A model generated the notes under the pieces. That model worked only from the letters and a program-made list of their open reading frames with translations, ran no database searches and had not been told where the DNA came from. A stretch of 63,574 bases of DNA, counting the filler. It is 12 parts of 12 records of this genome, joined end to end, with 100 filler letters (N's around TTAATTAATTAA, not from the genome) between each part and the next. Parts side by side here need not be neighbours in the genome. Positions count along the whole stretch, not along the records: positions 48,643 to 52,531 come from SRR7504441_7875; 11 more parts are not named here. The stretch is one strand, 5' to 3'. Of this stretch, positions 1 to 63,574 are shown one piece after another (position 1 is the stretch's first letter; every line of letters begins with the position of its first letter). The position numbers were made by a program, and so were the translations under genes.

Positions 1-224
1 CTTTAACATCACTGTTAACTGACATTTAACAGGAAACTGTTACCAAATTTAGTAACTAACAGACACGCCTCCCGGCGTCCCTGTAGGGGGAGTGCAATCG
101 ATCGCATGGTGACAAACGCCAGGATCATCTCAGCTGCACTGCTCAGAGCCCACTGGAGCACCTCGGGGTACGAAGGCAGAACGGGCAGTCAGAAGCGGAT
201 ACTAGCTGAGGCGCTCGGCCTTTG

Positions 225-1116
225 ATGAACACTGAAAGCAGTCAGGACTGGCCCGTCGGCTGGGCTGACGGATACCTTCCAGAGACCGAAAAGCCTGGGC
301 CCAAGAATGCAAGACAAGTGCTCATCGGGATGGGCTGGAAGCCGGAGTGGACCGAGAAGTGCTTCTCTTGTCTACCAGATACTGCACTGTGCGACATCAC
401 GTCACACACACTTGCCTGGCACCAAATTGTCCCTGGACTCGCCGCACATGAGAACCGCTATGCATTCACCGTTTGTCCATTCGAACGACGCCAACATGGT
501 TTACCTCTCCAGCGATTACGAATGACCATGTCTGGACTGCAAAGAGCGTGTATGTATTCGATCAAGGCGGGCCCTCAGCGTCGCAGAGACCGCTGGCCAC
601 CAGCATAGACCATCAGGTGATGGTGGAGATGAGGAAGGCGCTAAAAGCGTTCGACCCGGACCAGAGAGGCAAGATCGAGGCCACGAAGATGGTGGAGGTG
701 CGGGCAACAGGCCCAGTCCAGGTGTGACACTGGGCAGATGATGCGGTGTATGGGGGACCGGATGGGCAAAATGGACACAGAAGAAATGATGAACCTAGTG
801 GGTGTGTTTGATGGCGAGGTGGACCCGCTGTGCTAGGCCAGGCTGGAGGCTTGCGACAGGTGGACTACATTGCAATGCTTGAGATCATCGGGAGCGGATC
901 TCAGGACGAGACTCCTGAAGAGAAATACGACTCACTGGATATCAACGGCGGTAGCTCTGCAAAGGCTTGGCTGAGTTGCAGAACTGACTAGTCTTGTTTG
1001 CAGATGGAATGGTTGATGAGTTTGAGCTCTCCCGAGCAGGCAACTTTGAACAATTCAATGAGGCGCCTCCTAGAACAGCCAATGTAGAGGAGCCGGAAGA
1101 TTCTGACCAAGACTAA
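225..1116 (+). CDS. Calmodulin-like EF-hand protein with N-terminal extension (4 introns)
   Basis: Removing introns 567-616 (GC-AG), 698-737, 819-859 and 951-1003 gives a continuous frame with KAFDPDQRGKIEATKMVEMMRCMGDRM and YDSLDINGDGMVDEFE (EF loops), ending at TAA 1114-1116. Confidence 0.7.
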
Positions 1117-1479
1117 GCTGAGCTCCATTGCTGTGCATGCCAAGATTGGTTAGATCTACGCACACCTCATTACCTTACTTTTAACGTAATGCGGTTCCGA
1201 AAAGGCTCAATGCAATAATGCACTTTCGTGCATATGCTTGGCTCAGATTGTAGTCTCTTTATAATGAAATATTAGTAAACCATGGCTTTGTGTGAAGCAG
1301 CGTTTAATGGTTTACCAACTGAAGCTAGCCATATGCTAGTAAGAGCTCTATAGCTATGGTCTATGGATGAGCATCATTATCATAAGGACTATCGGATCGA
1401 CTTCGCGATGTTTGGTCTTGTAGGCCCAACTCTCTTCTAGCGCAGCATACACGGCCAGATGACTGACTAGACCTTACGA

Positions 1480-2483
1480 TCAGTGCCTATATTCGGGCTC
1501 GTCCTTGTCAAACATTTTCATCACCTCCAGCATTAGCGCTTCTGCATACATATCCGCACACTCCTCCCATTGCTGCGCCGTCTTCTCGGCAACAGCATGG
1601 GGCACCACCCTCAGCTCACGCCCAGTCTGTAGCGCGGTGATGTACGTGCGGGCCGACAGCTCGAAATAGTACATCAGGTCCATACAGTGCGGCACACTCT
1701 CGCCGACAACCAGCACGCCGTGGTTGCCCATCACCAGCACCGAGTGCTCACCAATCTGCCGAGTCATCCTGACCGCCTCCTCATCCAGCCCCATCCCATC
1801 GTAGCCGCTGTCCACGGCCAGCCGCCGATAGAAGCGCATACTGTTCTGGTCTATGGGCGGCAGCTCGCTCTGGCTCAAGCATGCGAGCGCTGTTCCGTAG
1901 TGCGGGTGCAGGTGCATGATGCACCGGGCCCGCTTACCGAGCGCCTTGTGCACCGCCCCGTGGATGCACACCGCGGTGGGGTCCACCAGCGGGTACCGTC
2001 CGTTCGGGCCCTTCTTGTCGAGCAGCGCCGGGTTGCCTTCCCGCAAGTCGAGCACGACCAGCTCGGAGGCTTTGATTGTACTAAAGTGCCGCCCGAATGG
2101 GTTGACCATCATCTCGTGCTCCGACACCATCAGCGAAAAGTGGTTCGCCACTCCCTGCCCCACGCTCAGCCAGCCTAGCCGGCAAGCCAACCTCGTTCAT
2201 GTTCAGCCGAGCCATCCACCGGAACGCCTGCCCCGCCCGGTGGGCCAGCCCGCCAGGCCAGACGCACCACAGCGAGCTGGCAGCGGAGCTCCTGCCGGGG
2301 CACGGCCGCCGGGGCATCGGTCGCGGGTTGGGGCGGGCTCTCCTCCTTGATCTGGCGCGAGTCGATGTATTTGTCCAGCGAGTGGATGAGCCGGGCCCGC
2401 TCCGGGGAGGAGCTCATACGGGCAGCGATCTGGCTCAGGTTGTCCACCGTGCGCGACGCCTCCGTCATCGACTTGTCAGCCAT
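1480..2483 (-). CDS. Class II aldolase/adducin-head family protein (2 introns)
   Basis: EGVANHFS, IHGAVH, CIMHLHPHY and MGNHG metal-binding motifs; 40- and 37-nt GT-AG introns join MADKS...LAV / AFRWMARLNMNE / GVANHF. Confidence 0.9.
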
Positions 2484-2640
2484 TGCGCGGGTCAGCCCAG
2501 CGGTACAGTCAGCTTGAAAGAAGAACACGTCAGAGTCTACTCGTAAAATCGATCTACGGAACATGTACAGCTGTATGTGCGTACATTAGCAGATCGTGAT
2601 GTCCGGCTACCGTGACCTCTAAGCTTATTCTAACTCTCTT

Positions 2641-4443
2641 CTAACTATTGCAAAGACCTTGCAGTGCGACCACACACAGCGTCCCGCCAGCTTTCAAAAG
2701 TCCAAAGACAGTATCATTTTTGCCACCAAAGTCTAATACCATCGCAGAGCGCACAGGTTCCCCTACTCTCTTGAATTCGGCTGTGTCAAGGCTAACTGAC
2801 CAGAGCTCTGGCCCACTCCCGACAAACACACGAGTACTATTCCAACTGCGGCCTACCACATCAAGCGCCACAGGGGAAGAAGCAACCCGGGAGAGCGCAT
2901 AGCCAGCTGTGAGGTTGATATTGTACACTCCAGCTTGGGCGATGCCCCAAAGCTTGTGGTTCCAGAGTTGGAGCGAGTTGCGCCTGCTATTGCCTAGGCC
3001 CAAGCTGGTGGCTTGCTGCTGTAACACACGCTGGCTGTTGAGATCGATCACGGTTAACTCCATTGTCCACGTCACAGCGAACAGCACCCCGTCAACAGTC
3101 TGTATGGTCCAGGGCACAGGCACCTGGCCCAGCTCATGTGCAACACAGCCGGCATCCACATCCCACAACAGTAGCTTATCAGACACCACCACCAGCCAGC
3201 GTGTCAACCGATCAAACGACAGCGCGGTGACTCCGGCCTCTGTAAACGGCTGACGGAAATTAGTCACATTGATTGGATTCAGGTTGACCATGGCCAGCGC
3301 ACCGCCTGTCAGGCCGTAGCCAGCAATGCTCCCGACCCACACCTGACCTAGGTCGCCCAGCTCGAGCGCCATTGGTCGCAGGTGGCCCTTGCCTAGCGGC
3401 ACAGTGGTCGGGTTGCCACCGGGATGCCAGCTCAGGTTCCAGGGCATCTGAGGGTTGTAGATCCACAGGTTGCCATTTGGATAGTCCGCCATCAGCACAC
3501 GCTGAGGCTCAGTGATCAGAATACTGTACATCTCGCCAGTGCCAGCGTGACCCCTGTACTTCAGCCGCTCACCGTCGAAGGAGAAGATCTCATTCGGCAG
3601 GATCGTGCCACCTATCACCTGGTCGTTAATAGAGCTGATCGCATATATAGGCAGCCCACGTCCCGCAATACTCACGTTTACAGAGCGAGACTGGTCTGTG
3701 GTCAGGTTGTGCAGTTGTACCGATAGCTCCAAGCCGCTCTGGGCTTGTATATTGACCGTCAGCCCTTCAACTATGAAGCCAGGCACGGTCACTGCCGCAG
3801 GGCCCACTGCCTCAGCAACAGCAACAATTTGCCCTTGAGCGCAACGAAGCGCCTTGCCATCAAGAAGCGCATAGACGACCCCGTCCTTCCCGGTATGCAC
3901 GGTTCCATAGGCTGCAGTACTCTGCCCTTGATGCACCAGCACCTTGCCACTCGATAAGTCATAAGCGGCGATGGCGGAGTGCTCAGGACCCAACCCGGCG
4001 TAAATCCACTGATTCGAGGCAGCCAGTGTGAATGCACTCGACGCCCCGGACCACAGCGAGCCCAGGTCTTTGCCTTGGCTCACCAGCTTTGCGTGAGGGT
4101 GAGTACCGCCATACCAGCACCCCCCGACTTCTACAATTTGCCAGATAGCTGTCTCACTGTCGCTCGGGGCGCCTAAGTCGACAAGGCTGCTGTTGACGAG
4201 CTCAAGCACATGCGCAGGCCCGCTGTCGGCCACTGTTCCTAGTAGAATGCGCTGGCCAACATGCAGAAACCACGGGGTGTGCCCGCTCAGCTGGCTGGGC
4301 GCCCAGTACTGTCGCACTGACACTGGCGACTTAATGAGATCACGGGCCATCGTGATGTTATCTGCCCGTTCGGTGTCTGGGGTGAGCGTGCAACCCGCAA
4401 TCAGGAGCCAGGATGCCAACACATTGAGACGCAGCGCACCCAT
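2641..4443 (-). CDS. Secreted beta-propeller protein of bacterial type, intronless
   Basis: About 600-aa uninterrupted ORF; hydrophobic N-terminus ending LLIAGC; repeated blade-like segments (WYGGTHPHAKL, VIGGTILPNEIFSFDG, YPNGNLWIYNP, VWVGSIAGYGLTGGAL). Confidence 0.65.
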   Translation of the reverse strand: MGALRLNVLASWLLIAGCTLTPDTERADNITMARDLIKSPVSVRQYWAPSQLSGHTPWFLHVGQRILLGTVADSGPAHVLELVNSSLVDLGAPSDSETAIWQIVEVGGCWYGGTHPHAKLVSQGKDLGSLWSGASSAFTLAASNQWIYAGLGPEHSAIAAYDLSSGKVLVHQGQSTAAYGTVHTGKDGVVYALLDGKALRCAQGQIVAVAEAVGPAAVTVPGFIVEGLTVNIQAQSGLELSVQLHNLTTDQSRSVNVSIAGRGLPIYAISSINDQVIGGTILPNEIFSFDGERLKYRGHAGTGEMYSILITEPQRVLMADYPNGNLWIYNPQMPWNLSWHPGGNPTTVPLGKGHLRPMALELGDLGQVWVGSIAGYGLTGGALAMVNLNPINVTNFRQPFTEAGVTALSFDRLTRWLVVVSDKLLLWDVDAGCVAHELGQVPVPWTIQTVDGVLFAVTWTMELTVIDLNSQRVLQQQATSLGLGNSRRNSLQLWNHKLWGIAQAGVYNINLTAGYALSRVASSPVALDVVGRSWNSTRVFVGSGPELWSVSLDTAEFKRVGEPVRSAMVLDFGGKNDTVFGLLKAGGTLCVVALQGLCNS

Positions 4444-4530
4444 CACTCGAACACTGGAGGTGATTCTCCGCCGCATCGAGGCGAGATTTAGTGCAGTGGT
4501 GAGCGGCTGGTGCTGATGTCGAGCTGTCCG

Positions 4531-5266
4531 CTAATTCAACCGAGCCAGGCTCTTCGCGATGCCGTTGTAGGCGCCGTTTTCGTCAGAGCGTTTGATGAGC
4601 AGCTCGCCTGCTGCCTGGCCCGCCGGGCTGGCCCAAAGGCTGTTCCGGGAGCGGCAGCGCGACGGGCCGTCCAGCGGCTCGCGACCCGCGTGGTCCGCCA
4701 GCCCAGCCCGGCAGTGGTTACAGCGCCGGAATGCTGGGCCAGCGGGGCCGCTGGAGAGGGCTGCGCTAAACTGCTGGAAGGCCAACTGCAGAGACGGCCG
4801 GGTCCGGCCGAAGCAGCGCCGGCTCGCGCAGAGGGCACGGAGCGACCCGAGTCCCGAACGGCGATGGGGGGCGTCGCGGCTCATGATGTCTTCAAGCGGG
4901 CGGGGGCGGGCGGTGCCGGTGCGCCGGGCGGCTCGGGGCCAGCTGATCTGTTGGCAGCCGAATCAATGGGCGCTCGGCTGCCGGTCGCTGGTGCGAACGT
5001 GGGCTCATCGGGGGCGGATGGAGGTGCTCCGGGCGCTGCAGCGTTGGTCGTTGGGCGCCGCGGTGTGCCAGCCGCCGGGCGGCCGGGAGAGGCCGGGCAG
5101 GTGCACGCGCAGCAGCCGGAAAGGAGGCAGCTGCAGCGGCTACCGGCGCTCGAGCGGCGGGTGTTCTTGCAGCAGCAGCAGATGCGGCTCTTCTGGGGTT
5201 TCGGCCGCTGGGCCAAATTGGCTCTGGTCGCTCATCAGCATCGGCTGAGGGCGGAGCAGGCGAGTG
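4531..5266 (-). CDS. Partial low-complexity hypothetical gene (3' part; frame uncertain)
   Basis: GC-rich coding-like sequence running off the contig end; ORF 4531-4884 gives a plausible C-terminus; no recognisable domain. Confidence 0.25.
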
Positions 5267-5366
5267 NNNNNNNNNNNNNNNNNNNNNNNNNNNNNNNNNN
5301 NNNNNNNNNNTTAATTAATTAANNNNNNNNNNNNNNNNNNNNNNNNNNNNNNNNNNNNNNNNNNNN
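5267..5366. other. Artificial contig linker (N44-TTAATTAATTAA-N44); identical linkers at 12857-12956, 19263-19362, 24268-24367, 32272-32371, 35429-35528, 44756-44855, 48543-48642, 52532-52631, 56069-56168, 59936-60035
   Basis: Identical 100-nt spacer with a six-frame stop cassette; flanking genes are truncated at it. Confidence 0.99.
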
Positions 5367-5792
5367 AAACCCAGTGCACCAGGGCGGCAGCCGGGCCCCG
5401 AACGCATTGCCATAGTAAACCCCGTTCAGCCCGATTGCCTTGTAGGTGGCTACGTTGAGCGACTGCCCCGCCCCGATGCACAGTAGGCCACCGACAAGGA
5501 ACGCGGCCGGGGGGGCGGTGAGGGCTTCTGGGCAGTAGATCAGCAGCCAGAGCAGCAGCGACGAGTACTGGACGACCTTGATTAGGTGCGCACCGTAGGA
5601 CATGATCCTGCAGGCGTGGTCCCCGGCCGCGGTGCCGCCCGTGCCCGGCGCCCCGGGGAGCAGCCGGCAGAGCCCGAGCCAACCGGCCGGGAAGCTCCAT
5701 AGCGCGAGGTAGAACAGGTGCGCTAGCGACAGCGCCGGCAAGATCCACCAGCCCCCGGCCAGCGCGGGCAGCCCGGACAGGTCGCGCAACAT
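5367..5792 (-). CDS. Phospholipid N-methyltransferase (PEMT/PLMT family), 5' part
   Basis: TM helices followed by GQSLNVATYKAIGLNGVYYG...PWCTGF, the PEMT-family signature; truncated by linker. Confidence 0.85.
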
Positions 5793-5910
5793 GGTATTGG
5801 GTGAAGTGCGGGGGTCGGGGCGTTCCCCCTGGTCCAGTTGTCCTATCTCACCCGCGCCGTTATTTTTGGGCGGGGGGGGAGATCCACGCGGCCATTGGGA
5901 GCGTTGCACA

Positions 5911-6455
5911 ATGGCATGCCCGCCACCACCGGCCGGCCAGTACGCCACGTGCGGCAACTGGCCGAACGAGCGCCAGCCGGACTGGGACGACTATTGCCCC
6001 AAGGTCGGCTGGCTCCCGGGCGAGGTGAGCAAGTCCGGATGCTCCCAGTTTCGCCCCAAGCGGCCCAGCGGCAACCTGAGCGTCTGGTGCGTGTGCGGCA
6101 AGCCCAGGCGCAGCACAAGCCGGTGGACAATGGTCACTACCGGGGGGTTGTGGTGCAGCAGCGCCCGGTCGAGCAGCCGGCCGGGATGGCCTCGCCGGCA
6201 CTGGACAAGATCGAGCCCTGGCTGGGCGAGCAGGACACCGCCAGCAGCCGGCAGCGAGAGCTGCAGGCGCGGCTCCCGGGGAGCCCCCACTACAAAGCAG
6301 TGGGCGGGACCGACCTGATGTACGCTCTGGACGCGAGCTGGGAGCCGCTGGGCGAGCCGCTGAGGGAGTCGCTCAGCGACGGCTCCACCATGCTGACCGT
6401 GACCAAGCCCGAAGCCCCGAGATACTCCCGGACCATCACGGACGGGCCGAGCTAG
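5911..6455 (+). CDS. Small Cys/His-motif hypothetical protein with an apparent 1-nt frameshift near 6106
   Basis: MACPPP...CSQFRPK...WCVCGKPR continues as AQHKPVDNG...DGPS* in another frame. Confidence 0.45.
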
Positions 6456-6747
6456 GGCTGAGCAGCACTGACCCGACGCATTGTATTTTACTCCAATAGC
6501 TGACTACCAATAGCCCGACTCGTCGAGTACGAGTACGACGAGTACTTGTTCACTCGCTACTTACGCAGTACTCGCTACTTGGCGGGGGTTCTGGGTGCGA
6601 TTATGTTCGATTCATGCATGTTTGTTAATCACAACCAGTGTACATGAAACATATCTAAACTATAAGTCTAACCCGCAATGGCCACTGTGCCAAAGATAAG
6701 CTGGTACATGTACTCGCGCGCGCTTTCTTAGCGGAGTCATGCTCAGC

Positions 6748-9700
6748 TTACTCGTCTATCATCATGCCCTCGAACGATGCAGCAATCGATGGAGGGCATG
6801 ATGTATCGCGGCCGAGGTCGTAGCTCAGCGATTCGACGTGCCTCGGGGTGGCCCAGTCGGGGGCACGAGCGCCCAGCCGGCGCGCGATCATCCGGTTAAG
6901 CTTGACAATGAAGAAGATCACAGTCCGGGCCTTGCGCCATAGCCAGCGCCTGCGGGCTGTGAGGAACATCTCCAGGCAGTCCTCGTACAGGTCCATCGCA
7001 TGGCTAGCCGGGTTCACAATCGCCTGGGCCTCGAGTGGCGACGGTGAGAACAGAATCTGGCCTTCCCGTGTTGTGAGGCATCGGAAGCCCCCATGCTTGA
7101 ACCGACGGCCGAGCACATACACCCGTGGGATCACGCAGCGGCAGTTTTCGCCTACCAGCGAGGCGGCGATGTTCTTGGGCACGGTGACCACGGGGTCGCC
7201 TTTGTTCTCCACTCTCCAGTACCGCCGGAGCAGGTGGTCGAGCAGCTTGGCGCCACTCAGGTTTGTCACCCGTGGCTGCCCAAACGTGACACACTTGAGT
7301 CTCGGCTTGAGTGGCTGCAGCCAGGCGCTGTCATTCAGCGTGCACTCGAGGGCAAACAGTGTGGCTAGCGCTCCGCCGAGCGAGTGGCCGGTGATGACCA
7401 GGTCTGGACTCAGATTTGTGCAGCCCTGCCCACCGTCTTGCAGCAGATTGCGCAGGCATTGCTCCACTGCGATCCAGAGCCCCTTCATCGCCCTGTAGAA
7501 CCCCTGCAGCCGCACAGTCAGCCCCAGCACAGCCCGGGCGGCGCCTGATGCACGTAGACCTTGCCGTGCTTGGTCTGCCATTCGTCTAGCATGTTGGCAT
7601 CGACCAGCTGCTCCAGTCGCTGCTGGGCTGAATCCACGTCAGTCAGCACATTCTGCTTGGACTTTGTGCCTCGGAAGCACACAATCAACTGCCCCCGACG
7701 CTGAGCCCAGAGATCTGCACGGCCTGGGCACCTGGATAATCCGCTTGGGGTCCAGGCTATCCGTTGCCGCCCGCACGGCCGGCCAGCGGTCAGCGAGTTC
7801 CACACGAAGCGCCTCGAGCAGTAAGGCGCCGTGCTGCTCCTTCCGGGCTTCCCGCCTCAGCTGCACCCCGATCACCCCCAGTTCCACCAAGCTCAGCTCC
7901 TGCAGCGCCCAGTGCCCGGCGAGCGACACGTCGTTGGCCAAGTCGTGCCGGGCTTGCTCAATCTTGCTCCTCCTGTCGGGAGGAAGTCCTGCAAGCAGTC
8001 GCCTGAGCTTGCTGTTGCCCTGCCTCCGCACGAACAGCGCCACATTGCTGTCTGTTTCTTCGTCCTTGGTGAGTCGATAGAGCTGGATCCTCGGGGCTCT
8101 GTTGGCCTTGGTGATCGCGTCCCGCCGCTCGAAGATGATCTTCCGGCCTCCAGGGAGCGCGTTGCCCAGCGAGGTCTGGCTCACAGTCGGAGTAGTCAGT
8201 GCGGAGCAGCGTTCGTTTGACGTTGGCGAGTCGGCCGACGGGCTTGTCAATTCATTTGCAAAGTCCTCGGCAGTGAGATGGTCGTCCCTGCACCCCGCTC
8301 AGCCCGACCCACCGCATGCCCGCACTTATACACCACTCGGCTCAGTCGGGCGAGCATCCGGGTTTCGAGGGCATCGAAGCAGACCGGCGTCTCCAGAGGG
8401 ACCAGCGCATCGGGCAGTCGCTGCGACCAGTTTGTGGCCACCTCGGCCCCGTCACTGTCAAAGAACACAAACTTGAACCGGTGTCCGGTCCCCGGCGGCA
8501 GCGCCTCGTAGTGCAGCCCGAAGCTCACCGGGCCATGCGGCGGCCAGGCGACCTTTTCGAGCTCGGATGCAAGCAGCAGTTCGGTGCTCCCTCGGTCCGA
8601 GAACTCGGTGAGCACCACAAAACGGTCGAGCCGGTTGTCCGGCGAGCAAAACCCTCTGTCCAGCGAGCGGACGTCGCATGTCACCTGGATTCCCCAGGGT
8701 GGGACGGTCTCCACCACGCAGCTGTCCGAGGAGGCCCGGACTGGCGCCAGATCCCAGAAGTAGTAGTCGTTTTGCGGCTTTTTAAAAGTGCTTGGGCGAT
8801 CGGAGTCCTTGTGATCATCAGGCCGTCGGATCCAGCAGTACAGACTAAACATCGAGTAGCTGATGTCGTCCAGCCCAATTGGCCGGGTGTCGCCTTGGAC
8901 GGGGTGATAGAGCACGGCCATTTGGATCCCGAACAGCGCGATGTTGGTCATAACCAGACCTTCAGAGATCAGATCGCCCGCCTGGAACCAGTACACAAAC
9001 ACAAACCACGGGTTGTCCCTGTTCAGCAGCTCCGCTATGATGGCCGAAATCCCGCAGAGCGAATAGGTGTGTATGCACAGGTACCAATACACCGAGCGGG
9101 CCACCTGCGGTCGGTCAGCTATCGCCGACGACTAGGCCGGATCACCACCCACTGGCGGTGCAGCTGGTAGTCGTGATCGTTCTCTCGCAAGTCCTCGTTC
9201 CCACCGCGCTTTACGAATGGCCGGACTGCGAGCAGGAAGCCGAACCCGATCCCTGCCAGGTACCTGGACAGCTGGAGCCAATTGTGCCACTGGAGTTGGT
9301 TGGACGGGTCAAAGGACGTTCTGGCGAGCCGCATTGGGTGGTACCACACCTGCACCTCGAGTTAGCCCCAAAGGCCGAGCAAGCCGCGCTGCCTCTTCGG
9401 CCCAGGTGAACCAGACGGCGATTGAAACGGACCACATGGCTACTGAGAGGAAGATGGCGAACATGTGGAACTCGTCTAGTGAAGGCCCGCCGTGGTCACC
9501 CAGTCGCATCGCAAAGGCCGAGAGCGCTGCCAGCGGCTCAGCACAGTGGGCTGCAGAGAGGCTCACCCCAGAGGGCGGTGGTCTTGATGCAGTAATAGCA
9601 GCTCTTGAGCCCGTAGCTTGTTTCGGTCACAAAGAAAGCGCACCCTCCGCAGTAGACCATGCATAACGTTACACACACGATGCTGTGGAATCGCAAGTAC

Positions 9701-10640
9701 TCAAACTTTGGGTCACTGCAGCCACACGCTCAGCAAGACCCCGGGGGCGGGCGCACAGCAGCAGGTGCGAGCTCTTGCCCGCCCGCTGACTTCGCAAGCG
9801 CCGGACCACGGACATGAAACCCGAGATCGCCAGCCAGACTAAGAGGGCCCCTGCGAGAACGAGGCCTGCAACGAAGAAAGCAACCACTGTGAACGCATGG
9901 GTGGAGCAACGGACTTCGAGCAGCCCGAGCTCATTCGCCTCGGCCTGATCCCACAGCAGCAGCTCGGCCGACCAGGTGTCCACCTTTGAGGCGCCCCACA
10001 CCACCCACAGCAGATCGCCTCGGAATCCTACCGGGAGAGGCCCGCTGTGCCCGTCGCCCGGATAATACGGGGTCCCGGAGAGGAAGCTGCCCACTGTCTC
10101 GCCGGACAAGGTGGTGGTGTTGAGCTCGATCGCCCGCATCACCGTCTGCCCGGCAGACCGGAACTGCGTACTCTCGTCTAGCCCTATTTGCCGGCACAGC
10201 GCCTCGTCCGGCCCGTGCGCGCAGCGCAGACGGCACCTGAGAGCCCCGCGCCAGTCTTTGTCCCCGCGCCGCCAGGTGGCCCGGGCGGTCTGGACCATAT
10301 AAGAGCTGCCGCCCTGGAGCCCGCTGCAGATCTGGCCGTAGCACTGGCCCTTGCCCAGCGGGATGGTCCGGTTGCCCGAATGCTCGAGCTGGACCGAGTA
10401 GCCGTCGTCGCTCCACCCGCCGAGCGTCCCAATCACGGCGGTGAGCACGGTGCCGAGCATGAGCAGCCGTTGGACCAGCCGCATCAGCCCGTACCCGGTC
10501 CCAGTCCCAAGGTACCCGAGCAGCAGCCTCTGCGGCCGGAAGAGAAGTTCCACCTGGGCCGGCCGGTCCGACTCCTCCAGGAGCGGCTCGCTCAGCCGCC
10601 GGAACCCGCTCTCCCCGGCCTCCGCCGCCCCAAGCTCCAT
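6748..10640 (-). CDS. Multi-TM class 3 lipase (DAG-lipase-like), about 7 introns
   Basis: C-terminal LIVCFRGT, VHQ/GFY, VITGHSLGGALA, VTFGQPRV, DPVVTVP, SHAM; N-terminal TM and lumenal segments joined in frame by 38-44-nt introns including GC-AG at 7504-7544 and 9350-9392. Confidence 0.8.
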
Positions 10641-10918
10641 CTAGACCCAAAGCGAGCGCTCCCAGCGAGTGGCCTGCGGGGCTGTACCGCCGTTTCCTGC
10701 CGTTTTCTGTTGGGATTTCTGTTGCCAAAGCAAAAACTCGTTTGTACTTTCGGAGGCGAACGAGGGCTCCAGCTGGGCGGCCCAAGCTCTAGGGCCCGCC
10801 GTTCGCTCGAGCCAGACCGGCCCGGACCGCCTAGGAGGCTCGTCCGGCTTGCGCGCCCTCCGGTGCTTCGAACTGGTCCGGTCCGAAGCTTTTGGCGGGG
10901 CGTGGGGGCTTGGCATCG

Positions 10919-12505
10919 ATGGAGAGCGATAAGTATTCGATCGTGGTGAGCGAGGTCCAGAACGGGGCCTGCACCGTGCTCTGGGGCTTCCCGCCGGTGC
11001 GCTGGCCGCCCGGCGGCCCCGAGCCAGGCCGGCAGGGCGGGGCCAAGGATGCCAACGCGTACGTTGAGCTTGTGGCCGAGTCGGCCTACGACCAGCTGGT
11101 TCTGCCCTCGGAGGCCCCGGGTGCCCAAGCCGGAGCCGCCGGGCTAAGCTAGGCCGGGCAGCCCATAGGTGCTGCTGGCATAGGAGGATCATGCAGGCGC
11201 CCGCCCCCCGCCGGCCGGCCGCTGAGACCGGGCCGGCAGAATAGCACGCACGGAGCCATCTACATCGCGCCGGGCACCGCCGGGGTCTCGGACGGTCTGG
11301 AGGCTTGGCCGGGCCGCCGGGGAGCCGCGGGAGCAGGTTCTTACGTGTTTGTGCTCCGTAGCTCGAATGAGGCGTACGCTTGCTCCGGGCGTGTCTTATT
11401 CGTCGAGAACTTAGCCTGGCCGTATTGCGGAGGTCAGCCGAACGTCCCGCGCACCTCGGTCTACACCAGACCGACCGGCCGGCGTCGGCCGCCCAGAGGG
11501 TTTCACGAAGAGCCCAAGTACCGAGAAAAAGGTTTTCAGATGGACTTTGAAGCCGAGGAGCCGCGAGCCACGCCTCACGCAGCAGAAGAAGAGCCCAGGC
11601 CCGCCCCGGGCCGGCCACCGGGCAAGCGCAAGGCTCTAGAGCTGTGCGCGGTGCAGCCGCCCCCCTCGATGGAGGGCCCGCGCGGCGGCAAGCTGCGCAA
11701 GGGATATGCGTTTGCTTTCCATCCGGTGCCCGAGCTCGAGCGGCCGCAGCAGATCCTGGACGGAAAGCGAAAGCGCGAGCCAGTCCGACACTACTCGCCC
11801 CCAGCCCCTTCGGACGGCAAGCCAATCCGAGGTAGTAGGGAGGCTGATGGTCCGCGGCAACCCGGGGCAGGCCCGCGCAAGCAGCGGAAGAAAGCTGACT
11901 CCAAGCCGCGGCACTCGCTGCTGGCTAGGCGGGCCCGGGATCGGGGCGCTATCGAGCCGGGGGCAGGTTTGGCTCGCTGGCGGAGCACCCTCTGTTCACG
12001 ATGGCGCTGGTTGAGTGCTTCCACCAGCGCGAGTCTGAGGCCGCACCGACCTCGAGCGCCAACTGGGAGAACTGCGAAGGTGCCCACTGCGCGGCTGGCC
12101 TGACTGAGCTGACGGACAGACTGCGAGGACCTCTGGCACCGTGCGGAGGACCCTGGATGCCCGGTGCGATCTGCTAAGAGGTGGGCCAAGCACTGTGAGC
12201 GACTCCGGCAAGCCAGGCGGCGGCGTATCAACTCGCAGAACCGCCGGGCGGAGCCGAGCCCGGGGCTGGAGTCGGTGGCGGCCGTGCTCACCTCGATCAA
12301 CGAGCCTAAGATGCCGCCATCTGAGCTCGAGCGGCCGTCGGACCAGGGGTACATGCCAGCCAGGCCAGCACAGCTGCAGGCCCAGCCAGCCATGTTCCAA
12401 CGGCTTAGTGACGCCCTAAACGGGGCGCAGCGGCTGGTGAAGCAGCAGCCGGCCCAAACCCTCGGCGGGCCGGAATTCCCCTCGTGGCGAGATGTGCCGA
12501 TCTAA
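10919..12505 (+). CDS. Hypothetical protein with N-terminal beta-sandwich-like domain and basic disordered middle (6 introns)
   Basis: ORFs at 10892, 11345 and 12164 join via short introns, including frame-required GC-AG introns 11197-11239 and 11929-11966. Confidence 0.55.
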
Positions 12506-12778
12506 CAATGATCGCGTCGACGAGACACGAGGGCAGTTAGTTAGTTAGCTACCTAGCTTGCATCAGCCGCAGCTAACTGCGGCTGCAGATGCGGATGCTA
12601 GCAGTACTTGATCATAGTGACTATTAAAGCGTAAGCATTGCTTTAAGTACGTGTGAGTACTGGTCGTATACTGGTCGTACTACGTACGTACGTGTTAATT
12701 AATCCAACCCTGCTAAGTACTGCTACGGTACTGTACTGCTCATGATGGGATCACAACGGCCGATCTCGAGAAAAGAGC

Positions 12779-12856
12779 ATGGCCGACCTGGCGCGGCTGG
12801 ACGACAACATCCTCGGTGCGTGCGTCCGCCGGCTGCCGGTGCATCCGGGGACCTTC
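12779..12856 (+). CDS. First exon of a truncated gene (MADLARLDDNIL...)
   Basis: ATG at the AT-rich to GC-rich transition, preceded by CAACGG and followed by a GTGCGT donor; cut by linker. Confidence 0.35.
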
Positions 12857-12956
12857 NNNNNNNNNNNNNNNNNNNNNNNNNNNNNNNNNNNNNNNNNNNN
12901 TTAATTAATTAANNNNNNNNNNNNNNNNNNNNNNNNNNNNNNNNNNNNNNNNNNNN

Positions 12957-13408
12957 TGGCCGCTCACCGCGGTGGTGCTCTTCCTTGTGAACGCGGTCTT
13001 GATTGTGGGTGTTACGATCCTTGGCACCAAGCGGGCCGACCGCTCCCAGTGCGTCGCCTACCCGGTGTGCGAGCTTGCCCCGCGCCCGCCGACCGACCGG
13101 TACAGGCGCTCAACGCCCACGCGGTACAGTCGGCGGTGCTCGGAGCGGACCGACATATTAATGTTGCTGCCGGCTATCCTACCAACAGTGGGATCTGCGC
13201 ACATGGCTGCACTTTCGGAGTCAGCATTTTTGAATCACCTAGTGGGGCGCAGTGCTGTTATCCAACATACTCGGGTGGTGTTTTCGATACCGTCATTGAT
13301 GGAAGGCTCACAAATCGAGAATGGTGGATTTGGTGCAGTGGATGTAAAGGTATTTTGCCTGAGACAGATGCAAATGGTATACCTCCTTGTAAAGTGCTGC
13401 AAAAGTGA
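12957..13408 (+). CDS. 3' part of a membrane protein with Cys-rich C-terminal domain
   Basis: TM helix VVLFLVNAVLIVGVTIL; one 41-nt GT-AG intron joins it to ALNAHAV...PPCKVLQK*. Confidence 0.5.
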
Positions 13409-13709
13409 CAATATATACAAATATTGTGAGTGCCTATAAATAAATCAGGTACGGTATCGGCAATGGTCGTACAGGGGGTGCCGGGCCTGACATCCTGGTC
13501 AACCTGCCCGACAGCACGTGACAGCATCAAGGACGTCAAGGGCTACGGCAACACCGGAGATGGCGACGTCGCGACGATGAACATGTTACTAGTGCAGGTT
13601 GACACAAGTTGTGTGTCCGGTGCACCGCCGATGGGTGCCGGGTGCGCGGCTGGCCTGGCCCGGAGTGGTGCCGAGTCGTTATTTGAGTAACGGACATACC
13701 ACAGCTCAA

Positions 13710-16603
13710 ATGGCAGCGGCCGGGTCGTCGGAGATGGGCGAGCTGCAGCTGGGCCAGCGGGTGAGCGTGTACAAGAAGTGCCCGGGCACGGTGCGGTTCA
13801 TGGGCGAGATCGATGGGGAGTACGGGCTCTGGGTGGGAGTGGAGCTGGACAAGCCGCAGGGCAAGAACGACGGCAGCGTCAAGGGCCAGCAGATCTTCAG
13901 CTGCCAGCCGATGCACGGTGCCCGGCGGCCCGGCCCCTGCCAGTCCCGGCCAGGCGTGTTCACTCGGGCGCACCGGGTGTCGGCTTACGATCCGGCCGAC
14001 CAGGCGGCCACCACCATCCAAGCCGCGTACAAGTCCGGCCGGGACAACAGGCGGGCCGGCCAGAAGCAGCTGTTCAGCGCCAAGGAGGCGATCGAGGCCT
14101 CGGATGAGTCTCAGTATCTCAAGCAGAACAAGGAGCTGGCCGCGATCGACTCGCTGCTCACCCAGAACTACCGAACAGCCCGCCGGCCGCCCAGGGCCCA
14201 GACTGCGGACGGGTGGCACCGGCGGGTGGCCGCGATGCAGGTGGAGCCGCACTACCCTGGGCTCCACCTGCCGACCGAGATGACCGGCGAGGCGTGCGAG
14301 CAGCTCCGCGAGTACTTCCAGACAGGTCCGCCGGTGCCGCTGCACCAGAAGTACGCGCTGCAGCTGCTGTACGGGCTGCGTGACCTGGTGCGGAGCCAGG
14401 TGCCGAGCGCGGTGCACAGGCTGGAGGCGGTCCCGAGTGAGGGCGAGCCGAGCGAGCTCTGGGTGGCCGGGGACACGCACGGGCAGCTGAACGATGTGCT
14501 CTGGATATTCCACGAGCACGGCCCGCCCAGCGCCAGCCGCTGCTACTTGTTCAACGGGGACATCACCGACCGCGGGCCGCAGGCAGTGGAGATCTTGCTG
14601 CTGCTCGCGGCGTACAAGCTGGTGTGGCCCGAGTCGGTTTACATCAACCGTGGGAATCACGAGGACAAGGAGATGAACAACATGTTCGGGTTCGCGGGCG
14701 AGGTCCGGGGCAAGTACTCGGGGGCCACGCTCAACCTGTGCTATTCCATATTCAACTTGCTCCCGCTTTGCACCGTGCTGGCCGGCTCAGTGATGGTTGT
14801 GCACGGCGGACTGCCCCGCAAGCGGAACATCAGCCTGGCCCAGATCGACGCGGTCGACCACCGGCGGGCGGTGCCCTCGTCGCCGGACCAGCTGCAAGAC
14901 AGCATCTTCTTTGACTTGCTGTGGGCCGACCCGTCGCCCAGCCGCGGGATCACGCACAACAGCGAGCGCGGGGGCGGGACTGTCATGTTTGGGCCGGATG
15001 TGTCCAAGGGCTTCCTCGAGCGGAACAACCTGGAGCTAGTGATCCGGAGCCACGAGGTGCCGTCCACGATGGCCGGCTGGGAGGACCACCACGATAACCG
15101 GGTGATGACCGTGTTCAGCGCCTCGAACTACTGTGGCGACTACGGCAACTGGGGCGGGCTAGTGCAACTAATTAGGTCCAAGCAGACTGGCGCCATAGAG
15201 CCTCACGTGTATGAGCACTGGGCGCCCTCGCTCGACCAGATAGAGGCCGAGCAGTCCATGTTCAAGGGGGTGCACGAGCGCTGGCAGAGGACGCTGCTCC
15301 GTGCGAGCAGTTCGCGTGTTAGCCAGGAGGACGCGGGCAAGGCCGAGCTGCTCAAGAGCCTGGCCGAGCGGATCGTGCAGGCCAAGGACCAGCTCCAGTG
15401 GTACTTTGAGCGGCTGGACGAGCAGGCTACCGGGCTGGTCTCCGAGGCCGAGTGGCGGGACGCGATGGAGGCTGTGCTCGAGCTCGACATGCCCTGGCGG
15501 CAGTACAGCAGCTTCCTGGTTCGGGTCGAGCACGGGCAGGTCGACTACCACCGGTTCCTAAGACGGTACCGGGTGGTGTTCGAGGCGATCGAGGGCGCCT
15601 GCTGGGTGGAGCAGGCCCGGGCCACGCTCCGCGCTGTGATGGGCACCGCCAACCTTTCGATCAGCGAGACGGTGGCCTTGTTCGAGAAGGACGCCACCCC
15701 GCGGCACGTGGCGCAGGCGATATCCCAGTCCGCGCACGCCGACATCGGGCTCAGCCGGGCTCAGCTCGAGAAGGTAGTGGCCAACGCCGTCAAGATGACC
15801 GACCAGCCGGCCGATCAGACCACGCTCGAGCGCGGCAGCTCGGCCGCTGCCCTCCGGGCCGAGCGTTTCTCTCGCTCGCTCGGAAGCTCAGCTGCCGACC
15901 CGGACAAGCTCGCGCTGCTCTCGAGGGCGCTGCACAGGCAACTGCCGGCCGGCTGGCGGCTCAGCGGCGGGCAGCTTCCCGGGCTCGTCGGTGGCGCTGT
16001 TCAACAGCTTCGACACCGACGCCGATGGCTACGTGCAGGCAGCCGGGCGGGCGGGCCGGGGTGAGGCTGGACAGCTCGACGAGTTTGTGTCGGCGTTCGA
16101 AGCCGTTTTCAAGTACCAGCCGGCTGACCAGATGCTCTCCAAGCGAGAGCTGGCCGAGCTGGCGCAGCAGCTGGACACGGCCGGGAAAGGCCACATCGGG
16201 TACATTGAGTTCTGCAACGCACTGTTCGCCGAGCCCGGGCACGACCAGGCAGTCGAGAGGTGCCCCGGGGAGCTGGGCGGGCTGACCGGTCGGCAGCACT
16301 GTGGACGAGCTGATGCAGCAGCTGTACCAAGCGTTCTACCACCACAAGGTCGGGCTGAGGCGGGCGTTCCGGTTCTTTGACGTTGACAGCGACGGGCTGA
16401 TCACGCCTGCTGAGCTCAAGGCCGGAATCAACACACTCAACTCGCTGATCCAAGAGGCCGGCGGCTCGCCCTTCTCGAGCGCGCAGGTGGGCACGATAGC
16501 GGCGCACCTGGACCGGGACAGCGACGGGATGATCAACTACGAAGAGTTTCTGGACGGGTTCCGAGTGTCAATCTCCGAAGACGTAATCGAGTCCGATCAA
16601 TGA
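13710..16603 (+). CDS. PPEF: PPEF/RdgC-type Ser/Thr phosphatase with N-terminal CAP-Gly, IQ motif and C-terminal EF-hands
   Basis: CAP-Gly WVGVELDKPQGKNDGSV; IQAAYK; PPP motifs GDTHG, GDITDRG, RGNHE, HGG, LLWADP, RSHE, FSASNY; EF loops DTDADGYVQLDE, DVDSDGLITPAE, DRDSDGMINYEE after removing 36-37-nt introns. Confidence 0.9.
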
Positions 16604-16809
16604 CTATGACAAGGGTGATGTAGTTCCTATGACTACTCGTATATACAGTAGCGACGCATATGATTGCATGATAAATGTTGAATAGTAGAATACTATTGCG
16701 CGTATACTGCGCGTCAGTCCAGATCGTAAACGGGAGGCATACTGCGTATGCATGGGCGGTCAGAATTAGGTCAGAATACAGCTAGCTAGCACGTATTAAA
16801 CTGATTGAG

Positions 16810-16828
16810 TACGAGTACGTACGAGTAG
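16810..16828. promoter_or_regulatory. TACGAGTAC intergenic motif (candidate 3'-end or boundary element)
   Basis: Exact 9-mer, either strand, at 8 non-coding positions on 6 contigs, mostly between convergent genes. Confidence 0.45.
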
Positions 16829-16910
16829 ATGACTGTTTTAGTGAAGCTTTGAGGAGTGTCCTGAGCGGCAAGAGGTGCAGCTCTGTGGTAGGCTTAGCTC
16901 TTGTTTAGTG

Positions 16911-17486
16911 CTAGGTGTAGCCTGCCGGCAGCAGCTTGATGTTTGTTGAGAGCAGCCAGTAGGCCAGCCAGGCGAGCAGCAGCGCCACTGTCTTGCCCCG
17001 GTGCTCCGCCCAGCCCTTGCGCGGATCGTGCAGATAGACAAACGGGAACGGGCACGCGGCCGGCCGCTCGCTGACAAAGTCGGCCCGCCTTAGGCCGTTG
17101 GCGCGGGCTGTTAGGGCGGCTTGGTGCCAGGGCGAGATGTTAGGGTGGTCGGGCTCGGCCCATTTGCCGGACCGGCCGGGCTCGAAGCTCAGCCCTTTGA
17201 GCCCGGCCGGCCCTTGAGCCTCGTAAAACCAGGCGATCAGCCGCCCGTCGACGAACAGGTCCACGCACCGCACCAACCCGTGGTCCGGCCGCCAGCCGAG
17301 CTCTTCGCGCAGCTCGCGCAGGCAGCAGGCCTCCGGGTCCTCCTCGGGCTCCCGGCTGCCCCCAAAGCAGGTGAGCTGCCCGGCCGCGTGCTTCGCCTCC
17401 GGGCCGCGCTGCTCGAACAGCAGCTCGGACCCGCCCGGCCGCCGCAGGATGCAGCAGCAGTAGGGCGGCCACAGTGAGGCTTCCAT
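16911..17486 (-). CDS. NUDIX hydrolase with C-terminal hydrophobic anchor
   Basis: Nudix box FGGSREPEEDPEACCLRELREELG; tail VALLLAWLAYWLL. Confidence 0.85.
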   Translation of the reverse strand: MEASLWPPYCCCILRRPGGSELLFEQRGPEAKHAAGQLTCFGGSREPEEDPEACCLRELREELGWRPDHGLVRCVDLFVDGRLIAWFYEAQGPAGLKGLSFEPGRSGKWAEPDHPNISPWHQAALTARANGLRRADFVSERPAACPFPFVYLHDPRKGWAEHRGKTVALLLAWLAYWLLSTNIKLLPAGYT

Positions 17487-17524
17487 CCTGAAGCTTCCAA
17501 CGGATCCGCGGGCGATCTTTCACC

Positions 17525-18115
17525 ATGGCACTCAGCTTGCGGCAGGGCGGGGCGCTGGCGCGGCCGATGGGGGTGATGCTCCGACGGAACGCCACGAAGG
17601 CGGACATACACCAGATGCCGGGGGCGTACAGCCACCGCGACGAGCCCGGGGTCCCGTACACCGAGCAGGCCCGGAACAAGAAACGGCCAGTCTCGCCGCA
17701 CGTCACAATCTACGCATTCCCGACCAACGCCATGACCTCGATCATGACCCGGTTCACCGGGATCGGGCTCAGCGTGGGTGCGCGCCGCCTCGGCTTGTCG
17801 GCCGAGCCTGGGCAGGGATGCTCGGGATGGGAGGAGTGGCCTGCGCCGGGGGCGACGTGAGCATGATGATGAGCTCGATCGGGCAATCCGGGGTGGCGGT
17901 GCCGGCCAAGCTATGCGTGGCGTTCCCGCTGATCTATCACTACGTGGCCGGGATGCGCCACCTGGTGCGGCTGCCGGCCGGCGGCGGGGCTGAGCGCGGG
18001 GCAGTGGTGGGATAACAACATCCACACCTTGACCAACGAGGACACGCTGCGCACCAGCAACATCATCATCGGGTCCACCAGCCTGCTCTCGCTCGGGGTG
18101 GCCACCATGCTCTGA
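17525..18115 (+). CDS. SDH3: Succinate dehydrogenase cytochrome b560 subunit, nucleus-encoded (2 introns)
   Basis: RPVSPHVTIY, SIMTRFTG, YHYVAGMRHL/WWD; Arg-rich mitochondrial presequence. Confidence 0.92.
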
Positions 18116-18275
18116 GACGGCCACCATCCAGCCATGATCTGGCAAAGCGAGCGGCTTTGCAGAGCGCGAGGGCCAGCAACCCCTATGGTTTAGCAAAGCA
18201 CGGTGTAGCTAATTTAAATGCTCCATCTATCGTATACCAACGGCTGTTTTGGTTGATCCATTTAGTTGTATGTGA

Positions 18276-18923
18276 TTAGAACAGGAAGGGCACCAGCCGA
18301 TACCGTGAGGCCACAAACTCCTCGAACGCCGCGGCCCCAAAGTGCTGGCGCAGCAGTTGCTCCTCGGCCCCGATCCTGACCAGCCACAGCTGCACCGCGG
18401 CCGCCAGGCAGAGCCCGAGCGCTGGGCCGGGTCGCACACCTAGCCCAAGCAGCAGCCCGAGCCCGTACCCGAGCGCCCCGCTGTAACTTGGATGGACCAA
18501 AAGCCAGTACGGCCCGCTCTCTACCAGCTGCCCGGCCACCGGCGCGCTCAGCACGTAGGTGAACGACTGGCCGAGCGCCGCCTTGGCCCAGAGCCGGAGC
18601 AGCCAGCCGGTCAGGAACAGCCCGAGCCCGAGCCAGCGGAGTCCGGACGGCCGCCCGATCGGGCCCCAGCGGTTCCAGCCGGCGGTCGCGGGCAGCAGCA
18701 CCCCCACCGCCCAGAGGCTGATGCGGCCCGGCCAGGGCAGCCGCCAGATGGCATCAGCCGCCCGAAGCAGCCGGTTGTCCCGGATCTGCCGTCGGCTCAG
18801 CGGGGCAGCTTGCCAGGGCAGGACCTCGTGCTGCTCGGGGCTGCGCGGCGGGGTCATCAGGTCCCAGCCCATCATACACAGCGGCGCCAGCACAAACAGC
18901 CCCAGCTGCAGCCGCCCCCTCAT
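18276..18923 (-). CDS. Isoprenylcysteine carboxyl methyltransferase (ICMT/Ste14-family) membrane protein
   Basis: LRLWAKAALGQSFT, LVESGPYWLLVHPSYSG, RIGAEEQLLRQHFG, YRLVPFLF. Confidence 0.85.
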   Translation of the reverse strand: MRGRLQLGLFVLAPLCMMGWDLMTPPRSPEQHEVLPWQAAPLSRRQIRDNRLLRAADAIWRLPWPGRISLWAVGVLLPATAGWNRWGPIGRPSGLRWLGLGLFLTGWLLRLWAKAALGQSFTYVLSAPVAGQLVESGPYWLLVHPSYSGALGYGLGLLLGLGVRPGPALGLCLAAAVQLWLVRIGAEEQLLRQHFGAAAFEEFVASRYRLVPFLF

Positions 18924-19067
18924 CGGCGGCTTCTTCCCCGCGTCTCAATCCAACCCTGGCGGCTGGCGCTTCAGATCTCCAGAGGGCGGGCGGTTGGGGT
19001 TGTTGTGCGGTGCGGCGGAGCCAAGCAAGCTCGTGCGACCGCCTCGTGCGGCGGCCCCTTCGTTCCT

Positions 19068-19262
19068 ATGCCTGCCGTGACCCGCTCCAGCTCTGGTGCG
19101 TCGGCTGTGGGAGGCAGCGCCAGCCCGGTGCGGGCGATAGCGCGGGCGGCCCTGTGGCTGCTTTGGGGGCTGGCGCTGCGCGCGGGCGCCAGCAGCTGCC
19201 CGTGCTCGGGCGAGTCGGCGGTGTGCGAGGCCCTGCAGGTACCTGCCCCGCCCTGAGCGCGC
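19068..19262 (+). CDS. 5' end of a secreted protein (CPC...C motif reminiscent of GH18 di-N-acetylchitobiase)
   Basis: Signal-like ALWLLWGLALRAGAS followed by SCPCSGESAVCEAL; cut by linker. Confidence 0.4.
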
Positions 19263-19778
19263 NNNNNNNNNNNNNNNNNNNNNNNNNNNNNNNNNNNNNN
19301 NNNNNNTTAATTAATTAANNNNNNNNNNNNNNNNNNNNNNNNNNNNNNNNNNNNNNNNNNNNGGGGCGGTGGCATTCGAGTCCGGATAAAGCACGAGTCT
19401 TGAGGGGCTTGCGTGGGATGCAGGAGGCAAGACCTGCGGCCGGGACTTATCTGAGTACTATTTGAGTACTGTACGGTATGTGTAGAATCTAACAAGCGCG
19501 GAAAAAGCTTATAGAGTTTATCATGATCCCGAGATCTATCCGGGATCTATATATAATGTGAATGCAGCACATGAGGTAAGCATGAGGGGTGACGATCACG
19601 GAATGAGGTCCGGCTTTGCCGGACTCTGACTGCGGCTCACCAGGTCGGTGCCAATGGTGCTGCACCAGCCACTGTGAGCCCCACACAACATAGTCTAGCC
19701 ACCTCTCTATCGCTGCCCGGATCGACTGTTTCTCACTGTCCGCCTCGGCCGGCTGCCGATACGACCTGGCACAGTAGG

Positions 19779-21125
19779 CTACAGCTGGCTTGGCTCCGTG
19801 CATGACCTTGCCAGCTCCACGCCGCTCGGCCGTGCACCGCCCTCGTCATCCATAGAGTAGTTAGACGCGCGAGGCCGTGGCGGCTGGCTGTCGAACCCGG
19901 GACTCGACCCTCGGCTGGCCTGGCCGCACAGTCTGGCCTCGCAGCGTAACACGCACCGGCCGCTCGAGATCGTCTGTGTCGAACCCAACCGACGCTCGGG
20001 GCGACCCGCGTGCAGGCTCGACCAACGGCAGGCTCGGGTTGGGCGAAGGCAGTTGAGAGAGCACTCGGTCCTGCCAAGCCGGTCGGCGGGGGGATTGGAG
20101 TGATGAGGCCTGAGGGTGCGGGAGCTGGGTCGGAAGCTGGGACCGGTCCTGTGGCCCGCTTAGGAGGGGCTCGCTCATCGACCGCAGCGCGGTGGCGGGC
20201 TTCCCGATTTGGTTCTGCTCCTGGTCAGCCGGGCCCGGGGCTGGCTCACATTGGCGAGCAGGAAGTATAGAGGAGGGTTGGCGAAGTGGAGCAGCCAGGG
20301 CACGCTGCGCCGCCCTCCGGCCCGGCCTACGGCCAGCGCACATGCACAGCGCTAGGCAGTACGAGTATGAGAGCTGGTCGGCGAGGGTCGATTCCCACCC
20401 GCCCTTGGAATCGACGAACCTGCCCCCGGGCTGGCCTGGAGCGATCTGTGACCGCACCGGGCGAAGCCTGCCAGCGTGAACACCCAGACAAGGACGGAGA
20501 GACCCGCTAGGACCAGCAGCGGAATCCGGTGCTTGCTGACCGCCGGGCTCAGCACGCGCTACCTGGCAGGCACCTAGGGTGGTAATGTCGCATCAGCAAG
20601 ACCACATCGGTGACCAAGGCGGCGAGCACGCACAGCATAGACAGCGTGAGCAAGACCGTCACCTTCCCGACCTTCAACCGGCGGCGTGCGGCCTGCAAGA
20701 CCGCGGTGCCGACATCGTGCGCGTCCCCCTCCTGGTTGAAATAGACGATGGTCTGCCCTCCACCGAGTGGAGCGGCTGGGCTGGCAGCGGGCACCTTTTG
20801 GAAGGCGCTTTCCTCGACCAGTTGCGACAGGACGCTGGTGTTGCTGAGGTCTTTGATGTAGTTTGTGCTGCAGGTGCTGGAGAGCAGTCCGGCGGACAGC
20901 GAGCACCGGTCCCCGTACCGGGATCCCCCGATCGCCACGTGCCCGTACAGCCAGCCTGCCGGCCGGGCTGCGGGGATGCGACCGGCAGGAGGCACCGCGC
21001 ATGCCGAGGGCCACCGAGAGGAAGGCAAGCGAGATGATGTTGATGCTCACGGTGATAAAGTGCGCCCACTTGCGCTGCCACTTGAGCACGAACTTGGGCC
21101 CATTGCCGGCGCCGTCCTCCAGCAT
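19779..21125 (-). CDS. Four-TM claudin/PMP22-like membrane protein with disordered C-tail (about 7 introns)
   Basis: TM1 followed by GWLYG and a GLL..C loop, then three more hydrophobic helices; 35-42-nt GT-AG introns restore one frame to TAG at 19779. Confidence 0.6.
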
Positions 21126-21182
21126 CGGCGGGCTCCGAGTAATAACGGAATCTCCAACGGCAAGCCGGCAGGTTTTCGAATC
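21126..21182. promoter_or_regulatory. Compact bidirectional promoter with two YAACGG motifs (21143-21148, 21155-21160); similar spacers at 17487-17524, 56292-56334, 61956-61978
   Basis: Lies between divergent ATGs; the same hexamer recurs in the other ultra-short divergent spacers. Confidence 0.55.
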
Positions 21183-22969
21183 ATGCCGGAGACGAGTGTG
21201 GAGCTGAGCGAGAGCCTGCTCGACGAGCCGACCGATGGCTACAGCACGATGCCGCCCGACGAGCCGACCGACGGCTACAGCACGATGCCGCCCGACGAGC
21301 CGCCCGCGGCCGAACAGAGGACTGATCCGTGGATGTACGTTGCCGGGGCGTTCGCTCTATTGGCGGTCGGGCTCATGGTCGCCCTGCTGGTCTTGGCCAC
21401 CGACAAAGAGTCGAACCGCGGCAGCAGTGGAGCGCATCACGCCATGGCCTCCGATCTGCTCAGGCAGCCGCCAACACCAATCGTTCGGAACGCCGATCCC
21501 GCCGCAGCCTTCGACCCAGTAGAGAGGATCGTGCTGTCTGGCCCGGACGCCAAGTGCATCGATGGATCGAATTACAGCTTCTACGTTCAGGCGAGAGTCG
21601 CTTGCCAGCCAGGCCTAACCGCCAGGGTGCAGCGATCCAACCGCCAGCAGGCGAACTGGGTGCTTTTCCTACAGGGCGGGGGCTACTGCGGGACCAACGC
21701 CAGGTGTCCGCCCGCTTAGAATGCCCACACGACCGGCTCGTGGCAGCTGCAGCAAGACGTGCAGTTCGCGCTCGTCCTTGACCAGCTGCGGGCTGGCCCC
21801 CGACAGAATATGCGGGCTAGGCGGAGACTGCACCCGCGGACTGTGGGATGAGGATATAGCCACTGATAGCCAGGCGTTCCTCTCGGGCAGCAAAAGCCGA
21901 AATCCGCACATGCATGACTATCATCGAGCGTATTTGCCGTACTGTTCTCAGGATATGTGGGGAGGCCAGCGGCGGGATGATGAATGGGGCTGGGCGCGCT
22001 TCTCGGTGCGGCGGGCTGTTTATGATGAGTGTGTTGATTTGAGGTTGTGTGCAGGGCCACTTTATCCTCGATGCGACCATTAAGCACTTGAAGCAATCAC
22101 CTTATGATCTCAGCGATGCGAGCAAAGTGGTATTCGCAGGAGCTAGCGCTGGGGGCGTGGGAGTTATGAACCATGGAGACTGGTTCCAGGAGCAGTTGCC
22201 TGGAGCGAAAGTCATCCTCCTGCCGATCGCTGGGCTGGCAGGAGCTACAATGCCCGGAACCGACATGTACACCGGCCCAAACGCGAGCACACCTGTTCTA
22301 GAGCCGCTCAAGCCGGAGGTTCTCAAAAAGATGGAAGGTGCATGGCAGATGCATCGCCAGGAAGCATGCGACAGCAGTGCACCTGAAGCTGACCGATACA
22401 TGTGCGCCCGTCCGGGGTACAACTTGAAATACAACAAAGCACCGATGTTCATGCTTCAGGCCCAGAGTGACTGTGTGCAACTGATGTTCAACAGTGGTTT
22501 CCCCCGACCGACAACTGCAATCCCCCGGTCAGTGTACCGCAACTTCAGCTCGGCTGGTCCGGGTGGTGGTCGGCTGACGGGGCATGTGAATTCGCAAGCG
22601 TATGCAGAAGAACGGACCAGGATCCTCGAAGCTCAGAGGGAGCAATACGTGAACAACCCGGATACTGAAGCATTCTTGAATCGCGTAGCAGAGGGGCAGG
22701 CTAGTAGTCTCAAGAAGCTCCTCAAGCCAATTGATGGCCTGTTCAACCCTGCGTGCTTCGTCCATCAGAACTTCGGAGCGAGTCTGCCAATGATCATGAA
22801 GGGGGCGCGGAACACGAACTGGATGACCGCCTTTGGCGAGTGGCTCAATCAGAACACCACTAGTCCAAGTCAAGATCACTGGTACCAGGACGATTGCGGT
22901 TTGCTGTGCGGCCAATGCACGCTGTGCGTGGAGGCTATCGGCCATAGTTGGCAAATACTGGAATACTGA
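21183..22969 (+). CDS. Pectin acetylesterase/Notum-family esterase, type II membrane anchored (3 introns)
   Basis: AKCIDGS, WVLFLQGGGYC, YLPYCSQDMWGG, FAGASAGG nucleophile, FNPACFVH. Confidence 0.88.
21222..21302 (+). repeat. 36-nt coding tandem repeat (DEPTDGYSTMPP x2 plus a partial copy)
   Basis: Units 21222-21257 and 21258-21293 differ by one synonymous base. Confidence 0.95.
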
Positions 22970-23131
22970 AATACTGACCGCTATCCAGTATATATCCAGT
23001 AGCTGTCCAGAGAGCTCGCACAATCATTCACGGCCATGAGAGTGTGAATTAATACAAGTAGTTCGGAAGGTACTATATACATGTACTCGTAATTTCCCGC
23101 AAAAGTATAGCAAAAGTAATTCAAACTTGTG

Positions 23132-24267
23132 TCATAAGCTATCCAGCACGCTATCGCATCCGTCGGCCCATCGCACGAGCTGCCCGGCACTCGCATTAAA
23201 TTCTCGCTTCATGCTCTGCCCCCAGTTACTTTAACCTACTCACCCCATCCAGCCCGCACCTGCAGCATTTGTGCCTTTGCCCGCCAAGTTTGCGCGAGCT
23301 CTACCACCACCGCCTTGCCTTCCACGTCTCCTCGGGCGGCGAGCGCTCTCAGGGCTGACCGCAGCGAAGCCTCGGCCTCGCCGCAGCCTATCCGCGAATG
23401 CTGCAATGCCACCAGATCCTGCTCCAGCCGCTCCGCCATCTGCCCGGCCGAACAGCCGGCCCATTCCTCGGCCGAGTCCACAATCTGCTCGAACGGCCGT
23501 TTGCTCCGCGCCGCGGGCTTCTCCAGGCTGCCTATTGAGACACCGACCCCTCGGAGCTCGACCGGCTCTATCCCTATCTCCCGCCACAGCCTGCACAGCT
23601 CCGGGTAGACCTCGTCGTGGCTGCCCACCAGCCGGGCTAAGCTACAGCTCTTAGTGTGGTGGTGACAGATCCCGTGACCGACAGAGCCCTTGCGCATCGG
23701 AGGAGCGCCCTTCACAGCCTCCAGGATCTTTAGGCACACTGACCGGCCTTTCTTCCCGCACTTGTCCAGTCGAGCACACACCTGGCCGCCAGGCTGAGCC
23801 GGTGCCTCGCAGCCGGTGCCTCCAGGGCGAGTTTGGAGAGAAAGCCGAGAACGCCTTCTTCGTCCGAGTATCGCACGCCCCAGGTGATCTGAACACCAAC
23901 GGACTTTCGCTCGGCGTGCGGCTGCCAGACTCGCTTATCCAGCCCCCGGGCGAATTCTAGCAACTTGTCGGGCAACTTGAGCCTAGATAGCTCGGCTGGT
24001 CTCGCCCGCTCCAGCTGGAGGCAGGTGGTCAGCCCGGCCTGTATCACACTCAAAGCCGCCCGGTGCGGGGGGCGCCTGCTGCAGCTGTTTGAAGATCTTA
24101 GGCCCGACCCCGGGCAGCTCAGACACGCTGGCGCCGCCGATGAACTCCGCCACCTGCCCCAGATCGGCCCCGGACTTGAGCCGCGTGACGACCTCCGCAG
24201 GCGCGACCCAGAGCGCCCCGTCTGGCTTGGCCCGCTTTGTGGCCATCCGCGCCACCAGCCGGTTGGG
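23132..24267 (-). CDS. REV1: Y-family translesion polymerase REV1, 3' part (4 introns)
   Basis: LARMATKRAKPDG, LPGVG, RKSVGVQITWGVRY, GHGIC, ELRGVGV and a helical C-terminal domain; GC-AG introns 24039-24075 and 23782-23819. Confidence 0.88.
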
Positions 24268-24367
24268 NNNNNNNNNNNNNNNNNNNNNNNNNNNNNNNNN
24301 NNNNNNNNNNNTTAATTAATTAANNNNNNNNNNNNNNNNNNNNNNNNNNNNNNNNNNNNNNNNNNNN

Positions 24368-24930
24368 CATCTGGTCCTCTGCAACGTGCGCACCGGTGCG
24401 CCGGTATCATCTGAAAGGTCGACCAACTCACGAGCAGCAAAATGCTGCTGTAATTCATTCAGCTCATTGCGTAGGTCATCGGGTATCTGCTGAGTTGGCA
24501 CTGCATCAGGTGAAAACCAAGCGCCGTCAATAGCATTGAGCTCACAGCTGCTATCATTGGTGGTAAGTTTATCTGCTGTCGACGAGAGACTGTCATCAGC
24601 GACAAACTCAGCTCCCTTCACAGGTGTCCACAAATCGCTTGCTATGATATCTGTGCCGTTGATCTCGATGGTATCTCTAGACTCGAAACCCAAATCCAGT
24701 AAGGTATGAAACTTTTCAGTAGGGCCAAGGTCGTTGAGGCGAGTGCCCTGGTAACTGAATTCGCAGCTGTCCGCATTATGTATCAGCATGGACAAAACCT
24801 CTCGGATTTCCACCACAGACGACTCGACATCGATACCTCGTGTCAGAAGCATACTGCTGCCACATATAAAGACAATCTCATTTGGCTCGAAGAATGATGA
24901 GACAGACGATCTCTGCAGTCGAGCCATCAC
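24368..24930 (-). CDS. Exon encoding a ubiquitin-like domain; either the continuation of the upstream giant gene or a separate truncated gene
   Basis: IDVESSVVEIREVL...FSYQGTRLND...TLLDLGFESRDTIEI matches the Ubl pattern; preceded by a TTTAG acceptor. Confidence 0.55.
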
Positions 24931-25134
24931 CTAAAGAGCTCCCATCGGCTTTCACCACATGCTGCTTAGCTGACCTGTTGCGATGATAGGTCCTCCAGGC
25001 CCGGGGTGATAAAGTCCAGCCAGAACTGGCTCTCGACTATACCTGCACAAACTTGCTACCCAGCTCGAGGCAACCGGTGTCACCTGGCTCTCCCAAAGTG
25101 CTTTGTGCCTGGAAGCAATTGTGCTCGGTGGTAT

Positions 25135-28100
25135 TCAGTCTGCGCCATGAGAAAATAGGCCATGACCTGCAGCCCCACACCCTAAGGCACGCATAGCGTA
25201 CACATGACACCTGCGATCCAACCCAAGCACATCAGGATACCCGCCCTCTTTATTATCGGCGAGCACGTCGTCGATGCCTTTCGCAGCGTGGGCTGAAAAC
25301 TCCATGTAGCTACAGAACTGCTCCTTGGTATAAGCTTCTGTGCTCACCTGCCAATCCAGAAATTGCTAAGGTGGACACATTTGCGAAGGCAACCTGGTGG
25401 AATGGGAAAAGCCCTCCCGGTGTCACCCAACATGGATGATTCCGTGCAGATTCCTCGCTAAGGTATGTGATCATTCGCCTGCCAGCAAGTTAAATGTAGT
25501 AGCTCTGCAAGCACCGTTCATGTTCCGACAATTCGCCCTTCACAAGTGCTATACAGGCCATTCCACGGCGTTCTGCATCCGAAGTTCCCGTATCCAACTT
25601 CGCGTCTTTATCCTTCTGCACGAACGAGCCCCGCCCACTCTGCTCGTGCAGTAAGTGAGCAGCAGCCATTTTTGCCTTTGGATAATGGGCTTTGAGATGC
25701 AGCACGTCGCGGTATGAGTGCCGCAGGGACCAGCCATACTGCCAACACACCTGCAGCCCAGAATTAATGTAAGCACAACTGGCAGTGTAGCCACCGAGTC
25801 TGATTCAGCCAAGAATTTGAGCCAGCTTCCTTGGGTGCCTCGGTTGGCCCAGAAGTGGGCCGGCTCATCATAGAAGGTGAGCTGCACCAACGGCAGGCAA
25901 TTAGATAGAGCCTCAGTCCCGATCATTGCTCGCTCGTGTGGATCCTTTACAGGTCGTAGGTCGAATCGACGGATCGGAAAAGCCAGCAACAGCCCATGTT
26001 TTTGTATTTGGGCGTATGCCTTGATGGCCACACTGTTTATGAGCACAGTGGATTCCTCAGCGGCTTCCAATTCGTAGCATTTTGTACAGATATAAGAATC
26101 TTTGCCACACACCTGTGCACGGCTGATCAAGCCAGCAGTTCCTCCCTATCAATAGTTTCTCACTTTATGGACTGGGAGGTGACATAGTTGCGCAGTGTTG
26201 CATCGGAGACAGCGATAGCAGGGTGGTTTAGATTGCGTCGCACATATCCTCAGCCCACACTGCTCCACCAAATTTGCTACCTACCAGAGAATGTGACTTT
26301 TGATGCAATACACCGGGGTCACCTCTTCCACCAGTGGCAGGACGCATTTCGACGACAGCGCATCCGTGTAAGCCTAAGATGCATACGTGAATATACAAGT
26401 AATGCCCTTTTGTGCGTACCTGAACACGAGGAGCTAACGAGACAAGCACGCGGCGGGTAGGATGAAGCCCAAATTCAAGCATCTGTACCACCGCTCGCTC
26501 AGCATGCCAGCCTCGTTTGAATGAAATCTCGAGCTCTCGCAGTACAGATTTTTCGTCGTCCCCGGGGGCTTTCAGCCACTGGGTTTTCAGCACAGTGTTC
26601 TCACGAATACCGGTGATATCACACAAATGCCTTGTGAGCTGTTCTGGTGGAAGATTGATCAGCTGCGGCAGGAGAGCGCGAACTTCATCCACACCGAGGC
26701 ATCTGCACACGATATAACAAGTCATTATGCACCAATCGGGTGCTTCTCAACCCACCGAGTATAAAACGCCAGGTGAACAACAGGCGCTTTCACCAGACAT
26801 GGGGCAGTAGTGGAGCACTTGAGGCTTTTTAGCCGGCCATATACTTCAGGCGCACGCTGCAGCTTCTCGAGGGCCTCATTGAGGCATCCCTCAGAATTGA
26901 AGTACACGTATATGTGGTCGCGCAGGTAGCAATGTTGGCTAATGTGGCTATACCCACGAAGTCCTGATACTACCGGGCTCAGTTCCTCGAACACATTGGT
27001 CACAAATTCGGTCAAAATCTCTTTATGCTCTCGCGCTGAGCATGTGAGATCAAACAGCGCCTTGAGGTCCACCATGCACCGAGGCAAGAAGAAATCTTGA
27101 AGTGCTCTCTCCAGAGACAAAGTTTGTCCGTATTGCGGCTTGAAAAACTCTGACTTGCCAGCAGAAAATACCACATTTAGATCTCGCTTTGCGCAATGCA
27201 TCATGTTGATGATGCTGGCCTGGTCTCGGCAGTCTTCGGACTCGACGGCAATGATCCGACGGCACTGACGACGCAGCAGTGGGACTATTCCGGTGTTGCA
27301 GTAGTGTCCTCCATCGGCAAGAAACACAGTTTGAGGCTGGTTGTGCGAGAGAAGAGTAACATCTGCCACTTTGCAAACCCTGAACAAATATTTGAACACA
27401 GGCGAGAATCCCATGAAGTCGTAACACTTGTGGCCAGAGAGCCTAAGCGGGGCCAGAATCACTGCGTGGATTAGTATGACCAGCCAAAGAAGAATCACGA
27501 AAGCGAGCACAGGAACGACTGGGTAGCCATCATGGTCGAGACAAGAGTATCCACCAGGGAACCACATCTGAGTCCCGTTGAATCGTGCGGCCTGGATCGA
27601 TTTGCACCCTTCGCATATATCCAAGATCTGGGCAATACATAGTGCCATCACTGCCCACTCAGCAAGGGCTGCAGCAAAGACTCGATCACCAAATATTGCC
27701 GAGTACACTGTACTGCCGAGTGCGAGTGCACGACCACGCCCTTGCATCGGCGAGGCCCACCGAAATGATCTCCCGGTCTCTAGACCGAGGATGCCAATAA
27801 AAAGTTCGGCCATATTGCCCAAGTGAAAATCGGAAGAAAAGTGTCCCAGGCTAGACGAGGTTGCAGCACCGCTCATCTCCATGGCAACGCCAAATGTCAT
27901 ATTCTCACCAGGATCCACTGACAAGATTCCAGGTTCGGGCTGCGGCATATGCTTTTTCCAGCCAACCATGTCAGAGCCCCACGACAGCGGGGTGATCTCA
28001 AACAGACAAAAGCTTGGTGGCAATTCGGGGTCTGTGTTAACCAATGTGATGGTGTTGTGCTGAGTTGCATTGTTGATGACAAGTGGCGCGCCCTTTCGCA

Positions 28101-31100
28101 TCAATTTAGGACGAGATGCCTGGTAAGTTACCGAAACCTTTGGGAATAGCAAACGCATATTGAATCGATTTGGGCGATAGATTGCTTCTGGATGCAAAAA
28201 TGTTCTCTCGAGCTTTTGTTGCTGGAGCCAACCAAGAGTGCTCACCACCGTTTTCATGAAGTTTCGGGTGACAAACTGGAACCCGATGCAGGTTAGCACA
28301 AGCGGCGCAAAAATGTTCTTCCATACGTCCAGGCCATGGTCTGGGTTGATAGTCACGTCCTGTTCGCATCGGTAGCAGGTCCGGCCGATGGAGTCGGCAC
28401 AATTTTGTGTGAGGGCAGTCGTACACTCCCGTGATAAGCTATACACTCCGTCATACGAGTAGCAAGATGCATCCACTGCTTCACAAGGCGGCCAGTAGCA
28501 CCTGTCGTTCAGGTCAGCCAGGTGGGGACGTGTTTCAGCGTACCATGCCTGTTCCATATCCGGCTGAACAAGTTCACATCGAAAGTCTGCCAATAGGCTC
28601 AATCGTGCAGAAACTGGGTGTAGGCGTTGCACCTTTTGCGAGCGGTGCAGCCAAGTAAAAGAAGAACACGATGAGTTTCAAGGCCACATACTGGATAACA
28701 GTAGCAAACGCGAGCTGGCTTAGATCCCGACTCTTCAGGCGGTTTTGTATTGTAGCGACTACAGCAGACAGCATGAACAAGACTAGCTCGTAGGGGAGCT
28801 CAATATTGATGAAATCAACATCCAGCGACCCTCGCATTAATGGATTTGCACGATATATAAAATAGCCAAAAGTCAGGTAGAAAAACATGACGGCCATCAC
28901 GGACAGGATGCTGCAGAGTGCATGGAGCAGCGCTTTGAGCCCAACTGCGTTTGAGGATAGGTCAGTAGAGTACATAGAATATCGGTAGCAAACAAAACAC
29001 ACAATGAGATGATAAACGGCAAAGATTCCAGGTATCATGATGCTGATGTGTACAAGCTCGTCGTTTTGCATGCCGAGGATGGCCCAACATAGCAAGGTTT
29101 GACAGCCACATATCAGAACGAAGCTTACACAAAGAGCGGGCAGCTTGCAAAACAGCCAGGGCCTCTCAGATGCCCACTCTATGAAACCGCGAGAGATAAG
29201 AATCATTAGGAATATCGTCAGAAGTGTGACAATGTCGTCTGTACCCAAAGCAATCAGCTAGAACCGCAGTGGGGAGTGAAACCTCCTTCGTCGACTCCCA
29301 GTGTGCGCATAAGCACGAGCACTTGCAAAAAGGTACTGTAAAGTGTAAAGACGAGCAGTGTTGTAAACCAGGTCAAATTGAACATGATCAGCCCAATCAC
29401 ATGCCGAACGAACTTGAAAGTTACATAAGGAATATTTGCCTTGACCCTGTTGATTGTGCGATCAGTAGTCATTTGCATCCACGTCGACCACTTGCTCTTC
29501 CCGGGGTGGATTCCACTTTCAGAAGGCTGTGAGGAGTTCTCAGCATCCATCACATCGACCGTCTGGTCATCCTCGAAGCAAATTCCAGAAACCAACTGAA
29601 AGCAAAAAGTCAGCCAGCATGCCGTGATAAGATGAAGGCACCGAGTTAGCAGCATAACCCCCACCGCTAACTGACGATACATAATCCACATGTGATATAG
29701 TGACCTGCTTCGTAACTGAGCCTTCATGATTGGGATTCGACAAATAGTGTAAGAGCCCAAATGCTTGTCCTGCTGCTCGGACCCCGCCGCCAGAGAAGCA
29801 TACCCCAACCGCCTCTGGGTTCTGAAGCAGGCTACCCTGGTCGATGCGAGCCACCGCGCCAGCTTCTTCTCGGAGTAAGTCAGTTGTGGCTGCAAAGTCG
29901 AAATCGTATAAATGGTGGAGCGTTGCACAGCTTCTAGACCTTTGCTGTGCAACAAAAAGAATGGTGTTAATCACTGAGATTGCCTGTAGAGAATTCTGCA
30001 ACGCTTGATGAGCAAGTGACTGGAGCAGCTCACCCCGGACGGTGAGGGAGTCTTCGGCTATGGACCACCTGTAGACAATAATCAACACAACCAAATAGAT
30101 CCGCGCAGCACCAATTAACTCGAGCCAGCGACTCTTCCAACCGCGCTATATTCTTGGTTGTCCAAGACAAGAGCTCTGGGGTGCATCGTACATCCTCTAG
30201 CGTCCACTGCTCTTTCGGTTTCTGCAAAACAGATGTGTGCACAGTGCAGAGGTAATCGCTCAGTTGCTCCCAGACAACACCACCAGTTGCCTTCATGACT
30301 TGGGCCTCCACAGCTGGCGGCAGGAAACCTTCGACCAGTGCTTCTATGTCGGGGTAGTGCTGCGGTCCAACACACCACTGCAACATATATAGCAATCCCT
30401 CCTTATCTAAGCTATGATGAGGAACTTTCTCAACAGTGAAGAAGCCAAAAATGCAGCGAAGCTGTGCAACTATGAGGCTCTCCCTGCGATGCCGCAGCAA
30501 AAGACCTATCTGCCGCGTCTCAGGGTCACTGTAGGTCCTGGTGAGACGGAGATGGTCGGAACGATAGCTTTTGGTCTCACCATCAAGTTCCACCTTGACC
30601 ATCCCATTCCATTCAGGGTCTGTCACAATCGCACTGCGGCCGTGGAATGAGCTTCCTGGCTTGATAATTTCAACCTCATCATCCGCGACTAGTCCGTCCA
30701 GCCAGGCCCTTCCCGCTTCATGCCATACCGAAGCGCAGGGAGAGCCTGGCATATCCGACACATTGGCGTCTTGCTTTTCATCGTTCTCTTTCTGATGTGT
30801 GCAAAGAAGAGCAAGTCCGGTAAAAAACTCGCGGTATGACAAGGTGTCTCCAATCGAGAAGCGATCAAACAATCGCCGAATGTTCTTGCAGAGCATCCGC
30901 GACTCGCGCTGATGTTTTGCCTGTCTGATAGACCTGCCGAGCACTCGCTCCAGGCAACGCTGGCAGTTGTCAAAGTCAATCTCACTCGACAGCAGGTGCT
31001 TCTCGATCATCTCCTCCGCCTTGAAGACAGCCTCTAATCGGTCCAGCCGGACGCACACCATATTGTTCAAAATCCGCCACTGGACCCAGTCTGAGAACGT

Positions 31101-32204
31101 GTCATTCCAACGCTGAAGCCGCACGAATCGACTGACCAGCATGCGCAGCCGCCACATGCAGACCATTTTGCGCACGGCGCCCATCGAGGAACTCTCGAGC
31201 CACATTGGCAGTACCAACGCCAGCAAACGGCTTTTGTATGGCGTAACCGGGCAAAAGCTGTTGGTGTGGGACCCTTGCTCTTCCTCCTTCTGCATTTCCT
31301 TCTGCAGCGACTCAAAGGTGGCCATCGCCTCTGGCTGGCTCCGGAGCTCCTGCTCGATCTCTTCAGTAGCCTGCCTCCGCAACCCGACAGCGATTTCCTG
31401 TGCCACCCGGTGACTGTCCAGGGCTGCAGAGAGTTCATCGGCTGCGTCATCGTCGACGAGGCTCGTTAAGCTCTTGGACCGGGTGGGGCTGGCGAGCACT
31501 TCCTCGGCCATGCTCGTACACAGTGAGACCTGTAGAAGCTGCTCGTAGTGCGCTGCAGCCGCCCGTCGGCACTGCGGCACACAGCATTTGGTCCTGCAGC
31601 AGCTCCGGAAATCATTCTGGTTCCGAATCACAGAATTGAGCACCACACCGAACAGCATATCCCTATGGCAGGCCGCCATCACCGCCAGCACGCACCGGTG
31701 GCAGCACGTGTGCTCCCCGATGCTCCCAGCTGCGCACTCCGGGCACCTGAGGCCGGTCTGAGTCAGCCCCCGGTGCGGCCCACCGCTCCGGCGAAAGCCG
31801 CGGAAGCTCGAACAGGGGCGTGCGCAGGATAGAGCCCAGCCAGAACCGGAGCTCGGCCCGCATCTCCTCCGGACGCAGGCGCATCTGACAGCAGTCAGCC
31901 GGGGCCTGTGCCGCATCGCACCGCCCACAGCCGGGCCTCGGGGGCCAGCCCGCCCCGCACGCGCGATATGGTCATGTGCACCTTGTACAGCAGCCGGGCA
32001 AACCGACGCCGGATCACTCGCTCCCTGTTGAGTGGTTGGTCGGCCGGGCTGTCGTGCAGCAGCCGGCAGATCGGATCCACCACTGCCTCGCGGATCCTAC
32101 GGTGGAGCGCCACCTGCGCAGTGCTGGCCGGGGCGGCCGGGCGGCAGTGGTGCCTGTCTCCGGAACACCACGTAGAGCATCTCGTCCAGCTCCCGCTCGG
32201 TCAT
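25135..32204 (-). CDS. Giant multi-exon EF-hand-like, multi-TM cPLA2/patatin-like phospholipase
   Basis: GVCFSGGGVRAA, VDYVSSVSGGGY, FLADGGHYCNTG..LLRRQCRRII and LFPFHQ/VSTEAYTKEQFCSY; ORFs joined by more than 12 introns of 37-53 nt; both ends uncertain. Confidence 0.7.
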
Positions 32205-32371
32205 GGCGCCGGCCCGCGATCACCGGGCCGGCGGGCAGACCCCGGCTAGCGCACGTGCCGCAGATCCAGGCNNNNNNNNNNNNNNNNNNNNNNNNNNNNN
32301 NNNNNNNNNNNNNNNTTAATTAATTAANNNNNNNNNNNNNNNNNNNNNNNNNNNNNNNNNNNNNNNNNNNN

Positions 32372-34561
32372 TCGCCTGCTGAACTGGTCCCGCTGCTGGC
32401 TGCCGACTGGCCGGCAGTGGCGCGCTGGATCCTGCGGCACGCCGGGCCGCTGCACTGGCCGCTGGTGGAGCCGCTGCTCGAGCAGACCGGGGCGGACGGG
32501 CTGCTCAAGGCCGGGCTCGGCTGGTTCAGCCCGGCCGCCCACCCCAGCTTCACCCGGCGGCTGCTGCCGGAACTAGGCCGGTTGGCGGCTGATCGGGTGG
32601 AGCGGGTGGCGCTGCTGGCCGGATGGCTGGCGGCCCAATGGGACCGGACCGGGCTGGATCTGCCCCCGCCGGAGCGGTGCAGCAGGCCGGTGCTCGAGTG
32701 GCAGGAGGGGCCGCTCGATCGGCGGGAGCAGCACTGGCTGTCCGAGCTGGAGCTGGAGTTACCGCCCCCCAGCCCGATACCGCAGACTGCTGCGCCTGAC
32801 GCAATCCGACGGGCCGCCCAGGCCTACACCCCTGCCACCCCGCCGCCCGAGGCCGAGCCGGCTGTGCTGGCTGGGCTGCTTGAACTACTGGAGGTCGGGT
32901 TTGGTTGCCCAGTCGAGCGGTTTGCCGTCAGCTCGCTGATGTCTCAGCTGCTCCTCACTGCGCCCCCCCAGGCCGCTCAGGCCATCAGCGCCGCCTGTCC
33001 AGCCGCCCCAGCCGCCCAGCCGCCCGAGGAGCCGCCGAACTGGTCCGAGGAGCCGAGCCAGCCGCCTAGCCTGCTAGAGCGCGCGAGTGGAGCCGAGCTG
33101 CCGCAGCTGCTCGCAGAGCTCTGGGCCCGGCCAGACCCCGAAGCCGAGCAGACGGCCATGGCACAGCTGCTGGCCAGGCCGGACAAGCTGGCGATCGGCT
33201 CACGGGCGGTGCTTTACAGGAGCAGAACACGGCCGGTGGTGCCGAGCCGAGCGGCCGAGTTGAACAAGCTGTGCAGTCGGCTGGTGAACGGGGAGCCGGA
33301 GCTGGACGGACTGCTGGCGGCGGCGGTGAGGGACCCACGCGCGGTGGTGCACCGGCTGGTGGCCGACGCGGTGGGGGCGCCTGGGTTGCTGCCCGCGGTG
33401 GTGGAGCTGGCGCGGTTGATGCCGGCGCTGCTCAAGGCAGCTGACGAGCACGGGCTCGGGCTAGTGGCCAAGGCGGCGGCCGACCAAGTGCAGGCCGGCC
33501 GGTCGGCGGTGGGGCTGGCCAGGGCGCTGGTGCCGCTCTCGAACAGCCTGGCCGGCGAGCTGGTGCTGCTGGCTGCTGTCCCTGCGCTCCGTTGCTCAGG
33601 GCAGCCCCAGGCGGCCCGGGCGGCGGCTGGGCTGCTGCTGGCCTGTCTGGAGCTGAGCGATCGGATCCGGCCGGCCGCGCTCAAGGCGGGGCTCGGGTCG
33701 GCGTTGGAGCTGCTCCCGGCGCGGGGATGGCTCGGAGCTGAGGCGACCGAGCAGCTGCTGGCGGCGGTGGCGCTGATCCAGGCCAGGCTGGAACCGAGCC
33801 CGGGGCTGGTCAGCTGGCTGGGCGGGCTGGCTGAGCGGGCGGGGCCGCTGGTGGCGCTCCAACTGGCGGGGATACTCCCAGCGCCGGAGCTGGGCGAGCA
33901 TCCGCTGATGGCAGCCATCGGGCTGCTGCTCCGAGGGAGCCAGCGCGAGAGCCTTGCAGACCAGCAAGCGCTCGAAGAGCTGCTCCAGCCTGCCGGGCCT
34001 GTGGGCGGGCGCCGGCTGCTGCTGGCCGGTCTAGGGCTGGTCGGCCCGACGCTGGTGGCGCGCGAACTGGCCCGGCTGCTGGGGGGGATGCTGCCTGCGG
34101 TGGTGGCTGGGCTCGGGCTGAGCAGGCAAGTGCCCGACGGCCAGTGCACAGTGGGCGGGCACTCGGTCGGGGCGCTGACCGGGGGGCTGGGGCTGCTGAT
34201 GGACGGCCTGCGGCTGCAGCGGGTGCTGCACCAGCCGGACCTGCTGATCGGATGCACTCACCCGTTCAAAGGCGGGGCGCTGATCGGGATAGTGGTGGAG
34301 GCGGCCAACACGCTACGGGCGGAAGGCGGGCAGGCCGACAGGGGGCTGCTCCAGATCGGGTGCGAGGCCAGTGTGGGGGTGCAGCAGCAGGGCTGGCGAG
34401 AGCAGCTGTTCGTGTGGTCGATGGAGCTGGTCAAAGGGTTTGGGCACCTCGGGCTGGACTGCCTGAGCTGGCTGCAGCCCATAGTGAGCAGCAGCGGGTT
34501 CTCGGATGAGCAGCAGACGTTGCTACTCTCTCGGGTGGACGGACGGATACATGACTTGTAA
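32372..34561 (+). CDS. Leu/Ala-rich alpha-solenoid protein, 3' part (weak resemblance to Gemin4-like proteins)
   Basis: Open frame of more than 700 aa with strong GC3 bias and amphipathic helices; AAVRDPRAVVHRLVADAVGAPG...MPALL segment. Confidence 0.6.
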   Translation, partial: SPAELVPLLAADWPAVARWILRHAGPLHWPLVEPLLEQTGADGLLKAGLGWFSPAAHPSFTRRLLPELGRLAADRVERVALLAGWLAAQWDRTGLDLPPPERCSRPVLEWQEGPLDRREQHWLSELELELPPPSPIPQTAAPDAIRRAAQAYTPATPPPEAEPAVLAGLLELLEVGFGCPVERFAVSSLMSQLLLTAPPQAAQAISAACPAAPAAQPPEEPPNWSEEPSQPPSLLERASGAELPQLLAELWARPDPEAEQTAMAQLLARPDKLAIGSRAVLYRSRTRPVVPSRAAELNKLCSRLVNGEPELDGLLAAAVRDPRAVVHRLVADAVGAPGLLPAVVELARLMPALLKAADEHGLGLVAKAAADQVQAGRSAVGLARALVPLSNSLAGELVLLAAVPALRCSGQPQAARAAAGLLLACLELSDRIRPAALKAGLGSALELLPARGWLGAEATEQLLAAVALIQARLEPSPGLVSWLGGLAERAGPLVALQLAGILPAPELGEHPLMAAIGLLLRGSQRESLADQQALEELLQPAGPVGGRRLLLAGLGLVGPTLVARELARLLGGMLPAVVAGLGLSRQVPDGQCTVGGHSVGALTGGLGLLMDGLRLQRVLHQPDLLIGCTHPFKGGALIGIVVEAANTLRAEGGQADRGLLQIGCEASVGVQQQGWREQLFVWSMELVKGFGHLGLDCLSWLQPIVSSSGFSDEQQTLLLSRVDGRIHDL

Positions 34562-34740
34562 CTAACATTTGTTATTACTTGATAGTACTTATAGTATTAA
34601 TAATTAATGTTATAAACAAAGAACTAGCACTTGGCGCAAATTCGGACAGCCCACCCAGACCTGATCGGCGATGCACTCACTGCAGCTATAACGGCACCGC
34701 TTAGGCACCGCTCAAATGCACCGAGGAGCAGGCGCTGCGC

Positions 34741-35428
34741 TTGTTAGGATCCACTTTCATGAAGGCGCAGAATGGAGACAACGCTCGACGAAATTGCAGA
34801 ACACTTTCCAGTGACAACTGCGCGGCTGGCTTCAGGCAAGGGCAATGGTACTTTGGGCAAGTAATAAAGATCGACGAGACCGACCTCCTGCCGGTCGATC
34901 TTTGCATCCGGAACGCCCACGACGCTTCTGTGGCGTTCAAGAAGGGGTGGGACAAGTCGTGTTGGTCCAAGGGCGCCTTCAAGGTGGGCACACAGTGGGA
35001 GCATGTGGCTCGCGTGTGGCTCGAGAACGCCGACCGTAGCAAGTTCGCCGAGGACGCCGAGGAACGGTTCGCGGTGTGGATTCCCCGAGTGGCTCAACCG
35101 GAAGAACCCAAAGTGGTGCACCAACTTGAAGATCGGGCTCCATCACGAACACGTCAAGGCGCTGAACGAGGTGAGGGGTAGGCTGGTTGGGCTGGTGAAC
35201 GGCGGGCTCTTGAACGAAACGCACCGAACGCACGTGCCGGCGCTGAACACCGTGATCATGGGTGCTCTTCTCAATGTTCAGTGTTGTGGAGATGGACGAC
35301 AACAACAATCCCGTTGAGATTATTAGTCGAAGGCCGCTGGCAAGCCTTCCAGCGGCTGAGCGCCGAGCTAGCGCCTGCACGGGAGCTCAGTGCAGAGCGG
35401 ACAGCTCTGCGGGCCAAGAGCGCCAAGC
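34741..35428 (+). pseudogene. Degenerate coding sequence with at least 2-3 frameshifts
   Basis: Protein-like reading hops frames near 35084 (CCCC run), 35272 and 35330 with no intron-sized GT/GC-AG segment to explain it. Confidence 0.45.
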
Positions 35429-35583
35429 NNNNNNNNNNNNNNNNNNNNNNNNNNNNNNNNNNNNNNNNNNNNTTAATTAATTAANNNNNNNNNNNNNNNN
35501 NNNNNNNNNNNNNNNNNNNNNNNNNNNNTAGCATTTTTCGCATTAAAACGGATTATACCCTAGGTACAGGTTACGAGTACGTA

Positions 35584-37393
35584 TTAACTTAAATAATTAT
35601 TGTCGCTCTCCATTCGTGCATTCACAAGTTGGTTCCTCCATGGCTGGGTGAGATCGAGCTTATAAACTATGTTGTTGTACTCGTAGCGCGGCACTGCCAC
35701 GCTGCACCGCAGGCTCAGCCCAGGTGCCACTGGCTGGCGGCTGGCACCTGCATCCTTGGCCGCCATAGTCACTAAATGCGCAACTCCTGTCCTTGGGCTG
35801 TTTCTTCTGCGAGCTCCACATGGAGGTAAAGGTGCACGCAACATAGACTGCCTTCCCGCCGTCCTCGTCCAAGAACTGAAGCTGCAACGGATTGTAGCAC
35901 GAGGTGCCTGTGCCTGCGTGAGAGATGACTCTAACACACTCTCGCCACGGGCCAGTGACCGCCGGAGCTTCACAGTACCACAGCTCGCCGTAGTTACTCT
36001 CGCTGCTCGGACCCCCATCCATGCCTTTGTCTGCAATGAGGATGTACTTGTTCGCATACGGGTTCCAATTGACAGATCCACGTGCAAGCCCTCCAAGCAT
36101 TGGACGCGCCGTGGCTACATCAATGACCTGGTAGCGCGCATTCTCGGGGGCTAACCGTCCACTTTGGAGTGCGCTCCGTTCCTGCTGAGGGCCGAAGCTG
36201 TGCCAGCCGAGAGGGTTGTGCGTGACATTGTTAAAAGAGGATGTGGCAGGCCGCCACCGCCAGTCAGACATTGTTGTGCAATCAGGCGAATCGCAGGGGG
36301 TAAAGGTCTCATAGGCAGAGACGTTGATGATTGCGTCGAATGTGGCTGCGACTCGGTTATTGGCAAAGGGGTTGGCGTAGTAGACGTACCTGCGAGTAAA
36401 ATTCAATTAGCGTACAGTTGGTGGCGGCACTCACCCCGCGTCGGCGGCAGCTAGACCCATCACCCACTGGATGCCCGGCAACGAAGGGTAGTTGAGCACT
36501 GGCGTGAATTGCTCGTGCTCGTCGTCCCATTGTGCTATGCCCTGCGCGCCGCCTGGGCTTGGGCACACAAAGGTGGTGTACATCCTCTCCTCGCTCCCCT
36601 GCTTGATCACAGCAACAGAGCCGATCCAGGTGGACTCATTCAGCAACGGCCCCGGAAGCATCGGCTTCGGGTGAGTAAACCCATGAGGGTCCCAGATTCG
36701 GATCAGTTGCCGATTTGGGCGGCCGTCTGGGGCCATCCCTCCAGGATCATTTGGCGAGCTCGATGCGAAATAGTGCAGCGAAGCAGGTACGGTGCAGTTG
36801 GGGTCCGCACTCGGTACGCAGGACCAAGCCCCGGTGGTGAACCGGCCATAGTGCTGGCAGTCAGTATCGCGAGGCCCGGCAGGACACTCGCTGTCTCCAA
36901 AAAAGTAATACGCTCTCTTTTTGTACACAGCAGCCAGCAAGCTGTCCTGCCCTAGCACATTGGCGGCACCTATCAGCGGATCGGCGACCGGTACAGGAGC
37001 CCCGACTAGTACCGAGTCGCGGTACAGCCCGCCGCCTGTCATTCTGAACATCCGCTGGCCCGGCTGAGTGCGATTAAGCACCACTGTGGCCCGTCCGCCG
37101 GCCGAGGTGTCCACCAGCACCCCAGGCTCCGAGTTGGGGGTGCCGGGCAGCCAGTGGGCCAGCGTGTACCCATCGCTGAGCACTACAAAGTACACCGTCT
37201 GCCCGAGCAGCCCGGGCTCGTCGAACGCCACCACCCCGGCGCTGTCGGAGTAGTAAGAGATGTAGCTGGCTGTCTTGAGCTGGACCAGCGGGACCCCCCT
37301 GCCGGTCTCGCCGTCGATGCAGTCGATCCGAAAGTAGGCGCAGGTCGCGCATCTGCATAGTGCTAGCGCGAGTAACCAACCCAGCCGCTGCAT
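35584..37393 (-). CDS. Secreted protein of an uncharacterised bacterial-type family (beta-sandwich plus propeller-like), 2 introns
   Basis: Signal peptide; YFRIDCIDGETGRGVPLVQL, RMTGGGLYRDS, LGQDS, GELWYCEA..GPW, YNP, PRYEYNNIVYKLDL. Confidence 0.75.
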
Positions 37394-37503
37394 TGGCGAA
37401 CAGCGACTGCGAAAAGTTCAAAGCAGCTGACAAAACCAAAACTGGCCACCGCACACCGGCACCGGCAGCTTTGCCTTACGAAACCTGTTCGGGAGGTGGA
37501 GAG

Positions 37504-40277
37504 ATGATTGCCCGAGCTTTGGTATCGGCCCTGCTCTTGGCGGCCCTGGCCAATGCGGGGTGCACGGTCAAGCAGCCCGTATGCTACGTTGACACCTCCA
37601 GCCGTATTCTGGATCCGACCAATCTGGCCCAAGGCCCGATCAGCCTCGAGTATTGCGCCCAGCTCTGCGCCGACAAGAAGATGACTCTGGCCGGCGCCGA
37701 AAACGGGAACGAGTGCTACTGCGGGTCGGCGCTCGCAAGTGGGGCCAAGCCAGCACCTGCCAGCGATTGCTCGACCGGTTGCAACGGCGCTACCTCCGAG
37801 ATGTGCGGCGGGGACTGGCGGATTTCGGTTTTTAACGTCTCGTGCGCCGGAGCTCCAGTCCCGGCCCCCGCCACCCCGCCGCTGATGGCCAATCCCTGCC
37901 TGAGCTCTAAATACTCGGGGATGGCCTTCTGCGACTCAAAGCTTGAGTTGGACGAACGAGTGAACGACATGGTGTCTCGCATGACGCTAGCGGAGAAGAT
38001 CCCCAACATGGACTCGGGTGGGGCAGCCATCCCGTCTCTCGGGCTGAACGGGTACAACTGGTGGTCCGAGGCGTCAACTGGAGTGGCCTCGGGCCGCGAT
38101 ACTCAGACCACCAAGTTCGCGTTCCCGATCACCACTGGCATGAGCTTCAACAGGACGCTCTGGCAGCTCACTGGCCGCCAGATCGGGAGAGAGGCCCGCG
38201 CTATGATGAACGCGGGTAACGGTTATTCCACCTTCTGGGCGCCAGTCATAAACTTGGCCCGAGAGCCGCGGTGGGGTAGGAATATCGAAACGCCAGGTGA
38301 GGATCCTATGCTCTCCGGCGAGTATGCAGAGTGGTTTGTCAAAGGGATGGAGTCTTCGCCCGACGACCCTTACCACATCCAGGCATCGGCCTGCTGCAAG
38401 CATTACGCCGCCAACTCTATGGATGGTACCACTCAGAACGGAGTCCACAACGACCGGAACCATTTCGATGCGACCATTAGCCAGCAAGACCTGCTCGACT
38501 CGTATATGCTGCCGTTCCAGGCTTGCGTTGAGAAGGGCAAAGTGAGCGGCCTGATGGTGCGCCGCCCGCCGCCTTTAGTTAGTCTATCTGTTTCACCACA
38601 CAGCCGGTGCTGAGGAGTTGGGTTCCAGTGTAGCTACAACGCAATAAACGGCGTACCTTCGTGTGCGAACAACTGGCTCCAGAACACTGTGGCCCGCGAC
38701 AACTGGGTGCGCACCAGCCGCCTGGCCCTTCTGATCAAATGGCATTACAGGGCTTCGATGGGTATATTACGAGCGACTGTGACGCGGATAACGATGTTGT
38801 ATTTTCCCACCACTACACCGACATCCCGGAGCAGGGCGTCAAAGACGTGCTGGCGGCTGGTACTGACGTAGACTGCGGCGGTTTTGTGGGCAAGTACGCC
38901 CAGTCTGCGATTGACAAAAAGTACATCAGCGAGGCAGACCTAGACGCCCGGCTGCGCAAGATGTTCAGGGTCCGGATGCGGCTAGGCCACTTCGATCCAC
39001 CCGGCCCGCTGCAGCAGATCAAGACTTCGGAGATCTGCTCAGACTACGCGCTCGCACTCTCCCATGACGGTCCGACCCAGTCAAGCACTCTGCTCAAGAA
39101 CAGTGGCGCGCTTCCGATGACAGCCGGTGGCTCGGTGGCCGTGATTGGACCAAACGCCAATCTGAGTAAGAGCGATTCGGGCTATTATGGGCCAAGCAAT
39201 GTATGCGGTGGGAACTTTTTCAATCTGGTCGACGCCGTGGCCCAGCAGGCTGGCTCGGTTAGCACCACGCTCGGGGTGCCGTCGCCGCAATCTTCGGACA
39301 CGAGTGGGATCGCGGCTGCTGTGAGCATGGCGAAAGCGGCAGACACAGTGGTGCTCGGGGTGGGGACAGACCTCTCCTGGGCCGCCGAGGGGCACGACGC
39401 CACCAGCATCACCTTCACCGACGCGCAGAGCCAGCTGATTTCTCAAGTGGCCGCCGCTGCCAAGAAGCCAGTGATTGTTGTACTTTTCACAGCCACCCCA
39501 CTCGACATCTCCAGCCTGCTCGCCAACCCCAAGATAGGCGCTGTCCTGCACACTGGCCAGCCGAGCGTGACGGTGCTGGGACTGGATAAGCTGCTCTTCG
39601 GTCAGCGCTCACCTGCTGGCCGGATGATCCAGACTATCTACCCATCCTCTTACGCCGATCAGATCTCAATCTTCGACTTCAATATGCGTCCGGGCCCGTC
39701 TGCTTTCCCGCGGCCGGACTGCACCAAGCAGCCGCAGTCAAGCTGCCCGAATGGCACCAATCCTGGCAGAACCCACCGGTTCTACACCGACAAGCCGGTC
39801 GTGCCGTTTGGATTCGGTCTGAGCTACTCAACCTTCAGCTACAGCGTGTTCGAGCAGCCGACTGGCCCGGTCTCGCTAGCGCCGGTCGACGCACTGCTCA
39901 ACGAAACCATCCGGCGCCAGCTTGCGTTTCCGACCGCAGCGATGCTATCGGCCACTGCCCCGCTAGTCCAGTATGCAGTAAACGTGACCAACACCGGCAA
40001 GATGGACGCCGATGACGTGGTGCTCGGATTCCTGACTCCGCCCGGGGCTGGGAAGAATGGCGTGCCGCTCCAGACCTTGTTCGGGTTCGAGAGGGTGCAC
40101 GTCAAGGCCGGCGAGACCGTCTCAGTCTACCTGTATCCCGCGCTGACCGACTTCACGCACGTTGGGCTGACCGGAGAGCGGAGCCCAATGGCCGGTGAGT
40201 ACACCGTTCGGTTTGGCGTCAAGCAGACTGCTGAGCACGGGATGGGCTTTGCCGAAGCCAAGCTCTCGATGCATTGA
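37504..40277 (+). CDS. WSC-domain plus GH3 beta-xylosidase with Fn3-like C-terminus (2 introns)
   Basis: Signal peptide; WSC (YCAQLC..AGAENGNECYCG..MCGG); YNWWSEA, REPRWGRNIETPGEDP, CKHY, M/CSYN, GYITSDC, AEGHD, FGFGLSYSTF. Confidence 0.93.
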
Positions 40278-40476
40278 TCATGAGCTCTGCGTTGTTTCTC
40301 AAACATGTGTAAATATGTGTGAACAATTACATGTACATGTATGACAATTCTATACTCTAGTGACTCAGTCTGGCGTAACTCGCGTAAGTCTAGCGCACCG
40401 GGGACAGAGGCCTTTGAGTGCTCGTTGGAGAGCTGGGAAGCTTATTCATAGCATAGGAAGCTCGTTAGTAGCTAGA

Positions 40477-41980
40477 TCAATCTTCAGCATCAGCAGCTTG
40501 CAATAGTTTGCTGATGTGGCCGTTGCCCAGGGCCCAAAATATCTTGCTGATGGGGCCGATGTGATACCCCTGAGCAAGCCCAAAATCAGCACGCACACTC
40601 GGCTGGCTGGCCGATCACCCGAACGAACAGTTGAGGCACGCTGTCTAGCCCCGTGCGCTCTAGCAGGCCGGCTTGCAGCGCCGCCCCATCGGCCAACTGG
40701 TCCAATTCTACCACCTCCACGGGCACCCCCAGCTCGGCGAGCGCCTGCTTTACCCGGGCGCATTTGGCGCAGCTGCTCTTGGAGTACACCAGCACCGGGT
40801 GCGTAGTCACCTCGCGCTCGATCCGCGCCTCAATCCCTGGTCGCTCCTGGCCGAGTACCGATCGCGAGTCTGTCCATAGATCGTCCGACTGGATGGCGTT
40901 CCAAACCTTGCCCATCGTCGGCCAGTTTCGTTTTTTTGCAAAGAACTTGTTCAGATACACAAACACTGTGTTGCACAGCAGCGACCGCACCCTCTTCCTG
41001 ATTACTGGGTCGTCAGTCCTGCGCAGGAGGCCCTCGAAGATCTCGGGGGCGTAGCGGTTGTACAGGAAGGGTTCACCCCGATGCTCTGCATCTTTGCGGG
41101 TTGACAGCTGAAAGACTGCGTGGTGCATTGCAGGTCCGAGCTCGAACGGTATGTCCGCTTCAGGCTCCATGAGAAGGCACATCAGATTGGCGTCCAATTC
41201 CATCAGCACGCCGTGAATGTGCGATTCCATCGCTGCCTCCGCACTTACCGCATACTCCGGCGGTAGGACTATACTGGCCTCCAAGCATGGCTGGACTGGA
41301 AAGCTCCAATCCGGCGGCGGATAGAACAGCGCGTCAAGCCCCATCGGCTGCGGCTGCTTCCGGAAGAGCTCCACCAGCCGAGACGCACACTCCATCGAGT
41401 CGCCCACCGGCCGGATATACGGCAGGTAGAGCGGGTCGTCCTCCGCGCATTCGTACGGGAGCCGCCCGCGCAGAAGCTCCAGCGCCCGGCCGAGCACATG
41501 CCCTGCCTTGTACAGCCTGCCTTGGTCGGACGCAGCTGGGCCGTCGTACAGCCTAGATGCCATGTGGACGGTGCGGATCACCGCGTAGAGGAAGGGGGCG
41601 GCCGGTGCCAGCCGGGCGGTCTGCATTTCGACGAAGTCTATAGCCTGCAGCAGAGCCGAGCTGGAGCAGGCCAGCTGCCCAAGGCAGCGCAGGGGCCAGG
41701 CCCCGACCAGCGCAGGATCCCTTCGCTCGATGTGCGTTAATGCCGTGTACAAGCCCTGGAACCCCACAAGCCCTGGTGCTTCGCGCTCCATTGCAATGGC
41801 AACCGGCTCCTGATCCTGCAGCTGTCCGGTGCAACTGACTTTGCATCTTGATACGAACGCGTACCGTATACGCCTGCAGCTGGCCATGGCCATGGAGTTG
41901 CTGCAGGCGCCTTGTGTGAGCTTCATGAGGCCATGGACTGTGCACATGGCTTCAGGGTTGACCGCCGCAGACTGCCGCAT
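40477..41980 (-). CDS. Fusion protein: F-box-like motif, cullin-repeat-like helices and C-terminal glutaredoxin (1 intron; start may be 41791)
   Basis: VLVYSKSSCAKC...SVPQLFVR/GYHIG glutaredoxin fold; upstream HAVFQLSTRK..LYNRY and VFVYLNKFFAKKRNWPT resemble cullin repeat 1. Confidence 0.7.
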
Positions 41981-42275
41981 ACGTGGTGTGCCAGCATCAT
42001 GCCAGCTGCCGGTTCGTTGGCTACTCGAGCCGTACTAAAGCTGCGTAGTTATGCGGCGAATTAAGCTTACGTATAACAAAATTTTATGCTAACACTTGTT
42101 CAATTGATTTTACAATTGATTTCGCCTTTAAAACTCAATTAAACCCTAGTAGCCCCAGCAACAGATCCTCCAGAATGCAATCACATAGGCGCATTGCAAC
42201 AAGTAATCATTTTTAAAGTAACAACAGTTGTGTGGTCCGAAGGAGTCCCGAAGGACACTCGGAATACTCGGCTAA

Positions 42276-44616
42276 TCACCACGGCGGTTCGGCAAAGAAA
42301 CTGACGTTTCCAGGTCCATAGTCGAGCAGACGGGCCGATCGTGGGTCCTCCGTGTCACTGGTCATCACATGGTTGCCCACGAGAGCTCCATTGCAACCCC
42401 AGCCGTTGCCGTTGCCTTCGATTGAGTTCTCTGCAATGAAGTTGTCTGTTGCGCCGTTATCCTTCATTCCTCCGAGCGAGATCGCGCCGCCATTTGATCT
42501 GAATTTGTTCCCGATTATCCAGTTGTCCTTGGTCGGGTACTCGCCTGGGTCCTTGCCTCCGAGATTAGTGTAGAAGCCGATCCCAAACGTGTTGTTAGTG
42601 ATCTCGTTGTCCACGATAATGTTGTTGCTCGCACCCTCCTCGATAAAGACTCCGCACCGATGGTTGTTCGCTAGTCGATTATTTCGGACCATCACGTTAG
42701 CCGACATGCTGTCAAGGTCGACGCCATCGGCGCTGTTGTCGTGCAGATAGCTATCAGTGATCAGCACCTTCTGGCTTGGTGTCTGGCTCCACACACCCCG
42801 GTTGGATCCAAAGCTCTCGACGTGCCGGATCTCGATTCCAGGCCCCGCGCCGAACCAGTGGATGTTACCCTGCCCGCAACCCGAGGCTGTCAAGTTTTGC
42901 ACCAGCGTGTTTGAGCAGCCCTCGCAAGAAATGGCAAACGCGGTGTCACCGGAGTCGCAAGTGTACCGGCCGCCCGTCACGCTCACAAACGCGCTGCCCT
43001 TGATCAGAATCAGTGAGCACCGCCCAAACTTGCACTCAGCCGCCGACTGGTTGGCGGCGACCAGGTCGCCATGCACGCTGCCGTTGAGCCGGAAGTGAAG
43101 CCGCGATGGTAAAATCAGCGGCTTGTCAGCCTGCAGCAGATGAGGCTCAGCCTCGAGCAGGGGTGATGCTGGGGTGGCACTAACGCAGGGAGGGCCAGGG
43201 CGCATGTGGTACCACGTAGTCGCCAGTCACAGTAAGCACGCGCATGGTGCTGGCATTCGCGTCCAGACCTGGAAGCCCGGCAATTGGATTTGCCAGGCGA
43301 GTGTCGATGAGTTGCTGAAGCGATGACCACCTCCGCCCGATGAATATCTTTCCGAGGTAGCCATCAATGACATCGAGGTGCGTGCAGTTGTTTAAGCATT
43401 GCTGCGGCGGCTGGGGCTGCTGCCTGACAGGCTGGACTAATGTGAAGGTATAATCGTTCTGATACCCAGCTGGTGGCTGATGTGCGCTGGTGGGCGGCGG
43501 CTGGGCCCCGCTGGTCAGGTGGCTGATGTAACCCCTCTCGTCGAAGATCAAGTGTGGCCGCTCTCGTCTTTGCAGCAGCACTAGGGTGCCATCAGTGTAC
43601 TCAACGCGGTTGGTGAACGGAACTACCTCACTATAATACCAGGTGACTGCATCCAAGCTGAAAGCGTGCCCGCCAAAGGTGGCATGGTCGTGAAAGATCG
43701 CGTGATACGACACCTCGTCGGGCCGGTCAGGCCAGGGCTGGGTGTACAGCACAGGGTCCTCCACCCCGTGCGCCCGTGCGAAGCTCGCATTCCCTAACAC
43801 TGACCCACTGATAGAAGACTGGTAGCGGGGCTGGTCCCAACGGGCGGCCCGTGCCAGATGGATATCGTACCAATGGTCGCCGCCACGCCACATCATCACT
43901 GCTGACCCGTTGGCGAACACCAGCGGGGCCGGGTTGATGTCGCCAGGGGCTCCAGCCGCCGGATTCAGGTCAGCTACCGCATGCTGCCAGCCTGCGTCCG
44001 CCAGTCCGGGACCGCGCGACACCCACGCCTGGACTGGCACTTGCCGGCCGTCCTGCTTGAACCCACCCGGGCAGCATCGTGCTGGGGAGTACCCGCCCGC
44101 GCAGTCGGTCCGGGCGGGAGCCGACGAGTTGGCGTCTCCGATCGAGTAAAGCAGCCAGCGGCCGTCAGCCAGCCGCTGAAGGACCGGCTCGTGCGCAAAC
44201 GCCGGCTTAATCTGCTCCTCGACGATATACTGGCCATCCGGGCTGTCGCTGGAGGCCCTGACGATCCGGGAGTTTGTCTCCCAAGCCCCGATCCCGCAGT
44301 GGTTGGTCATCTCTGCAGCGAACATCTGCCATCGCTGGCTCACCGGGCAGAACCACACCGAGCCGCCCCACGAGCTGCTGTTGGCAGTGTGCGAGCCGGG
44401 GGCGTGCAGCCCGGCGCCCGGCGTGGCTGGGATCAGCGCGAGCTGGCCGCAGGTGGGTCCGGTCCAGGCGGCCAGGCAGCCGCAGATGCCCTGTTGGCAG
44501 CGGCCGTTTAGGTTGCAGTCCAGGTCCGATTGGCACGGGGTGCTTACTCGGGGTGCTGATCCGAGAGCCCCAAGCCCCGAGGCCACCGCCAGCAGGCAAT
44601 ACAGGGACGTCGCCAT
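42276..44616 (-). CDS. Secreted EGF-like + five-bladed propeller glycosidase-like + right-handed beta-helix protein (one 82-nt intron)
   Basis: DCNLNGRC..CGCLAAWTGPTC; SSWGG, AHEP, NPAP, VEDP, RERP motifs; C-terminal PbH1-like repeats (HDNSADGVDLDSMSANVMVRNN, GVFIEEGASNNIIVDN). Confidence 0.78.
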
Positions 44617-44855
44617 CGAACAAAGCCCAAGGTGGCGGGGCGGGTGGCGAGCTGGAATTTTCTGGCGCTGCAGCTGCAGCTGACAGTGAGGTGATCCCGG
44701 GGAGGGGGAAGTCGTCTGGGGTGCAGTGTGGGCCGATTTGGGAGGTGTGGCCCGGNNNNNNNNNNNNNNNNNNNNNNNNNNNNNNNNNNNNNNNNNNNNT
44801 TAATTAATTAANNNNNNNNNNNNNNNNNNNNNNNNNNNNNNNNNNNNNNNNNNNN

Positions 44856-47800
44856 GCAAGGGCGGCAAGGGCAAGGTGGCGCCTGTGGTGGTCGAGAAAC
44901 AGAACGTGCCGAGGCGGCCGGCGCCGGGCCGACGGGCTGGCAGGTGACTCTGAGTGCCGACCACGAGGACGCGCTGCTCGACTTGCTGGACTCTATGGAC
45001 CTCGAGCAGCTCCAGCCGGGCCAGGGCGGGCTCGACAGCTGCAGCCGGCTCAAGAGACCCAACGTTCGGAAAGACCATCTGGATTTCGCGGTGCGGTGCA
45101 GCCACGGTGCGGCTGGCGAAGGCCCGGAAGGTGATGGCCGCCCGCGGGGGGCTGCGCTCGGCGGAGGAGCTGCAGCAGATCGCCAGCGCCAAGCTCGAGA
45201 ACAAGCGGTGCCGGAGGTCTGGGCCAGGTGCGCTGACGGTGAGTGCAGCTTCATCCAAATGCAGCAGCAGCGGCACCGGCTGCCGTCCTGGTCGGTGGCC
45301 GCCGAGCTGGTGGACCTCGTGGCCAACAACCAGGCAGCCCTGGGCACGGTCGCCTGGCGAGCCCGGCCAGGTTGTGGTGGTGTCGGGGGAGACCGGCTGC
45401 GGTAAGACAACACAGTGCCCGCAGTTTTTGCTGGATGAGGCCATCTCGGCCGGCTGGGGCGACTACTGCCGGATCCTGTGCACCCAGCCCCGGCGGATAT
45501 CAGCGGTCGGGGTGGCGTCCAGGGTGGCTGAGGAGAGGGTGGAGTCGCTCGGAGAGTCGGTGCCGACCTTTGCTTGTCCGCACTTGATATATCGAATGTG
45601 GTCAGGTAGGCTATCAGATTCGGCTTGAACGAAAGGTCACTCCGGAGACCCGGCTCATCTTCATGACTACCGGGATTCTGCTCCGGCGGCTGGCAGCTGA
45701 CCCGGAATTGGTTGGCGTGACACATGTGATAGTGGACGAAGTTCATGAGCGCAGCCTCGACTCGGATTTCCTGCTGATTATTGTCAGGGATTTGCTCCCG
45801 CGGCGGCCGGATCTCCGGCTGATCCTGATGTCGGCCACCATCAATGCGGAGCAGTTCTCGCGGTACTTTAACGGGGCCCCGATGATGCACATCAAGGGCC
45901 GGACTTACCCTGTGACTGAGCACTTCTTGGAGGATGTCGTGGAGATGACCAGATATAAGTGCGACAGAGGGACTCAGTATGGCAAGAAGCCTCTGGCCGG
46001 GCAGGCCAAGGCAGTGCGGAACCAATCTGGGGTGGAGGTGGTGCAGGATGTACAGGCCCGCGGAGGCAAGGGCAAGCGGCACTATTCTGAATCCACGCTG
46101 AGCACGCTCGACTCTATGGATCAGGAAAAGATCAACAACGAGCTGATCCAGACGCTGGTGGCCCAGCTGACCAATTCGGACAAGCCCGGCGCGGTCCTGG
46201 TGTTCTTGCCGGGCCTGATGGAGATCAGGACATTGTTTGATGCTATTTCACAGGACCGGCAGCGATTTCCGCCGGGCAAGACAATGGTGCGTGCCAGTGG
46301 GTCTGAATGCGTGAGCCAGTGGGTAGGTGCTGGCGTTGCACTCGTCACTCTCAACTGAGCAGCAGCAGAGAGTGTTTGCGCACCCGCCTCCAGGGGTTAG
46401 GAAAGTGATTATCTCGACAAATATTGCAGAGACGAGTATCACAATAGATGATGTCCGGTTCGTGATCGACGCGGGCAAAGTGAAAGAGAACCGGTACGAT
46501 CCTCAGAATCAGATGCCTGCACTTGTTGAGACCTGGGAGAGCCAAGCTTCCGCAAGACAGCGCCGTGGTCGGGCTGGTCGTGTGGCAGAGGGAGAAGCGT
46601 TCTATTTGTTCACCAGAGCGACGCATTCGAACATGGATGCATACCAGACCCCGGAGATCATGCGAGTGCCGCTTTCGGAGCTCTGCTTGCAGGTGCCCAT
46701 TCGGTGACAGGCCTAGCAGTATGGCCGGTCCAGGTAAAAGCACTCGAGATTGGCGAGCCTCGAGAGTTCCTCGGGAAGGCAATGCAGCCGCCAGAGCCAG
46801 CTGCTGTTCAGGCCGCGCTCGATACGCTCTCTGAGATTGCTGCTATCGATAATGATGGCGAGCTAACCCCACTTGGGCTTCACCTCTCCGCGTTGCCGGT
46901 GGACGTTCGAATAGGCAAGATGATCTTGTACGGCGCACTATTCAGGTGCCTTGACCCAGTGCTCACAATCGCAGCCACAATGAGCTTCAAGTCGCCTTTT
47001 GTCTCGCCGATCGATAAAAGAAACGAGGCCGACGAGGCCAAAGAGAAGTTCGCAGTCGGTCGATCCGACCACCTGACTGCCCTGAATGCGTACAATCAGT
47101 GGCACCATCAAAAGCGGCAGCGAGGTGGAGCGGAGTGGGACTTCTGTAGACAGAATTTTCTGTCGGGTCAAACACTCAAAATGATCAGCGAGATGAAGGG
47201 CCAGCTGACGGAGCTGCTCTGTGACATTGACTTTGTTTGGTCCGAAGGCAAGACCGGCCGCTCATTCTTCTGTGCCGAGCCATCAGGCGGCGAATGGTTT
47301 AACGAGAACTCGAACGACCTCAAGCTGGTCAAGGGTGTGCTGGTGACTAGCCCTGTGCACTGGCTGTCACGCCAGCCGGCCAGGTGGCTGGGCTGTATCC
47401 CCGAGTAGCCTCGGTGACGGCGGCACCGGATGGCAAACCACCCAAAATCAAGACGCGGCGTGACGGGGATGTGATGATCCACCCGTCTTCCGTTAACTTC
47501 GAGAGGAGCAAGTTTGAGTCGCCCTGGCTGGTGTATCACGAAAAGGTGCACCCCCTGTGCCGCTTGACTGCTGAGTAATGATAACCCAGGTGAGGACGTC
47601 GGCGATCTTCCTGCGCGATTCGTCGATGGTCAGTCCGTACTCGCTGATCTTGTTTGGCGGCCGGATCTTCCTTGAAGAGAAGAAAAACATGCTCAAAGTT
47701 GATAACTGGATCAAGTTCAAGATGGACGCGCAGGAGAGTCACGTGATCAAGGCATTCAGACTGGCGCTCGACCGGTGCATGCCCCTCCCACAGCACGGAC

Positions 47801-48233
47801 TGATGGACTGACTGCTGTTGCAGGCTTTTGCTCTATCGGATCGAACACCCAGGGCAACATGCAGCGCCGGCCATGGAGGAGACTATACGAGGGATAATCC
47901 AACTGATCGACTCGGAGCCGCATCCCGACCTGGAGCATGTGCGCCGCCTCCATCGGGCCACCTCACTGGCTGGTGCAGGTGCAGTGGCAAGCAGTCGAAC
48001 CATACTCCCGGGCTGGCGAGCGAGAAGGGGCTGCCGCTGAGCAGCAGGCTTCGGATGTGGACTCAAGGCGCACCAAGCCGAAGCAATCCGGACCCAAGCA
48101 AACCTCGCATGCTGCGGATTTGCCGAAGCCCAAATCGGTGCCAAAGCCAAACAACAAAGCCTCCAAGAAATCGAAGGGCGGAACAATTGCAACAAAGTCC
48201 GCTAGTTTGCCTCCTGGATTGGGTTATTCCTAG
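44856..48233 (+). CDS. DEAH-box RNA helicase, DHX57/DHX36/DHX29 group (5' truncated, about 10 introns)
   Basis: [56 protein letters not shown]2 (LTPLG..LPVD) and OB (IHPSSVN) domains. Confidence 0.95.
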
Positions 48234-48373
48234 TTATTCCTAACGTGTTTACAACAGTTGTCGAGAATTAAAATCACACTTTGGAAGTTCTATAGTCTAT
48301 TTACTCACTTGAGTATAATTACTTGAGTATAATTATAACGGCATGCACGGCTTTCCATCGCACCCGGGACCCC

Positions 48374-48542
48374 ATGACCTCTCCGGAACTGCGGATGATT
48401 GCCGCGTGCGCTGATGGGGACCTGGCGTCGGCCCAGCAGCTGGTCGAGTCCCACCCGAGCCTGGTCACTTGTCTGGACAACAGCGGACTCCAGCCGCTGC
48501 ATCACGCCTGCCGCAATGGCCACCTGGAGGTGGCGCAGTGGC
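48374..48542 (+). CDS. Ankyrin-repeat protein, 5' fragment
   Basis: ACADGDL...GLQPLHHACRNGHLEVAQW. Confidence 0.85.
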
Positions 48543-48685
48543 NNNNNNNNNNNNNNNNNNNNNNNNNNNNNNNNNNNNNNNNNNNNTTAATTAATTAANN
48601 NNNNNNNNNNNNNNNNNNNNNNNNNNNNNNNNNNNNNNNNNNTCTAATTAATTCCGGATATATCGACACCTATTAAATCGTGGAT

Positions 48686-51600
48686 TCAAAGTTCTTCCGC
48701 AGCGATCCCGACTTCAAAGTCATAAAGCAGTTTGCTTTCCACGTCTCCTATTGGGAGCATCATTGACCACGTCACCTCAAAGCACTTATCTCCCTCCACA
48801 TCCCAAAAACTTGCAACGAGCTCAAGGAGCGGTCCGCGGACATCTTTGACGGATGCGCGCATTTCAAACTCGGCTCCCAGCGCAAGCTCTTTGCTGAAGA
48901 TGGCATTGACTGTGGAAGCAAACAAGAGCCTTTGGAAGTAATGCTCCAAATGGCAGAGTCCTGAGCGGTGCATCAGGAGGTAAATGGCACGTTCGGAGGC
49001 TGGAATGATCTCCCTGACCGTGAAATGTTTGTTGAAATCGCATTGACTCCATTGTACACGAAGACCTGGAATCGACACTTGTTCGTCTAAGTTGATCTTC
49101 TTAGGCGGGTTCCACCAGAATTCAAACACGCCCTCCTGCCAGCACAACTTCAGCTTGGTGTAAATGCCCTGCCTGAGTATGTACAGGACTGCACTCAGTG
49201 CCAAGGCGGGCTTCGTGCCCATGCTAGCCGGTGCGTTCCGTCTAGCATGCCGTGCGTCAACTATCCGCTGCAGGGACTCCTTGTTCACATGCGGAAAGGA
49301 GCCATCGGTACTTGTACTTGAAGCTTGTCCCGACATAAGTTCTCCGATTCGAGAAGCCAAAGCTGGTAGATCTGGAGTTTCAAGCAACAGTGGAGTCGGG
49401 ACTTTAACGCCTAACCGATTCTGCAGTTCAGTTGTCATCTCGATTGACTTCAAGGAGCCGAGTCCATTCTCCAACGGTGAGAGGTCTTGATCGAGTGCGC
49501 CTCCAGTTATGTCTTGCCCCACCTCGAGAACAACGGCGAGCACAGCCTCCGCCCTCTCAGCAGGAGGCAAGAGTGCCAAGCTGGCATGATCAGCACTCCT
49601 GGTGCTTGGATCAGAGCGCACCTTGGTGGATTGCAGCCTCGGGATCTTTTCTGCCACTTTAGTGAGCACCACGTTGCGCATGAAGGCAAACGGTCGGTCA
49701 CGAGCAGAGTGATCGTAGTACACCAGGTTACAGCGCACCGTGGAGGGACTTCGCTCTAGAATCTCGCCAGCAATTCGGCACCGGTAGCAGCGCTCGCTCG
49801 GCCCGTGATCATCCGGCAGGTAGAGCAGAACAACCTCGCCAACTGAAACGGGAATGAAGGTCGCCACTGGGTCAAAAGAGCAGACCACTTGCAGGGCGGA
49901 GTCAAGGACGGCCGGCAGATGGGCTGCCTCCAGAAGGCCGTGAAAGTGGAACCCAGTCCACTGGACTAGCTGGACCGTGGCGAAGCTGTCCGCATACTGC
50001 AACTGCAGGCGATGGCAATGCCTGTAGAACTGGTCAGCGCCCATTGTCTGAATGTGGTTCACGTTCTCTGCTTCGAGTCTGTCCATCTCAGCCCTCATTG
50101 GCGGTGCAGGAGGCAGCTCATCAAAGGCGCTGGTGTCCAATCGGCTGCCAGCTGGGCGGGTAGCCCGCACAAGAGTCTCTCCCTGGTACCTGATGGCGAC
50201 CTTTTGGGGGCTAGTTGCCACCTCCAGCACGAGCGGCTCGTTCATAGGGCTCAAAAAGCGCACATCTGTCAGATGTAGAGCCCCTCCATCAAAGGCAGCC
50301 CACCACTGCTCGCTCAACAGCGTCAGCCATCCTGCTGCAGGTGCTATCTGTTTGTCCATGATGGTATGGCCTGCAAAGCCGCAGGACTTCCAGATATCTG
50401 CCGTGTCGATTCTGGTGACCAGCTTGGCAGTCGAGGCCCGCCAATGGGTGCACAGCTGTATCAATTCATGCATCACTTCTGGGTTGCGCAGGGAGGAGCT
50501 GTCCGCGTCAACACCAGCCAGCAAAAGCTTCAAGGTGGTCCGGGAGACCTTGCCCGTGACAGTCATAGGCAGCGCGCTGTAGGTCAATATGATCTCGGGC
50601 ACCGCGTGCTCCCCCAAAGATGCTTTGATCGCAGCCTTGCAGAGCCCTAGCAGCTCTGAAGCGTCGGGCGTCTGGTCGGCGGAACGAGGTGCGAGCACTG
50701 CAAAGGCCACGGGGGTGTTGCCCTTGATGAAGTCTGGGCCTCCCACAACACCAAGGCCTTTGAGCAGCTCCTGGTCTGCACAGCTCCAGATCACGGCCTC
50801 GATTTCCTCTGTGCCCACCCGATTGCCGTTCACGTTGATCACTTCGTCAGAGCGGCCATGGAAGGTATAACCACCGTCGGCGTGCATTCGAGCGTTATCC
50901 CGAAGCAGGAATGTGTCTCTGGGGAGGCCCTTGGTCTCGCCCGGTAGATAGGTGGATCCATACTTGGCCAGGTCGCCCTTCCAGTCCTCACTGCCGATCC
51001 CGGCAACGTCACCAAACACTGTGCGGCCCATGTACGGATAGGGCCGCGTGATCAATATCTCACCATAGTTGCCGTCAGAGTCCTCGTCTGGCCCGATTGC
51101 CGCCTTGATCCAGGGCAGTGGGTAGCTCTTGGTGTCTGGCACTAACTGCTTTTCCAGAGGCCGAGTGAAGACAATCCCGCCGTGCTCTGTCGCCCAGTAC
51201 GAGTTCATGAAGTTCGGTGTGATGTGCTTGGCCGCAAACCCGTGAACCTCCAAATTGACCGGTTCGGCACAGAAGGTACCGAAGCGCAGCCGGCTCAACT
51301 CGTATTGCGAGAGCTGTTGGATTTGCTCTGGTGAGTTCATAATCGATCGGATCAAAGCCGACCCGGTCTTGAACAGCGAGACTTTGTGCTCTTGTAGCAG
51401 GCTTGCCCAGCGGAGGGCAGATGGGTAGATCGGGGAACCTTCGAGAAGGACTGATTGCACGCCGCTGATCAGAGGCCCGATTAGCATGTATGATTGGCCT
51501 GTGATCCATCCTGTAGTCCCGATCGTCAATATCGTGTCGGAAGAGTCTGCCTGAAACACCGTACGCATCGTGAGTGCGATCCCGTAGATATAGCCGCCAT

Positions 51601-52464
51601 GCACGTGGACGATCCCCTTCGGCTTGCCTGTAGAGCCGCTGGTGTAGCTAACAAAGAGCGGGTGCTCAGACCGTACCGGGACTGCGGGGCAGACCCGCCA
51701 GACGTGTGCAGCCAGCTCAGCATCGGTGAGCGAGTCTGGACAGTCAACGGAGCTCAGGTCCCACGCGGGCAGTGCCAAGATCCGGCTCTCGTCCACCAGA
51801 CCCTTGAGGTTGGCGGCACACTGGATCTCTTTCCCTCCTTGGAGGGTCGGATGCGCGCTACTGATCAGCAACTGCGGCTGCAAATCCTCCACTCGATATT
51901 TGAGTGCAGAAATCGGCTGCTCCGCGGTGGTGGCCGAGTAGATCACACCGCACCTGCCAGTTACTGTTAGATGCAGTTGGGTGGTGCCGCGCACCGCATC
52001 GCGGCCAGTAGCCAGACCATCTGCTGGATCCCAGTTGGCATATGAACCAACACCCTGTCGCTCGGCTGCAGCCCGAACTCATCGGTCAGCCGGGCTGCCG
52101 CGGCGGCCACGTGCACCGCCAGCTCGCGCCGGCTAATCGAGTGGGCCGGCCGGTCCTCCGCGCACTGAGTGAAGGCGACGGCCAGTCCGTTGCCCTCGAC
52201 CAGGTGCCGGTCGACCAGGTTGAAGCATCCGTTGGTCCAACCGCCCACGAACCAGCCGTAGTACGGCGCCGCCCCGTCGTCGAGCGTGGTGTGCCAGGCC
52301 GACCAGCCCCCCTCGGCGGTTGCCGGCTCAAGACTGGTCGAACAGAAGCGCCAGCCGCCCCAGCAGCCCCGGGCCGTATCGAAGGTCATCCAGCCGTCGT
52401 CTTGAGAGAACCAGTAGAGAGCCGCGGCCGCCGCTCGGTCGTGATCGAACTCGCCGTCCGTCAT
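48686..52464 (-). CDS. Acyl-AMP ligase (ACS/PCS-type) - PKS dehydratase - ACP - hot-dog thioesterase multidomain enzyme (intron 51954-51994)
   Basis: WFVGGWTNGCFNLVDRH, YTSGSTGKPKG, GWITG, CAEPV, NSYWATEHGG, GRSDEVINVNGNR, LPMTVTGK; DH GHTIMDKQIAP and PAVLDSALQ; ACP GLGSL; TE RVQWSQCDFNKH. Confidence 0.88.
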
Positions 52465-52631
52465 GGAGCTCAGACTCACCCTCGTATCTCTTCTCTTGGC
52501 GACGGACGGTTCTTCCCATGGTGCGTTTAATNNNNNNNNNNNNNNNNNNNNNNNNNNNNNNNNNNNNNNNNNNNNTTAATTAATTAANNNNNNNNNNNNN
52601 NNNNNNNNNNNNNNNNNNNNNNNNNNNNNNN

Positions 52632-53231
52632 CGCATCAAACACCACGTGGGCAGGGTCATTGGGCGACTTGAGATAGGCCGACACTTGGACGTCCGCGTT
52701 GGCTGTCAAGTCCCATTCGAACGTGTGAGACCCCACGCCAGCACAAAGCCCAACTGCGGTGGCAAGACCCACGCACACAATGATTTGTATCGTGTTGTTG
52801 TGCGAGAACAGCCGCACAGTCACGCCGCTGAGTATCACGAAGAAGAACGTCACCGTCCCAAACAGCGCGATCGCGTCCCACCGGCCGGCTTGGGTCTGGG
52901 TCTGATCGAACGAGCAAAGGTCGACCGCCGCCTTCAAATAGTTTCGCCGGCCCGAGCTCTGCCCGAGGTCGTCAAACTTAGCCCGGGTGCCGCCGCCGTG
53001 GGTGATGAATTGCCGTGTGTGACGCGTGATGAGCTCCGCCGGCTGCGGCTGGCCCGTGCACTGGGACCGGCAGAGCCGGCCGGACCACTCGTACCCCACG
53101 CCCCAGTTCTGCGGCCGCTTGGTCCCAGACAATGCTGCTGGCGTCTCCGGGCCCCAGCCGATGCTGCTTGGTCCCGGAGGCAGCAGCGGTTCTTCGGCCG
53201 GTCGCCCCCCAAACGTTCCATAAGCCGCCAT
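52632..53231 (-). CDS. 5' part of a membrane protein (2 TM helices visible)
   Basis: MAAYGT...EEPLL N-tail, then AIALFGTVTFFFVILSGV and IIVCVGLATAVGLCAGV; cut by linker. Confidence 0.55.
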
Positions 53232-53387
53232 GCAGCCTAACTGCACCCGTTCCTCCTTCCGAAATCGAACACAAATTTTGGGAAATTTGCCCAACCGCTG
53301 AGCCTCGCCGGATACAGTTGGCTTGGCGGCTTGGGCGCGGGCGCGTGCATAGCCTGAGTCTAGGTCTGTACTAGACGACGCCGAGCC

Positions 53388-53671
53388 TTGCACACACGCG
53401 AATTGAGTCGATTGATCACACATAACCTAGAGTGTACGTACAATACCGTGCGCGTGCGGTTGATACCGACAACGAGGACTCAACCTCGCGCTGCTCGGCC
53501 ACTAGCAAAGCGCGAGAGCGACCAGGTGTGCCCACTGCCGGCGGGCCGGAGCGGTGCGGGCAGTTCGGAGAGCTGTTGCAGAGTCCAGAGAAAATGGACA
53601 AGCTGTACGAGAAGCTGATTCAGGAACAGACCCTGCCGCCCAAGGCGCCGCCCGGACCGAGGGTCAAGTGA
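53388..53671 (+). CDS. Possible small spliced gene, start codon not identified
   Basis: A typical 38-nt GTGTGCCC...GGGCAG intron joins AKRESDQ to FGELLQSPEKMDKLYEKLI...*. Confidence 0.3.
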
Positions 53672-54075
53672 CACTCCTCTTATGATCCTCTTATTACTCC
53701 GAGGCGAGCACAACGATTGCATGGATAGAAGATTTGTGCACCGGACAGTCTGAGATCATCGCTTGATGAATGTGAGACGGCGGTGCATGAATACATGTGT
53801 TATAAAGCTCATGCGTACTCGTATTGTTCGTGTCAGATGCTGATTATCGTACGAGCGAGGTCGAAGATCTCTTGGACTCCCAGGCAGCTCCCGGACTCAA
53901 GGACCATCAATCCTAGTAAACCATTTTGTAGCTAAGAACCAGATCATGCACTGATTGATCTTCGGATCCGCACTGAGCATGGGACATCGATAATATAATA
54001 CTTGTAATACGAGTACTTGAGTACCTCTCATCAGCTGATCAGGCCGGTGTCGAACTTTTTTGTGCGGTGTGGAAA

Positions 54076-54533
54076 ATGCTCGGTGCAGCAGTTCGGATGA
54101 CCGCGACGGTGCGGCGGCCTCCCTTCTGTGACTGTTCCAATCTGCTGGCCCGGACGATGTGCACTGCCCCGCCCGACGACAAGCCCCGGCCAAAGACTGG
54201 ATTCAAGCAGATGATGGCGCAGTACGGGCCAGTGTTCCTAGTTTATTGGACCGGGCTGTGGGCAGCAAACCTCGGTCTGGTGTATGGGACCATAGAGTAC
54301 TCCGGGATGGTAGACACGCTCGTGCTGCTCCAGTATACTGGCTTGGACAGCCACGTGAGCCCCGGCGCCGGGAACCTAGCGGCTGCGGTGGCGCTGAACG
54401 AAGGGCTAGAAGTGGCCAGGTTTCCTTTCACAGTGGCCACCACCCCCGCGGTGCCGGCTGGGCAGGGGCATGAGCGGATGGCCTGGTGCAGGTGGCTCGG
54501 TGGTGGCGGGAGCGCCAGGCGAAAGTGAGCTGA
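54076..54533 (+). CDS. FAM210/DUF1279-family mitochondrial membrane protein (1 intron)
   Basis: FKQMMAQYGPVFLVYW...GNLAAAVALNEGLEVARFPFTVATTPA/VARWW; presequence-like N-terminus. Confidence 0.8.
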
Positions 54534-54672
54534 GGGTGCAATGACATGGGCTAGTAGATCGGCAAGTGTCCCGGCGTACTCGTACGCAATAATCAATTAA
54601 TAATCAATTTACGCTAAACCATTGCACAGCCTTAGGTGCGTACTTTATATAATCTGTGCAGCTGTGCTAGGC

Positions 54673-56040
54673 TTAGAGCTCACCCATGGCTAGCTTGGCC
54701 ACAGCTCGCTTGGCCGGGCCGACAGCATCGAGCACGCCCATCCCAACACTGCGCGCTACTACCCAAGGCTTCCAGCCCACCGCAAAGCTCACCTTGAGCC
54801 CGTGCAGCAGCATGGTCATCGCCGCGTTCGCTGGGGCCCGCGCCGCCTCGTACTGCTCCAAGGTCATCTCCACGTCGCCTACGTCCAGTCCTAGCTCAGC
54901 TGAGCGAGCGACAATCTCCGCGAGTTTCTCAGCATCGGCCACTCCCAGGTTGAGCCCCTGTCCGGCTAGTGGGTGCACGGTGTGCGCGGCATCGCCCATC
55001 AGCGCCAGCCGCGGCGCCACGAGCTTGCCTGCCACCCTGCAGACGGTGAGCAACACTCAGCAGCAATCTTCACCCGGCCTTGAGTGGAAACCCAGCGATC
55101 GGACTGGCCAGCCCTGTGACGGCTGGGGGCGATTCACAGGCTGGCCCTCGGATCAGCGCGGCCCGGCGCCGGGCTTGCCTTCCGGGAGAGCTTCGTTCAG
55201 CGTGCTGTTGAGCGTATGAACAAATTGATCAGGCTCGAGCGCCTTTATCCGCGCGGCATCCTTCACCCCTGTGGACCAGACGATCGAACTGAGCCCCTCC
55301 GGGGCCGGGAGCAGCGCCAGGACCCCGCGGTCGTCCGGCAAGAACCGTTGCCAAGCCGTCTGGTGCGGCCGGTCTGTCTTGACAGTCGCCACCACGCCCA
55401 TTTGACCGTAGCTCATCTCGAAGGAGCCCAGACCACCCGGAGCCTTGGCTGCCGAGTTCCATCCGTCCGCGGCCACCACCAGCCGCGCCCGCACGTCCCG
55501 CTGTGGCTGGCCCTCGGCCGCCACGCTCACTACAGCCGCATCCTCTTCAAACCCAATCTTCAGACACTTAGTCTCAGAGAGCAACTCCACCCGGCTCGCC
55601 CGCAGCGCATCGTGCAGCGAGCCCTGCCCGCGCTCAGCCAGCGCCGGGCCCGCCGGCTGCCTGCATCACGGAGTTTTCGATCACGTACCCCAGCGCAGGC
55701 TCCCCGACATCCTCCGCATCAAACCTGCACACCGGCTCAACTGACGCCCCGGCGCCACGGCGCACCGCACGGCCCCACCGCCGGCCCCGTCCCACACCTG
55801 CATCGCGGTGAAGTCGGCAAGCCGCTGCTGGTCCTCGATCGCGTCCCAGGCCCCGGCGTCTGACCGATCGCTCAGCTTGCACGGCGGCACGGGCACCCTG
55901 CAGAGCACCGACGGAGGATGGAGCCACCGCCGAGACCCGAATGTCAATCGCCTTGCCCATCGGTCCGGCCAGTGACGGCGACTTGCCCGCTTCGAGCACG
56001 CCGATCCGTAAGTCGGCCGCCCCGGGCCGCTCGGCTGCCC
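54673..56040 (-). CDS. COQ6: Ubiquinone biosynthesis FAD monooxygenase (5' truncated, multi-intron)
   Basis: RVSA, MQVWD, LGYVIEN, LVVAADGWNS, YGQMGVVA, AWQRFLP, SIVWS, GDAAHTVHPLAGQGLNLG. Confidence 0.9.
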
Positions 56041-56168
56041 GAGGCTCTCAGCCCCCCCCCCCCCCCCCNNNNNNNNNNNNNNNNNNNNNNNNNNNNNNNN
56101 NNNNNNNNNNNNTTAATTAATTAANNNNNNNNNNNNNNNNNNNNNNNNNNNNNNNNNNNNNNNNNNNN

Positions 56169-56291
56169 GGCATCCCGGGCGAACTCGGCGCGCATCGCCG
56201 CCTTGGCCGACTCCAACTCGGCCGCTGCTCGCGCCGGGGCGGCCTCTGGGGTCGGTGGCTCGCTCCCTGTGCAGGGCTGGCACCGGTGCAT
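56169..56291 (-). CDS. 5' fragment of a gene divergent from the coiled-coil/EF-hand gene
   Basis: ATG at 56291 followed by a GTGCCAG donor and Ala/Glu-rich coding-like sequence; cut by linker. Confidence 0.35.
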
Positions 56292-56334
56292 TTCTTTGGT
56301 GTCCAGAAAGTCCGTTGTGTAATAACGGCAATCA

Positions 56335-58408
56335 ATGCCAGCGAGCCCCGAGGATGCGTATGCGGCCACGCGCTACTGGAGCGCCTCGCCCGAATTTGAC
56401 ATCTCGCAGCTGATCGACGAGCCAACGGACACCAACGGACACCAGCCGGCCCCAGCCAGCCCCCTGGCTCAGGCGGCGGAGACCAAGGCAAGCACCGGAG
56501 GGCTGGGCTGACTAATCGGGCAGCTTGGGACGTGGCACAAGGAGTTAGTCCAGACGGTCCGATCACTCGACGGCGCCGCACGTGATTCGGCCGACCGGGC
56601 AGCCCGCCCACCGGCCGGCCGTGTGAACGGTGGGGCAGTTGGCGGCCGCCGAATGCCGAGAGGCCCAGCTGAAGGGTCGGTTGGAAGCGGCGGCGAGGCG
56701 GGAAAGTGATTTAACGGAAGATCTTGCGGACAGGCAGCGGCAGCTGGAGGCTTGCCAAGCCGAGCTCCGGCTGACCAGGGAGAAGGCGGCGGCCGATGCG
56801 AGTGCGGTGCGCTGTAGGGGGTCCCTTGGTGGGCTGAGATGCGGCAGTTGGCAGGGGGGCTGTGCAGGCAGCCGCTGCTGGCCCAATTGCGGTGGGCAAC
56901 CCGTCAGTGCGAGTGTGAAGCGCTGGTGGGGCTGGTGGAGGCTGCAGGGGCGATGGAGAGGCCAGCAGATGGCTCGCAGACCGAGCATCAGTCGAGGCGA
57001 CTGCTCGAGATTTTAAACCGGCTAGGAATTAGCGAGCCGGCCACAGTGATTGTGGACAGCCAGCTCGGAGTAGTCCGTGCTGAGCCCAGATCTGTGGACA
57101 GCAGCGTTCTGTTGCTGGACAGGGCACTCTGTGAGGTGACCTCTCAGGCGGAGGAGAAAGTGCGTTCAGCACTGGCGCTTAGAGCCGACCTTGAGGCCAA
57201 GCATGCGGCTGAGGAGCTACTGACAGCGCGGAAGGAGCTTCAGTACAGCTCGGCGCTGCACAGAGGCGAGCTGGAGGCCCTGGGTAGGCAGTTAGAGGCC
57301 GGGCAAGTTCAGATGGCAGAGCTCGAGAGGTCTGCCAAAGCGGCCAGGCGCAAGGCCGATTTGGATGCGAGGACCGCCGCTGATCAGTTGCAGGAGATGA
57401 AAAGCGAGCTCCAGCGCAGCAAGGCGCAGGCCGAGCAGGCTGCAAGGGCACAAGGTAGAGAGATGCAGCACAGCAAGGCGCAGACCGAGCAGGCTGCGAG
57501 GGCACAAGCCGGGGCAGCAAGGGCACACAAGCTGCGAGCGGTGTTCAGTTTATTCGATCTTGATGGCTCGGGCTGGGTCGAAGCGAATGAGCTGCTCGAG
57601 CTGGGCAAGGCCCGGCGAGAGCTCGGACAGAAGCAAGGCGAGTGGACTGAGGTCAAGAACAGGCGGTTGATTCAACGAATGGACACCAACGGGGACGGCA
57701 AGGTATGCGCGCAGGAGTTTGTAAAATTCTTTGACGGAGCTCTGACCAGGGATAGTGAGCAGTTTGGTACCCAGATAGAATTGTTCAGACAAGTCGCCCG
57801 ATCGTGCCGTGAGCGCAAGGCCAAGCCTGCTGCGGGCAAGGCTGCAGTTAGGGCTGGCAGCAACCCGTCGACTCCCAGAGTGCCGGATGGGCTAGAGGAG
57901 AGGTTCGACCGTGCACACCGCTCACCACGACCGTCAACGGCAAACGCTGCAGAGGAAGCCAAGTGGAGAGAGCGGGAGGAGAAGGCCAAGTATAAGGCGG
58001 CTGCACGGGAGGAGAAAATGGACAAAGTGACTACAAGGGCTGCACTGGTGCGAGCAGTCCGGACGCGGGATGGACTACCTCAGGCAATTCGAGCGGGCGA
58101 GGCTGCGGGGCTTGCGCCTGAAGTGCTGAACGAGGCCAGGAAGGCAGTGAAATCTCCGGGGTAGCTGCCAAATTTGTGGCCTAGAATGGCTGAGCCCAGA
58201 TGATTGTGGCAGGAAAGCAGTGACAGTTCCTAAGTTGAACTTGCCCGCTAAAAGTCCTCCCAAACAAGCAAGTCCTACAAGGGAGGCAGCCGAGGCTGAG
58301 ATGTGGCGGAAAGATCTGAACAAAGCTAAACAAGCCTCGGCGGCCAAGGCGAGGCAGTGCACGGATGCTCGATATAAGCAACTCAAAAAGACCTTTGGCG
58401 AGCTTTGA
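56335..58408 (+). CDS. Coiled-coil protein with an EF-hand pair (4 introns)
   Basis: Introns 56488-56523 (GC), 56599-56638 (GC), about 56807-56847 and 58161-58212 give one frame; EF loops DLDGSGWVEANE and DTNGDGKVCAQE; 54-nt internal duplication near 57412-57520. Confidence 0.75.
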
Positions 58409-58666
58409 GAGTCCACGGACCCCAGAAGAGGTGCAAATCAGTTCACAAGTTTGGACACAACTAGTTCACCATTAATTAGCTTCACTGTCGGTACGATTAC
58501 GCGTAGGCGAGGTAGATCCACTACCGTTTAATAGGTATTAAGCTCGATCACCAAGAGCAACAGGTCTAAACTAAACCTAAGCGCAGTATATGCGCGCTAT
58601 CTAGATAAGCCAGCTAAAGTCCATTAATATACCATTAATACTGTGGGTCCCCTTCAGTCGCTAAAA

Positions 58667-59661
58667 ATGGCGTTTACCCCGTCGCAAGTCGGTGGGGTGC
58701 CTGTTCTAGTGTTCTAGGGAGCAGCGACGAATGCGTTAACTTGTACACGACAATCTGGGGTGACATCAAAGCCGGGATTTGCATATTCCGGATGACTTGG
58801 AACACAGAGGCGGGAGAACTACCCGCGAATGACGACTTTCTCTATATGACGCGCCCAGGTGCGGCGCATTGGTCCCATTTCCGAACATCCGATGGCGGCC
58901 ACACACATTACGGCTTTGAATGGGAGGATGGGAGCAGAGTTGCGATGCGCGATGCGTTTACCGGTGACATCACCGATGAAATGGCGTCATCTGCCGCATT
59001 TGCGATGGGTGAACTCCCCGCTGGCACAGGGGCGCGAGGCACGCCGTTGGGGATGGCAATGGTCCATGCAGGCGAGAATCCGCCAGATTTCATCGAACAG
59101 ATGCCAGCGTTTGAAGACAATGCCCGTCACATCTACGCCGTGCGTGTTCAGTCGTTGGTGGGGAACCACATCGCATCCGCGCCATTCACTGCGGCGACCG
59201 AAAGAATAATGAGAATGTTCCAGTCACCCCAGCCACCCACAGCAATGTCCCACTATCTCCCGATCAGGCCAGGTGACCCTACCCCCGGCGGGCCGGTTTT
59301 AGCGGCCAGAGAAAGATGGTTGAGTCTACGTTCGCTACCGGTCTGCAACTTTGAACCGGAGATGCAATTGACCAATGATCCAATCGAACCCCAGCTGTTT
59401 TCGCGTGCAGTCGGCCCCGCGGTGGCAATAGTCGGCAGGTTAATCCTGACGGACCAAGGCGCGAACACAAGGCGGTGTAGCGGCACGTGGGTCACACCAG
59501 CGGCAGCGGGGGGAGGGGAGAGGATTATCGCAAACACACCCTCCCGATTTGTGATGACCTTGTCCTCCTGTCTACAACTTGCGGCAGGAGGCATCGCGAC
59601 GCATGCCCAGTTCTCCCAGAACTCATGCCACAAAAACTTACCTTGCGGTCCGAGCGTATAG
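58667..59661 (+). CDS. Hypothetical protein ending in the start of a degenerate trypsin-like domain; apparently truncated
   Basis: ATG 58667 plus a 44-nt intron (58681-58724) opens ORF 58741; VGRLIL..RCSGTWV..FVMTLSSCL resembles CSGxLI...VLTAAHC without the His. Confidence 0.5.
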
Positions 59662-59935
59662 ATCATGCCCCCGTCGCCTAGTCTTGTCATCACGTGGTGG
59701 ATGTCGTTGCCTTCGATCACATTGTCTGCGTCCCAAGGCATCCGCGGCCAAGTTTTCTCTTGCGCAAAGCTCCAGCCCCAGCCAACAGAAATCCCGGTGT
59801 AAGGCACATCAGAGATCTGATTGTGCAGCAATCGGAGCCCCCGGCTGTAAAACGCTGTGATCCCAGCGTTACCTGCCACCGAGCGCTCTCAGCCACAATC
59901 ACGTGGGCTCGGCCGCTCTCAGGCCACAGATTTGT
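59642..59935 (-). CDS. Internal exon(s) of a right-handed beta-helix glycan-active protein
   Basis: HNQISDVPYTGISVGWGW...NVIEGNDIHHVMTRLGDGGMIYTLGPQ, then a GTAAGT donor. Confidence 0.75.
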
Positions 59936-60035
59936 NNNNNNNNNNNNNNNNNNNNNNNNNNNNNNNNNNNNNNNNNNNNTTAATTAATTAANNNNNNNNN
60001 NNNNNNNNNNNNNNNNNNNNNNNNNNNNNNNNNNN

Positions 60036-60475
60036 CTCAGCTACACCATGTGGCCGAAAAGGCCTTGGAACGCTCTGTGCGATAGGGTGTGCTACGAGGT
60101 GCCACCCGACTAATGCGAGTTGAGCGGTTGGCCAGATCCAGTGCGACAATCGGTTCAACCACGGGAACATCAAATGTGTGGGCTCGAACAAGAAGGTACA
60201 GATTGTGGACAAAATGATGTCAGCGGGCATACACCCCCCAGAGGATACGGTGCGCACCTTTGATCTCACCACCCAGCTGTTCACGGATATGATCGAAGCC
60301 GACCCTCCAAACGACCATCTGATTCAAGGCATGTGCGGCGGTGGCGGCACATTCGGTGTCAAGTACAGGAAGGTCAGCTGTTAGCAAATGCTGATGCTTG
60401 CTCGTGTATCAGACACACGCGCGGACATGCAAAGTTATGGCACTATGCGAACAGCATAAACTTGTCAACAGTTAG
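60036..60475 (+). CDS. Expansin/RlpA-like double-psi beta-barrel protein, 3' part (2 introns)
   Basis: CDRVCYE/IQC...VQIVD...TFDLTTQLF..GTFGVKYRK pattern. Confidence 0.6.
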
Positions 60476-60591
60476 TGCTATGAGCCCTCCCCAAGTCCCG
60501 CATGAGTAGCATGTACATGTGAGAACGTAGGTAAACAATAGAAACTACGGGGTTGGTATGAGACTAAATTATAGCTATGAATGCTCAGTAC

Positions 60592-61955
60592 TTAAGTGCT
60601 ACTTAAGTGCTCAGTTTGATATGATTGAACAAAATACCACATGTTATCGTAGCATGCCAGCACACAGGCCGGGTTAGCCTCTGGTTTCCGCAGAGGCGAG
60701 CCGAACGGATTCAGGTGTACCCCGGCAGCCGGTTCACGCCCCTCCCTGCCCCGGCCGGTCACCCATGCCGCCACGTAGCCAGCAAACCTCATCATTTCCG
60801 CCATCAGCACCGCTCCTTCATAGCTAAAGTCTGTGAACGCAAACGGGCACCGGCTCGCCTTGATCAGCTCGACCGTCGGGGCCGCTTCTGCCCACAACTT
60901 GGCCAGGTTTCATCCAGCCGCTGGCCGTACCTTCGGGGTAACAATAGAGGCCGGAATTGAGCCCGAGCACCGCATCGGGCACTTTGCAGTGCAGCTCCGG
61001 CCTCCTGCTGGCCAGTTCGGCCCACCAGCCTGCCAGGCACCGGGAAGCTGCAAAGTCATGGTAAAGGCCCGTATAGAAGCGCACCACTAGCCCTCCTGCG
61101 CCCGTCACTCAGCCCAAGCCCGCCCCGGCACGTGCCCTGATCGCCCGGCTCGACTAAAGCCTTGCTCGTCCCGTGCCAGGAGCTCGGCACCGCCGGCCCG
61201 ACCATGCACAGCTCGATCAGCCGGCCGGGCTGCAGCCGGGCCAGCTCGGCCAGCGTGCTAATCAGGTCCAGCTCCTTCTCCGGCCCGAGCCAGTCCACAC
61301 GGCACCAGCCAGCCCGGGCCGGCAGCCCCAATTGGCACATGAGAAAGTAACCGCTCAGCGCAAAGTGCATCACCAGCCCCACTGGGTCGGCCCGGTCCAG
61401 CCCGCGTGCCTCAAAATACTCCCGCCAGCAGCTGAGCCGGCCGGCCGGCCCCGGGCCGGAGGGGACTGGGTCCGGCCCGCTGGCAGGCTCGAGGGCCCCG
61501 AACGGGACGTGCCCAAAGCAGCCGCACTCCCGGCGCCAGAGGCCCACCCGGTGGACGCCCAGCTGCTCGAGCCGGATCGATCTGCCCCCAGGCTCGGCGG
61601 CACCGACCGGCCGGCACATGTCGAAGTCGGGCTGGGCCATCTCGTTGGCCTGGTCGAACGGCAGGCTGGCCGGCCTGTGCTGCTGCTCCAGGGCCAGCCG
61701 AGCGAACCGCGGGCAGGCCTCAGCGTGCCCGGCCACCCCGCGTCGCCAGCTCCGCCGCTGGCACCGGGCGGAGCAGTAGTAGACTGCTCGGCAGCCCGGG
61801 CAGAGCACTGGCTTCTGCTCGAGCCGGCCGCACTCAAAGCAGCGGAACCCGTCGGCTGGTCGGGCCGGGGTGCACCGGGGGTGGCCGACGCAGCTGCTCG
61901 CCTGCTCGGCCTGGAACGAGGCCTCCAGCCCGCTTAGCAGTGCCTCCACCTCCAT
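60592..61955 (-). CDS. MYND zinc finger plus MSS51-like C-terminal domain protein (multi-intron)
   Basis: CFECG..CPGCRAVYYCSARCQRRSW..H..C; SCWREYFEARGL, LGPEKEL, MVGP, GLYHD, PDAVLGLNSG, NPFGSP. Confidence 0.85.
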
Positions 61956-61978
61956 CAACGGCTTGAAACTCGGGCACG

Positions 61979-62361
61979 ATGGATTCGCGCTCAGCCGCTG
62001 CTGGAGCCGAGAGCCGGACCGAGCAGGCGGGCCGGGTAACGACGCTGCGGCTGCGGGCGGGCCCGCAGGCGGAGGAGGATGATCACCGGGTGCACTGGAC
62101 GGAGGACACGGTGGACAACGAGCACCTCGGCCGGAAGAAGTCCAAGAGTGCCCCGGCGCCGGGGGGGGGGGCTCAGCCCGGGGGTCAGTGTGCTGCGTGT
62201 TCCACAAGCGGCGGCAGTTCGGCGAGAGCTCGTCTGACTCGAGCGACGACGAGGGGCACGGGCACAGCTGCGGAGGGCACGGGCACGGGCACGGCGGGCA
62301 TGGGCACGGGCACGGGCATGGTGGGCACGGCGGGGCGCCGGGGGAAGGAGGCCAGTCTTGA
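61979..62361 (+). CDS. YPI1: Protein phosphatase 1 inhibitor-3 (PPP1R11/Ypi1), His-Gly tail (1 intron)
   Basis: RVHWTEDTVDNEHLGRKKSK/MCCVFHKRRQFGESSSDSSDDE. Confidence 0.92.
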
Positions 62362-62536
62362 GACCTGCGCTGACTGCACGGATACCTTGATATAGAGCTA
62401 ATGAGAGAGAGAGTGGCGCGATGAGTAGCGCCCGCATCTTTCACCAAACTAAAACAATATAAATGTACTCGTACTGGTACAATAGCGTCAATACTCAATA
62501 GTCTTTGGCATTACCGCCAAGAGCGCTCTCACACGC

Positions 62537-63574
62537 TCAAAAGTAGTGAGAACGGGTACTGGCCGGCAGCTGGCTCCGGCTGGGCACCCCGGCATGCTTG
62601 GTCAGCCCTGACGAGCTTGCATGCTTGTAAGCCTCCGCTGTCAGAGAAGGCGAGAACGGCAATTGCCTGTAGAAGCTAGTTCGCTTGCCGGCAGCCCGGA
62701 GCCTCGCGTCCCAGGCCTCCTGATAGTCCTCGCCCGACCCCTCCGACTGTTCTCTGTCGCCGCAACCTCGGACCTGCCAACAAGCTCAGCCCAAGCTCGC
62801 GCTGTGACCCACCCTGTAGCTGCGCGAGTTGAGCGCATGATTCACTCTTGAGACCGGCCGGGCCGGGACTAGCTGCACCGCCGGCTCGGCCACCAGCGCC
62901 TCCGCCCGGGAGATCACGCCATCCCCGTTGAGGTCCACAGCCTCAAACCGCTGCGGACCCGTAAGTGGCGCCAGCGAGCAGGCTCACCTTGGCGCGGTCA
63001 TCCCGGCTGCTCCAGACTTGGCCGAACGTGGCCAGCCCGCCGGTCCGCCAGTTTGGGGCGAGCACTCGCGAGTCGCTCGACGGTGGACGGTGCATATCCC
63101 ATTGCTGCATACGTTCGTGGTCCTCCGCAGCCAGCAGCATATCTGCCTTGGCCAGCACGAGCTCTCGCGAGCCCGCCGCCTCCCTGGCCGCCTGCGCCTC
63201 GTACTCGGCGATCTTGGCCGCACGAATCTTGGCCGCTTCGCACTCTGCGGCTTCCCTCCGGATCGTGGCAATCCGAGCCTTCTCGGCCGCCTCGGCTTCA
63301 GCCCGGGCGGCCCGCTTCTTGGCATCGAGCTCGGCCGCCTTGGCCGCTTTGATCTCCCGCAGGCGGTCGGCCCCGGAAGCTGGCTCGGCCGCCTGGGCCC
63401 GCTCGCGGACCCGCCTGTCCTCCGCTGTCTTGCGCTCGGCCTCGCGCTGCGCCTCGGCTCGCCGGCTGGCAGCCTCGGCCTCCTCGCGCAGCCGTCGCTG
63501 GTGCTCGCTCCGCCTGGCCTCCGCCTCGGCTTCGGCTTGCGCCTTCTGGGCGGCGGCTTGGGCGGCGGCCTGCT
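62537..63574 (-). CDS. Ala/Glu/Arg-rich coiled-coil protein with one EF-hand, 3' part
   Basis: AEAR-rich frame, then after a 37-nt intron RFEAVDLNGDGVISRAE; 3' end tentative. Confidence 0.55.

Follow-up and report, generated by a model that had tools for sequence, protein, structure and literature searches.

A propionyl-CoA synthase-type ligase fused to dehydratase, carrier and thioesterase domains in a marine protist: a candidate for carrier-tethered 3-hydroxypropionate and acrylate chemistry

An intact two-exon gene of a marine protist encodes a protein of 1,245 amino acids in which an adenylate-forming ligase, a polyketide synthase (PKS)-type double-hotdog dehydratase (DH), a carrier domain (ACP) and a hotdog thioesterase (TE) follow one another in that order. 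By sequence comparison, the ligase is of the propionyl-CoA synthase (PCS) type and not a canonical acetyl-CoA synthetase (ACS), and the protein belongs to a conserved eukaryotic family whose members include proteins of abundant ocean algae. Judging from sequence and fold models, the protein may be a one-protein line that loads a C3 acid on its own carrier, interconverts 3-hydroxypropionate (3-HP) and acrylate, and releases the acid; we put the probability of this reading at about 0.5. The window analysed is a stretch of 63,574 nucleotides made of 12 contigs joined by N44-TTAATTAATTAA-N44 linkers and, because the contigs are not linked, the gene neighbourhood was unusable. The best matches of a CAP-Gly/PPEF phosphatase on another contig were only 31-41% identical and came from groups as varied as cryptophytes, apicomplexans, oomycetes and dinoflagellates; possibly not all of the contigs come from one organism.

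The gene is eukaryotic, intron-bearing and located on the minus strand, where it fills a single contig of 3,889 bp (48643-52531). Exon 2 runs from 51953 to the stop codon (TGA) at 48686-48688. The 41-nt intron (Table 1) is predicted from the reading frame, the alignment and similar introns: splicing restores the frame, the junction between AAMRCG and VIYSATT is free of gaps in the alignment to the 26 homologues that span it, and a helicase gene on a neighbouring contig (contig-8) has GTG..CAG introns of 41 and 44 nt. The preliminary description, made from the letters of the window, had proposed one spliced ORF of about 1,245 codons ending at its own stop; its coordinates and motifs were reproduced, and the codons for His686, Ser990 and Asp1129 are where it placed them. 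Seven RNA sequencing runs contained 5-10% of the sampled words, and the contigs of four of these were compared with the gene. Fragments of the gene at 99-100% identity were recovered from polyA seawater metatranscriptome contigs of two studies; the pieces in the four runs were scattered, with positions 51763-52152 uncovered and the intron unbridged.

Table 1. Features of the gene and its predicted product, with positions along the window
Feature	Position	Strand	Basis or remark
Exon 1	51995..52464	-	157 codons; ATG at 52464, PCS-type Trp-rich N-terminal extension, ligase start
Intron (predicted)	51954..51994	-	41 nt, GT..AG, holds in-frame stops
Rest of adenylate-forming ligase	50504..51953	-	Pfam AMP-binding 1.1e-40 and AMP-binding_C 2.8e-7, both past curated cut-offs
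TTAEQP replacing VFGGFS/FGGFS of the CoA-nucleotide segment	51937-51914	-	residue table
Ligase P-loop YTSGSTGKPKG	51646-51614	-	motif
A10 lysine K625 of the ligase	50551-50549	-	motif
PKS-type double-hotdog DH	49649..50446	-	Pfam PS-DH, Foldseek, invariant His/Asp/Gln
DH His686	50368-50366	-	HxxxGxxxxP-type motif
DH Asp841	49903-49901	-	DxxxQ motif
DH Gln845	49891-49889	-	DxxxQ motif
Carrier domain (ACP/PCP-like, GLGSL)	49325..49588	-	Pfam PP-binding past cut-off
Carrier Ser990	49456-49454	-	predicted phosphopantetheine-attachment serine
Helical segment, carrier to TE	49112..49282	-	model residues 404-460, pLDDT ~80-95; kept in family consensus
Single-hotdog 4HBT/YbgC-type TE	48689..49081	-	Foldseek, DxNxH motif
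TE Asp1129 (DxNxH)	49039-49037	-	motif

One rival reading treats the gene as an artefact: it could be a pseudogene, lie on a chimeric contig, or be part of a larger PKS gene truncated by the short contig. The contig is indeed short, its frame is open upstream of the ATG up to the contig edge, the 41-nt interruption is not covered by any RNA contig, and the C-terminal tails of the homologues (12-114 aa, hydrophobic in some clades) are absent. We nevertheless regard an artefact as scarcely credible, given the 1,102-codon ORF with a frame-restoring intron of a size matched elsewhere in the assembly, colinearity with 30 homologues from the first domain to the last, homologous N-termini that coincide with the ATG, the gene's own TGA followed by AT-richer sequence, and the presence of identical pieces in four independent runs.

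Pfam and fold models bore out the four-domain architecture, without ketosynthase (KS), AT, KR or C domains, that had been described initially. PP-binding matched past its curated cut-off (6.5e-5 with the whole protein, 4.4e-5 with the segment), PS-DH matched under its curated cut-off with the whole protein (1.7e-3) and at 3.8e-4 with the segment, and 4HBT_2 reached 19-21 bits against a cut-off of 25.5 (1.8e-3 with the whole protein, 4.1e-4 with the segment). An AlphaFold2 (AF2) model of DH-ACP-TE had a pLDDT of 83, with a pTM of 0.49 that makes its inter-domain geometry unreliable; Foldseek matched it to PKS DH domains at E-values of 7e-15 to 1e-11 (TM 0.6-0.72), and the DH domains of MlnB, AlnB, CurJ and MAS-like proteins matched the DH fold at 7e-15 to 1e-13. 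The TE model (pLDDT 91.7) matched hotdog thioesterases at 1e-6 to 1e-5. The best of these, YbaW (FadM; 1NJK), YbgC (5T06/1S5U) and the enediyne ACP-polyene thioesterases SgcE10 (4I4J) and CalE7 (2W3X), share the DxNxH-type Asp (TM 0.6-0.74) but are only 10-15% identical to the TE, which here follows a carrier in the same polypeptide, with the conserved helical segment just before it. At E<=0.01, no KS, AT, KR, C or crotonase (PF00378, PF16113) domain was found in the 1,245-aa protein, and Pfam placed no enoyl-CoA reductase (MDR, PF00107) in it. The DH and carrier motifs of a type I PKS module are present, but the KS and AT of such a module are absent (no match to PF00109, PF02801 or PF00698).

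The same architecture was common to about 30 protein clusters. Members include proteins of Micromonas pusilla CCMP1545 (XP_003059156.1 / MICPUCDRAFT_58717) and Aureococcus anophagefferens (EGB05706.1, partial), a transcript of Savillea parva (EP00038_P019988) and MMETSP transcripts; metagenome clusters of the family hold up to 336 member sequences. Identity to the homologues was 32-37% across most of the length and only 22-32% over DH-ACP-TE, yet the DH His/Asp/Gln, carrier Ser and TE Asp were invariant (25 of 25 and 31 of 31 rows). The D and N of the TE motif DxNxH occurred in 33 of 33 rows and its H in at least 90%; PP-binding was detected in 24 of 25 family rows and 4HBT_2 in 21 of 25 at E<=0.01. 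The DH motif reads HxxxDxxxxP in the protein and HxxxGxxxxP in 30 of 31 rows, its H and P, like the D and Q of DxxxQ, being invariant. The nearest branch in the tree was a Savillea pair (P0001/P0002, 90% support). Savillea parva is a heterotrophic choanoflagellate, and its record could be prey contamination.

Members of this family appear to be complete as they stand. Among 1.84 billion representatives, all matches covering the DH or TE were at most 1,430 aa long, giant PKSs matched the carrier stretch only, and no KS-fused form of the DH-ACP-TE unit was found; the protein is thus not the piece of a larger PKS that the preliminary description had allowed for. That description also knew of no enzyme with this architecture. 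Our literature search likewise found no description of it and nothing on MICPUCDRAFT_58717, AURANDRAFT_38341, XP_003059156, C1MU95 or EGB05706, but the protein is not unique, since its family is present in sequenced genomes, where the named members carry generic annotation only. According to the available text of an algal PKS survey, the search was by KS and C domains, and so would miss the family (PMC4661987).

Several comparisons tie the ligase to PCS. In a PDB search it scored 329.6 bits against PCS (6EQO) and 187.7 bits against the best ACS, and no fatty acyl-AMP ligase (FAAL) was among the 38 matches at E<=1e-10. In a 68-row ligase tree, built without any FAAL, PCS, the ligases of eukaryotic ligase-ACP-KS proteins and the present family formed one clade (100% support, stem 1.79), with E. 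coli Acs, PrpE and four other ligases outside; a branch with 100% support separated E. coli and Paracoccus Acs from the protein's ligase. The Trp-rich N-terminal insertion was common to PCS-type ligases only, being absent from Acs and PrpE, and the motifs FCAEPV and NSYWATEHGG were present as in PCS. In the A10 region the protein reads LPMTVTGK, with M in place of the K of LPKT; among the 30 other rows, P-K-T occurs in 29 and P-R-T in the remaining one. The first description had already judged the ligase nearer to PCS than to ordinary ACS from its N-terminal extension, CAEPV and NSYWATEHGG, and the tree it called for, with PCS, ACS and PrpE, agrees: the ligase does not nest in canonical ACS. 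Its suggestion that the crotonase and reductase of PCS had been swapped for other domains fared less well. The ligase is PCS-type, but the family, with 100% support of its own, is sister to the ligase-ACP-KS clade and not an offshoot from within PCS; a swap is thus one possible history only.

The acyl pocket points to the substrate. At the positions of E. coli Acs V310, T311, V386, G387, W413, W414 and Q415, the roles of which, like those of the CoA contacts below, we take from the Salmonella Acs literature, the protein has I, T, C, A, Y, W and A. These seven residues were identical in 27 of 27 family rows and 26 of 26 PCS rows, with retention of the Trp that restricts how deep the pocket is. 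Since the pocket is that of PCS, the substrate should, by analogy, resemble that of PCS, which is reportedly 3-HP (work by Alber and Fuchs in 2002 and Bernhardsgruetter in 2018). The pocket alone does not specify a pathway, because the sister ligase-ACP-KS clade has the identical one.

The CoA site differs. Residues F163, G165, F166, R191 and H525 were kept in 26 of 26 PCS rows and in none of the 27 family rows, although the segment with R191 and R194 is a gap in 18-20 of the 27, so that "lost" depends there on the alignment; R584 was kept in 25 of 26 PCS rows and 8 of 27 family rows, and K609, G524 and R526 in all rows. The site was lost here by substitution or deletion of ACS-type contacts. 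The replacement of VFGGFS by TTAEQP, seen in the preliminary description, was confirmed; loss is family-wide, PCS keeps the segment, and the carrier-fused ligase-ACP-KS clade has lost the same contact residues. This pattern fits loading of the cis carrier. Were the ligase still to make a CoA ester (acetyl-, propionyl- or 3-HP-CoA, as ACS and PCS do), the DH-carrier-TE part would be separate or regulatory. The best NCBIfam models are indeed those of ACS and PrpE, the Micromonas member bears the UniRef label "acetate--CoA ligase", and G524, R526 and K609 are kept. We find such a CoA ligase very improbable, however: the scores of 264-265 bits for ACS (TIGR02188/PRK00174) and 163-185 bits for PrpE (TIGR02316/PRK10524) are far from the cut-offs of 725 and 657, and 827 and 955, respectively; the ligase lies outside ACS in the tree, the CoA-nucleotide contacts kept in PCS are gone in all family rows, and the carrier Ser is invariant.

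The proposed order of reactions is as follows: the PCS-clade ligase, to go by its residues, would adenylate a small C3 acid, 3-HP or acrylate, and load it as an acyl group not on CoA but on the phosphopantetheine arm of the protein's carrier. Next, the PKS-type DH, with its fold and invariant His/Asp/Gln, would interconvert 3-hydroxypropionyl-S-carrier and acryloyl-S-carrier. Finally, the C-terminal hotdog TE, with its invariant Asp, would hydrolyse the product to the free acid; with the product hydrolysed off the carrier arm, the reactive acryloyl thioester would never be a free CoA ester. Acetate and glycolate are excluded, since a working DH requires a substrate of the beta-hydroxy or enoyl type. 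The net reaction would be an ATP-driven conversion of acrylate and water to 3-HP, for detoxification or assimilation, or else the reverse, for acrylate synthesis. We lean slightly towards hydration, because the equilibrium favours hydration of the enoyl group and a heterotrophic choanoflagellate is the source of one member. The ATP cost of hydrating or dehydrating a C3 acid only to release it looks wasteful.

The same machine may act on another substrate (3-hydroxybutyrate or crotonate, beta-alanine, 3-methylmercaptopropionate or DMSP), the DH performing the matching beta-elimination or addition before hydrolysis. DH chemistry is generic (abstraction of an alpha-proton, loss of a beta-leaving group), and the accessible parts of three reports are in line with such a reading: Burkholderia BurA loads DMSP on a thiotemplate line (PMC7496086), bacterial DddX is an ATP-dependent DMSP lyase forming acryloyl-CoA (PMC8163506), and the genera Micromonas and Aureococcus accumulate DMSP, from which acrylate derives (PMC11306096). 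This accumulation counts for the 3-HP and acrylate reading as well, but the link to DMSP is circumstantial, as most marine algae make it. A pocket matching PCS in all 27 rows, with the depth-limiting Trp kept, favours a small acid like 3-HP and disfavours a bulky sulfonium, and we consider a different substrate possible but rather doubtful. One specific form, an ATP-dependent, carrier-tethered lyase of DMSP or a related beta-substituted propionate, in which the DH expels dimethylsulfide to give acryloyl-S-carrier and the TE frees acrylate, seems to us a long shot; if true, DddX would have a eukaryotic counterpart, and picoeukaryotes (Micromonas) and pelagophytes would add a new algal source of DMS.

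The carrier might instead hand its acryloyl or 3-hydroxypropionyl group in trans to the KS of a separate PKS or fatty acid synthase as a starter unit, with the hotdog domain serving only as an editing hydrolase. The sister clade does fuse the same ligase type and a carrier to a KS (P0035-37, P0041, P0059; Prymnesium parvum KAL1521309.1), one of its clusters has members of 2,757 and 3,126 aa, and Micromonas has large type I PKS genes, as stated in the available text of the algal survey (PMC4661987). A TE directly behind the carrier is the usual layout for release, though, its Asp is invariant, and the closed four-domain unit is conserved with no KS-fused form among the 1.84 billion representatives; a role in starter supply is, in our estimation, unlikely.

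The closest characterised relative is the ligase domain of PCS, which serves the 3-hydroxypropionate bi-cycle (Chloroflexus; Erythrobacter sp. NAP1, 6EQO), activates 3-HP and sequesters acrylyl-CoA. In the reading we prefer, interconversion of 3-HP and acrylate on the protein's own carrier, both enzymes would activate a C3 acid, dehydrate it and shield the cytosol from the acryloyl thioester. In place of the crotonase and reductase of PCS, however, the protein carries a DH of PKS type, a carrier and a hotdog TE; PCS retains the CoA-nucleotide contacts and yields propionyl-CoA, whereas the product here would be a free acid. The ligase-ACP-KS proteins resemble the family in pocket, CoA-contact loss and fused carrier, but run on into a KS, some into multi-kilodalton PKSs, and have no DH-TE release unit. 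FAAL-ACP, FadD22-type and BurA loading didomains likewise pair an adenylate-forming enzyme with a cis carrier in place of CoA, but their ligases are probably of a different lineage. The nearest ESM Atlas clusters (FadD22-like, and bacterial AMP-binding with ApeI-like dehydratase) scored 0.86-0.89, under the 0.9 guide, and are architecture analogies only. Bacterial acrylate handling (PrpE/AcuI, AcuH, AcuN-AcuK) and DddX address the proposed task, thioester activation of acrylate or a precursor followed by hydration or other removal of the toxic acryloyl thioester (PMC4029986, PMC5651017, PMC8163506). There, however, the work is divided among CoA-dependent enzymes from other families, whereas here all steps would occur on one polypeptide and a carrier arm.

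Little is known of how marine eukaryotes handle 3-HP and acrylate, the latter a reactive compound formed together with DMS when DMSP is cleaved, and the characterised acrylate routes that our literature search found, in the text available, were bacterial and CoA-based. The family provides a concrete candidate, a single polypeptide in globally abundant picoeukaryotes. If our reading is correct, acrylate and 3-HP chemistry would take place on a carrier arm, with the toxic acryloyl thioester kept off CoA. A PCS-type ligase would then have exchanged CoA for a carrier protein as its acceptor in two eukaryotic lineages, of which one ends in DH-TE and the other leads on into PKSs; this may be relevant to the evolution of assembly-line loading and to the engineering of 3-HP and acrylate production.

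Two overlapping open reading frames of 170 and 1,102 codons were found in different frames of the minus strand, and excision of a short GT..AG segment joined them into one gene encoding a ligase, a dehydratase (DH), a carrier, and a thioesterase (TE). The predicted splice is supported because removal of the segment restores the frame, because the exon junction aligns without gaps to homologues, and because introns of the same type occur in a helicase gene (DEAH/HA2-type) of the contig before it; introns as small as about 41-44 nt appear typical of the source protist. No RNA contigs spanning the intron were found. Upstream of the ATG the frame is open as far as the contig edge, and the starts of homologues coincide with this ATG; the sequence 3′ of the stop codon is AT-richer. 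All motifs and positions given for the gene in the preliminary description were re-located exactly. Contigs from two studies of polyA seawater metatranscriptomes, from another metatranscriptome, and from a DNA run matched parts of the gene at 99-100% identity, which is consistent with its expression; that the gene is an artefact is barely credible.

The 12 contigs of the window range from 3.1 to 9.2 kb, with a GC content of 53-68%, and may come from more than one organism. They do not form one piece of a chromosome, and genes flanking one another across spacers are not true neighbours. Elsewhere in the window, an 821-aa open reading frame of the PPEF type combines CAP-Gly, PPP5-TPR-like, and calcineurin-like phosphatase domains; its best named relatives (31-41% identical) are scattered among cryptophytes, apicomplexans, oomycetes, and dinoflagellates.

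Coordinates of the features, counted along the whole window
Feature	Position	Strand	Description
Contig of the ligase-DH-carrier-TE gene	48643-52531		3,889 bp; occupied by this single gene
Coding region	52464 (ATG) to 48686-48688 (TGA)	-	1,245 codons after splicing
Predicted intron	51994-51954	-	41 nt, GT..AG
Helical segment	49112-49282	-	about 57 residues, between carrier and TE
Helicase intron	47343-47383	+	41 nt, GTG..CAG
Helicase intron	47536-47579	+	44 nt, GTG..CAG
PPEF-type reading frame	13599-16061	+	821 aa
Ankyrin-repeat-like reading frame (by eye)	48323-48542	+	end of the contig before the gene's; truncated at the linker
Linkers	5267-5366, 12857-12956, 19263-19362, 24268-24367, 32272-32371, 35429-35528, 44756-44855, 48543-48642, 52532-52631, 56069-56168, 59936-60035		N44-TTAATTAATTAA-N44

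A Pfam search of the protein found AMP-binding (1.1e-40), AMP-binding_C, and PP-binding domains and a weak ACAS_N match, with PS-DH and 4HBT_2 marginally below their cut-offs; the same search found no KS, AT, KR, or C domain. The two weakly matched regions were therefore examined by predicted fold. The AF2 model of the C-terminal 601 residues (pLDDT 83; pTM 0.49, so that only single domains are to be trusted) resembled the PKS dehydratase domains of MlnB, AlnB, CurJ/F/K, and MAS-like PKS (E 7e-15 to 1e-11, TM 0.6-0.72), and a second model of the last 202 residues (pLDDT 91.7) resembled the hotdog thioesterases YbaW/FadM, YbgC, SgcE10, and CalE7 (E about 1e-6). The helical segment between carrier and TE is conserved and confidently modelled but has no family assignment; it may serve as a lid or in docking.

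A homologue search scored 8,000 candidates and returned 773 significant matches, the best 30 of which (1,013-1,557 aa) all share the architecture of the query, most at 32-37% identity across 87-99% of its length. Named members include an 'uncharacterized protein' of Micromonas pusilla CCMP1545 (XP_003059156.1), a partial hypothetical protein of Aureococcus anophagefferens, a transcript of the choanoflagellate Savillea parva, and MMETSP transcripts; the biggest cluster holds 336 sequences. All 31 rows of the alignment have the DH His, the Asp and Gln of DxxxQ, the Ser of the carrier, and the Asp of the TE, and these residues are invariant in 25 of 25 once six of the 30 homologues, near-duplicates or N-terminally truncated, are excluded. 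Over those 25 rows, PP-binding was matched in 24, 4HBT_2 in 21, and PS-DH in 13. In most of the members P0001-P0029, an extension of 12-114 aa follows the TE, and in several clades it ends in a hydrophobic stretch resembling a membrane tail anchor; the query ends right before this tail. When the DH-carrier-TE part was searched against 1.84 billion representatives of any length (166 matches at E ≤ 1e-3, 39 at ≤ 1e-10, 20 at ≤ 1e-30), matches over the DH or TE were only family members or their fragments, all ≤ 1,430 aa, and giant PKSs aligned with the carrier stretch only; the gene is therefore not a fragment of a larger PKS. Literature searches, including one by accession numbers of family members, found no published description of the family. 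The algal PKS survey of PMC4661987, to judge from the KS-based approach it describes, would miss a family that lacks KS.

The kinship of the ligase to that of propionyl-CoA synthase (PCS), proposed from motifs in the preliminary description, was borne out. NCBIfam models of acetyl-CoA synthetase (ACS) and PrpE scored 163-265 bits against cut-offs of 657-955, and among solved structures Erythrobacter PCS (6EQO) scored 329.6 bits as compared to 187.7 for the best ACS. FCAEPV and NSYWATEHGG are the same in query and PCS, and a Trp-rich N-terminal insertion of about 45 residues is common to PCS-type ligases and absent from Acs and PrpE. A tree of 68 ligase domains comprised the query and 24 family members (six of the 30 omitted, their N-terminal halves missing), five KS-fused and seven short proteins, 24 PCS (every third near-complete one) and one more PCS from a Natribaculum plasmid, Acs and PrpE of E. 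coli, Acs of Paracoccus, and three further ligases. The tree search was a quick one, its branch supports are SH-aLRT values only, and the program warned of long branches; in it, a branch of length 1.79 joined the family with PCS and the KS-fused clade (100%); the family node (100%) was sister to the eukaryotic ligase-ACP-KS clade (80%), and the query clustered with the Savillea pair, P0001 and P0002 (90%). The Natribaculum longum sequence, an unannotated 1,818-codon reading frame on plasmid CP095395.1 (L003:2828-8281), clusters with PCS ligases and was the top plasmid match to the query ligase (39% identity). The KS-fused proteins (P0035-P0037, P0041, P0059), from outside the window and exemplified by Prymnesium parvum KAL1521309.1, join a PCS-type ligase and carrier to a ketosynthase, with cluster members of up to 3,126 aa, which suggests a C3-acid loading module of haptophyte-type PKSs. 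Supply of a starter to a KS in trans, a reading that this sister clade favours, is conceivable but improbable.

Pocket and acceptor residues were compared in E. coli Acs numbering, with the roles given to them in the Salmonella Acs literature. Positions 310, 311, 386, 387, 413, 414, and 415 read I, T, C, A, Y, W, and A in 27 of 27 family ligases, 26 of 26 PCS, and 8-9 of nine in the KS clade; by these residues, the family's substrate pocket is PCS-like. The CoA contacts F163, G165, F166, R191, and H525 are retained in none of the 27 and in all 26 PCS; the KS clade keeps G165 (9/9), F163 and F166 in none, and R191 and H525 in one each. R584 is retained in 8/27, 25/26, and 1/9, respectively, and K609, G524, and R526 throughout all three. 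On this comparison, most of the CoA-nucleotide site is abandoned in both carrier-fused lineages, and CoA-ligase activity is very unlikely to be still present.

The anatomy and kinship of the preliminary description were thus upheld by tests; its chemistry we infer with good motivation. From sequence, the substrate is most likely a C3 beta-hydroxy/enoyl pair, 3-hydroxypropionate/acrylate, because the pocket is small and PCS-like and the DH catalytic residues are strictly conserved; acetate and glycolate are disfavoured because the DH would have no task on either, and a different substrate, beta-substituted or C4, is doubtful, if the least improbable of the alternatives. The ligase would adenylate the C3 acid, the acyl group would move onto the cis carrier arm and there be hydrated or dehydrated, and the hotdog TE would hydrolyse the product. 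Because enoyl hydration is the thermodynamically favoured direction and one family member is heterotrophic, we lean slightly toward net conversion of acrylate to 3-hydroxypropionate; the reverse, dehydration of incoming 3-hydroxypropionate, would be backed equally by analogy with PCS. Accumulation of DMSP by Micromonas and Aureococcus, as described in PMC11306096, bears only circumstantially on the proposed function.
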